DNA from: a virus | Lineage: Duplodnaviria > Caudoviricetes | Length of the DNA: 64,000 nucleotides | Strand: one strand, 5' to 3' | IMG/VR virus record: IMGVR_UViG_3300049298_000033 | Location: 1 to 64,000 of that record | Part shown: positions 1-64,000 of the stretch, in pieces | How the letters are laid out: each line of letters begins with the position of its first letter | How positions within the stretch are numbered: the first letter of the stretch is position 1 | Notes under the pieces: model-generated | What the model saw: only the letters and a program-made list of their open reading frames with translations | Told to the model about the DNA's origin: nothing | Databases searched by the model: none | Translations under genes and position numbers: made by a program

Positions 1-1473
1 TCATCTCGTGCTCCCTTCTATGTTGTCGAGCAGCATCTGAAGCAACGGTACGGGCGACGTCGGACAGATGTCCCGCCGTGCACCGAGTGCTCCCAACCAT
101 CGACGCTCCAACGCGTCCATCAGTTCCGCCCGCATCGTGTCGGACACGTGCGTGTACCGGCCACCCATGCCCGGCTCCCGGTGCCCCATGCGTTCACGCT
201 GCAGGATCCTAGGTATCCGGTCTTCTTCCATCCAGGTGTTGTGGCCATGCCGCAGCCCGTGCGGGACGATGCCTTTCTTCACCGGCAGCCACGACGCGAG
301 CGGTATTCCCTCAGGGATCCGAGCGCGGCCCTTGCCCTGCCCGACGGCCGGGGGAGTGTAGGGAAGGCCGGGTTCGGCCATCGGCCACGCCTGCAGGATG
401 CGGCCCGGCCAGGGGTGCGGGTCGACCAGCACCGGCCTCGCTGGCACCTCAGCGTCCCCGCGTTTCCGCGCCGGGTAGATGCCGTCCCAGGCGGGATGCC
501 AGAACCGGCGCGCGTAGTTACTTCGACGGAAGTGTCCACCACTTGGGCCGAGGAACACCCAACCGGAGCCGCCACAGTCCCGTCCGCGGTCCTCGCACTC
601 ACACCGCCCGTTATGGGAGTCCACAACGCCTTGGAGGAGGTCGTGGAGGAACGGGGGCAGGTCGACCCGTGAGACGCCGTCGTCGGGGTCGTGGGTGCGG
701 TAGGAGTCGCTTTTGAGCGGCTCGCGGAGGAGCCTCCCCGCGACCTCGGGCAGTTGCCAGTCGAGCTCGTAGAACTCCTTGCGCAGGAACTCGCGTTGCA
801 TGCCTTGGACTTCCGCCCACCGCATCCCCGTCCACCCGAAGGTCACGACCATCACAAAATCCAGGGTCCGGCCGGACAGCACCGATGCCCGCTCCGCGGC
901 GAGAACCACCTCGAGCGGTGTCGGCCACTTCTTCGCTGCGCGACCGCGCTTCACCCGGCCTGAGCGGCGCCCGCGGGCTCGAGGTGGTCGGGCGGCAGGG
1001 TTGGTCTTCAGGCCCGTGTTCGGGTCGAGAGCGGCGTCCCCGAGGATCGTGAACAGCAGGCTCCGCGCCGCAGCGGCGGTAGCTACGGCATAGTCCTTCT
1101 TGATGCCGTTCTCCCACGCGACGATCTCCAGTGTGGTGAGCGTGTCCAGGAACCGGTTCCCGAACTCTGGCAGGATGAACGCTTCGATGTACCACTGATA
1201 GTTACTGGTGGTGTTCCGGGACAGGTCCTGCGCCGGCCACCACATGTTGACCCATGTGTTCAACGTCATACCTCCAGGAGCGGCTGGTTCGACGGGAGCA
1301 GCCTGGCCGAGTTGCTCCCAGCCATACTTCTCGGCGGCAACCTTGTCCGCGAACGGCATGCCGTCGTTGTCGCGCGTAGCTGAGCGCAGGTCGCCGTTCG
1401 CGTCAGGCCAGCGGACACGCCAGCGGTCGCCTCGTTTCTCCACGAAGGGCCGCTTACGGTTAGGGGAAGCCAT
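1..1473 (-). CDS. int: Tyrosine integrase
   Basis: TGMRWAEV (Arg), HGLRH, MGH and RYTH catalytic motifs; arm-binding-like N-terminus EKRGDRWRVRW. Confidence 0.95.
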   Translation of the reverse strand: MASPNRKRPFVEKRGDRWRVRWPDANGDLRSATRDNDGMPFADKVAAEKYGWEQLGQAAPVEPAAPGGMTLNTWVNMWWPAQDLSRNTTSNYQWYIEAFILPEFGNRFLDTLTTLEIVAWENGIKKDYAVATAAAARSLLFTILGDAALDPNTGLKTNPAARPPRARGRRSGRVKRGRAAKKWPTPLEVVLAAERASVLSGRTLDFVMVVTFGWTGMRWAEVQGMQREFLRKEFYELDWQLPEVAGRLLREPLKSDSYRTHDPDDGVSRVDLPPFLHDLLQGVVDSHNGRCECEDRGRDCGGSGWVFLGPSGGHFRRSNYARRFWHPAWDGIYPARKRGDAEVPARPVLVDPHPWPGRILQAWPMAEPGLPYTPPAVGQGKGRARIPEGIPLASWLPVKKGIVPHGLRHGHNTWMEEDRIPRILQRERMGHREPGMGGRYTHVSDTMRAELMDALERRWLGALGARRDICPTSPVPLLQMLLDNIEGSTR

Positions 1474-1482
1474 GCGCAGAGG

Positions 1483-2202
1483 TTACGGCCGGGACGCGGC
1501 AGTCGGCTTGCTTCCGAGGCGTACCTCCACCCGGAGGTGCGGAGAAATACGCACACTTGCGTGCAGGACCGGCGGCAGGTCGGCTCGCAGGAAAGGCCGT
1601 GACCGCTCTGGCGGGACACTGGGCAGCGCCGGCGGTTTCGGTAGGCGCAGCGGTGCTGGAATCGGGGCGGTGTCTTCCACGGGTACCGTGTGCGCGACCG
1701 GATACCTCGGTATTGACGGGAGATGCAACACTGGGACGACTGGCAGGGACCGATCCGGTGGCTCGGGTCCCGCTGGTCCTGGTTTTGTGGGCGCCTTGCT
1801 GTGCGGTGTCTGCCGCGGTCTCTGCGAGGACTCCGGTGGAGCAGGCGGCCGGGCTGGCGCAGCCGCTTGCGAATGCCGCGCATGCGACTGGTCGTCATGT
1901 CGCAGGGCGGCAGGAAGAACGGCCGCGGCGGCAACACCGCCCACGAGCACGCCGCTCCCGACCGCGATCGCTGTGGCCGCCTTGTGTCGGCTGACGGCGT
2001 GCCCCCAGCCGGCAGGGAGAAGCGCGATGAGCCTGCGGCGTCGATGCTCCTCGGTGATGCCGTGCTCGAGCTTCGCCTGGGTGATGTACCGCTGCCGCGT
2101 CAGGTCGTCGAGGTCGATGGCGAGGAGGATCACGAGGGCATCGCCGGCGGCGAACCAGGCCGCGACGACGCCGTTGCGGGCTTCACGGATGACGACCTTC
2201 AC
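1483..2202 (-). CDS. Membrane-anchored Pro-rich protein
   Basis: GTG start overlaps upstream stop (GTGA); TM segment AATAIAVGSGVLVGGVAAAAVLPAAL; Pro-rich tail; ends 9 nt before int. Confidence 0.6.
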   Translation of the reverse strand: MKVVIREARNGVVAAWFAAGDALVILLAIDLDDLTRQRYITQAKLEHGITEEHRRRRLIALLPAGWGHAVSRHKAATAIAVGSGVLVGGVAAAAVLPAALRHDDQSHARHSQAAAPARPPAPPESSQRPRQTPHSKAPTKPGPAGPEPPDRSLPVVPVLHLPSIPRYPVAHTVPVEDTAPIPAPLRLPKPPALPSVPPERSRPFLRADLPPVLHASVRISPHLRVEVRLGSKPTAASRP

Positions 2203-2612
2203 TGCGCCCCCCGCTCGCTGCGCGCGCTGGTCTTCACCTCGTCCCACGCGTCGTCCGCGTCGGCGCCGGGGCGGAGGATCGCAACGACTCCGTAGCGGTC
2301 GAGGTCGACGCGCTGGTCGCCCCCGCTGGGGTCGGCGTTGACGGCGCGGCCGATCGCAGGGGGACAGGGTGTGTCGTCGGCAGGGGTTTCGGGCGGCGGC
2401 ATCGCGCCGAGAAGATCCGTGAAGGACCGGCTCGCGATGGCCCTGGTGAACCCCGTGTCGTGTTTGATGTCAATTGTGGATGCCTCGACAAGCCTCTCCA
2501 GGGCTGCCATGCGACGTTTGAGCTCGTCATGGCGTGCGTCGAAGTGGGTCGTCAGGTATTCGGTGACACGTTTGACGATCAGGTCCACCACTTCAGCGTC
2601 GATCTCTTCCAA
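2199..2612 (-). CDS. Hypothetical protein
   Basis: TTG start with GGAG RBS; coiled-coil-like HDELKRRMAALERLVE; coupled to next gene. Confidence 0.55.
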   Translation of the reverse strand: MEEIDAEVVDLIVKRVTEYLTTHFDARHDELKRRMAALERLVEASTIDIKHDTGFTRAIASRSFTDLLGAMPPPETPADDTPCPPAIGRAVNADPSGGDQRVDLDRYGVVAILRPGADADDAWDEVKTSARSERGAQ

Positions 2613-2854
2613 CCCAGCGTCTCCTGCCACATCGTTGCGTGGACGCGACTTGCCCCCCAGGCACACGTTTGACGATCTCACGTACCGCCGGGTTTGCACC
2701 ATGCTCTTGGATTGATCGTCAGTAAGCTATCTAGTCAGATAGCCGCAGGTAGGCCGATTGGGCGGCAGAAACCACCACAATCCCGGGCATTCCGAAATAC
2801 GTTCCCGCCGCTACTGACCGGAGTCGGACACTTCCGACGTGGCGGATGGACGCA

Positions 2855-3283
2855 CTACACGGCGCGGTCATCGACCATCTCAACGGCGAACCGGTCTGCC
2901 GGCAGAAGCTCTCGATGACCCTCGTGCTCGACGACCAGCAGCGGGGTTCCCTCGGGCAAGCCGAACTGCTGCCGTTCCTCTTCTGTCGGCATCCGGGCCG
3001 TGACTCGCGCACCCGAATGAACCGCTACCACGGCAGGCTCTCCCTGGGCGCGTACCCGGGACGGTTTCCCCCGCTCGGTCTCAATGAGCCCCTCCCCGCG
3101 GAGGACGGCAAGTGCGTCACGAACGGCATCGATGCCGAGTTCGTAGTCGTCAGCGAGTCGCCTCTCCGGGGGAAGGGTAATGCCAGGCTGGAGATTGCCG
3201 CTGCGTATGGCATCGCGGAGTATGTCCGCTAGTTGCCTGTACCGCGGCCGTCCGCTGTACGGGTCGATACGCCTGCGCGCCAT
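2855..3283 (-). CDS. GntR-family transcriptional regulator
   Basis: PRYRQLADILRDAIRSG..LPPERRLADDY..VRDALAVLRGEGLI winged HTH; short C-terminal domain. Confidence 0.9.
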   Translation of the reverse strand: MARRRIDPYSGRPRYRQLADILRDAIRSGNLQPGITLPPERRLADDYELGIDAVRDALAVLRGEGLIETERGKPSRVRAQGEPAVVAVHSGARVTARMPTEEERQQFGLPEGTPLLVVEHEGHRELLPADRFAVEMVDDRAV

Positions 3284-3323
3284 GGTCGGCAACGCTAAAG
3301 GTGATGATGATCTTGTGGCCCAT

Positions 3324-3337
3324 TGGCCATATGGCCA
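3324..3337. promoter_or_regulatory. Palindromic operator candidate upstream of the GntR gene
   Basis: Perfect 14-bp palindrome TGGCCATATGGCCA about 40 bp upstream of the start, flanked by extra TGGCC half sites. Confidence 0.5.
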
Positions 3338-3449
3338 TAAGTTGGCCCCGATGAGCTGCGGGTTTACCAGGGTGTTGTGAAGCTGGTATGTCCGCGGCCG
3401 GGCGGCCAGGCTTATCCTGTTGGTGCACAGGACCATCGCTCATCACGGC

Positions 3450-3484
3450 AAAACCCCCGGTGCCGGTCGGTCGGCTACCGGGGG
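3450..3484 (-). terminator. Intrinsic terminator after XRE/mini-DUF397
   Basis: Minus-strand CCCCCGGT(A)GCCG..CGGCACCGGGGG stem followed by TTTT. Confidence 0.7.
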
Positions 3485-3507
3485 CTCGTCGCGCTAGGCG
3501 GTCGATA

Positions 3508-3609
3508 CTAGGCGTCGCGCCCAGTCTCGACCTTTTGGACCTCGACACAGTCACCTTGCGAGTTGTCACTCCAGGTCGACTTGCGCCACTTCCTCGGGTC
3601 TGTCTGCAC
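3508..3609 (-). CDS. Mini (half) DUF397 peptide, 33 aa
   Basis: MQTDPRKWRKSTWSDNSQGDCVEVQKVETGRDA; WRKS..S....CVEV signature; GAGG RBS; directly after XRE-DUF5753; below ORF-track cutoff. Confidence 0.75.
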   Translation of the reverse strand: MQTDPRKWRKSTWSDNSQGDCVEVQKVETGRDA

Positions 3610-3616
3610 AGGATCC

Positions 3617-4453
3617 TCACTTTCGTGTCAGCTCGGCGCACCTCCTGGCCGAGTCGTCTGGCGTTAGGGCCGCCGTTGCCAAGCGGTCCCAAACATTGTT
3701 CAGCCTGCGAAGGTCCAACGCACCTTCGAGGTAGACGTCTCCTTCTTGGCCTGCCGTGAACGCCACCTGCGGGGAGGCGTCCACCGCGAAGTCCATGATC
3801 TCGAACCCGCCTTTCAGGGCAGCATGCGCTCCGATGTCCAGTGGGATGATCTGGACAGTAACGCCCGGTCGCTGCCCCAACTCCCACAACGCCGATATCT
3901 GATCGTTTAGCACCTTGGTGCCACCGACAGGGCGCATCAGGGCGGCTTCATCGACGATGAAGTGGACGCTCGGGGCGTCCGCACGCAAATACACGGCGTC
4001 CTGCCGTGCCATCCGGGCGCGGAGGCGCTTCTCGATCGCCTCCGTACTGTCCTCGGGGCGGGCGATCTCGATGAGCGTCCGTGCGTATTCCGAGGTCTGA
4101 GCCAGCCCGGGAACGATGTTCATCTCGAAACTGCGGATCTTCCTCGCTGAAAGCTCCAGGGCGGGGAGGGGCCCGTTGAACACGTCACCGAAGCCAATCC
4201 ACCATCCACGCCGCCCGGCTTTTGCCTCATCGCGGAGATCTTTGAGCGCTCCCCTGTCCTCGGCGCTCGCGTCATAGAGGTCCATAGCGGCGAGGAGATC
4301 CCCGAGTCTGGGGATTGTCGTTCCAGTCTCGGTGCGATCAAGCTTGCGTCGATCCCAGCCGAGCTGGACGCAGGCTTCGTCGGGTTTGAGGCCGGCGTTC
4401 ACGCGTAGTGCGCGGAGCTTCCCGCCGAGCTCGATCGAGCGGATGGTCTTCAT
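3617..4453 (-). CDS. XRE HTH + DUF5753 regulator (WhiJ/Scr1-like)
   Basis: LGGKLRALRVNAGL HTH; GWW; IVPGLAQTSEYA; RMARQ; VDEAALMRPVGG; VTVQIIP. Confidence 0.92.
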   Translation of the reverse strand: MKTIRSIELGGKLRALRVNAGLKPDEACVQLGWDRRKLDRTETGTTIPRLGDLLAAMDLYDASAEDRGALKDLRDEAKAGRRGWWIGFGDVFNGPLPALELSARKIRSFEMNIVPGLAQTSEYARTLIEIARPEDSTEAIEKRLRARMARQDAVYLRADAPSVHFIVDEAALMRPVGGTKVLNDQISALWELGQRPGVTVQIIPLDIGAHAALKGGFEIMDFAVDASPQVAFTAGQEGDVYLEGALDLRRLNNVWDRLATAALTPDDSARRCAELTRK

Positions 4454-4495
4454 GCGGCCTAGTGTCCCTCCCTGGGGCGCCAGTGACCACCGTGT

Positions 4496-4539
4496 GACAG
4501 ATCCCGAGAAAAATCTGTCTTAGTCATTGCGCAAGTGAC
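4496..4539. promoter_or_regulatory. Divergent promoter region with two inverted repeats
   Basis: GACAGAT-N10-ATCTGTC and GTCA-TTGCGCAA-GTGAC. Confidence 0.45.
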
Positions 4540-4592
4540 GTAGACATGTACAGACTGCTGTCAAGCACAAGTCGCTGACTGGGAGTCACGGT

Positions 4593-4850
4593 ATGGGATC
4601 CGCCGAGGTCGTTCAAGGCTCCACCGACGCGCCCGACCTTGAGAGCATTAAGGTCCCGGGCTGGTATTTCTGGTCAAGCGACGCCGGTTCCCCCTACGCC
4701 ACGCGAACTCCTGCCGTCCTCACTCCCGAGCAGGAGCGGGCGGGCTGCGAGATGACCATCGCTGGCGACAACACCGAGGACCTCCTCGCGAAGATCGCCG
4801 CACAACCCGACAGCCAGGCCGCCGCTGTTGATGCGAATGTGGGGGCCTGA
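4593..4850 (+). CDS. Small actinomycete protein divergent from XRE
   Basis: GGGAG RBS; PGWYFWSSDAG..YATR..AGCEMTI pattern. Confidence 0.7.
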   Translation: MGSAEVVQGSTDAPDLESIKVPGWYFWSSDAGSPYATRTPAVLTPEQERAGCEMTIAGDNTEDLLAKIAAQPDSQAAAVDANVGA

Positions 4851-5039
4851 CTCATGAGCTGGGATCGCTGGACGCGGGAGGACCATCACGGTTGCCCGGC
4901 GATCCCTCTACGAGTGCGGCGGCATGCTGAGACGCTCCGGCCGGCCAAAGAGCTGGTCTCCTGCCGCTGCACGCTGCCACCCCGCACGGTCCGGACGCGA
5001 TCTGCCCCCCAGGCGATCATGTCTTGGGCCGTGCGGGGC

Positions 5040-5573
5040 TCATGCTTTACGGCGACTCGGCGGGGACTGGGCTGCCCGGCGCGCATCAAGGCCGCGCAGC
5101 AGCAGCACCGCACCAGCGACCTCCGCGGGTTCGTACCGCATGTCTCGCAGCATCGCCACGGTCGCTCGCTCGTGAGCAGTCAGATCGCCGAGGCTGGCGA
5201 CCGCTTCTTCCATGGTGACTTGGGTGTCGACGGTGACGTCGACGTGGACATGTCGTTCGTCGTATCGCTCGACTTGGACACCTTGCGCCGAAGTTTCCGT
5301 GACTGGTTCTTCTGGTTCCAGGTCGCCGTCGTCAAGGATGCGCTGGATGTTGCCTGACCGTAGCCGGTAGGCGCCCTCCAGGTGGCTGATCATCGGCTGG
5401 CTGAAGTTTGCGCGCCGCGCCCCCTCTATGTCCGAGACGACGCGGTAGTCGGTGCGCGTCTCGTCGCAGAAGGTTCGACGGTTTCGGTAGCGGTGGTCGA
5501 TGTCGACGCGCCGCTTGATCAGCAGTTCGCCTAGTCGGCGCCAGGGTGGGTCCGGATCGGGCCGGGGAGCCAT
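5040..5573 (-). CDS. Immunity repressor (XRE-like HTH)
   Basis: WRRLGELLIKRR..YRVVSDIEGARRANFS; GGAGGAG RBS; divergent from Cro-like gene. Confidence 0.75.
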   Translation of the reverse strand: MAPRPDPDPPWRRLGELLIKRRVDIDHRYRNRRTFCDETRTDYRVVSDIEGARRANFSQPMISHLEGAYRLRSGNIQRILDDGDLEPEEPVTETSAQGVQVERYDERHVHVDVTVDTQVTMEEAVASLGDLTAHERATVAMLRDMRYEPAEVAGAVLLLRGLDARRAAQSPPSRRKA

Positions 5574-5613
5574 GTCTCCTCCAGGGAAGTCAAGTGTAGT
5601 TTGCTGGACTCAC

Positions 5614-5766
5614 TAGGACTGGTCAACCCACCTTAGGACGGTGAGTCACCGCAGGTCGTAGCGGTGTGGCTGTCAGGTAAGAGTTGACTTGTCAGTCCTA
5701 TTGGGTCTGCCCTGTAGGAAATTGAGTCCTGGAAGTGGCTAGACAACTAGGACTGAGAGTCCTAGT
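5614..5766. promoter_or_regulatory. Repressor/Cro operator array, consensus TAGGACT-N3-AGTCCTA
   Basis: ACTAGGACT-GAG-AGTCCTAGT at 5746-5766; degenerate copies at 5715-5731 and 5634-5650; half sites at 5614 and 5694. Confidence 0.75.
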
Positions 5767-5774
5767 CTCGTCTC

Positions 5775-6026
5775 ATGCCCCCAACGCAGACCGTCCCCTA
5801 CGACGGAAAAAAGATCCGCGAACTGCGGGAGCGCAAGGGCCTGAGCATCAAAGAACTCGCCGATGCCATCGGCCGCCACCCCGAGTCCATCCGGAACCTC
5901 GAAAACCCGAACAAGGACAAGCCCGCGTCCCGCGTGATGCTTGCCTGGATCGCTAAGGCGCTCGACGCCGACCTGGACGACTTCGCCCCCGACGAACTTG
6001 CTGATGGCAAGCGGCAGGCGTCATGA
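5775..6026 (+). CDS. Cro-like XRE HTH protein
   Basis: KIRELRERKGLSIKELADAIG..SIRNLEN. Confidence 0.88.
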   Translation: MPPTQTVPYDGKKIRELRERKGLSIKELADAIGRHPESIRNLENPNKDKPASRVMLAWIAKALDADLDDFAPDELADGKRQAS

Positions 6027-6376
6027 CCGTCGAACTCCCGCCACTCCCGCTTGGGCCGCCGATCCCCGAGGTCGTCTACAGCCCGGAAGAGGCACTCGCC
6101 TGGCTTCGAACCACCACCGCTGGCGCGCTTCGGAAGTCCGCGCAGCTCGGCCGCATCCCACACACCCGGGTGGGCCGCAGCCGGGAGATCGGCCTCAGCG
6201 GCAAGAACATCCTGGAGATCCTCGCCGCCGGTGAACGCGAGGTAGATGCCACATCCCGCGCTGGGACTCGTCGCAGCAGCCCGCGTCCGCGCGCTGCGCA
6301 GTCGAACGTCACTCAGTTCCTGAAGGCCGAGCCTGGCCGTGCTCGTAAGGCGCACCGCGGCAGGAAGTCGGCCTGA
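6023..6376 (+). CDS. Excisionase-like HTH protein
   Basis: YSPEEALAWL..LRKSAQLGRIPHTRVGR; position after Cro. Confidence 0.7.
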   Translation: MTVELPPLPLGPPIPEVVYSPEEALAWLRTTTAGALRKSAQLGRIPHTRVGRSREIGLSGKNILEILAAGEREVDATSRAGTRRSSPRPRAAQSNVTQFLKAEPGRARKAHRGRKSA

Positions 6377-6385
6377 CAAGACAAA

Positions 6386-6445
6386 TGGCCCCGGAGGCAC
6401 CCGGGGCCAATCCACGAGACACAAGCAAAGGAGCGGGATCTCGTG
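6386..6445 (+). promoter_or_regulatory. Two hairpins, the second pairing over a start codon
   Basis: TGGCCCCGG/CCGGGGCCA; CACGAGA/TCTCGTG with the AAAGGAG RBS in the loop. Confidence 0.4.
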
Positions 6446-6589
6446 AACGACACCAAAGGTATCAGCGCCCCGGACCCCCGCCCGGTGGACAGCCGACACA
6501 GCCTGCCGCATGACGTGACCCAGCGCTCCTCGCAGAGCGCGGAGCTGTCCGTCATCGCCAGGCTCGGATTCAAAGAGGGGGAGCAGTGA
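6443..6589 (+). CDS. Small hypothetical protein (48 aa)
   Basis: AAAGGAG RBS, GTG start, GTGA coupling to next gene. Confidence 0.5.
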   Translation: MNDTKGISAPDPRPVDSRHSLPHDVTQRSSQSAELSVIARLGFKEGEQ

Positions 6590-6987
6590 CCGACACCGCG
6601 ACCACCACTCACCTGTGGGACGCCTTGCACCCGTACTACTGCAACGAGGGCAACTACTACGTCGGCGGCGACCGCTACAGCGACGTCCACACCGAGTACG
6701 CCTCGTGGGCGGAGTTCGTCGGCGAGTGGGGCGACACCGACCCGGACATGAACCTCGTCTTCCGCTGGGACTGGAAGCGAGACGACGGCGAGTACCTCGA
6801 AGAGGGCGAGGAACCGGAGCCGGACAAGCTCTGGGTCTACTGGGTCCTCCAGCGCAAGGCCATCCTCCGGTCCACCGAGTGCATCGTCACCGAGGCCGAC
6901 GAGCCTGCCGTGCGGCAGTGGCTGGCCGAGCGCGCGAAGACCATCGCCGCGATCTGGTCGCCGATCGAACTTGCAGGCGGTGCGTGA
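6586..6987 (+). CDS. Phage hypothetical protein (acidic, Trp-rich)
   Basis: HLWDALHPYYCNEGNYY..NLVFRWDW; GGGGAG RBS. Confidence 0.75.
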   Translation: MTDTATTTHLWDALHPYYCNEGNYYVGGDRYSDVHTEYASWAEFVGEWGDTDPDMNLVFRWDWKRDDGEYLEEGEEPEPDKLWVYWVLQRKAILRSTECIVTEADEPAVRQWLAERAKTIAAIWSPIELAGGA

Positions 6988-7265
6988 TGCCTGAGATCAG
7001 CCCCGATCTGTCCGAGTGGAGCCGCTGCATCTCCGTCCACTGGTCGCTCCCGGTCCAGTGCGTCCTGCCGTGCACCCACCGCGAGAACTGGCACGAAGCA
7101 TGGCATCCGACGACCGGCAATCGCCTCCGCTACCGCCGCGCCTTCGGCATCTACGCCACGGAGGAACTGCGCAACGACGAATGGACCGCGCTGTTCATCC
7201 CACCGCCCATCGAGATCTGCGGGGAGCTTTACGGATCCAAGGCGGGCGTGGGTGGTGCAGCATGA
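6987..7265 (+). CDS. Hypothetical protein
   Basis: TGATG coupling; Cys/His-rich N-terminus. Confidence 0.55.
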   Translation: MPEISPDLSEWSRCISVHWSLPVQCVLPCTHRENWHEAWHPTTGNRLRYRRAFGIYATEELRNDEWTALFIPPPIEICGELYGSKAGVGGAA

Positions 7266-7744
7266 CCGCCCTCGTGTCGCTTCCGGTCCTGGACGCTCCG
7301 CTGCCACGCATGGTGTGCCCGTCCCAGCTCGACCTCGGGGACCTGGTCCGCCTCAAGTCGGAGCCGCTTCCCGTCGTCCTCGTCGGCAGTGAACTCATCG
7401 ACGTGCACAGCGTGTGGTCGTGGGTCTCGCAGATCACCACCTCCGCCGGCCTCGCCGTGATCGAAGGCTCAGGGGTGCATGACGCGGGGGAGCGGATCGA
7501 GTTGCTCGCCCGCGGCGAGTCGGTGCGTGCCGACCAGGTCCGTGACGGAGACCTGTTGGTGTTGGAGAACCGGACGAGCCTTTGGGGTGTCGTCGCCAGC
7601 ACTCCGCGTTTGAACGCCCGCGGGATCTTCGACATCGCGTGGCGTGCGGGATCGCTGCCGTCTGGTGCGCCTGCGACGCGTGGCTGGCTGCAGCGGGAGC
7701 CGCACCAGATGGTGCGCCGCGCCCCCAGGGCGAGTGCCCGATGA
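7262..7744 (+). CDS. Hypothetical protein
   Basis: ATGA coupling at both ends; two similar beta-rich segments (LDLGDLV / VRDGDLL). Confidence 0.6.
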   Translation: MTALVSLPVLDAPLPRMVCPSQLDLGDLVRLKSEPLPVVLVGSELIDVHSVWSWVSQITTSAGLAVIEGSGVHDAGERIELLARGESVRADQVRDGDLLVLENRTSLWGVVASTPRLNARGIFDIAWRAGSLPSGAPATRGWLQREPHQMVRRAPRASAR

Positions 7745-8094
7745 CTGCGCTCGTTGACCACTCCCGCGACCACGACCTCACCGTCCAGGGAAACCAGGCC
7801 GCCCGCTCCCGCGCTCTCACGCACCTGCTGGAGATCCCCGGCCTGCCGACCGTTTCCCTCTGGTCGATCGACGCCGCCCTCAACTACCTGTACGGCATGG
7901 TCCTGCCCGCCTCCGGCCAGAGCCCGGACAAGCAGCGGCAGACGGTCAAGGCATGGGCCGCTCACCTGCACATCGACGTCGAGGAAACCACTGTCGCCGA
8001 CGTCGTCACGGTCGCCGCCGATGGCCCCTGCGAGTGGGGCGTCCGTGTCCGCATCTACGCGCAGATCCCCGCCGCGATCAAGGAGGCAGCGTGA
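7741..8094 (+). CDS. Hypothetical protein
   Basis: Coupled ORF ending KEAA, which carries the next RBS. Confidence 0.6.
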   Translation: MTALVDHSRDHDLTVQGNQAARSRALTHLLEIPGLPTVSLWSIDAALNYLYGMVLPASGQSPDKQRQTVKAWAAHLHIDVEETTVADVVTVAADGPCEWGVRVRIYAQIPAAIKEAA

Positions 8095-8903
8095 TCGCCC
8101 GCATGTTCGCCAGGAACACCCTCCCGCCGTTCACCGAAGTCGACCACCGTCTCGTCTGCGAAACCCCCGGTTGTGAACGCGAGTATCTCCCGCCGAACGG
8201 CTGGGCGGAGAACTACCCCCACGACCTGTCCGCGACGATCCGGGAGACGGCCGGCGCCCGCGAGGGCTGGTCGGTAGACGAGTACGGGCAGGACCGTTGC
8301 CCCGACCACGGCACCAGGCGGGAGCCGTACAGCGCCTACCCGGCCGGGCACCCGCTCGCCCGCGAGGACGCCGAAGCCCGCGAGGTCGTGGAGGACGCCG
8401 AGCCTGCTCCTGCCGCCGTGGCGTGCCCGGACGGAATCAACGTCCAGGACGTGACCGAAGCCGTCGAACCCTTCGTTACCGCCTACGAACAGGCGGTCGC
8501 CGATGAGGAAGCCAGGAAGGTACGCCTCGAGGCTGGCGTCCTCCGCCTGACACCGCACACCGGCAAGCATCGCGGTACGCCAAAGCGTGAGGACGAAACA
8601 ACCCCTCCGCCGGCCAAACACGGGAGGCCCGGGCAGGAGCAGCCCGCCGAGCAGAGCCAGCAGCCGACGGGGCATGTCTCGCTCCTGGTGCGGCTCGGTC
8701 TCGTCTCTCGCGAACCGCTCGTCATCGACGGCGACATCGACACCACCAGCGAGGACACGGACGAGTGGCTGAAGCCGTTCGGCCGCGGCGACACGCGGGC
8801 TACCTGGCAGATGCGGTCGTCGTGGATACGCCGCGGGTGGCTGCGGAAGCGCCGCGAGAAGACGACAGCAGACGACACCACCCCCAGGGGGATGGCGGCA
8901 TGA
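8091..8903 (+). CDS. Hypothetical protein with possible Zn-binding N-terminus
   Basis: CETPGC..GW..DRCPDH. Confidence 0.6.
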   Translation: MIARMFARNTLPPFTEVDHRLVCETPGCEREYLPPNGWAENYPHDLSATIRETAGAREGWSVDEYGQDRCPDHGTRREPYSAYPAGHPLAREDAEAREVVEDAEPAPAAVACPDGINVQDVTEAVEPFVTAYEQAVADEEARKVRLEAGVLRLTPHTGKHRGTPKREDETTPPPAKHGRPGQEQPAEQSQQPTGHVSLLVRLGLVSREPLVIDGDIDTTSEDTDEWLKPFGRGDTRATWQMRSSWIRRGWLRKRREKTTADDTTPRGMAA

Positions 8904-9214
8904 CGCTCACCACCATCGCTCCCGTCATCGAGCAGGACGTTCGGGAGCAGATCGAAGACCTCGCCATCCGCGAGATCAATACCCCCGAGGTCGAAGCCGA
9001 AGTCACCGTCGAGCTCGCCCGGCTTGCCGGCCACCGGACGTCCGAGGACCGCGCGTTCTGGTTCGGCGAACTCCAGGAGGCGCTGGTCGACCGGCAACGA
9101 GCGCACGACGGAGACATCCCCGCCGTCGACTGCACCGACGAGCAGTGGACCGAAGCCTGCGACGTCCGAGTCGACGAAGCCTTCCACGAACTGATCGGAC
9201 TCCCCAATGACTGA
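8900..9214 (+). CDS. Hypothetical protein
   Basis: ATGA coupling; acidic helical ORF. Confidence 0.55.
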   Translation: MTLTTIAPVIEQDVREQIEDLAIREINTPEVEAEVTVELARLAGHRTSEDRAFWFGELQEALVDRQRAHDGDIPAVDCTDEQWTEACDVRVDEAFHELIGLPND

Positions 9215-10052
9215 GCAGCAAACCCGGCCGGGCACGGCCGTCGCGAAGCAGCAGACACAAGTAGCGCTCGGATCACCGATCGGCGACCTCGACCAGGCGT
9301 ACAGGCTGTCCCAGGCCCTAGCGATGGCCTCGATCGTCCCGGATGCGTTGCGCGGCAAGCCCGGAAACGTACTGGCGATCATCCTGTATGGCCAAGACCT
9401 GGGCATGTCGCCGATGCAGGCCATCCAAGGCATCTACGTCGTTAAGGGAAAGCCGCAGCTTGCGGGCACGACATGGCTCGCACTCGCACGGCAGGCCGGC
9501 CACAAGATCCGGTTCCTGGACGAAACAGACGAGAGCTGCACGATTGAGATCACCCGCAAGGACGATCCGAAGCGTCCGCACACCGAGACGTTCACGCTTC
9601 AGGACGCGATCACGGCGAAACTCGTCTCAATCAAAGACGGCAGGCCGCATGCGCGGAGCGCCAAAGGCGACCCACTGCCATGGGAGCTCTACACGCGCAC
9701 GATGATCCGGAACCGGGCCATCTCCAACGGAGCAAAGGCCGCCTGCCCGGAGGTCGCACTCGGGTTCGCCATCGAGGGCGACTACGACTACATCGCCGAT
9801 GAGAAGGTCGATGTTGCGCCGCCCGAACACCATGGCGATGTAGTCGACGCCGAGGTCGTACCCGAGCAAGCCGAAGCCGAGGTGGCGGACCTTGCCCAGC
9901 AGTTCGACTTCTCCCAGCCGCCCAAGAACGCCAGTGAGGCGCCTGAGGCTGCGGAGCTTCCGCCGCCACCCGCCGACTATGAATGCAGCACCTGCGAAGC
10001 CGTCGGCGAGCACTACGAAGACGAGTGCCCGAAGGCGGCGACGCCAGAATGA
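9207..10052 (+). CDS. RecT-like single-strand annealing protein
   Basis: IVPDALRGKPGNVL..YGQDLGMSPMQAIQGIYVVKGKP; directly upstream of exonuclease. Confidence 0.8.
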   Translation: MTEQQTRPGTAVAKQQTQVALGSPIGDLDQAYRLSQALAMASIVPDALRGKPGNVLAIILYGQDLGMSPMQAIQGIYVVKGKPQLAGTTWLALARQAGHKIRFLDETDESCTIEITRKDDPKRPHTETFTLQDAITAKLVSIKDGRPHARSAKGDPLPWELYTRTMIRNRAISNGAKAACPEVALGFAIEGDYDYIADEKVDVAPPEHHGDVVDAEVVPEQAEAEVADLAQQFDFSQPPKNASEAPEAAELPPPPADYECSTCEAVGEHYEDECPKAATPE

Positions 10053-10942
10053 CGACCACATCCGAACTCCTTCTCGAATGGGACCGGCGTAAGCCGCGGT
10101 CCCAGCAGAAGGAGCTGGGCATGTCCGAGCTCGGTGGCTGCCGTCGCCGAGCCGGATACCGCCTCGCCGGAGTCGAGCCGTCGAACCCGGCCGGGAGCGT
10201 GCAGGCCGCGATGGGCTCGGCGATCCACCAGGCCATCGCGGAGATCCTCGAAGAGCTCGGCATCGACGGTGTCTCACATGAGCGCGAGGTGCGGTTCGCG
10301 GGCCTCATCGGCCACTACGACCGCACCGAAGGCGACGTCGTCATCGACGTGAAGACGACCTCATCGCGGTGGCTGGAGCACATCAAGCTGCACTGCCCAG
10401 AGATCCCGCACCTGTGGCAGGTGTCCCTGTACGCCGCCGCGCTGAAGCTCGAAGGCCACGCCATCAACCGGGTCCGGATTGACTACCTCGCGCGGGACAC
10501 CGGCGAGGAGTTCATCTGGCCGAACGAACGCGGCGCACTCTTCAACCCGCAGCACGTCCGTGACGCACTGGAGTGGCTTCAGCTCGTCTACGACAGCGAG
10601 CTGGAGATGCTTCCGCGGGACTACGAACCGGACGGCTCGTTCTGCGGCCACTGCCCGTTCTTCACGCTCTGCTGGGACGGCCACGTCCCCGAGCGGAACC
10701 CATGGTCCGTGATGTTCGTGGAGGACCCGGACGCTGGCAAGTGGGCGGACGAACTGTGGGGTCTGCGGCAGCAGATCAAGGCGCTGCAGAAGCGTGAGGA
10801 GCGCATCAAGGCTGCCCTCGACGCGATCCGCCCGGATGACGGCGGGCGCGTGAAGGCGGGGGAGCGGGTTTTGGACTTCCGCCGTAACCCGCGGAACCCG
10901 GAGCTGTTCTCCCTCTACTTCGTGTCGGGAGATGCGGCATGA
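10049..10942 (+). CDS. Cas4/RecB-like PD-(D/E)XK exonuclease
   Basis: SELGGCRRR, GSAIH, GHYD..IDVKT, QVSLYA, CGHCPF..C. Confidence 0.88.
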   Translation: MTTTSELLLEWDRRKPRSQQKELGMSELGGCRRRAGYRLAGVEPSNPAGSVQAAMGSAIHQAIAEILEELGIDGVSHEREVRFAGLIGHYDRTEGDVVIDVKTTSSRWLEHIKLHCPEIPHLWQVSLYAAALKLEGHAINRVRIDYLARDTGEEFIWPNERGALFNPQHVRDALEWLQLVYDSELEMLPRDYEPDGSFCGHCPFFTLCWDGHVPERNPWSVMFVEDPDAGKWADELWGLRQQIKALQKREERIKAALDAIRPDDGGRVKAGERVLDFRRNPRNPELFSLYFVSGDAA

Positions 10943-11412
10943 GGCGCACCGAACTCAAAGCCAAGACGGGACTGAATCGCCGGACTCGCCTCGAGCGCCG
11001 TACCGAGCTGACGAACGGGAGCCAGCTCGAGCGGAAGTCACGGATGCCGCAGCAGTCCGCGAAGAAGCGGGCAAAGCGCCGCACCTGGGAGCAGTTCCGT
11101 CAGGACGTCTACTCCCGCAGCGGAGGAACCTGCGACTTCTGCACGATGTGGATCCCCTGGGACGACTACGAGTGCCACCACCGCCGCCTGCGGTCCCAGG
11201 GCGGTCTGGATGAGATGGCGAACCTCGTCGCACTCCACAAGTTCCCATGTCACGACGAGATTCATCGTTGCCGGCAGATGGCCCGTGAGACCGGCTTAAT
11301 CGTCCACCGTCCCGACGACCCCGCACACACGCCCGTGCTCCGCCACGGCCGCACGTGGGCGCTGCCAGGGGAGACGTGGACTCCTGTCGACCCAGAGGAG
11401 TTGGCGGCATGA
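10939..11412 (+). CDS. HNH endonuclease
   Basis: CDFC..ECHHRRLRSQGG....NLVALH..CH..IH. Confidence 0.85.
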   Translation: MRRTELKAKTGLNRRTRLERRTELTNGSQLERKSRMPQQSAKKRAKRRTWEQFRQDVYSRSGGTCDFCTMWIPWDDYECHHRRLRSQGGLDEMANLVALHKFPCHDEIHRCRQMARETGLIVHRPDDPAHTPVLRHGRTWALPGETWTPVDPEELAA

Positions 11413-11636
11413 ACACCCTCACCGACAGGCAGCGGGACCTCCTTGACGCCATCCGAAAGTCAATGGCCGACCGCGGATACCCGCCGACCGTGAGCGAGCT
11501 CGGCAAGGCGGTCGGCCTCGCCAGCCGCAATGTCGTCGTCCGCCAGCTTCGGATCCTGCAGTTGAAGGGCGCGATCGAGCCGGTCCCCGGCAGCAACCAG
11601 GTCCGTATCCATGACCCCCAGGAGACCTCCCAATGA
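11409..11636 (+). CDS. Stand-alone LexA-type DNA-binding domain
   Basis: LTDRQRDLLDAI..RGYPPTVSELGKAVGLAS..V..QLRILQLKG; no peptidase domain. Confidence 0.85.
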   Translation: MNTLTDRQRDLLDAIRKSMADRGYPPTVSELGKAVGLASRNVVVRQLRILQLKGAIEPVPGSNQVRIHDPQETSQ

Positions 11637-12247
11637 GCACCCCCATCGTGTTCATCGACACCGAAACCACCGGCATTCACCCCGGCCGCAAGGTCTGGGA
11701 GGTCGCCATGATCCGCCGCGACGACAGCGGCGACACCGAGACCGAGTTTTTCGTCGAGGTGGACCTGTCCGACGCCGACCCGTTCGGGCTGAGTGTCGGC
11801 CAGTTCTACGAACGCCACCCCGAGGGCAGGCGCCTGTCCGGCCGCGAGGACCCGCCGCGTCCGCCGCTCCTGATCCCGTACCACGCCGCGCACGAGGTCG
11901 CTCGCATCACCCACGGCGCGCACCTTGTTGGTGCGGTACCGAACTTCGATGCCGAGACCCTTGCTCCGCTGCTCCGGGATCACGGGCTCATTCCTTCGTG
12001 GCACTACCACCTGATCGACGTCGAAGCTCTCACCATCGGCTACTTCCACGGGCGCAAGCACAGCGAGACCGATGACGCGGAGTGGTCGAATGCAGTGCTG
12101 GACGTCGGACTCCCGTGGAAGTCCGAGGAGATGTCCCGCGCGGTCGGCGTCGACCCTGAGCGGTTCGACAGTCACACCGCACTCGGTGACGCGCGCTGGG
12201 CGAAGGCCATCTATGACGCGGTGACGGGTGGCGGCGACCGTGGCTGA
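11633..12247 (+). CDS. DEDDh (DnaQ-like) 3'-5' exonuclease
   Basis: FIDTETTG, PNFD, HTALGDA. Confidence 0.88.
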   Translation: MSTPIVFIDTETTGIHPGRKVWEVAMIRRDDSGDTETEFFVEVDLSDADPFGLSVGQFYERHPEGRRLSGREDPPRPPLLIPYHAAHEVARITHGAHLVGAVPNFDAETLAPLLRDHGLIPSWHYHLIDVEALTIGYFHGRKHSETDDAEWSNAVLDVGLPWKSEEMSRAVGVDPERFDSHTALGDARWAKAIYDAVTGGGDRG

Positions 12248-12575
12248 GCAGATGGATCTCCTCGCCCAGGGACAGGCCGGCCGCGACGAAGGCATCGCCC
12301 GCACCACCGAGGCCGCCAGCGACGACGAGATCACCCGCCTGGACGCGGCAATCGCCCGGATGGCCCACACCGGCGAGGTCTTCTCCGCAAACGACATCAG
12401 GTCCGAACTGGAGGGGATCCGTGGGCCGCTTGTCGGCGCCCGGTTCCGCGCCGCAGCCACGTCAGGACTCATCGCGCCGGTGTCGTACACGCCGTCCACG
12501 GACCCGCGGACGCACCATCACCCGATCCGTACATGGCAAGGGGCCGTGAAATCCCGTGGGGATGTGGCGGCATGA
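12240..12575 (+). CDS. Hypothetical protein
   Basis: Coupled ORF; GRDEGI..FSANDIR..VGARF..W. Confidence 0.65.
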   Translation: MAEQMDLLAQGQAGRDEGIARTTEAASDDEITRLDAAIARMAHTGEVFSANDIRSELEGIRGPLVGARFRAAATSGLIAPVSYTPSTDPRTHHHPIRTWQGAVKSRGDVAA

Positions 12576-12808
12576 GCCACCGCAACGCCACACCGCGATC
12601 AGCGGGCACAGCAACCGTCGTCACCCTCGCGGCGCTCGTGACCGGCTTTGCCGCCGGCATACCAGCCGCCTTGTACGGGATCACCCGCGACTGGGATGTG
12701 ACAGGCCGAACGGTCCTCCTCGCCGCTGTCGTCACCGGAATGGCCGTGGACCTGCTGTGGATGGCGTCGTCTGTCCGCCGCCTGTTCCGCTCGAGGAGGC
12801 AGCCGTGA
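12572..12808 (+). CDS. Two-TM membrane protein
   Basis: Two hydrophobic stretches; coupled. Confidence 0.55.
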   Translation: MSHRNATPRSAGTATVVTLAALVTGFAAGIPAALYGITRDWDVTGRTVLLAAVVTGMAVDLLWMASSVRRLFRSRRQP

Positions 12809-13107
12809 TCCGCCTCGTGTGGGGACTGGCCGTCCTTACCGCGGCCTCCGTTGTCGGTGCCGCGGTGATCGCAGACCTGCTCGTGCATTCCCCCTCGTCG
12901 CTGATCCTGCGGACACTCCGCCACTGGAGCGACATCCGCTACGCCCGCAAGTGGGGCCTGTCGGTTGAGCTGTTGGGCGAATCGGTGCAGGCGCATGTTG
13001 CCGCTGAGATCCGCTGCGACGCGGTCAACAGGTTCGGTGTGTCGGATCAGCAGTGGCGGGAGTTCTGCAACGCGCACCCACTGACGCAGGTGGGCGGTGC
13101 CTCTTGA
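12805..13107 (+). CDS. Membrane protein
   Basis: GAGGAGG RBS; N-terminal hydrophobic helix. Confidence 0.55.
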   Translation: MIRLVWGLAVLTAASVVGAAVIADLLVHSPSSLILRTLRHWSDIRYARKWGLSVELLGESVQAHVAAEIRCDAVNRFGVSDQQWREFCNAHPLTQVGGAS

Positions 13108-13292
13108 AGCCCGCCACGAGACGCCGCGTTGAGAACGGCGCCGCCACCGGTCTGGTCATCGTCGCGGTCGGCCTGCGGGCTGGTCTGTGGCTCGCCGACC
13201 ACACGGCTGTCTTCCTGCCGAAGGTGACGCCTCGCCGCCTCATTGAGGCCGCACGCGAGGACCGCCGCGCACGGAAGGCGGATGCCGCATGA
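13104..13292 (+). CDS. Small membrane protein
   Basis: TTGA coupling; one hydrophobic helix. Confidence 0.45.
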   Translation: MKPATRRRVENGAATGLVIVAVGLRAGLWLADHTAVFLPKVTPRRLIEAAREDRRARKADAA

Positions 13293-13332
13293 CCGCCATC
13301 GAAGACCGCCACAACTTCCCCGGAGCGTCCGC

Positions 13333-15843
13333 ATGACCGTTACCAGTTACCGCGACTTCCTCGAGGCTAAGGCGCAGCTCGCGGTCCCCGCAGGCCTTGA
13401 GGTACACCCTTCCGACGTCCACCCCGCCCTGAAACCGCATCAGCGCGACGCGGTCGTGTGGGCAGTCCGCGGCGGCCGGCGCGCGATCTTCGCCAGTTTC
13501 GGTCTCGGGAAGACGCTCATCCAGCTTGAGATCATCCGGATCGTCCTTGCCAAGCTCGGCCGCGGCCGCGGGCTCGTCGTCCTGCCGCTCGGCGTCCGCC
13601 AGGAATTCGCTCGCGACGCGGAGATCCTCGGCCTCGCCGTGACGTTCATCCGCAGCGCGGACGACGCCAAGGAGGACGGGATCTACACCACGAACTATGA
13701 GACCGTCCGTGACGGCCGCCTCGACCCACGGCACTTCGACGTCGTATCCCTCGATGAGGCTGCGATCCTGCGCGGCTTCGGCGGGACTAAGACCTTCCGC
13801 GAGTTCATGCGCCTCTACGAAGGCAGCTCCAACTACCGGTTCGTGGCCACCGCCACCCCCTCACCCAACGAGTACATCGAGCTCCTGTCCTATGCGGCGT
13901 TCCTTGACGTCATGGACGTCGGCCAGGCCAAGACCCGCTTCTTCAAACGCGACTCCACGAAGGCCGACAAGCTGACCCTGCACCCCCACATGGAGCAGGA
14001 GTTCTGGCTGTGGGTCGCGTCCTGGGCGATGTTCCTGCAGAAGCCGTCCGACCTTGGACACTCCGACGACGGCTACGAGCTGCCACCGCTGGACGTGCGC
14101 TGGCACGAGGTGCCCTCCGACGCCTCGTCCGACGACGGATACGACCGCCATGGACGCGGTCACCTGTTCCGCAACGCCGCCGTCGGCATCCAGGAAGCCG
14201 CCCGTGAGAAGCGCGACAGCCTGACCGGCCGCGTCGCCAAGATGCGGGAACTCGTCGAGGACAGCCCCGACGACCACTTCCTGCTGTGGCACGACCTCGA
14301 GGCCGAACGGCACGCGATCGCTGCCGCGCTGCCTGAGGCCGTTGCCGTGTGGGGCTCCCAGGACCTTGAGGAGCGGGAACGGCGGATCATCGACTTCTCA
14401 GACGGCCGCCTGAAGTACCTGGCCACCAAGCCGGTCATCGCTGGCAGCGGATGCAATTTCCAGCGCCACTGCCACCGGGCCATCTTCGTCGGCATCGGGT
14501 TCAAGTTCGCCGACTTCATCCAGGCGATCCACCGGATCCACCGATTCTTGCAGACCGAACCGGTCCGGATCGACCTGATCTACACCGGGGCCGAGCGGGA
14601 GATTCGCACGCAGCTCGAAGCCAAATGGGCGGCGCACGACAAGCTCGTCGCCCGCATGGGCGAGATCATCCGCACCTACGGGCTCTCGCATGAGGCAATG
14701 TCGCAGACCCTGACCCGGTCGATCGGCGTGCACCGAACCGAACGCGCCGGCGACGGCTACCGACTGGTTAACAACGACACCGTCGAAGAGACCCAGAAAA
14801 TGGCGGCCGGCAGCGTCGACCTGATCGTCACCTCAATCCCGTTCGCCACCCAGTACGAATACACCCCGAGCTACAACGACTTCGGCCACACCGACGACAA
14901 CGCCCACTTTTGGACGCAGATGGACTACCTCACGCCCGAGTTGCTGCGTGTGCTCCAGCCGGGCCGGGTCGCCGCAATCCACGTTAAGGACCGCATCGTG
15001 CCCGGCGGCATGACCGGCCTCGGCTTCCAGACCGTCCAGCCATTCCATGCCGAAGCGATCTCCCACTACACCCGGCACGGGTTCGCCTTCTTGGGTATGA
15101 AAACCATCGTTACCGACGTGGTCCGCGAGAATAACCAGACGTACCGGCTCGGGTGGACCGAGCAGTGCAAAGACGGCACCAAGATGGGCGCCGGTCTCCC
15201 CGAGTACCTGCTGCTGTTCCGAAAGCCACCGTCCGACCCCAGCAATGGGTACGCGGACGTGCCCGTGGTCAAGTCCAAAGAGGCGTACTCGCGGCACCGC
15301 TGGCAGGTCGACGCGCACGGCTTCGCCCGTTCCAACGGCAACCGGCCGCTCATGCGCGAAGACTTTGCCGACCTGCCCGCCGACCATATCTTCAAGCTAT
15401 TCCGCGACCACTACCTCACCGAGGTCTACGACTACGAGGAGCACGTCCACGCCGGCGAGGTCCTCGAGGCGAAGCGGCGCCTGCCCAGCGGGTTCATGCT
15501 GCTACAGCCCCCATCTTGGCACCCGGACGTGTGGACCGACGTGGCCCGGATGCGGACGTTGAACATGATGCAGGAGCGCAAAGGCCAACAGATGCACCTG
15601 TGCCCGCTCCAGTTCGACATCGTCGACCGGGTCATCACCCAGTTCTCCATGGAGGGCGAGACGGTACTCGACCCGTTCGCCGGGCTGATGACCGTCCCGT
15701 ATTGCGCGCTGAAACTCGGTCGCCGTGGGGTTGGCGTCGAGCTTAATCCGGAGTACTTCCGCGATGGTGTGGCGTATGTCGAAGCTGTCGCCCGCGAGGC
15801 CTCGATGCCGACGTTGTTCGACCTCATCGGAGAGGCATCGTGA
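13333..15843 (+). CDS. SNF2-like helicase fused to N6/N4 DNA methyltransferase
   Basis: LKPHQ, FGLGKT, DEAA, TATP, QAIHRIHRFLQ; then VDLIVTSIPF, HLCPLQ, VLDPFAG. Confidence 0.9.
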   Translation: MTVTSYRDFLEAKAQLAVPAGLEVHPSDVHPALKPHQRDAVVWAVRGGRRAIFASFGLGKTLIQLEIIRIVLAKLGRGRGLVVLPLGVRQEFARDAEILGLAVTFIRSADDAKEDGIYTTNYETVRDGRLDPRHFDVVSLDEAAILRGFGGTKTFREFMRLYEGSSNYRFVATATPSPNEYIELLSYAAFLDVMDVGQAKTRFFKRDSTKADKLTLHPHMEQEFWLWVASWAMFLQKPSDLGHSDDGYELPPLDVRWHEVPSDASSDDGYDRHGRGHLFRNAAVGIQEAAREKRDSLTGRVAKMRELVEDSPDDHFLLWHDLEAERHAIAAALPEAVAVWGSQDLEERERRIIDFSDGRLKYLATKPVIAGSGCNFQRHCHRAIFVGIGFKFADFIQAIHRIHRFLQTEPVRIDLIYTGAEREIRTQLEAKWAAHDKLVARMGEIIRTYGLSHEAMSQTLTRSIGVHRTERAGDGYRLVNNDTVEETQKMAAGSVDLIVTSIPFATQYEYTPSYNDFGHTDDNAHFWTQMDYLTPELLRVLQPGRVAAIHVKDRIVPGGMTGLGFQTVQPFHAEAISHYTRHGFAFLGMKTIVTDVVRENNQTYRLGWTEQCKDGTKMGAGLPEYLLLFRKPPSDPSNGYADVPVVKSKEAYSRHRWQVDAHGFARSNGNRPLMREDFADLPADHIFKLFRDHYLTEVYDYEEHVHAGEVLEAKRRLPSGFMLLQPPSWHPDVWTDVARMRTLNMMQERKGQQMHLCPLQFDIVDRVITQFSMEGETVLDPFAGLMTVPYCALKLGRRGVGVELNPEYFRDGVAYVEAVAREASMPTLFDLIGEAS

Positions 15844-16298
15844 CCTCCATCTCCAGGACGCTCCCTCCCTCGGTAGACACCCCGGCCGCTGCGTCGCCGG
15901 GGGAGGGAGCCACCACCCCAAGGTCGTGGCGTATCGCGTTCCCGCCCCAGCAGGAACTTCTGAACGCGAACCAGCGGCTGCACTGGGCCAAGAAGAACGC
16001 CATTACCCAGCAGCTCCGCAGTGATGCGTTCAATCTCGCCAAGCACCACAAGGTCCCGCGCTTGGAGCGTGCCCGCATCGACGGGATCTACGAACCGCCA
16101 GACCGCCGCAAGCGCGACGCCGGGAACTACTACCCAACCTACAAAGCCGCAATCGATGGGCTCGTAGACGCTGGCGTGCTCCCAGATGACGACTCGGAGC
16201 ACTGCAAGGGCCCGTTCATGGACATCGGTGAACGCCACCCCGGCGGCCGAATCGTCCTGATCATCACTGAACTTCCCGAGGAGACTTCCCATGCCTGA
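15840..16298 (+). CDS. RusA-like Holliday junction resolvase
   Basis: LLNANQRLHW..RDAGNYYPTYKAAIDGLVDAGVLPDD. Confidence 0.8.
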   Translation: MTSISRTLPPSVDTPAAASPGEGATTPRSWRIAFPPQQELLNANQRLHWAKKNAITQQLRSDAFNLAKHHKVPRLERARIDGIYEPPDRRKRDAGNYYPTYKAAIDGLVDAGVLPDDDSEHCKGPFMDIGERHPGGRIVLIITELPEETSHA

Positions 16299-16797
16299 CA
16301 CCACCACCGAGACCACGAAACCGCTCGACCTCGACGCCATCGAAGCCCGTGAGAAAGCCGCGACTCCGGGCCCGTATCTGACCGAATGGGACTCCTGCGA
16401 CTGCGGCGACGGCTACGGCTGCAGCCACGGTTCATGGGTCCAGGCGCTTCGCCTGCCCATAGCGCACACCGAACGCGAGGGCGAGCCGAAGCCGTGGGAC
16501 TTCAGCTACAGCGAGGTCAGCGAGTTCACGCCCGAGACGGTGATGTTCTTTGCTGCAGCCCGTGATGACGTTCCCGCTCTCGTGGGCGAGGTAAGGAAGC
16601 TCCGCGCCGCCCTTGATCAGCTGGTGGACGCCGCTGAGGACGTCCTGGCTGAAGCGGAGCAGGCAGAGACCGACGCCTTGTTCTCCGGCGCCGCGGAGCC
16701 CAGCTGCATGCGATCCGCCGGAATGAAGAAGCTCCGCGAAGCCATCAACGCGATCCCGGCCAACACGATCGGCACCAACGAGGCGGTGGCCCTGTGA
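16291..16797 (+). CDS. Hypothetical protein (Ead-like)
   Basis: LDAIEAREKAATPGP..FFAAARDDVPALVGEVRKLR. Confidence 0.7.
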   Translation: MPDTTTETTKPLDLDAIEAREKAATPGPYLTEWDSCDCGDGYGCSHGSWVQALRLPIAHTEREGEPKPWDFSYSEVSEFTPETVMFFAAARDDVPALVGEVRKLRAALDQLVDAAEDVLAEAEQAETDALFSGAAEPSCMRSAGMKKLREAINAIPANTIGTNEAVAL

Positions 16798-17024
16798 TCG
16801 CCGTCCTGCTCCGCTCCGACCATGGTCCGACCGCGTACCCGTTCGACGACGAAGACCGGCCCATCGCCGGAAGGTTCGCCAAGTTCCTGAACGCTGAGGT
16901 CGGGCCGGCTGCGGTTATCCCGTTCGAGACGGTCGGTCCTGACGCCCGTGTCGTGTGGCTGTCGCCACTCAGTGAGCTTCTCACCTGGTACGAGAACGAG
17001 AAGCGCCGGGCGGTGACCCAGTGA
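16794..17024 (+). CDS. Hypothetical protein
   Basis: GTGA coupling on both sides. Confidence 0.5.
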   Translation: MIAVLLRSDHGPTAYPFDDEDRPIAGRFAKFLNAEVGPAAVIPFETVGPDARVVWLSPLSELLTWYENEKRRAVTQ

Positions 17025-17155
17025 GCCTCCTCGACCGTCTCGCCGCCCTTATCCCTGCCGTGGACTGCTGCCCCCACGACGACCTCGACGACGACGTGGA
17101 CACCGTCTACGAGCCTGCGGACACCAGCCACCACGACTACACGGGGAGCGCCTGA
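17021..17155 (+). CDS. Small acidic hypothetical protein (44 aa)
   Basis: Exactly fills the gap between coupled neighbours. Confidence 0.45.
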   Translation: MSLLDRLAALIPAVDCCPHDDLDDDVDTVYEPADTSHHDYTGSA

Positions 17156-17520
17156 TGCTGCCGACCTATGACCAGGCGTGGAGTACCGCCCGCGAAGGCT
17201 CACCTTTCAGCAACTCGACCGAGGGCGAGTGCTGGATGGCAAACAACTGCGGCCGGTGTGTTAACGACGCCAACGAGGACTGCGACCTCGTCCTCATCGC
17301 ACTGATGGGCCGCACGCCCGCCGAGTGGACTGAGGACAAACCGAGCTCGCTTGGCGAGCAGTACCGCTGCATGTACTTCCGCAACGAGGAAGGCGGCGGC
17401 GACCCGGAGCCGCAGCCGATCCCGGACCCGCCTGGCCAGTTGACGATCGCACCGCGGGCGCCGTTCGAGGCGGCACGGATGCTCACCTGCTATCCGCAGC
17501 CTGCCGGGGCGGTGGTCTAG
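17155..17520 (+). CDS. Cys-rich hypothetical protein
   Basis: PFSNSTEGECW..NCGRC..CDL..YRC. Confidence 0.65.
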   Translation: MLPTYDQAWSTAREGSPFSNSTEGECWMANNCGRCVNDANEDCDLVLIALMGRTPAEWTEDKPSSLGEQYRCMYFRNEEGGGDPEPQPIPDPPGQLTIAPRAPFEAARMLTCYPQPAGAVV

Positions 17521-18150
17521 GTGGCACTCGCCAGCCAGATCGACGCCGCTGTCCGTGTCCGCCGCCCATCGATCGGCCTCCAGGCCTTCGACCGGTTCGT
17601 GGTCGTCCAACCCGACAGCAACGACGACACGCAAGACAAGGCGGACGCCGCCCAGTTCGTGAAACGCCTTGGGAACCGCCACGACTGCGCCGGTATGTCA
17701 TGCGCGTACCCGCGGCATGACGAGGACATCGCGGCGACCAACCAGGCGCTGATCCTCGCCGGCCTTGCACCGGACCCGTACCCGTCTGTGGAGCGGGACC
17801 GGAAGATATCGCCCACGACGACGCCCCTCCCAGAGGTCACGCAGGCGATGCGACGCCGGGAAGCGGAGGCGAAGAACCCGCCCCCACCGCTGCCTGACCT
17901 GTCCTGGCAGATCCGCGCTGCATGCCGCGACGAGGACCCGGACCTGTTCTATTCGGCTGATGGTGAGCGCGCCCAGGAGCGGATCGTCAGGGAGGCGAAA
18001 GCCCGCGCGGTCTGCATGGGCTGCCCTGTCACCTCAACGTGCCTGGACTACGCATTGGAGAGGCGTGAGCAGGGCGTCTGGGGCGGCAAGACCGATGACG
18101 AGCGGACGAATGTGCGGCGCCGCCGGACGTGGCGGGCGAAGGCCGCATGA
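17521..18150 (+). CDS. whiB: WhiB-family regulator with N-terminal extension
   Basis: WQIRAAC..DLFY..AVCMGCPV..CLDYAL..GVWGG..ER; start uncertain. Confidence 0.85.
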   Translation: MALASQIDAAVRVRRPSIGLQAFDRFVVVQPDSNDDTQDKADAAQFVKRLGNRHDCAGMSCAYPRHDEDIAATNQALILAGLAPDPYPSVERDRKISPTTTPLPEVTQAMRRREAEAKNPPPPLPDLSWQIRAACRDEDPDLFYSADGERAQERIVREAKARAVCMGCPVTSTCLDYALERREQGVWGGKTDDERTNVRRRRTWRAKAA

Positions 18151-18164
18151 CCGCGGGGGAGGGG

Positions 18165-18380
18165 TCAGGCGCGCGGGGGGATCTTCCCCTTGCCGCGACC
18201 CTCGCGGATGATCCGGCGGACGTAGTCGGGGGAGTACACGAACTCGATCGCCTCGGTGATCTTGTTGGCGTTCTCACCCTTGGCTGCCGCCTTGAGGATC
18301 ACGGCCTTCAGGTTGTCGGGCGCAGTCTTGAGCGCCCTTGCGGCATCCCGCAGCTCCGTCTCCATGGCCTTGTCCTTCAC
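18165..18380 (-). CDS. Small reverse-strand HTH-like protein
   Basis: AVILKAAAKGENANKITEAI..YSPDYVRRIIRE; fills the gap between + genes. Confidence 0.6.
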   Translation of the reverse strand: MKDKAMETELRDAARALKTAPDNLKAVILKAAAKGENANKITEAIEFVYSPDYVRRIIREGRGKGKIPPRA

Positions 18381-18495
18381 GCCCTTCAGCGTCTCACGAG
18401 CGCGCCCTTAAACCTCGCTCGGACTGTACGCATATTGTACCCGCACTGATAGCATGCACTGAGTGCTTACTTTGTCGAGAGGTAGGAGATCCGTC

Positions 18496-19296
18496 TTGAC
18501 TGACCTGGAGTTTCATCCGGTCGCCGACATCTTCCCGATGATGACGGACCAGGAGTTCGCGGATCTTGTCGAGGACATCAGCCTCCACGGGCTGCGCGAG
18601 TCGATCTGGCTCCACCGAGACGGTCGGATCATCGACGGCCGCAACCGGTACCGCGCATGCCAGAAGGCGTCGGTCGAGCCGGAGTTTCGAACCTACGAGG
18701 ACGAAGACGAGGGTCTCGTCGCGTTCGCGGTGTCGCTGAACCTGAAGCGTCGCCACCTGAAGGAGGGGCAGCGGGCGATGGTTGCCGCTCGGATCGCGAA
18801 CCTCAAACCCGGCCGACCCGCAGGGTCATCAGAAACTGTCGAAATTTCGACAGTTTCTCAGGGAGATGCGGCCGACATGCTCAACGTCAGCCGCGACAGC
18901 GTCATCAAGGCCAAGCGGGTCCACGAGCACGCCGTCCCCGAGTTGGCGGCAAAGGTCGAGTCCGGCGAGGTTGCCGTCTCCACCGCGGCCATGATCGCCG
19001 AAGCCCCCGAAGAGGAGCAGCGGGAAGTGATGGCCGCCGGCAACAACAAGACGATCGTGCAACGCGCCAACGAGATCAGGCAGCGCAAGCGCCGGCAGAA
19101 GCCGCCGGTTCAGGTGCCGAAGGTAATCACTCGGGCGCTTACAGAGATCGACTCGGCGCGGCGTGCCCTCGACACGGTCACAGACCGGCACCTCGCCACA
19201 CAAGACGAAGAGGCCCGCCGCTCCTGGGCGGCGAACCTCTCCGAATCACTGGAAGCCCTGGCCGGTTTCCTCGACTCCCTCGAAAGGAACTCTTAA
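18496..19296 (+). CDS. ParB N-terminal domain + HTH protein
   Basis: FHPVADIFPMM..LVEDI..GL..I..IIDGRNRYRAC..NL.RRHL..QRA; AGGAG RBS. Confidence 0.85.
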   Translation: MTDLEFHPVADIFPMMTDQEFADLVEDISLHGLRESIWLHRDGRIIDGRNRYRACQKASVEPEFRTYEDEDEGLVAFAVSLNLKRRHLKEGQRAMVAARIANLKPGRPAGSSETVEISTVSQGDAADMLNVSRDSVIKAKRVHEHAVPELAAKVESGEVAVSTAAMIAEAPEEEQREVMAAGNNKTIVQRANEIRQRKRRQKPPVQVPKVITRALTEIDSARRALDTVTDRHLATQDEEARRSWAANLSESLEALAGFLDSLERNS

Positions 19297-20138
19297 TGCC
19301 CAAACCAATCCTATTCCAGGCGCCCGACCCACTCCCTGGTCTGTCGCTCGAAGTCATCAGCATCACGCCGAGGATCGCCGAAGACTGGCTGTCGAAGAAC
19401 ACACACAACAGGAACGTCCGACCGGCCATGGTCGATGCTTACGCCCGCGACATGGAAGCGGGCAAGTGGACACTAAACGGCGAAGCAATCAAGTTTGCCA
19501 AGGGTGGGGTACTCCTCGACGGACAGCACCGGCTCCACGCTGTCATCAAATCGAACACCACGATCAAGGCACTGGTCGTTCGCGGCGTCGACCCTGACGT
19601 CCAGGACACGATGGACACCGGAGCCGTCAGGAAGTACGGCGACCAGTTGCGTCTGAGTGGTCACCGCAATGCCAGCACGCTCGCGTCGGTTGCTCGAAGG
19701 GTCGTGCTCTGGGAATCGGGGCAGCGCACGAACACAGGCAAGATCAAGGCAACCCATTCCGAGATGGCCGAGGCCCTCGAACGTTATCCCGGCATCGCAG
19801 AGTCCGCCGATTTCGCCGATCAGGTCCGCCGCCTGTCTGGGCTGCCCGCATCGATCGTCGGGCTGGCCCACTTCCTGTTCGGGCAGATCGACTACGAGCA
19901 GGCTGTGTGGTTTTTGTCTCGCGTAGCGGACGGAATCGGTCTCCCTGCTGGCCATCCGGTACTCGCCTTCAGAGACAGGGTACGCAAGGAGCGCGATCGG
20001 GGCGGACGCATCCACGAAACCATGCTCCTCGCCCTGTTGATCAACGCCTGGAACGCATACCGGGCTGGAGAAACCCGGACAAGGCTAAATCTCCCTAAGG
20101 GCGGCCTGAATCCAGCCAGTTTCCCCGAGCCCAAGTAG
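19296..20138 (+). CDS. ParB-like (DGQHR) protein
   Basis: ITP..AEDWL..NTHNR..YARDM..GKW..NGE.I..LLDGQHRLHA. Confidence 0.8.
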   Translation: MPKPILFQAPDPLPGLSLEVISITPRIAEDWLSKNTHNRNVRPAMVDAYARDMEAGKWTLNGEAIKFAKGGVLLDGQHRLHAVIKSNTTIKALVVRGVDPDVQDTMDTGAVRKYGDQLRLSGHRNASTLASVARRVVLWESGQRTNTGKIKATHSEMAEALERYPGIAESADFADQVRRLSGLPASIVGLAHFLFGQIDYEQAVWFLSRVADGIGLPAGHPVLAFRDRVRKERDRGGRIHETMLLALLINAWNAYRAGETRTRLNLPKGGLNPASFPEPK

Positions 20139-20144
20139 TTGTCA

Positions 20145-20179
20145 CCCGACGGCCCCTTTTGTGATCCGGGGCCGTCGGG
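20145..20179. other. 12-bp GC hairpin between ParB cassette and initiator
   Basis: CCCGACGGCCCC / GGGGCCGTCGGG. Confidence 0.55.
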
Positions 20180-20220
20180 ATCTACCCATCCGCGAACTAC
20201 CTGGAGAGGCCGCACGCCTG

Positions 20221-21180
20221 ATGGCCGCCCGTAAACACGGCAGGATCCTGTCGAGCATCTGGGACGACGACGACTTCCGCGCGCTCGAACCCGGACCGCA
20301 GCGGATGTACATGTTCCTGCTGTCCCAGCCCGACCTCGAGCAGTCCGGTGTCATCCCGCTCCGGGAGCGACGCTGGGCTCGGTCCGCGGCCGGCCTGAAG
20401 ACTGGAGATGTCAACGCCGACCTTCAGGTGCTCCAGTCCGCCAACTTCGTTGTCATCGACGAGGACACTGAGGAGCTTCTCGTCCGGTCGCTGATCCGGC
20501 GGGACAACGTGTGGAAGCAGCCGAACGTCTTCAAGTCCGCCGCCGATCAGATGCTCAGCGTGTCCTCGCACAAGATCAAGGCGGCTCTACATGAGGAACT
20601 GTCGCGGCTGGAACTCGAGGAAGCGAACGGGGAAGTCCAGCGACTTCGGGACCTACTCGTTGACCACCTCGAACCCTTCGCTAAGGGTTCCGGAAACCCA
20701 TCTGGAACCCCAGGCGGAACCCCTCGCGGAGACCAAGCGCAGGGTCCTGCACTTCCTCCGGGGAAGGGGAATGGTAACGGTCGTGTAGTTAAGGGTTCCC
20801 CTTCCCCTTTCCCCATTCCCCCTCCAGGAGCCCCCCGCGCGCAGGCGCGCTCGACGCTCCTCGGGAACTCGCTCCTCGATGAGCACTTGAAGGCTTGCCA
20901 GATGAAGCCGCCACGTGACGTTCAGCGGCGTACAGGCGAACAGATCGACCGTCTCCTCGATGAGGGCATTGAGCCTGACCGCATTCGTGCCGGCCTGGCA
21001 TTGATGCGATCAAAGCCTCGCACTGGTCCCGGCTTGCTGCCCGATCTGGTCCATGAGGCAGCGACCGTCACGATGCTCCGCCCAACTGGCACCGACTCCC
21101 GCTACTCGCCGCAGTCCGGCAGCCGCATCCCCTCAGGCATCAAGTACTCCAGCGACCCGAAGGACGTGTTCGGACCATGA
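20221..21180 (+). CDS. Replication initiator protein
   Basis: SSIWDDDDFRAL..QRMYMFLLSQPDL..SGV; upstream of DnaC-like and DnaB. Confidence 0.8.
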   Translation: MAARKHGRILSSIWDDDDFRALEPGPQRMYMFLLSQPDLEQSGVIPLRERRWARSAAGLKTGDVNADLQVLQSANFVVIDEDTEELLVRSLIRRDNVWKQPNVFKSAADQMLSVSSHKIKAALHEELSRLELEEANGEVQRLRDLLVDHLEPFAKGSGNPSGTPGGTPRGDQAQGPALPPGKGNGNGRVVKGSPSPFPIPPPGAPRAQARSTLLGNSLLDEHLKACQMKPPRDVQRRTGEQIDRLLDEGIEPDRIRAGLALMRSKPRTGPGLLPDLVHEAATVTMLRPTGTDSRYSPQSGSRIPSGIKYSSDPKDVFGP

Positions 21181-21761
21181 TGAGTGGCGAAGACCGCGAC
21201 GCTCAGCAGGCTGCCGCTGCTGCCGAGTGGCAGGCCGAGCGCCAGGCGATCGCGTTGCGGCGCTGGTGCGAGCAGATCCCCGCGGCACAGCAAACCCCGG
21301 GCGTGCTCCTGCCCGCCGTCGTCGACTGGGTGAAGAAGCTCACCGCTGGCGACACAGAAAACCTCGTCATGCTCGGCGATGTCGGCACAGGTAAGACCTG
21401 GCACGCCTGGCATTCGATCCGGCACGCCTACGAGGCCGGCTGGTACGGCACCGCACAGTTCTACAGCGCCTACGCGTGGAAGCGTGTCGTCGGCCCGCCG
21501 CTCGACGCCGACCAGATCGCTGCTGCGGCGACCGTGGACCTCCTCGTCCTCGACGACCCAGGCGCACACCGCCTCGGCGAGTGGGACCTGGAGAACCTCC
21601 TCGGTGTCATTGATGAGCGCTGGAACAACCAGCGGCCGACGATCTTCACGAGCAACGCCTCCAAGCTCCACGAGCTGTTCGGTCCCCGCATCACCTCCCG
21701 CATCGCGGACGGCGCCACGGTCGTGACGTTCGAAGGCAAAGACCTTCGGAGGGCCCGATGA
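21177..21761 (+). CDS. DnaC/IstB-like helicase loader
   Basis: GDVGTGKT, LLVLDD, IDERW..PTIFTSN..RITSRI. Confidence 0.88.
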   Translation: MMSGEDRDAQQAAAAAEWQAERQAIALRRWCEQIPAAQQTPGVLLPAVVDWVKKLTAGDTENLVMLGDVGTGKTWHAWHSIRHAYEAGWYGTAQFYSAYAWKRVVGPPLDADQIAAAATVDLLVLDDPGAHRLGEWDLENLLGVIDERWNNQRPTIFTSNASKLHELFGPRITSRIADGATVVTFEGKDLRRAR

Positions 21762-23086
21762 GCGGCGACCGGTGGATGCCGAGCGACGCGGTCCTCGAGG
21801 CCGAAGCGGCAGTTATCGGCGCGGCGATCCAGAGCAAGGCCGCTGCGGAGATTGCGGCGGAGAAGCTCACCCCGCGGAGCTTCTACATGTCGTTGCATGC
21901 CGCGGTGTTCGAAGCGGTCACCGGGATGCTGAATGACGGCACGCCGATCGATGCCGCGTCGGTGCTGCGCGTCATGCACCGCGGCGGGCAGATGGTCGAC
22001 GGGGTGAAGGTTTTCTCTCTCGCGCAGCGTGCTGCGGCGGGAAGTCTCGGTTTCCACATTGAGGCGATCGCGCGGGACGCGACCCGCCGGGAACTACTGA
22101 ACCTGGCCGCGTTCATCACGGAAGTCGCGGACCCGTCGTTCGACCCGGACATCCACCTGGACAAGGTCCGGGAACGGCTCGATGCGATCAGCAACACCGT
22201 CACCGGGGACGACCCGCCGACTGCCGCTGAACTGCTGTATGAGGTCCTGGAGGACCTGGAGAAGGAAGACGAGCGGAAGGAGCTCGTCCAGCCTCCGTAC
22301 CGCGACATGGAACGGCTCGTGCCAGCGCTTGAGCCCGGCGAACTCATCCTCATCGGGGCAAGGCCGTCCGTCGGCAAGAGCACAGTCGCCATGGATTTCG
22401 CCCGCTACTCGGCGCTGCACCTGAAGAAGCGGGTGCTGTTCGCGAGCCTGGAGATGACCGGCAAGAACTGCATGCAGCGGCTCGTGTCCGCCGAGGCGAC
22501 GGTTGACCTCGCGAAGTTCAAGACCCGGTCGGCAACCGACGTCGACTGGGACCGGATCGCGAAGATCAAGTCCAGCATTGAAGAGTCCGAGCTGATCATC
22601 GATGCGTTCCCCGGCTACACGCTCGGCCGGCTCCGTGCCCGCCTCCGCCGTGAGGAACGCCGCGGTGGCTGCCAGCTCGTCATCGTCGACTACCTGCAGT
22701 TGATGAAGATGCCTCCGAGCGACAGCCGGGAACAGGCCGTTGCGGCGACGAGCCGGGGCTTGAAGCTTCTGGCGTTGGAGTTTCAGATCCCAATCGTGCT
22801 GCTCGCCCAGTTGAACCGCGGTCCGGAGCATCGGACCGACAAAACCCCGGTCATGTCCGACTTCCGTGAAAGCGGCGCTCTCGAGCAGGACGCGGACATC
22901 GGCCTCCTCCTGTTCCGCGAAGACGCCAGCGATCAAGAGTCCAGCCGCGCGGGCGAACTCGATCTGATCGTCGCGAAGAACCGGAACGGAGCGCGGGGCA
23001 CCGTGACGGTCGCCTTCCAAGGCCACTACAGCCGGGCGATGGATATGGCGCCGCGCGAGTGGAGTCCGACGGGAGGGCTGTCGTGA
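21758..23086 (+). CDS. dnaB: DnaB-like replicative helicase
   Basis: GARPSVGKS, SLEM, IVDYLQL, AQLNR, RESGALEQDAD, KNRNG. Confidence 0.96.
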   Translation: MSGDRWMPSDAVLEAEAAVIGAAIQSKAAAEIAAEKLTPRSFYMSLHAAVFEAVTGMLNDGTPIDAASVLRVMHRGGQMVDGVKVFSLAQRAAAGSLGFHIEAIARDATRRELLNLAAFITEVADPSFDPDIHLDKVRERLDAISNTVTGDDPPTAAELLYEVLEDLEKEDERKELVQPPYRDMERLVPALEPGELILIGARPSVGKSTVAMDFARYSALHLKKRVLFASLEMTGKNCMQRLVSAEATVDLAKFKTRSATDVDWDRIAKIKSSIEESELIIDAFPGYTLGRLRARLRREERRGGCQLVIVDYLQLMKMPPSDSREQAVAATSRGLKLLALEFQIPIVLLAQLNRGPEHRTDKTPVMSDFRESGALEQDADIGLLLFREDASDQESSRAGELDLIVAKNRNGARGTVTVAFQGHYSRAMDMAPREWSPTGGLS

Positions 23087-23274
23087 CGCATCCCTTCGCT
23101 GACGGCTGCCCTGAGTGCGGGTACCTGACGGGCGCACCGCACACGGTCCAGACCCTCGACGGCCCGCATGTCCGCGCCTTGTACCGCTGCCCTGACTGTG
23201 GCCACTCGTGGTTCACGGGCTGGAACGCGGATGCGGTTATCGGCCGGCGTGAGTCTGAGGGCGGTGCCGCATGA
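23083..23274 (+). CDS. Small Zn-ribbon protein
   Basis: CPECG..YRCPDCGHSW. Confidence 0.7.
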   Translation: MTHPFADGCPECGYLTGAPHTVQTLDGPHVRALYRCPDCGHSWFTGWNADAVIGRRESEGGAA

Positions 23275-23368
23275 GCAGCGACCCGTGTGGGTGGCGGTGT
23301 GACGACTGCGCACTCGGAGCCCGCAAGACATCCCGCGAGACATCCCCAAACCGAATGGAGCAAGCAGC

Positions 23369-23701
23369 ATGAAGATCCGCATCTACGGCGCGAGCGATGA
23401 CCTGATCGAGGTCGAAGGCTGCGAAGGCGCTAACGAGTTCGATGTCTACGGCCAGGGACCCGTCATGTGGCGAGGCGATCTCGTCGCACCGAACGGGGAC
23501 GCCATGAAGGCACACGCCATATTCAGCGATGACGGCTGCTGGAGTATCGCTCTCGGCCAGGTGACGGAGGATCACCCGTTCCCGGAGTGGCCCGTGAAGG
23601 TCCGGCAGCACACGAACACCGACTACTCGACGATGGTTGAGATCGATGCCCCAGACGGTACCCGTCTCCTGTCCGCCCAGCCGGACGGCGACGATGACTG
23701 A
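23369..23701 (+). CDS. Hypothetical protein
   Basis: IYGASDDLIEVEG; GGAG RBS. Confidence 0.7.
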   Translation: MKIRIYGASDDLIEVEGCEGANEFDVYGQGPVMWRGDLVAPNGDAMKAHAIFSDDGCWSIALGQVTEDHPFPEWPVKVRQHTNTDYSTMVEIDAPDGTRLLSAQPDGDDD

Positions 23702-23993
23702 CCCGCGCACTGTTCTCGCTACGCCGATGGGCGACAACGACGCCCACGCGGGCACGATCCGCGACTACCTGGTCTGCCTGCTGGCGGATGTGTGGAAGTA
23801 CGGCGAGGGCTTCAACGGCAAGCGGCCGTTCGGCAACTCCGGCTGGGAGTGGGAGATCTATGCCGCTCTCGTGAAGGCGGGGCACATCACCGGGCGCTTC
23901 GACGAGGACGGCTACATCGAGGATGCCGACCGGACAACCGGCGACGCTCTCGTCGCCGCTGCCATCCAGGCGCTTGGCAACGGGACCGTTTGA
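23694..23993 (+). CDS. Hypothetical protein
   Basis: TIRDYL..LL..VW..GEGFNGKRPFGNSGW. Confidence 0.7.
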   Translation: MTDPRTVLATPMGDNDAHAGTIRDYLVCLLADVWKYGEGFNGKRPFGNSGWEWEIYAALVKAGHITGRFDEDGYIEDADRTTGDALVAAAIQALGNGTV

Positions 23994-24280
23994 TGGCCGC
24001 CGATCTCCCGTCCGGGACGTTCGTCGTTGTTGGGAGCCGCCTCGGGCGGGTCGTAAAGGCGGCTCGCCAGGGTGCCGCGGTCGGCTACAGCGTGCAGACC
24101 AGCATCGAGGCGCACGAGGGTTCAGCCCCTCATTTCGTGGAGGGCTATGCCGTCAAGGTTGCCGAGCTCGGCGTGAACGTCTGCCGTAAGCCGCGAGGTG
24201 ACTGCTGGTGCGGCCTCGTCCACATCACCAACCCCGAACTGCTCGCCGACAACCACACCACCCCGAAGGAGACCCGATGA
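23993..24280 (+). CDS. Hypothetical protein
   Basis: TGATG coupling; C-terminal C..CWCG..H. Confidence 0.5.
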   Translation: MAADLPSGTFVVVGSRLGRVVKAARQGAAVGYSVQTSIEAHEGSAPHFVEGYAVKVAELGVNVCRKPRGDCWCGLVHITNPELLADNHTTPKETR

Positions 24281-24618
24281 CCACCACAACCGACTACCTC
24301 AACGAGCAGGCCAAGAGTTGGCCGCACACCTATGACGGCATCCCCGTGTGGGAGATCGGCGACGAAGGCGAGTGGCTCGTCGCCATCGGCCACGTCGACA
24401 AGGCCACGTTTGCGAAGGCCTGCGACGCCTACTACCGGGCCGTGTCCCACCATTCCCTCGCCGAGGTGTACGACGGTGCCACGACGCTGGCCGAGGTCGC
24501 CGAGGACGCGACCCACCGGAAGGCGGACATCCGACACCTGGAGGAGTTCCCCCACGGCGACTTCGCGGTTCTGTTCGACGAGGGCGACGTGGACGTCACG
24601 ACCTGGACGGCGTACTGA
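24277..24618 (+). CDS. Hypothetical protein
   Basis: AAGGAG RBS; coupled. Confidence 0.6.
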   Translation: MTTTTDYLNEQAKSWPHTYDGIPVWEIGDEGEWLVAIGHVDKATFAKACDAYYRAVSHHSLAEVYDGATTLAEVAEDATHRKADIRHLEEFPHGDFAVLFDEGDVDVTTWTAY

Positions 24619-24830
24619 TGGCCGCCGCCGATACCGCGAAGACCGAGTTCAACGACACGGACTGCCGGTTCTGCACCCACTCCGGAGACGCCCACGACGC
24701 AGGCGAGTGCTGGGCCGAGAAAGACGGTGCCCAGTGTCAGTGCTGGTGGTACACGCCCGCTGAGGACGTTGCCACCGCTCCCGCCCAAATCGCCCGGCAC
24801 CTTTACACCGCACCCCCGAAGGAGTCCTGA
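24618..24830 (+). CDS. Small Cys/His protein
   Basis: CRFCTH..H..C..CQC. Confidence 0.55.
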
Positions 24831-24831
24831 C

Positions 24832-25359
24832 ATGGCAGCAGGAGATGTTCAGGTGACGATCGTTGGCAACCTCGTCGCCGACGTTGAATTGAGGTTCACC
24901 CCGTCGGGCCAGGCGGTCGCGAATTTCCGGATCGCCTCTACCCCTCGCTACAAGGACCAGCAGTCGGGGGAGTGGAAGGACGGTGAAGGTCTCTTCCTCA
25001 CCTGCAACGTGTGGCGGCAGGCGGCCGAGAACGTCGCCGAGAGCCTCCAGCGGGGCATGCGGGTCATCGTCCAGGGCCGGCTGAAGCAGCGGTCGTATGA
25101 GACCCGCGAGGGCGAGAAGCGCACCGTGTACGAGGTCGAGGTCGACGAGGTCGGCCCGTCGCTAAGGAACGCCACGGCGAAGGTCGCCAAGACACAGCGC
25201 CAGGGCGGCCAGGGCGGGGGCTTCGGCCAGGGCCAGTCGACTGGCGGGTTCGGTCAGGGTGGCCAGCAGGCTCCCCAGGGCGGTAACGCTCCCGCTGACG
25301 ACCCGTGGGCCACCGGCGGTGGCGGTGGTGGCGGGTTCTCCGAGAGCCCGCCGTTCTGA
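24832..25359 (+). CDS. ssb: Single-stranded DNA-binding protein
   Basis: [31 protein letters not shown]. Confidence 0.97.
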
Positions 25360-25363
25360 TCCC

Positions 25364-25549
25364 ATGCCGAAGACGCAGACGAAAGGCCGCGCCTGCACCG
25401 GGAAGCAACGGCACGCGACCCGGGGTGAAGCGGAAGCCCACCGCCAGTCGCTGATCCGTGCCGGGGCCTTCCCGGCGCAGATCGCGGTCTACCCCTGTAG
25501 CCACTGCGGCGGCTACCACACCGGCCACAAAGGAAGGAAGCGACGGTGA
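25364..25549 (+). CDS. Small Zn-finger protein
   Basis: CTGKQRH..YPCSHCGGYH. Confidence 0.65.
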   Translation: MPKTQTKGRACTGKQRHATRGEAEAHRQSLIRAGAFPAQIAVYPCSHCGGYHTGHKGRKRR

Positions 25550-25572
25550 GGATCTGTTCTCGCCGGCTTGGC

Positions 25573-25761
25573 TCAGTCGCCGGTCTCCTCGTTCGGAGGC
25601 CGGCGGCGGGGCGGCTTGGATCCGTACCGCGCGAGGTATCGGTTGATTACCTCAGTGAGCGTAGTGCCCTCGGCGTGAGCTCGCTCAAGCGCGGGCTTCC
25701 AGATGTGATCCGGCGAACGGAGGTTCCGTACCGGGGTCTTGCCGGTTGCGGGTCTCGGCAT
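25573..25761 (-). CDS. Ribbon-helix-helix protein
   Basis: MPRPATGKTPVRNLRSPDHIW..A..EGTTLTEVINRYLARY. Confidence 0.8.
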   Translation of the reverse strand: MPRPATGKTPVRNLRSPDHIWKPALERAHAEGTTLTEVINRYLARYGSKPPRRRPPNEETGD

Positions 25762-25777
25762 GGGCTGATCGTCGCAT

Positions 25778-25855
25778 GTGTACTTACAGACATCCACAGT
25801 GACCTCCTCAAACGAGGTTGTTCGACTGTTCTCTTCACGGTAAAGTGTACTTACA
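25778..25855. promoter_or_regulatory. 11-bp direct repeat, probable RHH operator
   Basis: GTGTACTTACA at 25778-25788 and 25845-25855 in an AT-rich divergent gap. Confidence 0.65.
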
Positions 25856-25887
25856 CAAACCGTTCCTTGCCTGGAGGAAGGTGGCCG

Positions 25888-27093
25888 GTGCCCGAGGTCA
25901 TCGAGATGCCCGCAGTCCCGACGAACGTCCACCCGATCATCAATGCGGTGAGCACCGAGCGCCGAGCACGCAGAATCCCCAAACAGTCGATCGCTACGTT
26001 CTTGGGCATCGATCGGAGCACAGTCTCGGACTGGGAGTCGGGGGAGCGCAGTCCGAAGCTCTCCAACCTTTACGCCTATGCCCGTGCGGTTGGCTTGGAG
26101 CTGTCAGTCGATGGGGTCGACTTGCTAACAGCGGTAATCAACGCCAGGAAGGCGCGCGGCATATCTCGACCGAAGCTTGCGGCAGCAGCTCGGATGGAGA
26201 TAGCCACCATCTATGTCTGGGAAAAGAAGCGCAAGGATCCGACCCTTAGGTCAGTTGACCGGTGCTTGAAGGCGCTTGACCTTCATCCGAATCTGACCCG
26301 TGCCGAGCAGCTGGGAGAGTTGGCGCCTCCGCGACAGCGGAAGCACCCCGAGGCTTATCTTCAGGTTCGGATCCCCGGCCACCCTCTTGCCGGTAACAGC
26401 CAGGGAGTAATGCGCGAGCATCGGAAGGTCCTCTACGACAAGATCGGCCCTGGGGATCACAACTGCTACTGGTGTGGTCGTGTCGTCTCGTGGGCCACCG
26501 GCCAGAACGCCATCAAGGCGCTCATTGCCGACCACCTTGATCACAACAGGCTGAACAACGCGCCAGACAACCTCGTACCGAGCTGCAACGACTGCAATGG
26601 GCATCGGCTAACCGGAGAGACCTGGGAGCCATGGGTGCCGGGAACTCCCGTTCGAGATGGGGCGGCAACTCCTTCTCGGTATCGCCCTGGCCATGCCGTA
26701 GATGCGACCGACACGCACCGCCGTGTTCAGGCACTCATCGCTATCGGATGGTCTCAAGCCAAGCTAGAGAAGGAACTGGGCGAGAAGCAGAGCATGATGT
26801 GCAGACTGTTCAGCAGCGAGCGGATCCAGCCGGCAATGGCAGATCGAATCCGCGATCTATACGAACAGTTGAAGGAGCAAGCGCCACCCCAGGCGACTCC
26901 AGTGGACCGTATCGCGGCCTCACGTTCTCGAAATCGCGCACGGGCGAGCGGATGGCTACCGCCTGCAGCTTTGGACGAATCGCAAGTAAAGCGCGATGAC
27001 GACAAGCGCGGCGCCGGTGACTGGGGCACGTCGGACTGCGTGAAGCGGATCCGTGCCGTTGGCATCGGCGTCCACCGGGTGGTGGTCCCGTGA
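25888..27093 (+). CDS. Tandem XRE HTH - HNH - HTH fusion protein
   Basis: GGAGG RBS; two XRE repeats; EHR..CYWC..DHLDHNRLNN.PDNLVPSCNDCN; DATDTHRRVQALIAIGWS domain. Confidence 0.8.
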   Translation: MPEVIEMPAVPTNVHPIINAVSTERRARRIPKQSIATFLGIDRSTVSDWESGERSPKLSNLYAYARAVGLELSVDGVDLLTAVINARKARGISRPKLAAAARMEIATIYVWEKKRKDPTLRSVDRCLKALDLHPNLTRAEQLGELAPPRQRKHPEAYLQVRIPGHPLAGNSQGVMREHRKVLYDKIGPGDHNCYWCGRVVSWATGQNAIKALIADHLDHNRLNNAPDNLVPSCNDCNGHRLTGETWEPWVPGTPVRDGAATPSRYRPGHAVDATDTHRRVQALIAIGWSQAKLEKELGEKQSMMCRLFSSERIQPAMADRIRDLYEQLKEQAPPQATPVDRIAASRSRNRARASGWLPPAALDESQVKRDDDKRGAGDWGTSDCVKRIRAVGIGVHRVVVP

Positions 27094-27452
27094 CCGCCAC
27101 CGATGCTGATGAGCTCCTGATGCGGCGTTCCGCCATGCCGGCCAGTGGTCTCGTGGACTGTGTCCGCCGCCGAGATGCCGCAGGAGTCGAAAGGCTCCTG
27201 GTGTGCCGTCACCGCACGGAACGGGAGTGGCAGGCCCTCGCCATCGCCCTCGCGGACATGGTCGCCGCAGCCGAAGCTGGCGGCCGGAAGCTGTGCACGA
27301 AGTGCGGTGTCCCGAAGCTGTTCGGCGAGTTCTACCCGCATCCGTCTCTGCCGTATGGGCTGAAGGACTGGTGCAAGGACTGCTGCAACGAGGCGAAGCG
27401 GAAGCCGCTATTCGAGATCCCCGCCGACTACCAGCAGGCACAGGCCTCATGA
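27090..27452 (+). CDS. Hypothetical protein with Zn finger
   Basis: CTKCG..KL..EFY..WCKDC. Confidence 0.65.
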   Translation: MTATDADELLMRRSAMPASGLVDCVRRRDAAGVERLLVCRHRTEREWQALAIALADMVAAAEAGGRKLCTKCGVPKLFGEFYPHPSLPYGLKDWCKDCCNEAKRKPLFEIPADYQQAQAS

Positions 27453-27489
27453 ATACCCCCAACACCCCTCGAACGATGAAGGAGGAGCG

Positions 27490-29067
27490 GTGACGCTCAA
27501 GCTGGTCGACTTTTTCTGTGGCGCCGGCGGATCCAGCCAAGGCGCCCACGCTGTGCCCGGCGTTGAGGTCGTTGCCGCCGCCAACCACTGGAAGAAAGCG
27601 CTCGAGACCCATGCCTTGAACTTCCCGGACACTCGCCACTACGAAGGCGACATCCGGGACATGGACATGACCGACTTTCCCCCTGGCGACCTTTTCTGGG
27701 CATCGCCGGAGTGTCCGAAATGGAGTAAATCGCGTGGCCGTAAGCGGGACTTCGACAACACGCTGCAGGGCACGCTCGAATACGAGGGCCTGGAACCGGT
27801 CACCGATGAGGAGGCCGCACGGTCCCGAGCCCTGATGGTGAATGTCCCCGACTACCTAGAGGCCATGGCGCTGCGCGGAAAGCCGGTCCAGGCCGGCGTC
27901 GTGGAGAACGTCACCGACTGCCGGGAGTGGGACCGCTGGGACTGGTGGATCGGCCGGATCCGGAACCTCGGCTACAACACCCGCGTCATCGCGCTCAACA
28001 GCATGCATGCCCGCCCGGTCGGCGTCCCCGCTGCGCCCCAAAGCCGCAACCGGCTGTACGTCGCGTACTGGCTGAAGTCCCTCGGTCGCGATCCGGACTG
28101 GAACAAATGGCTGCGACCCCGCGCGTACTGCCCAGGGTGTGACGAGCAGGTCAACGCGATGCAGGTGTTCAAGGATCCCCGCAAGGAGATGGGCGACTAC
28201 GGCGCCCAATACGTGTATCGATGCCCTCGGACGTCATGCCAGAACCGGATCATCGACCCGACCGTTCTGCCCGCCCTGGTGGCGATCGATTGGGATTTGC
28301 CCGGTACCCCGATCGGCAGCCGGAAGCAGACTGAGAAGAAGCCTGAAGGGCTGGCGCCGGCGACGATCGCGCGGATCCGCGCAGGGATCGCACGGTACGG
28401 AATGCCGGTGGTGTCGCCTTGCGGGGGCAGTTGGAACGTCGATGCGACTCCCGTCACGGACCCGTTGCGGACGCGCCTCACTCGCGAAAGCGACGGTGTG
28501 GCGGTTCCGCCGCTGCTCGTCCCGGTAGAGGGGCGTGAAGGCAAGGTTGCGTCGTCGGCGCATGCTCCGCTGCGCACACAGACGGCCCGGAACGAGACCG
28601 GCTTGGCCTATGGCCCGACGTGGCTGCCGTTCATTGCGGAGCTCCGCGGCGGCAGCTCGGATGCCCGCGCGGTCACCGAGGCTCTTGCGACCGTCACCGC
28701 ATCCGGCAATCACCACGGTTTGGTGACCGCTCCGCAGCGGGTGGCGTGGGAGCACCTGCTCATCCCGTACTACGGGAACGGCACCGCTCGCCGCGTGTCT
28801 GAGCCTGTTGGCACGGTCACGACGCGGGACCGCTGGTCGCTGGTATCAGGTACCGACAAGGTCGACATCGCCGAAGTTCTGTTCCGGATGCTCGAGCCGT
28901 ATGAGATCGGCAAAGCGATGGCGTTCACTGAGGGCTACCAAGTCGTCGGTAATCGGCGGCAGCGCGTGCGCATGTACGGGAATGCGGTCACGCCGCCGGT
29001 CGCGGAAGTCATTATCTCCGCTCTGGTGGAATCGATCAGTGGAGAAGACCTCGAGGTGGCTGCATGA
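27490..29067 (+). CDS. DNA (cytosine-5)-methyltransferase
   Basis: DFFCGAGG, ASPECP, VENV, QSRNR, YGNAVTPP. Confidence 0.93.
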   Translation: MTLKLVDFFCGAGGSSQGAHAVPGVEVVAAANHWKKALETHALNFPDTRHYEGDIRDMDMTDFPPGDLFWASPECPKWSKSRGRKRDFDNTLQGTLEYEGLEPVTDEEAARSRALMVNVPDYLEAMALRGKPVQAGVVENVTDCREWDRWDWWIGRIRNLGYNTRVIALNSMHARPVGVPAAPQSRNRLYVAYWLKSLGRDPDWNKWLRPRAYCPGCDEQVNAMQVFKDPRKEMGDYGAQYVYRCPRTSCQNRIIDPTVLPALVAIDWDLPGTPIGSRKQTEKKPEGLAPATIARIRAGIARYGMPVVSPCGGSWNVDATPVTDPLRTRLTRESDGVAVPPLLVPVEGREGKVASSAHAPLRTQTARNETGLAYGPTWLPFIAELRGGSSDARAVTEALATVTASGNHHGLVTAPQRVAWEHLLIPYYGNGTARRVSEPVGTVTTRDRWSLVSGTDKVDIAEVLFRMLEPYEIGKAMAFTEGYQVVGNRRQRVRMYGNAVTPPVAEVIISALVESISGEDLEVAA

Positions 29068-29369
29068 CGGCCGCCGACCCTTGCCGCGTCGTGAATCTCC
29101 TCGACGCTGCCGGCGACACGGCCTGGGAGTGCCGTGGCCGGGACCGGGCGATTCTCACCGCGCTGGCGGTCCTGCGTAAGGGCCCGGCGGGGGAGTCTGC
29201 AGCGGCGCTCGCGGCGTGGTGCCGCGCTGTGGACTTCGCTGGGCAGCCGTCCGAGCTCGCCGAGTTCCTCGCCGGCCGGTACCGGGACCGGGGCGATATC
29301 GCCCTGTCGCTGAAACGTGCCGCTGTCCTCACTGAGCAGGCGGCGCGCGAAACCCGAACGTCCGCATGA
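29064..29369 (+). CDS. Hypothetical protein
   Basis: ATGA coupling. Confidence 0.5.
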   Translation: MTAADPCRVVNLLDAAGDTAWECRGRDRAILTALAVLRKGPAGESAAALAAWCRAVDFAGQPSELAEFLAGRYRDRGDIALSLKRAAVLTEQAARETRTSA

Positions 29370-29420
29370 CTTCCCCTGCGCCTGGCCAGCACACCCCCAA
29401 CCATCAGACAGGAGACCTAG

Positions 29421-29942
29421 GTGACTGATCTTCAGGAAGTTGCGGCTAGGGCCGTTGCGAAGATACGAGCTAACTTCCCGGACCGGGATCTGGCGCAGCA
29501 GCAGGTGCTGTGCCTTGCCGAGGAAGCGGGGGAGTTCGTCGGCGCGTACCGCCGTTGGGCGGGCATGGCACGCCGTCAAGGCTCTTGGGCGGACGTGCGA
29601 GCCGAACTCGCGGACGTGGCGATCACCGCCTACGTCACCGCGCACGTCCTCGAAGTTGAGGATGCGCTGGAGGACTTCCGCGACTCACTGGGTAAGCCGA
29701 CCGCCCAAGACGAAGCCTGGCAGGTTCGGGCAGTGTTCCGTGCCGCAGCCGATCTCGTGGACGCGTTCGACCGCCCGGTGCCGAGCCGTTCGTTGTATGC
29801 GACGTGTCTGGCCGCGGTCGTGAACGTCGCGTATGTGACCGCACGGGTGCTGGATTTCAACCTGGATGCGGCGGTGGCGGAGAAGGCTGAGGCGATCTTC
29901 TCGCGGGGCTGGCGGGACAAGCCCGTAGAGGTGGCCCAATGA
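29421..29942 (+). CDS. MazG-like NTP pyrophosphohydrolase
   Basis: LAEEAGE..AELADV. Confidence 0.85.
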   Translation: MTDLQEVAARAVAKIRANFPDRDLAQQQVLCLAEEAGEFVGAYRRWAGMARRQGSWADVRAELADVAITAYVTAHVLEVEDALEDFRDSLGKPTAQDEAWQVRAVFRAAADLVDAFDRPVPSRSLYATCLAAVVNVAYVTARVLDFNLDAAVAEKAEAIFSRGWRDKPVEVAQ

Positions 29943-30412
29943 AGGCCCTGTCCATACGTCAGCCCTGGACGGCGATGATCGTCCATGGCCAGAAGCGCAT
30001 CGAGAACAGGTCCCGTCGGACGCACTACCGCGGGCTCATCGCCCTGCACGCCAGCGGCAAGGATCGTTGGGATCCGGCGAGTCAATCCAGCGATGTTGTC
30101 TACGAGGAGTGGTGTCGTCTCGGTTGGGCTGGCACGCCAAACCGGGATGGCGAGTACATCACCTACGGGGCGGTGCTCGGCGTCGCCGAGATTGTGGACG
30201 TGTGCGACGCCCGGCTCCAACCGCTCTTCAGCAGCGAGCGCCGCTGCCAATGCAGCCGATGGGCGGCGTCTAGCCAGGCGCACTGGCACCTCGCCAATGT
30301 GCGCGTTCTCGCTGAGCCTGTCCCATGTAAGGGCGCTCTCGGTTTGTGGACGCTCCCAAACGACGTAGAGGCCGCTGTGGTGGCTCAACTGGGGGAGCGG
30401 ACCGATGCCTGA
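29939..30412 (+). CDS. ASCH domain protein
   Basis: KALSIRQPW..GQKRIENR..RG.IALHA..GAVLG..KGALGLW. Confidence 0.92.
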   Translation: MKALSIRQPWTAMIVHGQKRIENRSRRTHYRGLIALHASGKDRWDPASQSSDVVYEEWCRLGWAGTPNRDGEYITYGAVLGVAEIVDVCDARLQPLFSSERRCQCSRWAASSQAHWHLANVRVLAEPVPCKGALGLWTLPNDVEAAVVAQLGERTDA

Positions 30413-30821
30413 CACCTGCCTGTTCTGCGACCCGAGCCGCTCCAAGATCCTGTGCCAGAACACCCGTTTCTACGCCCGCTACGACGAGTTCCCGGCCACA
30501 CCGGGGCACGTGGAGATCGTCCCGAAACGGCATGTGCTGAGCATCTGGGATCTCACCGAGCCGGAGATGGCTGCCGCGTGGCGTCTCGCTGCGACTGCCG
30601 CGGGGCTTATCGCGGCCGAGCACCGGCCGGACGGCTGGAACATCGGCGTCAACGACGGCGCCGCAGCCGGCCGAACGATTCATCATCTCCACATCCATTT
30701 GATCCCACGCTATGCCGGTGATCAGCCGGATCCGCGTGGTGGGATACGCCGCGGCCTGCCGAACGGTGACCCGGACGTATGGGCCAGTGACATCGAACAG
30801 GAGGCCCGCTATGGCCAGTGA
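30405..30821 (+). CDS. HIT-family hydrolase
   Basis: CLFC..PATPGH..PKRH..NIGVNDG..AG.TIHHLHIHLIPR. Confidence 0.95.
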   Translation: MPDTCLFCDPSRSKILCQNTRFYARYDEFPATPGHVEIVPKRHVLSIWDLTEPEMAAAWRLAATAAGLIAAEHRPDGWNIGVNDGAAAGRTIHHLHIHLIPRYAGDQPDPRGGIRRGLPNGDPDVWASDIEQEARYGQ

Positions 30822-31605
30822 CCGCACGATGCTTGGCGACAGGATGAAACAGTACGAGGCGGCCACTCGGTCAACCCTCCCGCGGCGGACGTTCACTGTC
30901 ATCCGGGTTGATGGTCGCTGCTTCAGTTCATTCCTCCGCCGCGCAGATAAGCCGTTCGACGCCACGGTCATAACGGCGATGGATGCGGTCACGGCAGCGC
31001 TGTGCAAGGAGATCTCCGGGGCGGTCTTCGGATACGCCCAATCCGACGAAGCGTCGATCCTGCTGACGGACTTCGCCGCGCCCGGCACACAGCCATGGTT
31101 CGCAGGCGGTGTGCAGAAGATGGCGTCCATCGCCGCATCGGTGGCAACGGTCGCGTTCAACGATGCCTACCCCGGATCAGGCCGTGCGCTGTTCGATGCC
31201 CGCGTTTTCACCATCCCTGATCCGGTAGAGGTTGCGAACTACTTCCTGTGGCGGCAACGCGACTGCGTCCGCAACTCGATCTCCGTGGCCGCGCAAGCCC
31301 ACTTCTCCCACAAGCGTCTGCACCGGGTGAACACCGATCAGATGCAGGAGCTTCTTTGGCGGGAGAAGGGCGTCAACTGGAATGACTACCCGGCCGGTTG
31401 CAAGCGCGGACGTGTGGTCACGCGGAAGACTGGCGAGCGTCCGGTGACGTACACGGACCGCCGCACGCAGGAGGAGGTCTCGACGGTCGCGATGAGGTCG
31501 TGGTGGGAGACCGAGCCCGCGCCGCACTTCACCGCCGCTGAGGACGGCTGGCTTGCGCAGATGATCCCTGTGATCCCTTCTCTCGATGCGAGGAGGTCCG
31601 CGTGA
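30811..31605 (+). CDS. Thg1-like 3'-5' nucleotidyltransferase (tRNA-His guanylyltransferase family)
   Basis: RMKQYE, IRVDGR.F, KPFD, YAQSDE, QKMAS, FDAR, YFLWRQ.D..RNS, KGVNW; metal-binding acidic residues intact. Confidence 0.93.
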   Translation: MASDRTMLGDRMKQYEAATRSTLPRRTFTVIRVDGRCFSSFLRRADKPFDATVITAMDAVTAALCKEISGAVFGYAQSDEASILLTDFAAPGTQPWFAGGVQKMASIAASVATVAFNDAYPGSGRALFDARVFTIPDPVEVANYFLWRQRDCVRNSISVAAQAHFSHKRLHRVNTDQMQELLWREKGVNWNDYPAGCKRGRVVTRKTGERPVTYTDRRTQEEVSTVAMRSWWETEPAPHFTAAEDGWLAQMIPVIPSLDARRSA

Positions 31606-31961
31606 CCGCCGTTCATGAGTACCTGTCTACGGCCTGCTGGCATGAGCTGAACGACGACAGGCCCGCTCTCCATGCCAAGTGCAGAGCTTCGTGTAAGTAC
31701 GGGGAGAACGGCCCGGAGTTCTGTCGTTGTCCGAACCACACGGAGGATGAGCTGAAGGCATCTCCGGTGTCCTGGGTGGACCAGGCTCGTGGGATCGCTC
31801 TTCGCCTCCTTGCTGTGTGCGATGCAGTGGGCGTGGACCTAGCGGCTGAGGATCGGCATCTGGCGCGGGCGATCGCTGAGGACCCTGCCCTGTTCTGGCT
31901 CCGCGGCGAGGAACAGCCACCGGGGGAGTGGCGGGACACGAGCGGGGAGGCCAGAGATTGA
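31602..31961 (+). CDS. Cys/His-rich hypothetical protein
   Basis: HEYLSTACWH..C..C..CRC..H; GAGGAGG RBS. Confidence 0.65.
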   Translation: MTAVHEYLSTACWHELNDDRPALHAKCRASCKYGENGPEFCRCPNHTEDELKASPVSWVDQARGIALRLLAVCDAVGVDLAAEDRHLARAIAEDPALFWLRGEEQPPGEWRDTSGEARD

Positions 31962-32269
31962 CCGCCGTGATCCCCGCCGATATGGAGCCCGTGTGGGTCG
32001 GTGATTCGAGTACCCGCGAATGGGATGCGATCTGGGCCGACCGGGACTACTACGAGCAGCTGATTGAGTGGCTCCGGAGCGAGGGCTTCGACGAGAAGAT
32101 CACGTATCGCGTTGAGGTCTACCTGGTTGATGCCCCGTTCGCGAAGGTCTTCCAGTACGCCACCGACGATGACGGCGATATCAAGCTGAACGAGGCGGGC
32201 GATGACGTGGAGCTGGTCACTCGGACCGTGCTGCTGTCATCGCTGCCGCCGGCGAAGGAGGCGGCGTGA
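31958..32269 (+). CDS. Hypothetical protein
   Basis: TTGA coupling; acidic. Confidence 0.55.
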   Translation: MTAVIPADMEPVWVGDSSTREWDAIWADRDYYEQLIEWLRSEGFDEKITYRVEVYLVDAPFAKVFQYATDDDGDIKLNEAGDDVELVTRTVLLSSLPPAKEAA

Positions 32270-32544
32270 TCCGACGTCGGAAAGATCGCGCTTGTGATGC
32301 GGAAACCCGTGAGCGGCAGGTTGCTGAGCTTGAAGAGCGCGAAGAACGAGACCGCCACGACGAAGCCGACGACCTCGCCCGCCGAATCGCCGTAGCCGAA
32401 TGCGCCCGCCACGACCACGTTGAACCCGATGACGGCCCGCTCGCGGACACCGTCGACATCACCGCATGGGGCTTGACTACGCCGATCCGTATCGGCCCGC
32501 ACTGTGCTCGCTGCGGAGCCAATCTCAGCAAGGAGACGACGTGA
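32266..32544 (+). CDS. Hypothetical protein
   Basis: Coupled; C-terminal CARCG. Confidence 0.55.
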   Translation: MIRRRKDRACDAETRERQVAELEEREERDRHDEADDLARRIAVAECARHDHVEPDDGPLADTVDITAWGLTTPIRIGPHCARCGANLSKETT

Positions 32545-32708
32545 CCACCACGAAGACCGCGGAGGCTGAAGACCAGAAAGCGATGACGCTCGGAGAGCTC
32601 GAACGGTTCATCGAGCAGGCCCGGATCGTCGGCCTCGATGGGGACGCGAAGGTCACGGCGACGCTTTCGTGGCGTGGGGCGATCAAGAAGATCACGGCTG
32701 TCGGCTGA
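32541..32708 (+). CDS. Small hypothetical protein
   Basis: AAGGAG RBS; MTLGELERF. Confidence 0.6.
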   Translation: MTTTKTAEAEDQKAMTLGELERFIEQARIVGLDGDAKVTATLSWRGAIKKITAVG

Positions 32709-32738
32709 CCCGTGACGGGTCTCTACGAAGGGGGAGCT

Positions 32739-33590
32739 ATGACGCGTTGGATCCACTCGGACCCGAATGCGGATGACGGCTACTGGTCTGGGGAGGGCGC
32801 TCAGCGGCCGTGCGCGCGGGGGAAGTGGTGCGCGAGCAAAGACTTCAACGGGGAGCCGGTGCTCGGCCCACGCGCCCTGTGCAGCGCGGACCGAGACCAT
32901 CTCGTATCGGCGCTGGAGAAACTCCCGGAGATGTACCTGGAGCTCTACCTGATCCTCGGCGAACGCGGCTCTGGGGCTGATGGGCCGCGCGTGTCTGGTG
33001 GCGCGAAGACCCCACCGATCCCGTGGCGGCCGGACGTCAACGCACTGATGGTCCGGATCGTAGAGGAGTTGTCCTCCTGGGAGTGGCGTGTCCGCGAGGT
33101 CGCCCGCCTCGACATCACCGGCATGGAGATGCCACGCCGCGACAGCGTTGCGATGTCCACGGCCTGCCGAACCCTCGCCACACACGTGGACGTACTGCTG
33201 GCGCTCACACCGGAGCCAATGAACCGGACCGTCGGCGAGAGCGTAGTGGCGTCCCTCCCGGACGATGCGGAGGGGAACGTCCGGCCGGCCGGGTGGGCGA
33301 TCCTCCGTAAGGAGCTCGGGGGAGCGGACGCGGCGGTGGAGATCTTCACGCTGCTGGAGAAGTGCAAGTCGAAGCTGGGGTGGCGGGCCCAGCATGAGGA
33401 TCTGTTGTCGCCGTGCTGGAACGAGGAGTGCGAGCAGAGGATGCTGCGCCGCTGGGACGGGTCTACGGGGCTCGATGACTTCGTTGAGTGCCGTAACTGC
33501 GGCTGGCGGTATGAGGGGGAGCAGTTGCAGGGGCTGATGGTGGAAGAAGAGCTCGCCCAGCAGCGCCGCCACCAGAAGGAGGCGTCGTGA
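32739..33590 (+). CDS. Cys-rich protein, possible late-gene regulator
   Basis: LC..D..L..LP.MY..L..PPIP..PC....C..C..CG; regulatory role inferred from position only. Confidence 0.6.
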   Translation: MTRWIHSDPNADDGYWSGEGAQRPCARGKWCASKDFNGEPVLGPRALCSADRDHLVSALEKLPEMYLELYLILGERGSGADGPRVSGGAKTPPIPWRPDVNALMVRIVEELSSWEWRVREVARLDITGMEMPRRDSVAMSTACRTLATHVDVLLALTPEPMNRTVGESVVASLPDDAEGNVRPAGWAILRKELGGADAAVEIFTLLEKCKSKLGWRAQHEDLLSPCWNEECEQRMLRRWDGSTGLDDFVECRNCGWRYEGEQLQGLMVEEELAQQRRHQKEAS

Positions 33591-34102
33591 GGGACTCCAC
33601 GGACAAGGTGCTCACATCGATCGATGAGGCCCTCGACGACTACATCACCTGGGACGGAGACAGCGATGACGCACTGTCCTGGGAAGCGAACCCGGCCGAG
33701 CCGTTCGATGAGGACGCCTGGCTTCAGGACGGCGTGATCGACGAAGGGGAGATCGACGCTGACATCCAGGTCGTGAGGATCTGCGCGGACCTCGGTCGTC
33801 GGTCGGTCGCCTGGTCAGCCGATCCGGAAGCGATGGCGCGTTCGGTGAGTGTGATCAGTGATGCCATGCGTCTTCAGGTTGAGTCGCTGAAGAGCGCATT
33901 CATGTCGATCGGCAAGATGGTCATCAAGACGATCGAGGCTAACCATCCCAGCTTCGCCCGCATGACGATGGGCGACGACTATCGGCGACACCGCCGGGCC
34001 TGCCGTCTCTGCAACCCGTCCGGGAACCCGAAACCGCTCAAGGTGAACGGCGCGGAATACCGGCGGCGGACGCGCTCCAGGAGGCGCAAGAACCAGCGAT
34101 GA
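33587..34102 (+). CDS. Hypothetical protein
   Basis: GGAGG RBS; acidic N-terminus, basic C-terminus. Confidence 0.6.
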   Translation: MRDSTDKVLTSIDEALDDYITWDGDSDDALSWEANPAEPFDEDAWLQDGVIDEGEIDADIQVVRICADLGRRSVAWSADPEAMARSVSVISDAMRLQVESLKSAFMSIGKMVIKTIEANHPSFARMTMGDDYRRHRRACRLCNPSGNPKPLKVNGAEYRRRTRSRRRKNQR

Positions 34103-34290
34103 CGTGGGATAATGGCGGTATCCCTTCCCGCTTTCGACCTCCCTCGGATATCTCCATGCCTGCTCTTCGCTGCGTCTTTTCCCGTCTCCACCGTCGCTCC
34201 GCTGCCGCTGAGCCGTGGCAGTGGGAGCGGCTCGCCACCCCTGAAGAGATCGAAGCGTTGACCCGAACCGACCTTTGGAAGGCAGCATGA
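34099..34290 (+). CDS. Small hypothetical protein
   Basis: ATGA coupling on both sides. Confidence 0.45.
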   Translation: MTWDNGGIPSRFRPPSDISMPALRCVFSRLHRRSAAAEPWQWERLATPEEIEALTRTDLWKAA

Positions 34291-34625
34291 ACGAGACCCG
34301 CGAGCCTGCATGTGACGGCGCCGACACGCTGGAAACCGTCGCCCGCTGGGAACTCCTCTGCCTCTGGAGCGACCTGAACGACGCTCGTCACTCCGCGATC
34401 CGCGACTCGTGGTCGATGACGTGCGACGACCTGGTGGACCGGATCAAGTTGTTCACGCAGCAGGTCGGCCCGACGCCGTGGGAGGAGATCGACATCGGTC
34501 TGCTGGAGGACGGGATCTATCAGCGTGTCCATGCGGAGATGGGTGTCACCGTTGATGTGGACATGGCGTCGGTCGCCGAGACGCGCGCCAACATCGAGGC
34601 GCGCATGGGCCGACTTCGCTCCTGA
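34287..34625 (+). CDS. Hypothetical protein, paralog A
   Basis: Shares LW.DL, SM.C, VGP.P, G.Y..VHAE.G.T with 34961-35284. Confidence 0.7.
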   Translation: MNETREPACDGADTLETVARWELLCLWSDLNDARHSAIRDSWSMTCDDLVDRIKLFTQQVGPTPWEEIDIGLLEDGIYQRVHAEMGVTVDVDMASVAETRANIEARMGRLRS

Positions 34626-34667
34626 AGAGATCACCGAACTGACCAAGACGGACGTGAGGAGAGCGGC

Positions 34668-34964
34668 GTGAGCAGCATTGAACGCGTGCAGACGAAGATG
34701 ACATGCACCCCAGCCGAGCTGGAGTCCTGGGCGCGACGGGCCAGGGCTGACGAGATGATCGAGATCGCCGCCCACGTCATCCATACCGGGCTACGGCGCC
34801 TACCGCCGTGCATGGGCTGCGACGCTCCCGTGAGCGAATGTCCAGAGGGCGCTCTGATGGTGGACACGGTGGCGCAGACCGCCACGTTCCGGCCCTGCGG
34901 ATGCGTCCTGGCCATCGTGAAGTCGCCCGAGAGGCCACTTCGCGGAGAGGAACAGCAACCGTGA
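34668..34964 (+). CDS. Hypothetical Zn-ribbon protein
   Basis: CMGC..PCGC; GAGGAG RBS. Confidence 0.55.
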   Translation: MSSIERVQTKMTCTPAELESWARRARADEMIEIAAHVIHTGLRRLPPCMGCDAPVSECPEGALMVDTVAQTATFRPCGCVLAIVKSPERPLRGEEQQP

Positions 34965-35284
34965 GCGAACCCGCGACGGAGCAGTACATGCAGGCTCTAC
35001 GGGACGAGGTGGAGCACCTGTGGGGCGACCTCGCCGAGGACTACCGGATGAGCCGGACGACTCCGCCTGAGCGGTCCATGGGCTGCCTTGGGCGGATCGA
35101 ACGCATCCAGACGATCACGAATCTCGTCGGCCCGTGCCCGCCAACCAAGATTCAGTACCCGTTCCTGCTGTCTGGCATGTACATGAAGGTCCATGCGGAG
35201 ATCGGCATCACCGCCACGGTTCCCGAGGAGATACTGCGGTCGGCGCGGGAGTACGTAGCCAAGTCGAAGAGGATGGCCGGATGA
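34961..35284 (+). CDS. Hypothetical protein, paralog B
   Basis: Same motifs as 34287-34625. Confidence 0.7.
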   Translation: MSEPATEQYMQALRDEVEHLWGDLAEDYRMSRTTPPERSMGCLGRIERIQTITNLVGPCPPTKIQYPFLLSGMYMKVHAEIGITATVPEEILRSAREYVAKSKRMAG

Positions 35285-35721
35285 GCGAGATCACTGACTT
35301 CATCAAGGCTCAGTACGACCGCATCGAGAAGCGCGAGCACGGTCGCTACGTGGTCCGCTACCCGCTGAAGGCTCTCTGTCCGGTGTGTTCCGATCGGCCG
35401 GAAGGGTTCGAGAGCGGTCGCGTAGGCGTCGATGAGATTCGGCTAGATCCGTGTGGTCACGCGATCCCTAACGACCAGTTCGTGGAGTTGTACGCCGAGA
35501 GCAACCCGGACCTGTTTGTCCTCGCCGATATCGAGTCCAAGCGGCGGATCCTCAATAAGGTCGTGGATGAAGCCACCAGCCTTGACATGTCTGTCGACAA
35601 CGATCGCCGCGTCGGGCCTCGGGACGAAGTAGCCGGGCCGTACCTAGGCGACAAGCTGCTCCGTCTCCTCGCTGCTCCGTTCTCTGCCGAACCCGGCTAC
35701 GACGACAGGTGGGCGGCATGA
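35281..35721 (+). CDS. DUF6221-like protein
   Basis: ITDFIKA..VLADIESKRRI..LRLLAAPF..PGYDDRW. Confidence 0.7.
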   Translation: MSEITDFIKAQYDRIEKREHGRYVVRYPLKALCPVCSDRPEGFESGRVGVDEIRLDPCGHAIPNDQFVELYAESNPDLFVLADIESKRRILNKVVDEATSLDMSVDNDRRVGPRDEVAGPYLGDKLLRLLAAPFSAEPGYDDRWAA

Positions 35722-35927
35722 AGAGTGACGGCTTCATCTATAGTTCCCGCACGATGCGTGGGCGCCTGTCCCATCTGCTACGCGCCGTCGCCGACCGGAT
35801 CAATCCGAGCGTCTACGACTTCCATGAGTCCGAGGCAGATACTGAGGCCCGTAGGCGGATTTATCGAGACCTTGAACTGGACTTGCGAGCGAGCGAAGCG
35901 GCCCGACCGATCGGCCGGCGGCGCTGA
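35718..35927 (+). CDS. Hypothetical protein
   Basis: ATGA coupling. Confidence 0.5.
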   Translation: MKSDGFIYSSRTMRGRLSHLLRAVADRINPSVYDFHESEADTEARRRIYRDLELDLRASEAARPIGRRR

Positions 35928-36022
35928 ACGACTTCGGCTGGACGTAATCCACAGTCCGACGCGGTGTCTAGCAACTGTCAGCCCCTCAGAGAACAATGGT
36001 CTCCGTGACTTCCCAAGCGATC

Positions 36023-36151
36023 GTGATTGAGGACGGTTGCGTCCGCCCGCCCCGCCTAGACGAGCACCTCGTCCACCTGGAGGACGGCCGGTGGGTATGT
36101 GTCCTCGGCGAGCACGCAGGCATGGACTGCCAAGTGGACCTCGCGGCCTGA
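36023..36151 (+). CDS. Possible 42-aa Cys/His peptide
   Basis: MIEDGCVRPPRLDEHLVHLEDGRWVCVLGEHAGMDCQVDLAA; no clear RBS. Confidence 0.3.
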   Translation: MIEDGCVRPPRLDEHLVHLEDGRWVCVLGEHAGMDCQVDLAA

Positions 36152-36227
36152 CCGCTGAGACAGGTGTGTCGCAATTGGACAATGCGGCCACCTGCATGCA
36201 AAGATTCGAAACAACATCGAGATTTCT

Positions 36228-36262
36228 GCCTCCGCATCGCATCCGCGCGCGGGGGCTTTCGT
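36228..36262 (+). terminator. Terminator-like hairpin before HTH gene
   Basis: GCCTCCGC/GCGGGGGC followed by TTTCGT. Confidence 0.4.
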
Positions 36263-36279
36263 CATATCTGGGGGTGCTC

Positions 36280-36546
36280 ATGCTCCCCGCTTTCGATCGC
36301 ACGACAGCCGAAGCAGCAGCCGAACGTCTCGGCCGCGCACCCGGAACCATCCACTGCTGGGGCACCCGCTACCGCGCCCGCAAGCTCCGCATCCGTGGAC
36401 GCGTCTACTACGACTACCGGGATCTCGCGGTCATCGAACGCGAGCTCCGCCACGGCCATCCGGTCCCCGAGACCCCTGAAGCGCGTGCCGAGATCAGTCA
36501 GCGTTGCCCTCTGCGTGCCGCTGAGCGCCTCGCTGCCGCTGCATAA
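36280..36546 (+). CDS. HTH DNA-binding protein (MerR/Xis-like)
   Basis: TTAEAAAERLGRAPGTIHCW..RVYYDYRDL. Confidence 0.7.
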   Translation: MLPAFDRTTAEAAAERLGRAPGTIHCWGTRYRARKLRIRGRVYYDYRDLAVIERELRHGHPVPETPEARAEISQRCPLRAAERLAAAA

Positions 36547-36558
36547 CACCCCTTAGAC

Positions 36559-36773
36559 GCGCGCCCCGTCTTCTCGCGGAGACGGTGTGGCGCGCTGCCG
36601 GCGACGAGCCCCCCACCGTCTGGTCGCCGTGCCCCCTGATGGTTGGCGGCCCGGTCCTGTCTTGGGGAAGTCCAGGGCTGGGCCGTCAACCTGGCACTGT
36701 TCTCCCGGCCTGCTCTCGCCGCTCTTGGAAGTGGGGTCGGCGCGGAGCAGGCCGGGCACCACCCCACTTCCAA
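36559..36773 (+). ncRNA. Candidate structured RNA: four consecutive hairpins plus a 13-bp pseudoknot
   Basis: Stems at 36559-36595, 36599-36629, 36641-36691, 36704-36756; loop TTGGAAGTGGGGT complementary to ACCCCACTTCCAA at 36761-36773. Confidence 0.55.
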
Positions 36774-36792
36774 CAGGAATAGGAGCGACCGC

Positions 36793-37380
36793 ATGCATGA
36801 TCCGCTGGTCGTCGCATTCGAGATCAAGCGCCCATGGCCGCACCGCTACAAGGCCCAGATTGTCAACGGCCGCGAGATCCCAGCACGCCGCTACTGGCCA
36901 GAGCTGATCACGATCTGGCACCGTGAGCCCGGCGGCCATGACTCCGGTGACATCTGCAAGCACTACCGCCGCTACCAAAACGAAGCGGGGGAGTGGCAGA
37001 CCAAGGTTCTCCGAGGCTGGCGTTTCCACGCCCACCACTGGAAGATCCAGGTCCACTCGCTGCAAGCCCTTCGCCGTCGCCTCCTGACCCGCTGCGCCTG
37101 GTGCGGCGGACCCTCGCGCAAGGGCGACGTGGTGAACGTCTCCCACTCATGGGATGGCCCGCGCGGACGCTGGTGGCAAGGCGAACCCGGCCTGTACCAC
37201 CACGACTGTTCTGCGATCGATCTCGCACACGCCACCTGCATATGTGAACAGCCCGTACTGGAGTACAACGGCTACGGGCGCTGCGCCCGCTGCAACAACC
37301 AGCGCTCCTACGGAATGACGGCCGAGAACCTCGCTCGCGCTCGTGAGCTGAAGGCCATCCAGGCTGGCGCTCGGTCATGA
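36793..37380 (+). CDS. Trp/His/Cys-rich hypothetical protein
   Basis: AGGAG RBS; MHDP..AFEI.RPWP..TIWH.EP.G.DSG..C; CAWCG. Confidence 0.7.
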   Translation: MHDPLVVAFEIKRPWPHRYKAQIVNGREIPARRYWPELITIWHREPGGHDSGDICKHYRRYQNEAGEWQTKVLRGWRFHAHHWKIQVHSLQALRRRLLTRCAWCGGPSRKGDVVNVSHSWDGPRGRWWQGEPGLYHHDCSAIDLAHATCICEQPVLEYNGYGRCARCNNQRSYGMTAENLARARELKAIQAGARS

Positions 37381-37679
37381 GCGACACCCGCATCGTCCTG
37401 GTGAAGCCTGGCGACGTCCTCATGCTCGGCAACGTCACCCTCCCAGAGGACGAGGACGCCCTGGAGGCGTTCGACTCGGCGCTCCGCACGTTGAAGGACG
37501 CTCTCGGCCTGGAGCACGTGCTCGTGTTCGAGGACGACATCGACCTCGCAGTGAAGCCCGCGACGGAGATCCGCCACGAGGTGCACGTCCAGCAGGACTG
37601 GTCGCCGGAACAGCACGCTCTCGCATCCGCGGTGGAGCGGCAGCAGAACGCGATGTCGCGCGTCGGCCGGTTCAAGTAG
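37377..37679 (+). CDS. Hypothetical protein
   Basis: ATGA coupling; VKPGDVL. Confidence 0.6.
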   Translation: MSDTRIVLVKPGDVLMLGNVTLPEDEDALEAFDSALRTLKDALGLEHVLVFEDDIDLAVKPATEIRHEVHVQQDWSPEQHALASAVERQQNAMSRVGRFK

Positions 37680-37748
37680 TAAACCAAGCCCGCCTCGCTG
37701 ACCTGCGACGAGTCACCATCGCCCACCGGCGGGTAAGAACGAACTTGG

Positions 37749-38372
37749 CTACTGTCCGGCAGCGTTGATCGGGACCTGAGCGGACTTCGGCCCATAGTTC
37801 AGCCGGCACAGCGGATGCCCTGCGCTATCCGTCACTTCCAACGCGCCCGGCCGGTCAGGCACGTTGTACATCCACATCCCGCTGACGTACTTCCCGGGCA
37901 GCGGTGCCGGCTGGTCGATCCCGGCCCACTCCGTGCCGCCGTTCGGCGCGCACGTCCCCATCGTCCCGGGGTTCGCATCCGCCTGTTGACCGTCCATTCC
38001 GAACCACTTCCCCTGCGTCTGCGCATCCGAGTCGTCCGACCCGAACGACGTCGACCCCACGTTCTTCACCCGGACGTTCAGGCACAACGTCACTGAATGC
38101 TTCGGATCCGAGTCCGTACCAGGCTTCTGCCTGATCGACCGGACCGTGATCTCCAAGTTCACGGCACCTTCCGCACTGGGAACCTGATACCTGAACGGCT
38201 GCCCGATCGTCACCGCTGGCACACCGATGAAGCTGGCCTTCGCGGTCGGCATGCACTCGGGGATGGCTTCATCGCACGACCTCGCAGGCTTGCCCGCGGA
38301 CGATCTACCCGACGAACACCCCGCCATAGCGGCGCAACACACGACAGCAGTTAGGGCACGCATCATCCTCAT
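37749..38372 (-). CDS. Lipoprotein with beta-rich domain (DUF4352-like)
   Basis: Signal peptide with lipobox-like AMAG-C; V.VKN.G, LPG..VSG...Y.VP. Confidence 0.7.
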   Translation of the reverse strand: MRMMRALTAVVCCAAMAGCSSGRSSAGKPARSCDEAIPECMPTAKASFIGVPAVTIGQPFRYQVPSAEGAVNLEITVRSIRQKPGTDSDPKHSVTLCLNVRVKNVGSTSFGSDDSDAQTQGKWFGMDGQQADANPGTMGTCAPNGGTEWAGIDQPAPLPGKYVSGMWMYNVPDRPGALEVTDSAGHPLCRLNYGPKSAQVPINAAGQ

Positions 38373-38423
38373 GCGCGGAGCCTAAGCCGCACCACCTCAT
38401 CATCCCGAGGGGAAGTTCTGCCG

Positions 38424-38852
38424 ATGCCAGTCCTCCCAAGGAAACCCTGCACAGAACCAGGCTGCCCCGAACTGGTAGACAAACCCGGACCCTGCCAAGA
38501 CTGCAGGCGACAACGCCGACGCCAATCCGACCGAGACCGCGGCACCGCAGCCGAACGCGGATACACCGGACCACGATGGAACACAGCCCGCACAACCACC
38601 CTGCAGGATGACCCAACCTGCACCTGCCACAACCCCGACTGCGACGACCACGGACCCAACTGCTACCGGCCATCAACAGTCGCCGACCACCACCCCAAGA
38701 CCCGCAAACAACTCATAGCCGAAGGCATCACCAACCCCGACGACCCTCGATACCTTCGCGGACTTTGCAAGGCATGCCACGATCGGCACACCGCGGCCAC
38801 CACCCCCGGCGGCTGGAACAGCCACACAAAACCGCAGGTCATAGACCTATAG
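38424..38852 (+). CDS. Terminase-associated HNH endonuclease
   Basis: PCTEPGCPEL..RGTAAERGY..W..STVADH..LRGLCKACH..HT. Confidence 0.88.
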   Translation: MPVLPRKPCTEPGCPELVDKPGPCQDCRRQRRRQSDRDRGTAAERGYTGPRWNTARTTTLQDDPTCTCHNPDCDDHGPNCYRPSTVADHHPKTRKQLIAEGITNPDDPRYLRGLCKACHDRHTAATTPGGWNSHTKPQVIDL

Positions 38853-38930
38853 GGGTAGGGGCGGTGAAATCGCAGGTCAGAGGCCTGGCGATACCGCCCG
38901 GGTGGTGAAGCTTGTGATGTCTCAGCTGGG
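38853..38930. other. Probable cos (packaging) region
   Basis: Lies between HNH and terS; GGGTAGGGG..AAATC..ACCGCCCGGG; C/A-rich to G/T-rich strand switch here. Confidence 0.55.
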
Positions 38931-38956
38931 AGATGCCCCTTGACGGGGAGGTGTCC

Positions 38957-39415
38957 ATGGCCTCTACGTCGCCGCGTCCGGCTGCGCTGAAGCTGATTGA
39001 GGGGCGGTCGCCTGGCCGTGACTCGGGTGGCCGGCCGGTTAAGGAGCCGCCTCCGTTCAAGCGCCTGCCTCCGGAGCCTCCGGAGTGGCTTCCTGTTGAG
39101 GCTGCCGCGGAGTGGCGGCGGGTGGTGCCGGAGCTTGCACGGTTGGAGCTCGTCAAGGAGATCGATCGGGCATCGCTGACGGCGTATTGCCTGACGTGGG
39201 ATCGGCTGGTGACTGCGCAGCGGCAGATCGCGGATGACGGCCTGCTGCACACGAACTCGCAGGGCCGTACCCGGCATCCTGCTGTGGCGATCGTCGAGGC
39301 TGCTTCGAAGGAGTTGAGGGCGTGGGCTGCGGAGTTTGGTCTAACGCCTTCGAGTGAGCAGCGCGTAGGCGGGAAGGACGGCGGCGGGAATGGGGAGGAG
39401 AACCCGTTCGCCTGA
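38957..39415 (+). CDS. terS: Terminase small subunit (P27 family)
   Basis: LKLIEG, PPEWL, EWRRV, D..L..YC, HPAV, EFGLTPSS. Confidence 0.92.
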   Translation: MASTSPRPAALKLIEGRSPGRDSGGRPVKEPPPFKRLPPEPPEWLPVEAAAEWRRVVPELARLELVKEIDRASLTAYCLTWDRLVTAQRQIADDGLLHTNSQGRTRHPAVAIVEAASKELRAWAAEFGLTPSSEQRVGGKDGGGNGEENPFA

Positions 39416-41153
39416 GCCGCCTAGGCTCACCGCGGACTATGCGGCTGAGCTGGACCGGCTGAAGATCTCACCGGAGGTTGGCTGGTACCTGAAGGCGCGG
39501 GGGATCCCGCTGCCGGACTGTCCGCCGACGTGGAAGACACCTGAGCCGCGGGACTTTCCAGGTGCCCGGTTCGATCCGGAGCGGGTCGACAAGGTCCTGA
39601 AGTCGTTCAACCTGCTGCGGCATACGCAGGGAGAGTGGGCCGGACGGCCGCTGAAGCCGGACCCGTGGCAGGTCGCTTACATCCTTGCGCCTGTGTACGG
39701 GTGGGTACACAAGAACAGTCGCGGTAAATGGGTGCGGATCATCCGCACCGAGTACGTCGACCTGTCGAGGAAGAACGGAAAGACCACGCTTGCCGGTGGT
39801 CAGGCGACTTACCTGACGTGCGCTGATGGTGAGGACGGCGCCCAAGTCATCGCTGCGGCGGCCGGTAGGGAACAGGCAGGCTACTGCTTCGCGCCGGTGA
39901 AGTTGATCGCGGAGAAGTCGCCGCACCTGTCGCCACACGTGAAGTGCACTATCAACAAGATCGTGCATAAGCGGACCGGCTCGTACTTCATGGTCGTGTC
40001 CAGCGTCGCTGATCTGCTGCACGGCGCGAACGTGCACGGCTCCGTCATCGACGAGTTGCATGTCCACAAATCGCGGGACCTCGTCGACGCACTCGAGACC
40101 GGTACGGGCGCCCGATCCCAACCGCTGATCATCATCATCACCACTCCTGATGACGGCCGGCGCGGCACAATCTACGCGGAGAAGCGGGAGTACTGCGAGC
40201 AACTGTCCCGGGGCGCGATCAGCGACCCGACCTTCTACGGGGTCATCTGGGCGGCGGCGGAGTCAGAGAAAGCTCTCAAGGAGCAGGGTCTGACGCCTTT
40301 CGATGAGGAGGCGTGGCGTCGAGCGAACCCGGGCTACGGGATCTCGCCGACGAAGGAGTTCCTCGAGGCGGAAGCGCGCAAGGCGCGCCAGTCACCAGCG
40401 AACCTGTCGCGGTTCCTACGGCTACATCTTGGGATCCGCACGAAGCAGGCGAAGCGGTACATCACCTTGGACGTGTGGGACCGTAACGCCAGCCTCGTCG
40501 ATGAGCAGGGATTGAGAGGGCGTCTAGCGTTCGGCGGTTTGGACCTTTCACGCACGCATGACCTGACGGCACTGGCGTGGCTGTTTCCGAAGGACGGCGA
40601 GTACGAAGCGGTCTGGCGGCTTTGGGTACCCGAAGCGCGGATGGACGATCTGAACAAGCGCACTGCTGGTTCCGCTGATGTTTGGCGCCGCGACGGCTGG
40701 CTCACGGTGACCGACGGGAACGTCATCGACTATGAGGTAGTTAAGAAGCAGATGCGCGCCGATCTGGCTGTGTTCCAGGCGAAAGAGATCGGCTACGACC
40801 GGTGGAACGCGACGCAGCTCGTCACTGACATGACCGAAGAGGGCGCCCCGATGGTGCCAATCGGCCAGGGCTACCAGTCGATGTCTGCGCCACTGAAAGA
40901 GCTATTGACGTTGCTGCTCCGCGGTACGCCACAGCGTCCGGTGCTCCGGCATGGCGGGAACCCGGTGATGCGGTGGATGGTCGACAACCTTGCGGTGTCA
41001 ATGGATGCGGCAGGGAACGTGAAGCCGGACAAGGAGAAGGCCGGCGACAACATCGATGGGTTCTCGGCGGCGGTGACGGCGTTGGCGCGGGCGATGCTGC
41101 ACAAACCACCCCGGAAGTCGGCGTATGAGGACCACGACCTGCAGGTCGTATGA
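39390..41153 (+). CDS. terL: Terminase large subunit
   Basis: PWQ, RKNGKT, VIDELH, ANPG, GLDLS, YDRWNA, IDG. Confidence 0.96.
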   Translation: MGRRTRSPEPPRLTADYAAELDRLKISPEVGWYLKARGIPLPDCPPTWKTPEPRDFPGARFDPERVDKVLKSFNLLRHTQGEWAGRPLKPDPWQVAYILAPVYGWVHKNSRGKWVRIIRTEYVDLSRKNGKTTLAGGQATYLTCADGEDGAQVIAAAAGREQAGYCFAPVKLIAEKSPHLSPHVKCTINKIVHKRTGSYFMVVSSVADLLHGANVHGSVIDELHVHKSRDLVDALETGTGARSQPLIIIITTPDDGRRGTIYAEKREYCEQLSRGAISDPTFYGVIWAAAESEKALKEQGLTPFDEEAWRRANPGYGISPTKEFLEAEARKARQSPANLSRFLRLHLGIRTKQAKRYITLDVWDRNASLVDEQGLRGRLAFGGLDLSRTHDLTALAWLFPKDGEYEAVWRLWVPEARMDDLNKRTAGSADVWRRDGWLTVTDGNVIDYEVVKKQMRADLAVFQAKEIGYDRWNATQLVTDMTEEGAPMVPIGQGYQSMSAPLKELLTLLLRGTPQRPVLRHGGNPVMRWMVDNLAVSMDAAGNVKPDKEKAGDNIDGFSAAVTALARAMLHKPPRKSAYEDHDLQVV

Positions 41154-41169
41154 ATACCTGGGAGGTCGT

Positions 41170-41388
41170 GTGTTCGCCTGGCGTCAAACCGCTGTCCGTA
41201 AGCGGGTAATCGTGAACCTGCCGGACCGTGCGTTCGCCGGGGTGTTGTGGGCGCAGCGCGGTCCGCTGTTGGTGCTGCGGAACGCGGAACTGCTCGAGCA
41301 GGGTGCACAACCGGTTCCGATGGACGGCGAGGTTGTCATCGAACGGTCGCGTGTCGAGTTCGTTCAGGTCGTCCAGGCGGTCGGCTGA
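41170..41388 (+). CDS. Small Sm-like protein before portal
   Basis: RVIVNL..AFAGVLW..LVLRNA..DGEVVIERSRVEFVQ; GGAGG RBS. Confidence 0.75.
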   Translation: MFAWRQTAVRKRVIVNLPDRAFAGVLWAQRGPLLVLRNAELLEQGAQPVPMDGEVVIERSRVEFVQVVQAVG

Positions 41389-43373
41389 TGCCGTTCGTGC
41401 AGGCCGCCGGGTCGCTACGGACGGTGTCGGCGGCTCCGGTGCCGCACCCGTTCTCGATGACGATTGCGCCGAGCCTGCGACAGGACTACGCGACGATCTG
41501 GCGGACCCAGCCCGCGGTGCGGACCGTGGTGGACTTCCTGGCGCGGAACATCGCCCAGCTTGGCCTACACGTGTTCCGGCGTGCGAGCGACACGGACCGG
41601 GAGCGTCTTGCCAGTCACCCCATGGCACGGCTGATCGCGAACCCCGCACCAGCGGACATGAAGATCACCAGGTACCGCCTAATCGACGCGCTCGTCCACG
41701 ATCTGGGGATCTACGACACGGCATGCTGGTTGAAAGTCAAGGCCGACGGGACGGAGAAGCCGGGCGCGTTGTTGCGGGTTCCGCCGTGGATGGTCGAACC
41801 CATCGACGGGGACTGGATGGCGGCGTCTCAATACCGGGTTCGGGGCAACCGCGGGTACAGAGACTTCCCCGCCGACCAGGTCGTGTTCTTCCGCGGATAC
41901 AACCCGGACGATCCCCGGACCGGGTCACCGCCGATCGAGACGCTGCGGCGGATCCTGGCGGAGGAGTACGCGGCGACGGTGTACCGGGACCAGCTGTGGC
42001 GTAACGGCGCCCGATTCGCCGGATACATCAGCCGCCCGGTGGACGCCCCAGTCTGGGGCGACACGGCGCGGAACCGGTTTCGTGCGTCGTGGCAGGCGCA
42101 ATATACCGGCGACGGGCCGCAGGCGGGCGGCACACCGATCCTCGAGGACGGCATGGAGTTCGTGCCGGCCGCGGTAACCCCGCAGCAGGCGCAGTACCTG
42201 GAGGCACGGAAACTCACGCGCGAGGAAGTCGCGGCGGCATATCACATTCCGCTGCCGATGGTTGGGATCCTTGACCACGCGACATTCTCGAACATCACGG
42301 AGCAGCACAAGCAGCTGTACCAGGACACACTCGGCCCGTGGCTGACGATGATCGCCGAGGATCTGATGCTGCAGCTCCTGCCAGACCTGGACGACTCGGT
42401 GGATGTGTACGTCGAGTTCAACATCGCTGAGAAGCTCAAAGGAAGTTTCGAAGAGCAGGCCAGCAGTATCCAGTCGCTGGTGGGTCGCCCGGTGCTGACC
42501 GCGGATGAGGGTCGGGCGCTGCTGAACCGTAACGCGCTCGGCGGCGACGCCGCACAGCTCGTCACGCCGTTGAATGTGCTGATCGGCGGGCAGGCGTCAC
42601 CGACCGATTCCGCGCCGGACCCTGTGGCAGCGAATCTGGCCGCCATGCCGGATAGGGCTGTGAAGTCAGTAACAGTGAAGGCGAGGGCGCCGCGCACTGC
42701 CACGACCCGCACAGAGCAGGTCCTCGTGGGTTTCTTCGACCGTCAGGCCAAGGCGCTCATCAGCAAGGTCGGCGCTGAGAAGGCGGCATTCCGAAAGGTC
42801 GCCGTCGATGATGTGTTCAACGAGGACAGGTGGAACGGCGAGTTGTCCGCGGACCTGCTGCGGCTGAATCTGCTTCTTGCTGTGGCTGCCGGGCAGGCGA
42901 CACTCGAGGAAATCGGTGAAGACCCCGATGAACTCGACAAGGACCGAATGGTCGGCTGGCTCACCGCGAACGCGGCTGGCGTCGCCGCCGGCATCAACGC
43001 CACCACGAAAGCGGCCGTGGCTGCGCTACTGAAGGACGCTGACCCGATCGGTGCGATCAAGGCTCTGTTCGACGCCTACCGCAGCCAGCGCGCGCCGCAG
43101 ATCGCGCACGCGCAAACCTCGGCGATGTCGGGATTCGGCACAGTGGAAGCTGTCCGTCAAGTCGGTGGGGACGGCGCGGTGAAGACCTGGGTGACCGGAT
43201 CCAATCCGCGATCCACCCATGCCCGGCTGGATGGCGAAACCGTCGGTATCGACGACCTGTTCTCCAATGGCGCCCGCTGGCCAGGCGATTCGAAGCTCAG
43301 CGAGAACGACCGCGCTGGCTGTAACTGCTCAGTGACCGTCTCAATCGAGAGTGTCTCGTCGTCGACGGCCTGA
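41388..43373 (+). CDS. HK97-type portal fused to MuF-like domain
   Basis: GSPPIETL, NGAR, ILEDG, NITEQ; C-terminal KTW..R.TH..LDG..FSNG..WPGD..GCNC. Confidence 0.9.
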   Translation: MPFVQAAGSLRTVSAAPVPHPFSMTIAPSLRQDYATIWRTQPAVRTVVDFLARNIAQLGLHVFRRASDTDRERLASHPMARLIANPAPADMKITRYRLIDALVHDLGIYDTACWLKVKADGTEKPGALLRVPPWMVEPIDGDWMAASQYRVRGNRGYRDFPADQVVFFRGYNPDDPRTGSPPIETLRRILAEEYAATVYRDQLWRNGARFAGYISRPVDAPVWGDTARNRFRASWQAQYTGDGPQAGGTPILEDGMEFVPAAVTPQQAQYLEARKLTREEVAAAYHIPLPMVGILDHATFSNITEQHKQLYQDTLGPWLTMIAEDLMLQLLPDLDDSVDVYVEFNIAEKLKGSFEEQASSIQSLVGRPVLTADEGRALLNRNALGGDAAQLVTPLNVLIGGQASPTDSAPDPVAANLAAMPDRAVKSVTVKARAPRTATTRTEQVLVGFFDRQAKALISKVGAEKAAFRKVAVDDVFNEDRWNGELSADLLRLNLLLAVAAGQATLEEIGEDPDELDKDRMVGWLTANAAGVAAGINATTKAAVAALLKDADPIGAIKALFDAYRSQRAPQIAHAQTSAMSGFGTVEAVRQVGGDGAVKTWVTGSNPRSTHARLDGETVGIDDLFSNGARWPGDSKLSENDRAGCNCSVTVSIESVSSSTA

Positions 43374-43445
43374 ACCGCCCGCCAACTCTCTTTCCTACTG
43401 AACCCGCCGGAACCGACGGTCCTATCGAGATGGCGAGGAGAAACC

Positions 43446-44372
43446 GTGAAGATCAAGTCCTGCCCTGTCCGGATCAAGGCAGCGGGCGAGAACGAGGGCA
43501 CCGAGGACGGGGTCTTTGAGGCCATCGTCGCCACCTACGACCTCGACTCCGTCGGCGACAAGATCGTGCCAGGCGCGTTCGGGGAGACGCTCGCGGAGTG
43601 GAAGGGCCGCGGCGACCCGATCCCTGTGCTGTGGTCTCACATGTCGCAGGATCCCGACTACCACATCGGGGTCGTCGAAGAGGCCGAGGAACGTCCCGAG
43701 GGGCTGTGGGTGAAGGCCCGCCTCGATTTGGACGAGCCGAAGGCCGCGAAGGTCTACAAGCTGTTGAAGGGCCGCCGCGTCACCCAGTTCAGCTTCGCCT
43801 ACGACATTGAAGAGGGCGGCACCGTCGAGCAGAAGGATGGCGAGTCCTACTACGAGCTTCGGAAGCTGAAGCTGTACGAGGTTGGGCCGACTCTGATCGG
43901 CGCCAACCAGGAAACCGAACTCCTCGACGTTAAGTCGGGTGACGGCCCTATTCGGATCGCTATCCACAACCCGGCCGGTGTGGATGTCGAAACGGTCCGG
44001 AAGGCCGTCGAGGACGCATTCAAGGCCCGCGACGACGCCGTGGAGCCCGCGTCGAAGGACGCCACGGAGACGGTCGAGAAGGCCGCCGACGCGGTCGAGA
44101 AGGCCGCCGACGCGGAGGAGGAGAAAGCCGGCAGGACCCTGTCGGCGAAGAACGAGGAACGCGTGAAAGACATCGCGCGTCTCGCTAAGGAACTGCTGGA
44201 CTCCCTCGCATCCAGCGACGACGAAGAGAAGGCCAGGCAAGAAGCCCAGCCCGCCGCATCCGAGGAGCCTGCACAGGCCAAGGGTGACGTGCCAGCACGG
44301 CCAGGCCCCGCCTCGCTCCGTCTGCACACAGACCTCGCCGCATTCGCGGCTGAGGTCTCCGCGCTCACGTAG
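43446..44372 (+). CDS. HK97 prohead protease
   Basis: DSVGD.IVPGAF, LWSH, GLWV, FSFAY, LYEVG..GAN. Confidence 0.92.
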   Translation: MKIKSCPVRIKAAGENEGTEDGVFEAIVATYDLDSVGDKIVPGAFGETLAEWKGRGDPIPVLWSHMSQDPDYHIGVVEEAEERPEGLWVKARLDLDEPKAAKVYKLLKGRRVTQFSFAYDIEEGGTVEQKDGESYYELRKLKLYEVGPTLIGANQETELLDVKSGDGPIRIAIHNPAGVDVETVRKAVEDAFKARDDAVEPASKDATETVEKAADAVEKAADAEEEKAGRTLSAKNEERVKDIARLAKELLDSLASSDDEEKARQEAQPAASEEPAQAKGDVPARPGPASLRLHTDLAAFAAEVSALT

Positions 44373-44389
44373 TGAAGGCAGAGAACCAT

Positions 44390-45664
44390 ATGAGCACGAA
44401 GATCGATCAGCTCACCGAAGAGCTGAAGGCGCATCTCAAGTCCGCGCAGGAGATCGCGGCGAAGGCCGAAGACGACGACCGGGACTTCACCGATGAGGAA
44501 CGCGCCGAGGTCACCGCCAAGATGCAGGCGGCTTCGGAATGCAAGGCCAAGCTCGAGAAGGCCAGGGCCGACGCCAAGATGCGGGAGGCGATCGCCGAGC
44601 TCGGCGACGGCATCGGCCTGGCCGAGAAGTCCGAGACGAAGACAACCCCGTCGGGTCTGATCGTTCCCGAGCGCGGTAAGAGCCTGGGTCAGCATTTCGT
44701 CGAGTCCGGCGCCTACAAGGCGCTGGTGTCGTCCACGCCGGGCGGGAACTTCGGCGAGAAGATGCGTGTCCAGTCCCAGCCGGTCGGGTTCAAGACCCTG
44801 GTGACCGGCGCGTCCGACACCTCCGCCGGCGCGTTCGTCCAGAACGACTGGCGGGCCCTGCAGGTCGGGCTGGACGCCTTCCAGCGTCCCTTGACCCTGC
44901 GGGACGTCGTCACTACGGGTACGACCACGTCCGACACGATCGAATACGCGCGGATCACCTCGATCACCAACAGCGCCGCCCCGACCGCTGAGGCGACCGC
45001 GAGCACCGGCACCTCCGGCACCAAGCCCGAGTCGGCGATCGCTACAGAGAAGGCCACCGCGACCGTCAAGACGATCGCGCACTGGATCCCGGTCACTAAG
45101 CGGGCACTCGCGGACGCCGCGCAGATCCGTACCCTCATCGACAACTTCCTCCGATACGGCCTGGAGGAGGAACTCGAAGACCAGATGGTGTCCGGGGATG
45201 GCTCCGGTGAGAACTTCGCCGGCATCTCCAACGTCTCCGGCGTCCAGGCGCAGGCGTGGGACGCCGACATCCTCACCACCACCCGGAAAGCCAAAACCAA
45301 GGTCCGCACCGTTGGCCGATCCATGGCCAACGCCTACGTCCTCAACCCGGCCGACTGGGAAACCATCGACCTGCTGCAGGACAACGAGGGCCGCTACTAC
45401 TACGGCGGCCCAGCCACCCCCGGTGCACCCCGACTGTGGGGTCTGCCGGTCATCGAATGCGAAGGCGTTCCTTCGGGCACCGGCTACGTCGGCGACTGGC
45501 GGAAGGCGGTCCTGTGGGACCGCGAGCAGGCGTCCATTTCTGTCACTGACAGCCATTCTGACTTTTTTGTCAGGAATTTGGTAGCAATCTTGGCGGAGAT
45601 GCGCGCCGCCTTTGGCGTTGTGCAGCCAAATGCCTTTGTGGAGATCGACCTCACCTCCGCGTAG
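44390..45664 (+). CDS. Major capsid protein (HK97 fold)
   Basis: Delta-domain coiled coil; KPES..TIAHW..E.Q..GDG; LNP.DW; LWGLPV; FVRNLVAILAE.R. Confidence 0.95.
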   Translation: MSTKIDQLTEELKAHLKSAQEIAAKAEDDDRDFTDEERAEVTAKMQAASECKAKLEKARADAKMREAIAELGDGIGLAEKSETKTTPSGLIVPERGKSLGQHFVESGAYKALVSSTPGGNFGEKMRVQSQPVGFKTLVTGASDTSAGAFVQNDWRALQVGLDAFQRPLTLRDVVTTGTTTSDTIEYARITSITNSAAPTAEATASTGTSGTKPESAIATEKATATVKTIAHWIPVTKRALADAAQIRTLIDNFLRYGLEEELEDQMVSGDGSGENFAGISNVSGVQAQAWDADILTTTRKAKTKVRTVGRSMANAYVLNPADWETIDLLQDNEGRYYYGGPATPGAPRLWGLPVIECEGVPSGTGYVGDWRKAVLWDREQASISVTDSHSDFFVRNLVAILAEMRAAFGVVQPNAFVEIDLTSA

Positions 45665-45681
45665 AGCGGATAAAGGCACAG

Positions 45682-45743
45682 TTGTGCGCCCCTCCCGGGT
45701 AGGATAGTGGCAAAATAGTCGCTTCCCGGGAGAGGCGTAACAA
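45682..45743 (+). promoter_or_regulatory. Hairpin sequestering the HNH RBS, with a -10-like hexamer in the loop
   Basis: TTGTGCGCCCCTCCCGGG pairs with CCCGGGAGAGGCGTAACAA; TAGGAT at 45700-45705. Confidence 0.6.
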
Positions 45744-46456
45744 TGGCTCTCAAAGGTCGGCCGAGAGTTGCGCGAGTCAGTGTCCAGTGCACTGGCTGTG
45801 GGGCCGAACTGATCCGTCGCAAGACTGACATGGCGCGAAACAGGACCGGCCGAGTCTTCTGCTCTAAGGCCTGCCGTGACCAAGTAGGCTGTAAGCCCAG
45901 GTCCGGGAAGCTAGTGCCGTGCAAGGAGTGCGGCTCCGACTTCTACCAACCTCCGGGCATTGAGCGCACATACTGTTCGAAGTTCTGCCACGACGCAGGA
46001 CAGCGGGTCGACCTCATCGAGATCACCTGCGGATCCTGCGGCAACACCTTCATGAGTCAAAGGTCGAGAAACCGAAGGTTCTGTAACCGGCAGTGCTATG
46101 AAGCAGGGCGAATTCGGACAGCGGTCGGACGCGAGCACAACGGGAGACCTGTACGCCAGAATGCCCAGGGCTACCTCCTCGTGTACGAACCCAATCATCC
46201 GAATGCGTACAGGGATGGATGGGTCCTGGAGCATCGGCTCGTCGCAGAGAAAGTCCTTGGCAGACGCTTGGAATCCTCCGAAGAAGTCCACCATAAGAAC
46301 CGCGACAAGACCGATAACCGTCCAGAGAACCTGGTCGTCCTATCTGGCGAGGACCACGGCCAAATCACTGCTCTCGACAACTGGCGCGATCTCAAGCAGA
46401 TGAAAGATCGTCTTGCCCGGTATCGCGAGTTGTACGGCGAACTACCAGAGGAATGA
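45743..46456 (+). CDS. Free-standing HNH homing endonuclease with three Cys repeats
   Basis: 3x CxxCG..(F/Y)C(S/N)xxC; GY..EHRLV.E..LGR.L...E.VHHKN.DKTDNRPENL. Confidence 0.9.
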   Translation: MALKGRPRVARVSVQCTGCGAELIRRKTDMARNRTGRVFCSKACRDQVGCKPRSGKLVPCKECGSDFYQPPGIERTYCSKFCHDAGQRVDLIEITCGSCGNTFMSQRSRNRRFCNRQCYEAGRIRTAVGREHNGRPVRQNAQGYLLVYEPNHPNAYRDGWVLEHRLVAEKVLGRRLESSEEVHHKNRDKTDNRPENLVVLSGEDHGQITALDNWRDLKQMKDRLARYRELYGELPEE

Positions 46457-46457
46457 C

Positions 46458-46673
46458 ATGGGGTACCTGAACTCAGGCCGCGGCGAAGCCCGCGAGGTTA
46501 AGCAGGCCGCTACCGTAACGGCGCTCACTGGCACGGCCGGCACCGCTGACGGCGCCGTCGCCGATGTCGGCGCTTCCTTCAACCAGGGGACCCTCAACGA
46601 CAACTTCAAGGAGTTGTCGACGAAGGTCAACGCCATCATCACGGCGCTGAAGAACGCCGGTCTGATGGCGTGA
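46458..46673 (+). CDS. Head fibre/decoration-like protein
   Basis: KQAA.V..L..KVNAIITALKNAGLMA. Confidence 0.7.
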   Translation: MGYLNSGRGEAREVKQAATVTALTGTAGTADGAVADVGASFNQGTLNDNFKELSTKVNAIITALKNAGLMA

Positions 46674-47098
46674 CATTGCTGATCACTTCGGGAGGTGCGC
46701 GCTGCCCGCTGTGTGGCCAGTCCGGCCATGCGTGCGGGCCGCGCACCTCCCACACACCAGTGGACTGGCCACCAGAGGAGGCTGCCGTGGCAGGAGAACT
46801 CAAGGTCTACGACGTGGAGATCCACGGTACGAAGACGCAGATGAAGCTAACGGCTGAGCATGCGAAGCGGATGGGCGGCACCTCTGTGACGTCAGCTCCG
46901 CAGCTCGCTGCGCAAGATGCCGACGACCCCACGGAAGGCGAGAAGTCCACCAGGACGCAGGACGCCGAAGAGGCCGATGCGGTCGGCTCGCAGGAGCCCG
47001 AGGAGGCTTCCGAGGCCGGGCAGAAGGCGGCACCTGCCCGGTCGAAGGCACGGACGGCCCGGAACAAGGCGCGGACCGCGTCCAACAAGGACGGGTGA
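46670..47098 (+). CDS. Hypothetical head-region protein
   Basis: YDVEI.G..T.MKL; alternative start at 46787 with GAGGAGG. Confidence 0.6.
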   Translation: MTLLITSGGARCPLCGQSGHACGPRTSHTPVDWPPEEAAVAGELKVYDVEIHGTKTQMKLTAEHAKRMGGTSVTSAPQLAAQDADDPTEGEKSTRTQDAEEADAVGSQEPEEASEAGQKAAPARSKARTARNKARTASNKDG

Positions 47099-47101
47099 TT
47101 C

Positions 47102-47617
47102 GTGGCCCCGCTGGCGGACCTCAACGACTGGGGTAATTACGCCACTGGCGATCCGCCTTCCAACGCGGAGGCACTGTTGGACGCCGCGTCTGGTCTGGTA
47201 CGCACGTACTGCGGGTGGTCGATCAGCGAAGAGATCGTTGACGGGGCTGTCTTTGATAGTGACGGATCGAAGCTGCTTCTGCTGCCGACGTTGCATCTCA
47301 CCGTCGTGACTCAGGTGCTTGTCGATGGTACGGAAGTCACCGACTTCACCTGGTCTCAGATGGGCGCACTCGCGCGCGAAGGCTGCTGGCCGGCCGGGTT
47401 CCGGAGAATCACCGTCAGCTTCACGCATGGGTGGAATCCGGTGCAGGCGGAGGTGAAAGCAATGGTGGTCGGCTTGGTGTCCCGAGTCTCCACCACGCCG
47501 GCCAACTTGGAACAAAAGACGGTCGGTGCCGTCACTTATCGGTACACCGAAGCCGGTGCGTCGATGGTTCTCGGCTCGGCCGAGCAGCGTGTCTTGGACA
47601 GGTATCGGCTGCCGTGA
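47102..47617 (+). CDS. Head-to-tail adaptor
   Basis: LLDAAS..VR.YCGW..V.FTHG..LDRYRL. Confidence 0.85.
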   Translation: MAPLADLNDWGNYATGDPPSNAEALLDAASGLVRTYCGWSISEEIVDGAVFDSDGSKLLLLPTLHLTVVTQVLVDGTEVTDFTWSQMGALAREGCWPAGFRRITVSFTHGWNPVQAEVKAMVVGLVSRVSTTPANLEQKTVGAVTYRYTEAGASMVLGSAEQRVLDRYRLP

Positions 47618-47937
47618 GTCTGGGATCTCATACCATCATTCGGATCCGGCTGCCCGAGAGGGACAAGAACGGCGATCCGAAGCCCGGCACCGGCAGCGAG
47701 ATCAACATCGAGGGCTGCTCTGTCCAACCTCGGCAGTCCACTGAGGCGACCGACCTGCGTAACACAGTCACGACCGGCCTCATCGTCTTCGCTCCTGGCC
47801 GACCGGACATCCTCCCGGTTGATCGGATCCGCTGGGACGGCGTCACGTATGCCGTCGATGGCGAGCCGGCGTTCTGGGAAGACCTCGAAGCCGCCGAGGA
47901 TCACGCTGAGATCACGCTACGGCGAGTGGAGGGCTGA
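47614..47937 (+). CDS. Head-to-tail stopper
   Basis: GCSVQP..DRI..Y.VDGEP..W..L.RVEG. Confidence 0.8.
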   Translation: MSLGSHTIIRIRLPERDKNGDPKPGTGSEINIEGCSVQPRQSTEATDLRNTVTTGLIVFAPGRPDILPVDRIRWDGVTYAVDGEPAFWEDLEAAEDHAEITLRRVEG

Positions 47938-47938
47938 C

Positions 47939-48238
47939 ATGGCCAAACGTGTCACCTACAAGCCGGACTTCAAAGGGGTCGGGCAGCTCCTTCGCTCGTC
48001 GGACGTGCAACATGTTTGTGTTGCGGCAGCCGAACGCGGTAAGACCTACGCCGAGTCGATATCTCCGGTGCGTACCGGGGAGTACCGCAGATCGTTCCTC
48101 GTCGTACCGGTGATGGCCAAGGACCGTTCCGGCGCCAAACTCATCAACACTTCTGGTCACGCCACTGCGGTGGAGTGGATTCTCGGTTTCCGTGTCCTTG
48201 GTAGGACCGTCGACTACATCGAAAAGAACGGCCCGTGA
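47939..48238 (+). CDS. HK97 gp10-like neck protein
   Basis: SPVRTGEYRRS..HA.AVEW; synteny. Confidence 0.7.
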   Translation: MAKRVTYKPDFKGVGQLLRSSDVQHVCVAAAERGKTYAESISPVRTGEYRRSFLVVPVMAKDRSGAKLINTSGHATAVEWILGFRVLGRTVDYIEKNGP

Positions 48239-48636
48239 GCGACCCGGCCTCGTTCGTTGACGTCGAAGCCGCACTCGAAGAGATCCTTGCTGATCTCGTG
48301 GCGGCCGACCACGTTGTCACCTGGACTGGCACGAACCTGCAGGAGCTTCTCGCGGACGGTCCGCTCATCAAGGTGACCCGCCTCGGCGGTGACGCGTCCC
48401 GGCATACCGCGGTCCCGCGCGTCGACATTGGTGTGTACGCCACCACTATGGCTGACGCCAAACCACTGGCTGATCGTGTCCTCGACCGGTTGGTTTTCCG
48501 TCCGCACGTGACATCCGCTGGCGTTATCGACCGCACTGAGGTTGAGGTACTGCCGCATGAGGTGCCGTATGACGACGCCGGCATCCGGCTCGTGACCGCG
48601 ACGTACCGCATCTCGACGCGCCGCCGCGTGGCCTGA
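48235..48636 (+). CDS. Tail terminator
   Basis: F.DVE..V.RLGG..VDI..YA; synteny. Confidence 0.75.
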   Translation: MSDPASFVDVEAALEEILADLVAADHVVTWTGTNLQELLADGPLIKVTRLGGDASRHTAVPRVDIGVYATTMADAKPLADRVLDRLVFRPHVTSAGVIDRTEVEVLPHEVPYDDAGIRLVTATYRISTRRRVA

Positions 48637-48709
48637 ATAGCACCGCCCGCCCTTCGCCCCGCTCGCGGGGCTCTCCATTTCCGAGTCCCGATTCCGAAGG
48701 GGTACCCGC

Positions 48710-49369
48710 ATGACCGGGATGACCTTTGATGAGATGCAGGCCCACAATGCCGCGCTCATCATGAAGACGCTGGAAGTTGCGGTGTTCACCGCCGATTACT
48801 CCGCAGACGCGATCACCACGCTCACTGACATCGACAAGGGACTGAAGCCCCTCCCGGCAGGGTGGGGCGACCTCGGCTGGCTGTCCGACGATGGCGCGCA
48901 GTTCAGTCGTGACGTTGACCAGAGCGACATCACGGCGGCGGGCTCGGTCGAGCCGGTCCGATCCGACATCACCAGTGACGTCACCACCCTTCAGGTGACG
49001 TGCCTGGAGACGAACCTGCGATCGATCGGCCTGTACACGGGCGCGGACATGTCCACCGTCACCCCTGACCCGACCACCGGCGAGGTCGGCATCGCCAAGC
49101 CCACCCGACCGGCGATCAAGTACTACCGGGTGCTGGGCGTCGGCTCCGACCTCACCGATGCCGGTGAGTACTACGTCGGCAGGTTCTTGCCCCGCTCGAA
49201 GGTCGACGACTTCGACGATCAGAACTACCAGAGCTCCGATGACACCCCGAACGTGTGGCCGGTCACCCTGAAGGGCTTCACCGACCCCGTACTCGGATAC
49301 TCGGAGAAGTACTTCTGGGGCGGGCCCGGGTGGTACGCCAAGCTCGCCGACATGGGATTCAGCGTCTGA
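48710..49369 (+). CDS. Major tail protein
   Basis: LP.GW.DLGW.SDDG..EPVRSD..LET. Confidence 0.85.
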   Translation: MTGMTFDEMQAHNAALIMKTLEVAVFTADYSADAITTLTDIDKGLKPLPAGWGDLGWLSDDGAQFSRDVDQSDITAAGSVEPVRSDITSDVTTLQVTCLETNLRSIGLYTGADMSTVTPDPTTGEVGIAKPTRPAIKYYRVLGVGSDLTDAGEYYVGRFLPRSKVDDFDDQNYQSSDDTPNVWPVTLKGFTDPVLGYSEKYFWGGPGWYAKLADMGFSV

Positions 49370-49698
49370 TGGCCCGCACACACATTGCTTCGGTTCCGTT
49401 CTCCCGGGCCGGTGTCACGGATCCGGTCGATGCTGCGGCGGACGCCACGAACGGCAACGTCATCACCAATACCGGCAAGACCGCCATCAGGGTCGTCAAC
49501 GCCGACGGAACGAACCCGCACACCGTCACGTTCGTGACCCCGGGCACGGTCGACGGCCAGCCCGTCGAGGACCGCGACGAGGTCATTCCGGCCGGAGAGA
49601 CGCAGTGGTTCGGGCGCTTCCAGTCCTCCATCTATGGCTCGTCGATGGGCATCAACGTCGACTCGACGGAGATCAAGCTGACCGTCTTCGAGCCCTGA
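49369..49698 (+). CDS. Tail-associated protein
   Basis: TGATG coupling to major tail gene; beta-rich. Confidence 0.65.
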   Translation: MARTHIASVPFSRAGVTDPVDAAADATNGNVITNTGKTAIRVVNADGTNPHTVTFVTPGTVDGQPVEDRDEVIPAGETQWFGRFQSSIYGSSMGINVDSTEIKLTVFEP

Positions 49699-49701
49699 TA
49701 C

Positions 49702-49758
49702 GTCACGGCGGCCGGTAACCCGGGCGGGCGGCCGGCCGCCGTGACCCTAACGCCCGCC
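49702..49758 (+). other. Hairpin with H-type pseudoknot potential
   Basis: 14-bp stem 49702-15/49732-45; loop GGCGGGCG pairs with CGCCCGCC at 49751-58. Confidence 0.55.
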
Positions 49759-49785
49759 GACTCAATCACCCACGGAGGTATCGGC

Positions 49786-49995
49786 ATGGCCGACGACCAG
49801 TCCGCCCCGGTGTACGTCAGCCCGGACGGATCCAGCGAGATGCGCGTGACGTCCCCGGCGACGCGCATCAACCTCGAACACCGCGGCTGGAAACCGAAGG
49901 GCGACGTGCCGCTTGCGACTACCAGCCCGCAGCCCATGGGCCAGACCGACGACACCCCGAAGTCCAAGCAGCGCCGTCAGGCCGCCGACGAGTAG
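49786..49995 (+). CDS. Small hypothetical protein
   Basis: GGAGG RBS; YVSPDG..NL..RGW. Confidence 0.6.
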   Translation: MADDQSAPVYVSPDGSSEMRVTSPATRINLEHRGWKPKGDVPLATTSPQPMGQTDDTPKSKQRRQAADE

Positions 49996-50013
49996 AGCAG
50001 GAGGCGCCCGCCC

Positions 50014-50379
50014 ATGAGCAACACCCGCAGCACCCCCAAGCCGAAGGTCCCGAACCGGTCCGAGACGTTCGACCTCGACATCCTGGAGAAGGACGGCGAG
50101 GCCCCAAAGCCACTGCCTGTCCGGCTCGGCGGCGAAGAGTTCGTGTTCAACGACCTCGATGAGGCCGACTACTGGGCCGAACTCGCTGAGGCGCCAGCCG
50201 AAGAGGACGTTGAGACGCAGCTGCGCATCATGCTTGGCGAGGAGCAGTACGAGCGCTTCCGGGCCAAGCCACTCAAAGGCTGGAAGCTCAACGCACTGAT
50301 GAAGCGCCTCGACGACCACTTTGGGTTCACCAAGCGTATGGGCAGCCAGGGGGAAGGCAACGGCTCGTCTACCTCTTGA
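50014..50379 (+). CDS. Tail assembly chaperone (G)
   Basis: FDLD.L..LG.EQYE.F; upstream of tape measure. Confidence 0.85.
   Translation: MSNTRSTPKPKVPNRSETFDLDILEKDGEAPKPLPVRLGGEEFVFNDLDEADYWAELAEAPAEEDVETQLRIMLGEEQYERFRAKPLKGWKLNALMKRLDDHFGFTKRMGSQGEGNGSSTS
50349..50355 (+). other. Programmed -1 frameshift site GGGGGAA
   Basis: CAG GGG GAA near the end of G; the -1 frame is open into the 50376-50816 ORF. Confidence 0.8.
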
Positions 50380-50816
50380 GGAGGTATGGCGGGCACATTG
50401 AAGCCGACCTGGCCGACCGAGGATGGGATCTGGCCGAGCTGTACCGCGGGCTCCGCTGGCGGTTCATCCTCAATCAGATCGACCATCTGGGGCGCACCAG
50501 CCACTTCATCGCGGCCGTCGCTGACGATGACGAGCTGGCCGAGCAACAGGCCGCCGGGAATGCCCCGGCCGGAGCGCCTGTCGTGCCACTGACGGAGTAC
50601 TCCCCTGAGGCCGAACGGCTCTCGGCGCTGATCGACGTCATGCGTGAGCTGCTCTCCCTGGAGATCGGCAAGGCGACCCGCAAGAAACCGAAGCGCGTCC
50701 AGCCCTACCCGCGCCCTGTGACGGCGGCTCAACGCGTCAGCCGTCGGCGCAAGTACGAGAAGTTCCTTGATCTGAAGCATCGTCTTCTCGGAGACCGTGC
50801 GAACAGAGGGAGGTGA
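50376..50816 (+). CDS. Tail assembly chaperone, frameshift extension (T)
   Basis: -1 frame relative to G; IEADL..WDL..PYPRP. Confidence 0.8.
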   Translation: MRRYGGHIEADLADRGWDLAELYRGLRWRFILNQIDHLGRTSHFIAAVADDDELAEQQAAGNAPAGAPVVPLTEYSPEAERLSALIDVMRELLSLEIGKATRKKPKRVQPYPRPVTAAQRVSRRRKYEKFLDLKHRLLGDRANRGR

Positions 50817-53800
50817 CGATGACCGAGTACGTGGCCGGTAGCGCAGCAGTCATCGTCACTCCCGCCCTCCCGGGCTTCCACAAGATCATCGCCAAGGAGC
50901 TTGCTGGGATTGGCCCGCTCGCCGAGAAGTCAGGCGAGGACGCCGGCCAGCGGACCGGCACCGGCTACACCGGCGCGCTCCAGAAGGTCATCGGCGGCGG
51001 CAAGAAGGTCGCCGGCGTCATCGACAAGGCCATGACTGCTGCAGGTGTGGCCGGTGCGGCGGCGCTCGGCGCGGCGTTCAGCGACGCCCTTTCGATTGAC
51101 AGTGCCCGCGGGAAGCTCACCGCCCAGCTCGGCTTGACGGCCAAGGAGTCCGGCCGGGTCGGGAAGGTCGCCGGCCAGCTGTACGCCAGCAACTACGGCG
51201 ACTCGATGCAGGACGTCCAGGGCGCGATCACTCAGGTGATCCGCAACATGGACGGCCTGCGCGGTGCCAGCGCGTCGGCGCTAAAGGACACGACCGCGCG
51301 GGCGATCACGCTCAGCCAGGTTATGGACGCCGACGTCGGCGACGTAACCCGGTCCGTGTCGCAGCTCATGCGGACCGGCCTGGCCAAGAACTCCATGCGG
51401 GCATTCGATCTGATCACCCGCGGCGCCCAACTCGGCGGCGACAAGGCTGGCGACCTCCTCGACACGCTGAACGAGTACCCCACCCAGTTCCGCAAGCTCG
51501 GCCTGTCAGGCGCGGCGGCGATGGGCCTCATCGTCCAGGGGCTGAAGGCCGGCGCGCGCGACTCCGACATTGTCGCGGATGCCCTGAAGGAATTCAGCAT
51601 CCGGGCCGTCGACGGCTCCACCACCACAGCGCAGGGCTTCAAGCTGCTCGGCCTGTCCGGCAAGAAGATGTCTGAGCAGATCGGCAAGGGCGGCAAGTCC
51701 GCATCTACTGGCCTCCAGGTCGTCCTTGACCGGCTCCGCGGGATCAAGGACCCGGTCAAGCAGTCTCAGGCCGCCGTCGCTCTGTTCGGTACGCAAGCCG
51801 AGGATCTCGGCAAAGCCCTCTACGCCCTCGACCCGTCCACGGCGACGAAGAAGCTCGGCGCGCTCGGTGGTGCGACCGACAAGGCCGGCGACGCCATGTC
51901 GAACACGGCCGAGGCGAAGTTCACCACCTTCAAGCGCGGCCTGCAGACCAACGTCGTGCAGGCGATCGTCAGCGACGTCATCCCGGCGGTGACCAAACTC
52001 GGCGGCGCATTGGACAGCGTTCACATTTCCCCGGACACCGTCGTTAAGGCGGGCCTGGCGGCCGGTGGCGCGGTGGTCGGCTGGAAGGCACTCTCAGCCT
52101 CTATCACCGGGGTCAAGAAGACCATCGTCGGTGTGAAGGCCGTCGGCTCCGGCGCGGGCAAGGCCGTCACGCTGGCCAAGAACGTGCCGGGCGGCTGGGA
52201 GACGCTGCGCCTAAAGGCCCTGTATGCGGGCGACTCGGTGAAGGGTGCCGGGTCGAAGATCAAGACGGCTGCTGCGGCGGCCGGTCGCGGCGTTGCCGCA
52301 GTGGGAAAGTTCGCCGGATCGCTGGCCGCAGCCGGCGGTAAGGCGGCACTGTCCGGCCTCACGACAGCCGGTCGCGCGATCGGCGGCGTTGCGGCGTCTG
52401 CATGGCGTGGCGTGACCGCTCTCGGCGCTCTAGCGGCGTCGTATGCCCGTGCGGCGGCCACGGCGGCCTTGAGCGCCGTCCGCACGGTCGCGATGACGGT
52501 CGCGACGAACGCGGTCCGGGTCGCGTCCCTAGTGTGGACCGGCGTGCAGTGGCTGCTGAATGCGGCGCTGAACGCCAACCCGATCGGCCTGATCGTCATT
52601 GCGATCACCGCGCTGGTCGCCGCGGTTGTCTACGCCTACACCCACTTCTCCTGGTTCCGGGCGGGAGTGCAGGCGGCTTGGGCGGGGATCCAGGCGGCCG
52701 GCCTCGCAGCCTGGAACTACGGCATCAAGCCGATCTTCGAAATCATCAAGTTCTACATCACCCAGATCGTGATCCCGTACTACAAGCTGCTGTGGACGAT
52801 TGCCAAAGCCGTCTGGTCGGGGGTCGCCGCCGCGGCGCAGTGGGCGTGGAACACGGTGATCCGGCCGGTCTGGTCGGCGATCAAGGCATTTATCACCGGC
52901 GTGCTTGTGCCCGGATTTCGGTTCCTGCTGTCCGGCGGACGGGCCGCGTTCAACGCCCTGTCGAGCGTGGTGAAGGCCGTCTGGTCCGGCGGTATCCGGC
53001 CCGCGTTCGAGGCGCTCAAGAACGGAGTCGGTGCGGTCAAGAGTGCCTTCTCGGCAGCGGTCTCCGGGATCTCTAAGCTTTGGAAGGGCCTGGAGTCTGC
53101 CACGAAGAAGCCGGTCCAGTTCGTCGTCAACACGGTGTACATGCAGGGCATTCGCCCAGCGTGGAAGGCCATCGCCGACCTCGTCCATCTGCCGCAGCTT
53201 CCTTCGGTGAAGTTCTCCCGCGGCGGCGTGAACGACGTTCTGCCGGGCTACACCCCGGGTCGTGACCCGCACCAGTTCGTCAGTCCTACCGGCGGCCGGG
53301 TCGCCATGTCCGGCGGCGAGGCGATCATGCGCCCGGAGTGGACGCGCGCCGTCGGCCCGGGCTTCGTGCACGCCGCCAACCGCATTGCCCGCAAGCGCGG
53401 CGTCTCCGGAGTCAGGGACTTCCTCGCTAACGGAGACATGAAGTTCGACCGCGGCGGCATCCTGCCCGGTGGCGGTCCGGTGCAGAAGTTCGGTCTTGGC
53501 GGCATCTTCGACGCTGTCAAGCACGCCGGGAGCCTCGTCGTGCACGGCGCCTCGTCGCTGCTCGACGCAGGCGCCTCCGCGTTTGCCAAGCACCTGCTGA
53601 ACCCGATCCTCGGGAAGATCCCCGGCGGCGACTCGATGTTCGCGAGGGCGATCTACTCGCTGCCGAAGCGGATGATCGGGGGATTCCTCGACTTCCTGAA
53701 GAACTCGATCGACCCGAAGCTCGGCGGCGACGGTCACGGCGTGGTGGCCGCGGCGAAGAAATATGTCGGGCGCGGGGACGATAGAGGGCCGAACAACAAC

Positions 53801-54547
53801 ATCTTCAGTCGCCGCTGGGGTGTCGCAGGTCAGCCCTGGTGCGCCTACTTCATCGACCAGGCGGTCAGCGACGCGCACGCCGGTAAGTACTACCGCGGCT
53901 TCCCAACCGGCTTGGCTGCCGGCTTCAATGCGATGCGCCACGTCGGCGTCGGCTCCGGCCGCGCTGGTGACCTGGCGGTCTACGGCAGCCCCGGAGATCA
54001 CATCAACCTGATCGAGAAGCCGCAGTCCGGGGCCTATCTCACCATCGGCGGCAACCAGAACCGGTATGTGCAGCGGCGGGTCCGCGGCGGCCAGAACCAC
54101 ATCCTGCGGCCGTCGTTCGCCAGTGGCGGCATCGTCAGCCGCATGGGCCGCGAGGCGCACCGTATGTTCGCGATCGAGGCCCCTAACAACGCCGACTCCC
54201 ACGAACTGCAGACGCCGCTGGTACGGCTCATGCGGTCCCTGCCGGCCGGGCAGATGGCGGGTGTCATGCGTGCGATCGCCCGGCAGAACCTCAGCGTCAC
54301 CAATGCCGGCGTCTATGACTCGGGCGGCGTCGTCACACCGGGCCTGAACCTGATTGCGAATGCGAGCCGGAAGCCGGAGGCGCTTCTCAGCAACGCCCAG
54401 TGGTCGGCGATCACGAAGGCGGCGGGCAGCGACGGTGCGACGTATGAGACGACCTACCACCTGTACCAGCGCGACATGACCATCCGGGACTTGGAGGTCC
54501 TCGAACGTCAGCAGGAGGCGCGTCGGCGCGTGGGGAGGGCGCGGTAG
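50813..54547 (+). CDS. Tape measure protein with C-terminal CHAP-like domain
   Basis: DLLDTLNEY..DALKEF; Trp-periodic repeats; PWCAYF..GDL..HI..TIGGNQ. Confidence 0.93.
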   Translation: MTMTEYVAGSAAVIVTPALPGFHKIIAKELAGIGPLAEKSGEDAGQRTGTGYTGALQKVIGGGKKVAGVIDKAMTAAGVAGAAALGAAFSDALSIDSARGKLTAQLGLTAKESGRVGKVAGQLYASNYGDSMQDVQGAITQVIRNMDGLRGASASALKDTTARAITLSQVMDADVGDVTRSVSQLMRTGLAKNSMRAFDLITRGAQLGGDKAGDLLDTLNEYPTQFRKLGLSGAAAMGLIVQGLKAGARDSDIVADALKEFSIRAVDGSTTTAQGFKLLGLSGKKMSEQIGKGGKSASTGLQVVLDRLRGIKDPVKQSQAAVALFGTQAEDLGKALYALDPSTATKKLGALGGATDKAGDAMSNTAEAKFTTFKRGLQTNVVQAIVSDVIPAVTKLGGALDSVHISPDTVVKAGLAAGGAVVGWKALSASITGVKKTIVGVKAVGSGAGKAVTLAKNVPGGWETLRLKALYAGDSVKGAGSKIKTAAAAAGRGVAAVGKFAGSLAAAGGKAALSGLTTAGRAIGGVAASAWRGVTALGALAASYARAAATAALSAVRTVAMTVATNAVRVASLVWTGVQWLLNAALNANPIGLIVIAITALVAAVVYAYTHFSWFRAGVQAAWAGIQAAGLAAWNYGIKPIFEIIKFYITQIVIPYYKLLWTIAKAVWSGVAAAAQWAWNTVIRPVWSAIKAFITGVLVPGFRFLLSGGRAAFNALSSVVKAVWSGGIRPAFEALKNGVGAVKSAFSAAVSGISKLWKGLESATKKPVQFVVNTVYMQGIRPAWKAIADLVHLPQLPSVKFSRGGVNDVLPGYTPGRDPHQFVSPTGGRVAMSGGEAIMRPEWTRAVGPGFVHAANRIARKRGVSGVRDFLANGDMKFDRGGILPGGGPVQKFGLGGIFDAVKHAGSLVVHGASSLLDAGASAFAKHLLNPILGKIPGGDSMFARAIYSLPKRMIGGFLDFLKNSIDPKLGGDGHGVVAAAKKYVGRGDDRGPNNNIFSRRWGVAGQPWCAYFIDQAVSDAHAGKYYRGFPTGLAAGFNAMRHVGVGSGRAGDLAVYGSPGDHINLIEKPQSGAYLTIGGNQNRYVQRRVRGGQNHILRPSFASGGIVSRMGREAHRMFAIEAPNNADSHELQTPLVRLMRSLPAGQMAGVMRAIARQNLSVTNAGVYDSGGVVTPGLNLIANASRKPEALLSNAQWSAITKAAGSDGATYETTYHLYQRDMTIRDLEVLERQQEARRRVGRAR

Positions 54548-55492
54548 ATGCCGGTTCTCGTCAGGCCGCCGGGTGGGCAGACACCGCAGGTTCTGCCGGA
54601 TGTCGGGTTCGCGGTTGCGACCTGGTATGCCCCGGATGGCAGCGTGTGGCCGCTAATGGCCCCGGACGCCGGATGGTTCACCCAGTCCGAGGGGATCTCG
54701 GGGCTCGGCTCGGCCGCGATCACCATCACGAGCGATTCGCGCGCACGCGGCGGCGCGCGGGTCCGGCACATCCAGCCGGAGACCCGTTCGATCACCTGGC
54801 CGCTGTACGTGTACGGCGAGACACACATGGAGTTCATCGAGCGCTGGCACGCCCTGGAGGACGCGTTCACGTCGACGTCTGAGCAGGGCCCCGGCCAGTT
54901 GGAGATTGCCCGCCCGGATGGCTCCGCGCGCGTCGTGGACGCCTACTACGAGGCCGGTTTCGACCCGTCGGTGAAGCAGGGCTACTACATCACCAGCGAC
55001 TATTGCGTGCTGTCGCTGTTCTGTGAGGACCCGTACTGGCGGGGCCGGCAGCCACAGACCGTGCATCGTGAGTTCGCGACCGGCGTCGACTTCCTGTCAC
55101 CCTATCCGTCCGTGTCATCCTCCCAGGTGCTCGGCGACACGACGCTATTCAACCCGGGCCAGGTCGAGGCATGGCCGAGCTGGGTCATGACCGGCCCATC
55201 CAGCTTGCTCACGGCGACGCTCGTTGACACCGGAGAGTCGTTCTCGCTCGATCCGAACGCCACGGACATTGCCCACGGGAACCTCGCCGCTGGGGAGCAG
55301 GTCACCGTCGAGACGGATCCGCCGCGAGTGCGATTCCAGGACGGCTCGAATTGGGTCGCGGCGCTGAACTGGCCAGGCGCCGTCCTGTGGTCGTTGCCGC
55401 GCGGCGTGTCTCAGGTGACGTTCGACCTTGAGGGTGCGGCTGCAGGCAGCGCTGTCGACCTGTCGTTCTATCCTCGATACAAGTCGGCCTGA
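54548..55492 (+). CDS. Distal tail protein
   Basis: R.I.WPL..DPYW..N.G..AWP..GP; follows tape measure. Confidence 0.8.
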   Translation: MPVLVRPPGGQTPQVLPDVGFAVATWYAPDGSVWPLMAPDAGWFTQSEGISGLGSAAITITSDSRARGGARVRHIQPETRSITWPLYVYGETHMEFIERWHALEDAFTSTSEQGPGQLEIARPDGSARVVDAYYEAGFDPSVKQGYYITSDYCVLSLFCEDPYWRGRQPQTVHREFATGVDFLSPYPSVSSSQVLGDTTLFNPGQVEAWPSWVMTGPSSLLTATLVDTGESFSLDPNATDIAHGNLAAGEQVTVETDPPRVRFQDGSNWVAALNWPGAVLWSLPRGVSQVTFDLEGAAAGSAVDLSFYPRYKSA

Positions 55493-56697
55493 TGGCGGTC
55501 GATCGCGTCGACGAGGAGATCAAGCTTCTCGTCACGGACAAGAACCTCGTTGTCCAAGGCGACCCGCTCGACGGCTGGACGGATCTGTCCTCGACGCTGA
55601 ACGACAACCAGCCCGGTTCGGGTCAGGTGACACTGCCCGCCTACCCGGAGGTCATGGAGCAGCTCCAGCCCGGGAACCGGCTCGTCGTCATCGATCAGGG
55701 CGAGATCTGGTCGGCCGGCCCGATGGAGATCCCTGAGGACTACTCCTGGGGTGTCGGCGGCGACGTGAACCAGCCCGATCCCGGGCAGGTCGTCGTCAAC
55801 TTCTCCGACGATCTGGCGCGCGTCGCCGGGTACCTGACCTATCCCGACCCCACGAAGACGTTCGCGAATCAGGTGACCGCGACCGATGACGTCTACGCGC
55901 TCACCGCCACGAACGCTGAGGTCATCATCCGCGCGCTGGTCAACCTGAACTGTGGCCCCGGCGCCATCGCGGGACGGAGGATCGAGAAGCTGGTGCTGGG
56001 CGCACTCGCTGGCGTCGGCTCCAACACCTCCATCTCGACGCGGTTCGAAGACCTCCTCGACCCGTGCCGCACTGTTGCCTCCGGCGACGGTCTCAGCTTC
56101 CGCACACGGCAGGTCGGCAACCAGATCGTGTTCGAGGTCTACGCCCCGGCGGACCGGACCGGGACGGCCCGGTTCTCGGCCGGGCTTGGGAACCTGCGCA
56201 GCGTGTCATTCAAGATGTCCGCGCCGACCGCCACGCAGGAGCTCGTGCAGGGCGGCGACACTGGCGCCCGCGTGTACGTCGAGGTGAGTTCCGGTGCCGC
56301 TGCGGACTGGTACCGCGTTGAGAAACTCGTCGACCAGTCCGGCACGGCGAACGATGCGAACGGTGAACTCACGCAGGCCGGCAACCTGGCCCTCGGCGAC
56401 GACAACCCGCAGGTGACGCTCTCGACGGTCACGGTCGATGTGCCAGATGCGCCGGGCGAGCCGGGATCCGGGATGATCGCAGGCCGCGACTTTGGCCTGA
56501 GTGATCTCGTGACCGTCGTCCTTCCGACCGGCGTGGAGGTGGCGGACAAGGTCCGCTCGATCACCAAGGCAGCCAGCCCTGGCGCCGGGAAGCTGGTCAC
56601 GTCGGTGATCGGCAGCCAGGACGCGACGACGAACTCGGCGACGGTGAAAACGATCCGCGATCTCGCCCGACGGCTCGGGCGAATGGAGGCACGATGA
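55492..56697 (+). CDS. Minor tail protein (Gp37-like/Tal hub)
   Basis: N.PGSG..RF..L..FS..GNL..GRDF.L.D.V. Confidence 0.8.
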   Translation: MAVDRVDEEIKLLVTDKNLVVQGDPLDGWTDLSSTLNDNQPGSGQVTLPAYPEVMEQLQPGNRLVVIDQGEIWSAGPMEIPEDYSWGVGGDVNQPDPGQVVVNFSDDLARVAGYLTYPDPTKTFANQVTATDDVYALTATNAEVIIRALVNLNCGPGAIAGRRIEKLVLGALAGVGSNTSISTRFEDLLDPCRTVASGDGLSFRTRQVGNQIVFEVYAPADRTGTARFSAGLGNLRSVSFKMSAPTATQELVQGGDTGARVYVEVSSGAAADWYRVEKLVDQSGTANDANGELTQAGNLALGDDNPQVTLSTVTVDVPDAPGEPGSGMIAGRDFGLSDLVTVVLPTGVEVADKVRSITKAASPGAGKLVTSVIGSQDATTNSATVKTIRDLARRLGRMEAR

Positions 56698-57632
56698 CGC
56701 AGGCTTCATGGCCGTCCCCGAGCCACGGCAGCCCGGCTCGGGCGGTCACCGATGCGGAGTATCCGCACCTGGCGCCCTGGGCGAGCGATGGCGTATTCCA
56801 GAGCGCGTCTGATGTGGTCTACGGCAACAGCTCCGGCCTTGAGGTGCATGTCCGGACCGGGAAGTATGCGATAGTGCAGGGCCACGCCTGGGAGTCCGGT
56901 GCGTCTGAGTTCGCCGTGGAGATCGCCGCGAACACCTCCGGGTCCACACGCGTGGACACGGTCGTGCTGCGTCTCGACCGCTCTACGTGGGATGTCACCG
57001 CCGCCGTCCGGCAGGGCACCCCTGGCGCCGGCCCGCCGACGCTGCAGCGCGACGCCGGTGACACCGGCCTGTGGGAGATCCCGCTCGCCGACGTCACTGT
57101 CGACAATGGCGCCGCGACGATCGCCTCGGGAAAGGTCGTGGCCCGAACCTTGTTCCAGTCCGGCGCGATGCGGCCGTGCAACGTCATCACCGACATCCAG
57201 ACCACCCTCGACGACGGCGACATGGTGTACGAGGCGTCGACGGGCCGGTGGATCGGCTGGGGCTCCGCCGGGGGTGTGGTGCTGTACGAGGACACGGGGA
57301 ACGTCGCGGTGACGCTGACGAACTCGGCGTGGTCGCAGCTGCTGGCCTGCTCAGCGCGGCGTAGGAGCGGAATCGTTTCCCTGCGCTTCGCGATCACGCG
57401 GCAGAGCTCCACGTTCACGAAATCGGACCCGGATGGCTCGGCGCTGTGCACGCTGCCGTCGCAGTTCCGGCCGGATATCGACCAGTACGGGACAACCAGT
57501 TTCTCCGGCGGTATCGGGACTGCCCGCGTGCAGGTGCTGCAGGCCACCGGCGTCGTCAGCCTGCAACACAACACCGTCGACGTCACGGTCGGCCGTACAG
57601 CCGCGTTCTCGATGTCCTTCCCCGGGAGGTGA
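56694..57632 (+). CDS. Minor tail protein
   Basis: RVD.VVLRLD..PP.LQR...WEIPLA; LPSQFRP. Confidence 0.75.
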   Translation: MTQASWPSPSHGSPARAVTDAEYPHLAPWASDGVFQSASDVVYGNSSGLEVHVRTGKYAIVQGHAWESGASEFAVEIAANTSGSTRVDTVVLRLDRSTWDVTAAVRQGTPGAGPPTLQRDAGDTGLWEIPLADVTVDNGAATIASGKVVARTLFQSGAMRPCNVITDIQTTLDDGDMVYEASTGRWIGWGSAGGVVLYEDTGNVAVTLTNSAWSQLLACSARRRSGIVSLRFAITRQSSTFTKSDPDGSALCTLPSQFRPDIDQYGTTSFSGGIGTARVQVLQATGVVSLQHNTVDVTVGRTAAFSMSFPGR

Positions 57633-57694
57633 GCACTGTGCCGATCCTCATCCGCCGACCCGTGCAGCAGTCCACGACCGAGGAGGACCAGTAG

Positions 57695-58267
57695 ATGGCG
57701 CGGCATTTTTTCCTCGGTGATCTGTCGGCTTGGGCGATGGCGCTCGGCGCGGATGAGACCTCCGTGGACTCCCAGTCCGGCAAACGGGTCCTGATGATCC
57801 CGTCAGCGTCGGTGACGTTCTGGACGGCACAGACCGGCGGTGTGCAGTACACGGATCTGCTCGACTCCATCGGCACGCCGATCACAGAGGCGACCGCTGA
57901 CGACGACGGCGAGTTCAACCCGATCCAGGGCCCGGATACCGATCCGGACACCTGGTACATGTGGGCGGACGGGTCTGGTGGCGCCGGGCCGCGTCAGCTG
58001 GTCATCGCCACCGACATGGGCGACACGGTCAACGCACTGGCCGCCACGATCAGCGACATGGCCGCCGACGCCGCTGCTCTCGGTGCTCAGGTGGCCGCCT
58101 CGCTGGGCGTCGTGAACTACGACACGACGACCTCATCGTGGCCGCCCCGGCCCGCCGGGGACCCGCGCCGGTTCATGTGGTTCGGTCCGACCGCGCCGCC
58201 CGTCGGCGGGGACTACATGGTCGATGGGCTCGACGTATTCGCGAACACGAACCCGGCTGGATCATGA
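57695..58267 (+). CDS. Minor tail protein
   Basis: FWTAQTGG.QYTDLL..GP..MWAD. Confidence 0.65.
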   Translation: MARHFFLGDLSAWAMALGADETSVDSQSGKRVLMIPSASVTFWTAQTGGVQYTDLLDSIGTPITEATADDDGEFNPIQGPDTDPDTWYMWADGSGGAGPRQLVIATDMGDTVNALAATISDMAADAAALGAQVAASLGVVNYDTTTSSWPPRPAGDPRRFMWFGPTAPPVGGDYMVDGLDVFANTNPAGS

Positions 58268-59202
58268 CGACCGTCGCGCTCTACATCGCCTCGGGCGGCC
58301 GGTTGCTGCCGCTGGCCGGCGGCCCGGCGATCATCCCGCCAGAGGCGCCCGGTGGCGGTGGCACGCCGACCGGCGATCGGAACGCGATGCTGGTTGGCGC
58401 GGCTTCGGCGAGCCTGGCGGGCAGCGACTTCGATGACCTCGACGCGAGCGCCGGGCCGTTCACCGTCAGGCGTTCCTACGAGACGGGCATCCCGGGCTCG
58501 TGGGCGGCGAGCGTCGCGGGGATCGACGTCGGCCGCCGTGCGTCGGTGTGGTCGTGCAAACCGGATCTGGCCGCGCTGGCCGCCGGGAGTCTCGATACGC
58601 AGATCCGGGCGCTGGTGGCCAGCATTCCGGTGACACATGTGGCGTGGCTGACGGCGTGGCATGAGCCGGACCACAAGATCCGGAGCGGGGATTTCACCCT
58701 CAGCCAGTACCTGCCCGCGTTCGCCCGCTGGTGCTCCGTCGTGAAGCAGGCCGCGATCGAGTTCGGCCGCCCGCACGTCTACACCTGTCAGATCGTCGAG
58801 GCTTGGTCCGGGCAGCATCCGACGCCGGGTAGCACGTACACGGACATGTGGCCTGGTGACGGGCTCGTCGACTGCTACGGCGTGGACGGCTACAGCAACA
58901 CCGGGTCCGGTGAGACTCTGTGGGGCCCGGCGCGCACGTTCGCGGCCAGCCGCGGCATTCCCTGGGGGGTCGCTGAGGTCGGCTGCGGGACCGCGATCGA
59001 CACCTCATGGATGACGGCGCAGGCGATCTACGCGGCGACGCACGCGGCGGGCGGGGCGCACTCTCGGGCGGCGTTCTATTGCTGGTTCAGCAACAGCACG
59101 GGCGGGGTCGTCCCCACGCCGGGCACTGATCCGGCCGCGCTGGCCGCCGCGCGGAACATCAGCCAGACCTACTACGCGGACGTCAACGCGTTCGTGCTCT
59201 GA
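58264..59202 (+). CDS. GH26-like glycoside hydrolase in tail module
   Basis: WHEPD (acid/base), WPGD..VD..GVDGY, VAEVG (nucleophile). Confidence 0.7.
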   Translation: MTTVALYIASGGRLLPLAGGPAIIPPEAPGGGGTPTGDRNAMLVGAASASLAGSDFDDLDASAGPFTVRRSYETGIPGSWAASVAGIDVGRRASVWSCKPDLAALAAGSLDTQIRALVASIPVTHVAWLTAWHEPDHKIRSGDFTLSQYLPAFARWCSVVKQAAIEFGRPHVYTCQIVEAWSGQHPTPGSTYTDMWPGDGLVDCYGVDGYSNTGSGETLWGPARTFAASRGIPWGVAEVGCGTAIDTSWMTAQAIYAATHAAGGAHSRAAFYCWFSNSTGGVVPTPGTDPAALAAARNISQTYYADVNAFVL

Positions 59203-59214
59203 CCGGGAGGAACT

Positions 59215-60264
59215 ATGGCAGTAGGCATCCGTGGAGTCAGCTCCCTCGCGGTCGGCACGAACTCCATCGCCCCGACGATCCCCTCCAGCGTCCAAGCCGG
59301 CGACGCCTTGTTCCTGCTCGCCGGTGTCGGCGACGCCGGCGTCACATGGCCCACCCCCGACGGGTGGACGCTCGTCGAACGGCGGTCGCGGGACAGCGGC
59401 ACCACCGGCATGATGGCCGCGCTGTACAAGCGGGTCGCGAGCTCCGGTGACGCCAGCGCGACGGTGACGCTCAGCGCCTCGACGACGGCCCATAGCGCCG
59501 CGATGATCATCGCGTTCAGTGGCTCAGACGTCGTCAACCCGCTTCATGCCTGGTCAGGGTTCACTGAGTCGGCGGGCTCGGCCATCAACACGCACGCCCT
59601 GCCCAGCGTCACGACGACCCTCGACCAGTGCATGATCGTGAGCGGGATCGTCGGTAAGGACTCGGCGACGACCCTATGGACGCTCCCCGCGGGTTACACG
59701 AAGCAGACCGAGATCTACTTCGCACAGAGCGGCCGGACGACCGGTGCGATGGGCACCAACGGCCCGCAGCCGATCGGCACGTACTCGCCCGGCAACGCCG
59801 CCCAGGACGGAGCGTCGAAGTACGCGTTCGCCTGGACGTTCGCCGTCGCCCCGTTCAGCAACGTCCAGAAGGCACGGCCAGTCGCCGACGAGGTCACGAC
59901 CAGCGTCATCGGCGTGCCCACGCCCGGCACAGGCTCCGGCATCTACGCCGACGTCGCCGCCGACGATGACAGCCACTACGCGCGGCTCAGCAACGGCGGC
60001 GTCTATGAATGCCTCTTCGGAGCGCTCGTCGACCCCGGTGACAACACGGGCCACACGATCTCTTATCGGCTCCGATTCGCCGGCGGCGCAGCGAGCGGCT
60101 CATCCTCGACCGAGATCTGGCAGGGCGCCACCGTCATCGCGAGCTACACCGATACGGCCGCCGGATCCTTCGGCGACTTCAGCCATACCCTGACATCGAC
60201 GCAGGCCGGGAACATCACCGACTACTCGGACTTGCGTGTCAGGTTTACCGCGACGGTCGCCTGA
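59215..60264 (+). CDS. Minor tail / receptor-binding protein
   Basis: P..VQAGD.L..P.GWT; Ser/Thr/Gly-rich beta sequence. Confidence 0.65.
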   Translation: MAVGIRGVSSLAVGTNSIAPTIPSSVQAGDALFLLAGVGDAGVTWPTPDGWTLVERRSRDSGTTGMMAALYKRVASSGDASATVTLSASTTAHSAAMIIAFSGSDVVNPLHAWSGFTESAGSAINTHALPSVTTTLDQCMIVSGIVGKDSATTLWTLPAGYTKQTEIYFAQSGRTTGAMGTNGPQPIGTYSPGNAAQDGASKYAFAWTFAVAPFSNVQKARPVADEVTTSVIGVPTPGTGSGIYADVAADDDSHYARLSNGGVYECLFGALVDPGDNTGHTISYRLRFAGGAASGSSSTEIWQGATVIASYTDTAAGSFGDFSHTLTSTQAGNITDYSDLRVRFTATVA

Positions 60265-60569
60265 TGGCCGGCACGCTCGATGTCGCTCGCGTCCAGTTCT
60301 TCGCGCCGGCCGAACCGGTCCTCGACGTCTCCCAGGTCACCTTCGAGGCGCCCGGCCCGCCGAACCCGAGCACCATCCCCTACCTCGACGTCGCCCAGGT
60401 GCGTCTCGCCGCACCGTCGCCGCCGCTGCCGTCATTTCTGGACATCGCCCAGGTGACGTTGAGAGCCCCACAGCCGCCGGGGGAGGCGCCGTACTCCGGT
60501 ATCCGGGTCGCCCGCGACGGCAACTTGCACAACGTCTCGCTTCAGATCGCAAAGGGCGGAACGCTGTGA
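60264..60569 (+). CDS. Small repeat protein
   Basis: Four LD(V/I)xxVxxxAP repeats. Confidence 0.65.
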   Translation: MAGTLDVARVQFFAPAEPVLDVSQVTFEAPGPPNPSTIPYLDVAQVRLAAPSPPLPSFLDIAQVTLRAPQPPGEAPYSGIRVARDGNLHNVSLQIAKGGTL

Positions 60570-60578
60570 GGGGGCCGA

Positions 60579-60902
60579 GTGGCGGATGAGCCATCGAACG
60601 CCGAACTTGCGCGCCGCCTCGCGGATATTGCCCTCCTCCTACAGCAAGTTGTCGGCCGGCCCGAGTACGCAGCGGACCAGCGCCATACCGAACATCGGTT
60701 CACCGAGATCGAACGGGACATCGAGGACGTCAAGAAGACCCACAGCAAAGACATCGAGGCAATCCGCGGCCTGCTCGACAAGGCAGCGGAGAAGCGGGGA
60801 ACGGACTGGAAGCAGGCCATCTACAGCGGTCTCCTCCCCGCGGTGTTCCTTGCGATCACGCTGCTCGTCACGATCCTGCTGGCGTTCAAGGGCGGCAAAT
60901 GA
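60579..60902 (+). CDS. Coiled-coil membrane protein (lysis cassette)
   Basis: EL.RRL..coiled coil, C-terminal TM helix. Confidence 0.7.
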
Positions 60903-61441
60903 CTGAGCACATACGTAGGGCGCGCCGCGGACTCCCGGCCGTGCTGCTCGCCATCGTGTTCCTGGTCCTCGTGGCGTGGCTCGCAGTGGAGATCCGGGAC
61001 GTACATGACCGGCTACGGCAGGCCCAACAGGACAATAAGACGCTCGCGCAGCAGGTCCGCGACCTGGGTGGGGTGCCGAAGGTGACGCCGCAACCGGGTC
61101 CGACAGGCGCACCAGGCAGTCCCGGCGCCCCCGGGCAGACGGGATCCGCCGGTCAGCCGGGTTCGAATGGGAGACCGGGGCAGAATGGCGCTTCCGGGCA
61201 GCCGGGGAAGACTGGTCCGTCTGGCGCACCTGGAGCTGCGGGTGCTTCCGGCGCTCCCGGCGTGACGGGTGATACGGGTCCGAAGGGCGACAAAGGCGAT
61301 ACGGGGGAGCAGGGTCCGAAGGGTGATCAGGGTGACCCAGGGCCGCCTGGCCCGACGTGCCCGGACGGCTACCACACCACGACGACGACGGTCGTCACCG
61401 CGGCGGGCCCACAGGACGCCGTGATCTGCACTGCCGACTGA
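60899..61441 (+). CDS. Membrane-anchored collagen-like protein
   Basis: N-terminal TM, coiled coil, 29 Gly-X-Y triplets, CPDGY..C end. Confidence 0.85.
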
Positions 61442-61451
61442 GGAGAGATAG

Positions 61452-61601
61452 ATGACGACCCCTGACGACCCGGACTTCATCCCGGCCGACGACCCGCGCT
61501 TCGTGCCGTACCCGGACGAGCCGCCGATGGACGCCAGCGGCCCGACCGACCGCAACGCGCCCGACCTTGGGGAAGTGGACGACGATGCCGACGAGAACTG
61601 A
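61452..61601 (+). CDS. Acidic Pro/Asp-rich peptide (49 aa)
   Basis: GAGGAG RBS; MTTPDDPDFIPADDPRF..DDDADEN; overlaps endolysin start. Confidence 0.55.
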   Translation: MTTPDDPDFIPADDPRFVPYPDEPPMDASGPTDRNAPDLGEVDDDADEN

Positions 61602-62490
61602 GTACGTCAAGTACCTGCGCTCGCTGGAGGGCGGGTATGGCCCGGCGCGCGGCCTGCGGAACAACGACAACCAGTTCAACACCTGGTACTACGGCCGCCG
61701 TGTCTCCGGCGACGACTACGCCTGGTGCGCGGTGACCGAGTGCTACGTCGAGAACCATTTCGACATCCTGACGGTCAACGGCGGCAAGGTCGCCTATGTG
61801 CCCAACATGGTCGCTGTGGCGAAGAAGGCCGGTGCGAAGGTCTGGCATAAGCCGCGCATGGTGCCCGAGCAGGGCACGAGCTGGGCGAAGCCCGGCAACA
61901 AGATCACCTTCGATTTCAACAGGACGAATGAGGCCGAGCACACCGGCACGTTTGTTCGGCGGCTCAGCGCCACGAGGATTCTCACGAGCGAGGGCAACAC
62001 CTCGACCAGCAGGTACAGCGATGCGCTCACGCCGAAGGAGCGCGACGTGGCCGACGTGCTCGACGTGATCGAGCTGCTCGGCGTAGACGGAGACAGCCCT
62101 CAGGAGGACGATATGCCCAGCTATGTGAGCCTCGGCCAGAAGAAGCCTCAGCAGGTCAAGAAGGGCGAGACCGTCCGCGCGATCTTCGACACCGAGTACA
62201 GCGACAGGGACAAGGCGCACGCCGACGGCCCGCACCCGGGCATCATCCGGGCAGGGAAGAACGGTACCCAGTTCGTCATCGAGGTCGACGTGGCGGGCTC
62301 CGGCGGCGGTGACTACCGGCTCGTCGAGACCGACCCGGCGAAGGACTACGCGGTCACCAAGACGTACTCGGTGAACAAGCCGACGTATGTCGGGCTGTGC
62401 GACGCCGGGAAGCACCTGTACGTCGAGCTGCACCCGGCGGCCGACGGCGACGCGAACGTGGCCGTGAAGGCCCAGTACTGGCACCGCTGA
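61585..62490 (+). CDS. Endolysin, CHAP-type
   Basis: N.FN.WYYG..AWCA..PG..I.FDF..HTG..T.EGNT. Confidence 0.8.
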   Translation: MPTRTEYVKYLRSLEGGYGPARGLRNNDNQFNTWYYGRRVSGDDYAWCAVTECYVENHFDILTVNGGKVAYVPNMVAVAKKAGAKVWHKPRMVPEQGTSWAKPGNKITFDFNRTNEAEHTGTFVRRLSATRILTSEGNTSTSRYSDALTPKERDVADVLDVIELLGVDGDSPQEDDMPSYVSLGQKKPQQVKKGETVRAIFDTEYSDRDKAHADGPHPGIIRAGKNGTQFVIEVDVAGSGGGDYRLVETDPAKDYAVTKTYSVNKPTYVGLCDAGKHLYVELHPAADGDANVAVKAQYWHR

Positions 62491-62726
62491 TGGCCGACGA
62501 GCTACCGCGCGTCGAGCGCGACGAGGACGGTCACCCGGTCTGGATCGACCATTGCCCGGCCACATCGCCGGGATTCGATCCGGTGGCCCGTGTGACGCTG
62601 CCGCTCGGCCCGCAGGGCTGGCAGTGGACCGCAGACGGCGGGCTGACGCCGTCGATCCTCTGCGGAGGGTGCGGGATCCACGGCTTCTGGATCGGCGGCG
62701 AACAGCCGTACTGGCGTAGCTGCTGA
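62490..62726 (+). CDS. DUF6527-like small Cys protein
   Basis: HCP..W..LTPSILC..CG.HG. Confidence 0.65.
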   Translation: MADELPRVERDEDGHPVWIDHCPATSPGFDPVARVTLPLGPQGWQWTADGGLTPSILCGGCGIHGFWIGGEQPYWRSC

Positions 62727-62759
62727 GAGCCTACGCAGCTCCGTAAGCTGCCTGACCTG

Positions 62760-62785
62760 CCTTTTTCGCGGATCCGCGAAAAAGG
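62760..62785. repeat. Perfect 26-bp palindrome
   Basis: CCTTTTTCGCGGATCCGCGAAAAAGG. Confidence 0.85.
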
Positions 62786-62863
62786 TCCCGCGTTCATACC
62801 AGCGGATATACCGCCCCCTCTCGCCCGGCCAGCGTGCCGGGCTTCGTCATTCCTGGAGTCCGA

Positions 62864-63841
62864 TTGACCACCACGAAGCATGCTGAAGCGCGGCAGGTAC
62901 CAGGCCGGCGTCTCGGCCGGCGAAAGCCGAAGAACGCACCTGCACTGCGTCTCGCTAGCTTCCTCACTGGACGGGTCCCAGCGCATCCTGCCGCGGCCGA
63001 CCACTTCGCCAAGGTCACCGACTGGGGCCTCTGGCAAAACGACACCTACGGCGACTGCGGGCCCGTGTCGTTCTTCAACCTTCGAAAGCTCGTCACGGTC
63101 TACGCCACCGGCGAGGAAGTGCAGCCGACACAGGACGATGTCTTCCGGCTGTACAAGCTCGTCAACCCCACGTTCGATCCTGACGACCCCGGAGGTCCTG
63201 GGGACGCGGGCGTCGACATGCAGACCATGCTCGAGCTCGCACTCAAGCACGAGGTGTGCGGCCCCGGCGTGATGCTCGGCTTCGCGAAGGTCGACGTCTC
63301 CAACCCCGACGAGGTCCGCGCCGCGACGAGCATCTTCGGCGGCGTCCTCCACGGCGTCGACCTCGAAACCGCGCAGCAGGACCAGACCGACGCCGGCCTG
63401 TGGGACTACAAGAGGTCGGGGGAGTGGGGCGGCCACGCGGTCCTCTCCGGCCGCTACACCGACCCTTCCGGCACCGCCCAGGACCGTACCGCGGTCGTCA
63501 CCTGGGCTGAGGTCGTCGACTGCACGGACGCGTTCGAGCAGCATCAGCTCGAGGAGTGCTGGGTGGTGATCTTCCAGGAGCATCTGGATCATCCGGCATT
63601 CCAGGAAGGGGTCGACGTCACTGCATTGGCGAGTGCATACGAGTCCCTGACTGGGCGTCCGTTTCCCGGGCAGCCCAGCCCCGAGCCCGAACCCTCTCCT
63701 GAGCCTGCTCCGGGTCCTGTGGACGACGCTGACCGCGTTCTTGCGGAAGCTGCTCGGCACTGGCTGAGGCGCCGTCACCGCGGCGAGAACGAACACCTGG
63801 CGAGCGAGCTGATCGTCTGGCTCGCCTCGAAGAACCTCTGA
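62864..63841 (+). CDS. Papain-like cysteine peptidase
   Basis: W...ND.YGDC, D.G, GGHAV...Y, VVTW; GGAG RBS before TTG. Confidence 0.75.
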   Translation: MTTTKHAEARQVPGRRLGRRKPKNAPALRLASFLTGRVPAHPAAADHFAKVTDWGLWQNDTYGDCGPVSFFNLRKLVTVYATGEEVQPTQDDVFRLYKLVNPTFDPDDPGGPGDAGVDMQTMLELALKHEVCGPGVMLGFAKVDVSNPDEVRAATSIFGGVLHGVDLETAQQDQTDAGLWDYKRSGEWGGHAVLSGRYTDPSGTAQDRTAVVTWAEVVDCTDAFEQHQLEECWVVIFQEHLDHPAFQEGVDVTALASAYESLTGRPFPGQPSPEPEPSPEPAPGPVDDADRVLAEAARHWLRRRHRGENEHLASELIVWLASKNL

Positions 63842-63903
63842 ACCCTGTTCAACCTCTACTCGGCCCGCCATCGTGCGGGCCTCCGTCATGAAAAGGGAGA
63901 CCC

Positions 63904-64000
63904 ATGAAGTACAGACTCACAGGGGAACCGGCCCTGGTCCTCACCCTCATCAACGCCGTCGTCGCGCTCGTCGCCGGCATGATCCCCGCGTTCACGCCCA
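63904..64000 (+). CDS. Probable holin (partial)
   Basis: AAGGGAG RBS; EPALVLTLINAVVALVAG hydrophobic helix; runs off the window. Confidence 0.6.
   Translation, partial: MKYRLTGEPALVLTLINAVVALVAGMIPAFTP

Follow-up and report, generated by a model that had tools for sequence, protein, structure and literature searches.

The locus examined here raises the question of what is specified by a 246-nt non-coding gap (36547-36792) that lies between an 88-aa gene and a 195-aa gene of a provirus. The window, i.e. the whole stretch of DNA that was analysed, comprises the first 64 kb (64,000 nucleotides) of a 94.5-kb IMG/VR provirus record; its G+C content is ~65%, and nearly all of its genes are oriented on the + strand. 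The downstream gene (36793-37380, + strand) encodes a Cys/His-rich protein of 195 aa, for which no family was found in Pfam or PHROG. Genes for an HNH endonuclease (38424-38852), TerS (38933-39415) and TerL (39390-41153) lie 1.6-2.6 kb past the gap, and a phrog_1568 DNA-binding protein is encoded 2.7 kb upstream. With these genes on either side, the early/late boundary position assigned to the gap by a previous sequence-only reading can be put as "between early and packaging genes", which is fair for this genome. The switch from early to packaging and structural genes in temperate phages of high-GC Actinomycetota is poorly understood, and we are not aware of any cis-acting RNA control element reported from them.

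Folding of 36547-36800 on the + strand gave a minimum free energy (MFE) of -141.2 kcal/mol (z = -4.9; none of 200 shuffles folded as well), against z = -2.0 for the - strand, and the MFE fold contains all four of the adjacent stems that had been read from the letters. The element is preceded by a 5' flank on the + strand (36547-36558), a C-run and then TTAGAC, which begins at the stop codon of the 88-aa gene; CCCC-TWRAYC is conserved before the first hairpin in nearly all members of the family described below (alignment A10). The first hairpin, H1 (36559-36595, +), starts 12 nt past the stop codon in the MFE fold and is followed by H2 (36597-36632, +), in which a core 6-bp stem (36600-05/36623-28) carries a C6 loop. 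H3 (36641-36691, +) carries a GGGG apical loop on a stem of 19 contiguous pairs, three of them G.U (as many as 22 pairs in the MFE fold). H4 (36703-36757, +), with ~22 pairs in the MFE fold and identified also as inverted repeat I5, exposes the apex TTGGAAGTGGGGT at 36725-37. In a scan of 60-nt hairpin stability across the 94.5-kb record, H3 and H4 ranked within the top five. Downstream of H4 lies a C-rich 3' tail (36761-36773, +), the exact 13-nt complement of the H4 apex and thus its candidate pseudoknot or kissing partner. A weak mini-hairpin, TTCC/AACA/GGAA (36768-36779, +, MFE), shares positions with both the tail segment and the first purine-rich run ahead of the Shine-Dalgarno sequence (SD) AGGAG (36781-36785, +), which precedes the ATG start codon (36793) of the 195-aa gene. 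The 19 pairs of H3 with three G-U, the loop motif said to be shared by H3 and H4 and the other features of the earlier description were all present in the sequence, and the motif CTTGG(G)GAAGT showed no enrichment elsewhere in the window.

Searches that started from the DNA of the element itself recovered little. DNA BLAST in five related genomes returned only short GC-rich noise, nucleotide matches in a phage collection covered the downstream gene and not the element, and a viral contig collection contained no exact match to either of the two loop motifs or to the pseudoknot arms. A TerL search in related virus records gave no match. Contigs from soil-metagenome DNA were identical to the element over the parts that they covered and broke inside it, with no variants and no joints, and no RNA run was listed among the sequencing runs that contain this sequence. 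Homologues of the 195-aa gene number about 600 proteins, from Streptomyces, Actinomadura, Nonomuraea and Arthrobacter phages; in most of the ~70 loci fetched (L002-L081) they overlap their upstream neighbour by 1-16 nt, and neither blastn nor nhmmer detected a copy of the element in these loci.

The upstream gene (36280-36546, +) encodes an 88-aa MerR-like helix-turn-helix (HTH) protein whose translation ends in Ala-Ala-stop. Its match to Pfam MerR_1 is weak (E 0.012), PHROG phrog_2474, 'MerR-like transcriptional regulator', matches 14 of 29 members of its family, and a PDB sequence search for the family gave no meaningful match. As a query, the single HTH sequence produced no match in the collection scans; homologous loci were recovered with the family alignment A2. 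The gene has 29 relatives at 55-80% identity. The family was present in 62 of 401 sampled genomes (~15%) of the Streptosporangiales, the order of Actinomadura rubrisoli. In every fetched locus of the close HTH homologues, the gene is followed on the same strand by 150-300 nt of multi-hairpin DNA with C-rich linkers (for example L090-L097, including contig NZ_SMKU01000002.1 of A. rubrisoli H3C3, on which the cassette is located near 27.9 kb). Among 50 HTH loci inspected, about one third carried the element, and in those without it the next gene either begins within about 10-30 nt or is convergent. Taken together, these comparisons show that the element travels with the upstream HTH gene and not with the downstream 195-aa gene.

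The element was found in prophages of Streptosporangiales (Actinomadura-like soil bacteria) and in metagenomes, and the cargo genes that come after it vary widely, from small membrane proteins, the MKVYLATSG family, glycosyltransferases and TnpB to the 195-aa protein of the present window. Despite these differences downstream, an SD of the (T/C)(G/A)GGAGA type closes the element in the relatives; because the genes that follow differ so widely, this SD is best regarded as part of the element and not of the cargo gene.

A first covariance model, R1, was built from three sequences (the window, L093 and L090) and detected six more (L119, L112, L106, L103, L123 and L115), each directly after the HTH stop codon and spanning the full length of the model except for the partial match in L123. 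The model R2, rebuilt from eight sequences, found 15 or more members, with L133, L137, L146, L148, L149 and L150 as additions. The matches share one architecture, H1-H2-H3. With R2 the window scored 133.5 bits at 36549-36700, a value to be read in light of the window being a seed sequence, and members outside the seed had E values from 1e-4 to 5e-8. Relative to the HTH gene (family A2), the element starts on the same strand within about 25 nt of the stop codon, both in the window, where the stop codon ends at 36546, and in every member. A scan of 151 whole genomes (3-12 Mb) with R2 gave 5 matches, every one immediately 3' to an HTH gene that ends in AA; four of these lay beside known HTH loci, and the HTH gene next to the fifth is more distant and had escaped the protein search. 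The association between element and HTH gene is therefore independent of how the loci were collected.

The sequence-only reading had proposed a structured RNA, to be checked by covariation among homologues, and this check came out in its favour. In the 15-sequence alignment used for the counts (A11), 95.4% of cells were in standard pairs against 69.9 +/- 1.4% in shuffles, 35 of the 43 pairs showed compensatory changes on both sides (21.4 +/- 2.2 in shuffles, 9-17 in slid controls), and double-change cells numbered 121 against 37 in shuffles; these counts are to be taken as support and not as P-values, because A11 had been fitted to the model and its members have a common descent. Within A11, the two helices of H1 (helices 1 and 2) were 100% and 89% paired, with 10 of 15 pairs compensatory; helices 3 and 4, which form H2, were 91% paired, with 9 of 12 pairs compensatory and a conserved C-run in the loop; and helix 5, corresponding to H3, was 99% paired, all 16 of its 16 pairs having changed on both sides. 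By this comparative evidence, the gap encodes a real, evolutionarily conserved folded RNA that is neither a product of chance nor unique to this genome.

The same alignment bears on the strand. Wobble cells were strongly asymmetric, with 44 G.U and U.G cells against 3 A.C and C.A cells, and the sense strand had the more negative z in 7 of 9 homologous loci; a comparison of raw MFE between strands and G.U counts taken from MFE folds gave no discrimination. The G.U excess and the single orientation that the C-rich and G-rich loops always keep therefore argue for sense-strand RNA rather than duplex DNA, in agreement with the earlier preference for a + strand RNA over a DNA palindrome. A function at the level of DNA (an operator or cruciform recognised by the HTH protein, an origin, or a packaging or recombination site) would be in keeping with a partner gene that encodes a DNA-binding fold and with the palindromic core GGCCCGG...CCGGGCC, conserved at the base of the long hairpin in many members. 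Such a site is nevertheless highly improbable in view of the strand asymmetry of wobble cells, loop orientation and sense z, and self-complementarity and covariation extend into the spacer that separates the 'half-sites', which a dsDNA operator has no need of. Moreover, the cos site probably lies further on, near HNH-TerS-TerL, because these genes are situated 1.6-2.6 kb away.

No known family accounts for this RNA. Positions 35500-37500 of the window, scanned with cmscan against the 4227 models of Rfam 15 at E up to 10, returned only microRNA and snoRNA noise far below gathering scores, and 14 homologous loci scanned at E up to 0.1 returned no match, so that the earlier failure to assign the element to a family now extends to Rfam 15 for the window and 14 relatives. 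Two recent (2026) preprints on non-coding element discovery contained no mention of MerR, Actinomadura or related terms. In composition, the closest analogy is 6C RNA (RF01066), an actinobacterial small RNA consisting of a pair of hairpins with C-rich loops. Runs of four to six C occur in the hairpin loops of both actinobacterial RNAs, but the present element has no cmscan match to 6C, is not a stand-alone gene, lacks a U-tract terminator and possesses an extra long hairpin with a G-rich loop. The likeness might suggest a trans-acting, 6C-like small RNA processed from the 3' UTR of the HTH mRNA and directed by its C-rich loops at the G-rich SD regions of host or phage mRNAs. The C-rich loops of H1 and H2 and the C-runs in the linkers, a hallmark of actinobacterial small RNAs such as 6C, speak for this explanation; we consider it very unlikely, given that neither the window (E up to 10) nor the 14 relatives (E up to 0.1) matched 6C or any other small RNA family, that no U-tract terminator marks a 3' end, and that the element always abuts a co-directional SD.

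The family now comprises more than 20 members, and the element measures 150-250 nt and has 3-6 hairpins. Reading from 5' to 3', the C-run with TWRAYC comes after the stop codon and leads into H1 and then H2, whose loop has the form CCCC..GT. A CCCAC-like linker joins H2 to a long hairpin (19-24 bp, GGGG(G)T apex). Frequently there is a second long hairpin, again preceded by CCCC-TWRAYC, and then come a tail with one or two C-runs, the (T/C)(G/A)GGAGA SD and the start codon. The C-rich loop of H2 is conserved and reads CCCCCC..GT in the window. The four-hairpin-plus-tail layout of the window represents the typical full form and recurs in L119, L135, L137, L146 and L148, all of which possess a second long G-loop hairpin at the position of H4. 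In L103 and L133 the complete three-hairpin unit is duplicated in tandem, and a subgroup (L091, L092 and L094-L097) has a different H1 with the loop GCTCACA and an extra short hairpin while keeping the C-loop hairpin and the long G-loop hairpin.

The most conspicuous tertiary feature proposed earlier was the exact complementarity between the H4 loop (36725-37) and 36761-73, just before the ribosome-binding site. This complementarity is confirmed as a perfect 13-nt match, extendable to 16 nt at 94%, which ends 8 nt before the AGGAG at 36781-85. The record contains 17 hairpins whose perfect stem reaches 10 bp or more; of their matches between apex and 3' flank, this one is the longest, against a background of at most 6 nt. 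For 21 non-redundant loci, the longest stretch of the last apical region with a perfect complement in its own 55-nt tail averaged 6.57 nt, whereas permuted tails gave 5.38 +/- 0.21 nt, and none of 20,000 permutations reached the cognate mean; when the window was left out, the test gave p = 5e-5. This permutation test stood in for a count of pseudoknot columns, the MAFFT-only alignments of all members being too poor for RNAalifold. G-runs and C-runs match each other generically, as reflected in the average of 5.4 nt for non-cognate pairs; the bases that flank the G-run, in turn, covary with the tail, as in GGGGGTC/GACCCCC, GGGGGTTG/CAACCCCC, GGGGGTG/CACCCCC, GGGGGTAG/CTACCCCC, AAGGGGTT/AACCCCTT and AGGGCCG/CGGCCCT. 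The pairing of loop and tail beside the ribosome-binding site thus recurs in the relatives with compensatory changes. In 16 of the 21 members, a C-rich tail complementary to the last apical loop ends 0-12 nt before a co-directional SD; in group B (L092 and L094-L097) docking at the 3' side was not above background.

The form that this contact takes is probably not the 13-bp pseudoknot of the sequence-only reading. The complementarity stands, but a classical H-type geometry, with all 13 pairs formed beside an intact H4, is not supported. In the window the connecting loops would measure only 4 nt each, L1 opposite a 13-bp stem 2 and L3 opposite a stem 1 of ~17 bp. On such geometric grounds a full 13-bp helix next to an intact H4 appears sterically incompatible and hence implausible, and only a partial helix or a rearranged H4 apex would be feasible. 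The relatives point to a different arrangement. In L102, L149, L103, L133 and L112 the partner C-run forms the loop of a 4-5-bp mini-hairpin whose 3' arm is, or abuts, the SD, and the stems of these mini-hairpins differ (CTCC/GGAG, CCTCC/GGAGG, CTCCA/TGGAG, TCCAA/TTGGA and CACAG/CTGTG). With the C-run held in a mini-hairpin loop, the contact would take kissing-loop geometry and the steric problem would be removed. Only about half of the members show a clear mini-hairpin, and in the window the docking segment overlaps the weak TTCC/GGAA mini-hairpin.

Between the last hairpin and the SD there are 5-40 nt with no promoter-like sequence, and the downstream gene would therefore have to be transcribed through the element. 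Because transcription through the element is needed, because the element ends in an SD and because it is inherited only with the HTH gene, we tentatively favour, short of confidence, a cis-acting intercistronic leader that gates the downstream cistron at the level of translation by docking of apex and tail beside the SD. The element would act in cis on a polycistronic transcript and stand as a gate after the HTH cistron and ahead of the cistron or cistrons that follow. The C-run 5' of the SD, often the loop of a 3-5-bp mini-hairpin holding the SD in its 3' arm, would dock onto the G-rich apex of the neighbouring long hairpin in a kissing or partial pseudoknot contact, and this docking may fix the fold of the ribosome-binding region and so set the access of ribosomes, or let a factor set it. 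In the window, the unusually long docking segment of 13 nt would compete with the H4 apex and with the TTCC/GGAA mini-hairpin. Since nested-fold ensembles show the SD as neither especially open nor especially closed (unpaired probability 0.31 against 0.35 for the rest of the leader), it is docking geometry that carries the translational reading.

Several known leaders offer precedents for control of this kind. E. coli rpsO/S15 and the T4 gene 32 leader are translational operators in which a pseudoknot or kissing contact lies beside the SD, and the lambda N leader and the T7 R sites are processed by RNase III. In common with the present element, these are structured intercistronic or 5' leaders in which a tertiary pairing at the SD or a long double-stranded stem determines how the following cistron is translated or how stable it is. 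They differ from it in having no homology and in that the stems of the element are far longer and GC-richer; the geometry of the window would in addition bar a full classical H-type fold.

The stability and position of the hairpins invite another explanation, namely a cluster of U-less ('I-shaped') intrinsic terminators or attenuators that would end or throttle the HTH unit and shield the packaging-proximal genes from early transcription. Four adjacent GC-rich hairpins that begin 12 nt past a stop codon fit this description, and the tandem three-hairpin duplication in L103 and L133 would be expected if efficiency matters. Precedents exist: PMC8355165 reports hairpin clusters within 80 nt of stop codons as termination units for which poly-U is not required, and PMC2602773 cites U-less Rho-independent terminators in the early region of actinophage phiC31 (Ingham et al. 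1995). Such structures share with the element their long GC-rich hairpins without a U-tract, the clustering after a stop codon and the setting in an actinobacterial phage, but the element differs from phiC31-type terminators in its conserved loops, its covarying apex-tail pairing, its terminal SD of a co-transcribed gene and its linkage to one gene family. A terminator needs none of the conserved C- and G-rich loops, the covarying loop-tail pairing or the conserved SD at the end, and the layout leaves no room for a promoter of the downstream gene's own. No canonical intrinsic terminator (a GC hairpin with a U-tract) was found in 36547-36792; the bases directly after H1-H4 are TGCC, CCCC, TGGC and CACC, and a U-tract follows none of the hairpins. 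According to PMC3993855, recombinant mycobacterial RNA polymerase does not terminate at hairpins without a U-tract even with NusA and NusG, a requirement that argues against termination here. On this evidence we regard a terminator cluster as unlikely. Even if termination or stabilisation proved to be all that the cluster does, it would remain an example of such elements with loop and tertiary features under unusual constraint.

The long stems may also be viewed as RNase III-type sites or exonuclease barriers, perfect hairpins of 20-24 bp that would separate the HTH mRNA from the downstream mRNA in the manner of an RNA processing or stability element. Such an element would resemble the R sites of phage T7 or the N-leader and sib of lambda. 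The length of the long stem is kept at 19-24 bp while its sequence covaries, which would suit a processing site, and similar long hairpins with the loop-tail design occur in the same genome after the capsid module (46690-46772) and at 49702-49758, in the gap that precedes the tail-assembly and tape-measure genes. Both are the kind of place at which differential mRNA stability is typically determined. However, neither the small C-loop hairpins H1 and H2 nor the loop-tail pairing are features of known RNase III sites, and a role in processing or stability is rather improbable in our assessment.

A translational gate directed purely at the downstream cistron leaves the exclusive linkage to the HTH gene unexplained. 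A promoter-like -10 region, TGCAAAGAT (36197-36205, +), can be read upstream of the HTH gene, and TGCAAnAnT-related motifs occupy the matching position in relatives when the 220 nt upstream of 16 HTH homologues are compared; a simple sigma-70 scan found no promoter at 36197-36205, and the assignment of this region is accordingly a putative one. It is followed by a GC hairpin in the 5' UTR (36228-36259, +), in which 36228-35 pairs with 36249-56 before a TTT, giving it a terminator-like appearance, and by the SD of the HTH gene, GGGGGTG (36270-76). The base of the hairpin (GCCCC/GGGGC), the following TTTCGCATGTC and the SD GGGGGTG are kept in 12 aligned loci, and the inner stem varies. The promoter-like region, the 5'-UTR hairpin with its U-tract, the MerR-like HTH gene, the structured RNA and the SD together make up a portable cassette at the head of a block of phage genes.

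An arrangement of this kind recalls phage antitermination. HK022 putL and putR and lambda nutR are cis-acting antitermination RNAs of phages, located after the small HTH gene cro. As with put and nut, the element is a cis-transcribed hairpin RNA of a phage, with a small HTH gene on its 5' side and the genes that it would control on its 3' side, and inherited as a module with the HTH gene. It is larger (150-250 nt and 3-6 hairpins, where put and nut have two hairpins in about 70 nt) and differs further in that its loop-tail pairing abuts an SD and it has no Rfam 15 match, which makes the likeness one of position. In a put/nut-like module, one of the functions proposed earlier beside a translational switch and a small RNA, the RNA would be bound by RNA polymerase, the HTH protein or a host factor, and downstream transcription would become resistant to termination or dependent on a protein. 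The exclusive tie of the RNA to one protein gene, whatever lies downstream, agrees with such a module, as do the conserved loop sequences, the presence of a terminator-like hairpin with a U-tract in the 5' UTR of the cassette and the position after a small HTH gene and downstream of a promoter-like region, which is reminiscent of cro-nutR and cro-putR. The element, however, shows no similarity to any Rfam family and comes after the one canonical terminator-like hairpin that the cassette has, and no terminators were identified further downstream; MerR-like winged HTH domains bind dsDNA, and an RNA-binding motif was not found in the HTH protein. We judge a put/nut-like module quite improbable as such.

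A broader proposal, which we put forward as an unlikely but coherent one, combines the RNA with its co-inherited and probably unstable (Ala-Ala-ended) HTH protein into a self-contained control cassette for post-early genes. The RNA would then be a direct target of the HTH protein or of RNA polymerase, acting either in an N/nut- or put-like fashion or as a kissing-loop translational switch operated by the protein. If true, this would be the first RNA-based gate of such a kind described in phages of Actinomycetota.

Overall, the element comes closest to cro-putR and cro-nutR in position, to 6C RNA in composition and to the U-less terminators of phiC31 in context, and it qualifies as a member of none of them. 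The element would represent a new RNA family within a known kind, the cis-acting phage leader RNA, and is a candidate gene-control element. A working covariance model, a fixed partner gene and a fixed SD end make its function directly testable with reporters and compensatory mutants. A portable unit of regulator gene, RNA and SD ahead of varied cargo could, in addition, serve as a part for the control of expression in actinomycetes.

Some further observations concern individual features of the locus. The sequence-only reading had missed the linkage of the element to the HTH gene. It had also noted that AGACGGTG and CACCGTCT offer an alternative pairing between H1 and H2; this pairing is present here, but as a conserved switch it was rejected, the corresponding matches in relatives being 3-7 nt long (permutation p about 0.1), and it is private to this genome. 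The segment GACTTCCCAAG at 36007-17, described earlier as complementary to the H3 loop with one bulge, is present as well and is located upstream of the promoter-like region of the HTH gene.

A conserved block was found upstream of every HTH gene of the family (window 36197-36279, ahead of the MerR-like 88-aa gene at 36280-36546; 220 nt upstream of the HTH genes at loci L090-L123). The block contains a -10-like TGCAAnAnT, which is followed after ~25 nt by a GC hairpin whose inner stem is variable and whose base is (A)TGCCCC/GGGGCA, and then by TTTCGCATGTC, located before the SD (sequence GGGGGTG) and the HTH start codon. By its sequence, this GC hairpin with its U-tract in the 5' UTR of the HTH gene is terminator-like, so that the cassette, which comprises the promoter-like region, the 5'-UTR hairpin, the HTH gene, the structured RNA and its SD, may itself be under attenuation or antitermination control.

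The sequence-only reading had described a complement, with one bulge, to the loop of H3, the long hairpin of the structured RNA, and this complement was indeed found as GACTTCCCAAG (window 36007-36017). It sits within a 51-aa ORF, and the promoter-like region ahead of the HTH gene lies downstream of it; GACTTCCCAAG would therefore be off the transcript of the structured RNA if that promoter is used. The number of hairpins in the structured RNA varies within the family. Six hairpins precede the SD in two genomes, where the entire three-hairpin unit is tandemly doubled (L103:1182-1479, minus strand, and L133:1380-1680), and doubling of the long hairpin only is seen in the window and at five other loci. 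Units have been duplicated as modules in the course of the family's evolution.

Almost every HTH protein of the family terminates in Ala-Ala-stop (window 36538-36546; L090-L133), including that of the distant member at L133. Furthermore, the last 35 residues (RELRHGHPVPATPEERAAISQRCPLRAAERLAxAA) are better conserved in the close subfamily than the HTH itself. This terminus may be an ssrA-like degron, in which case the HTH protein would be an unstable regulator.

The 195-aa protein encoded downstream (window 36793-37380) has no family in Pfam or PHROG. Its ~600 homologues (E <= 0.001) are distributed in prophages of Actinomycetota and in metagenomes, and the protein family shows invariant columns of Cys, His and Trp. 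Translational coupling to the upstream gene is usual for these homologues in relatives. The homologue in Arthrobacter phages is labelled only as hypothetical and adjoins a RusA-like resolvase.

The cassette-carrying records G006:C222, G007 and G008 may each represent the complete genome of a large temperate phage or phage-plasmid, all from one group with Actinomadura-like hosts. In these three records, the HTH gene is positioned 25-30 kb from one end. The TerL of the window has no homologue in G007 or G008, the two of the three ~105-kb cassette records that were searched. The three records are near-equal in size (104,490, 105,082 and 104,772 bases; loci L095/L098, L093 and L096, respectively).

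Two other strong intergenic hairpins were observed in the same phage, one after the capsid/HNH module (window 46690-46772) and one in the gap 5' of the tail-assembly and tape-measure genes (49702-49758). Both share the design of the structured RNA, with an apex complementary to the 3' flank directly before the next RBS. The match between apex and flank extends over 11 nt (GTGGCCAGTCC/GGACTGGCCAC) in the former and 8 nt (GGCGGGCG/CGCCCGCC) in the latter. The remaining 14 hairpins whose stems reach 10 bp or more have matches of at most 6 nt.
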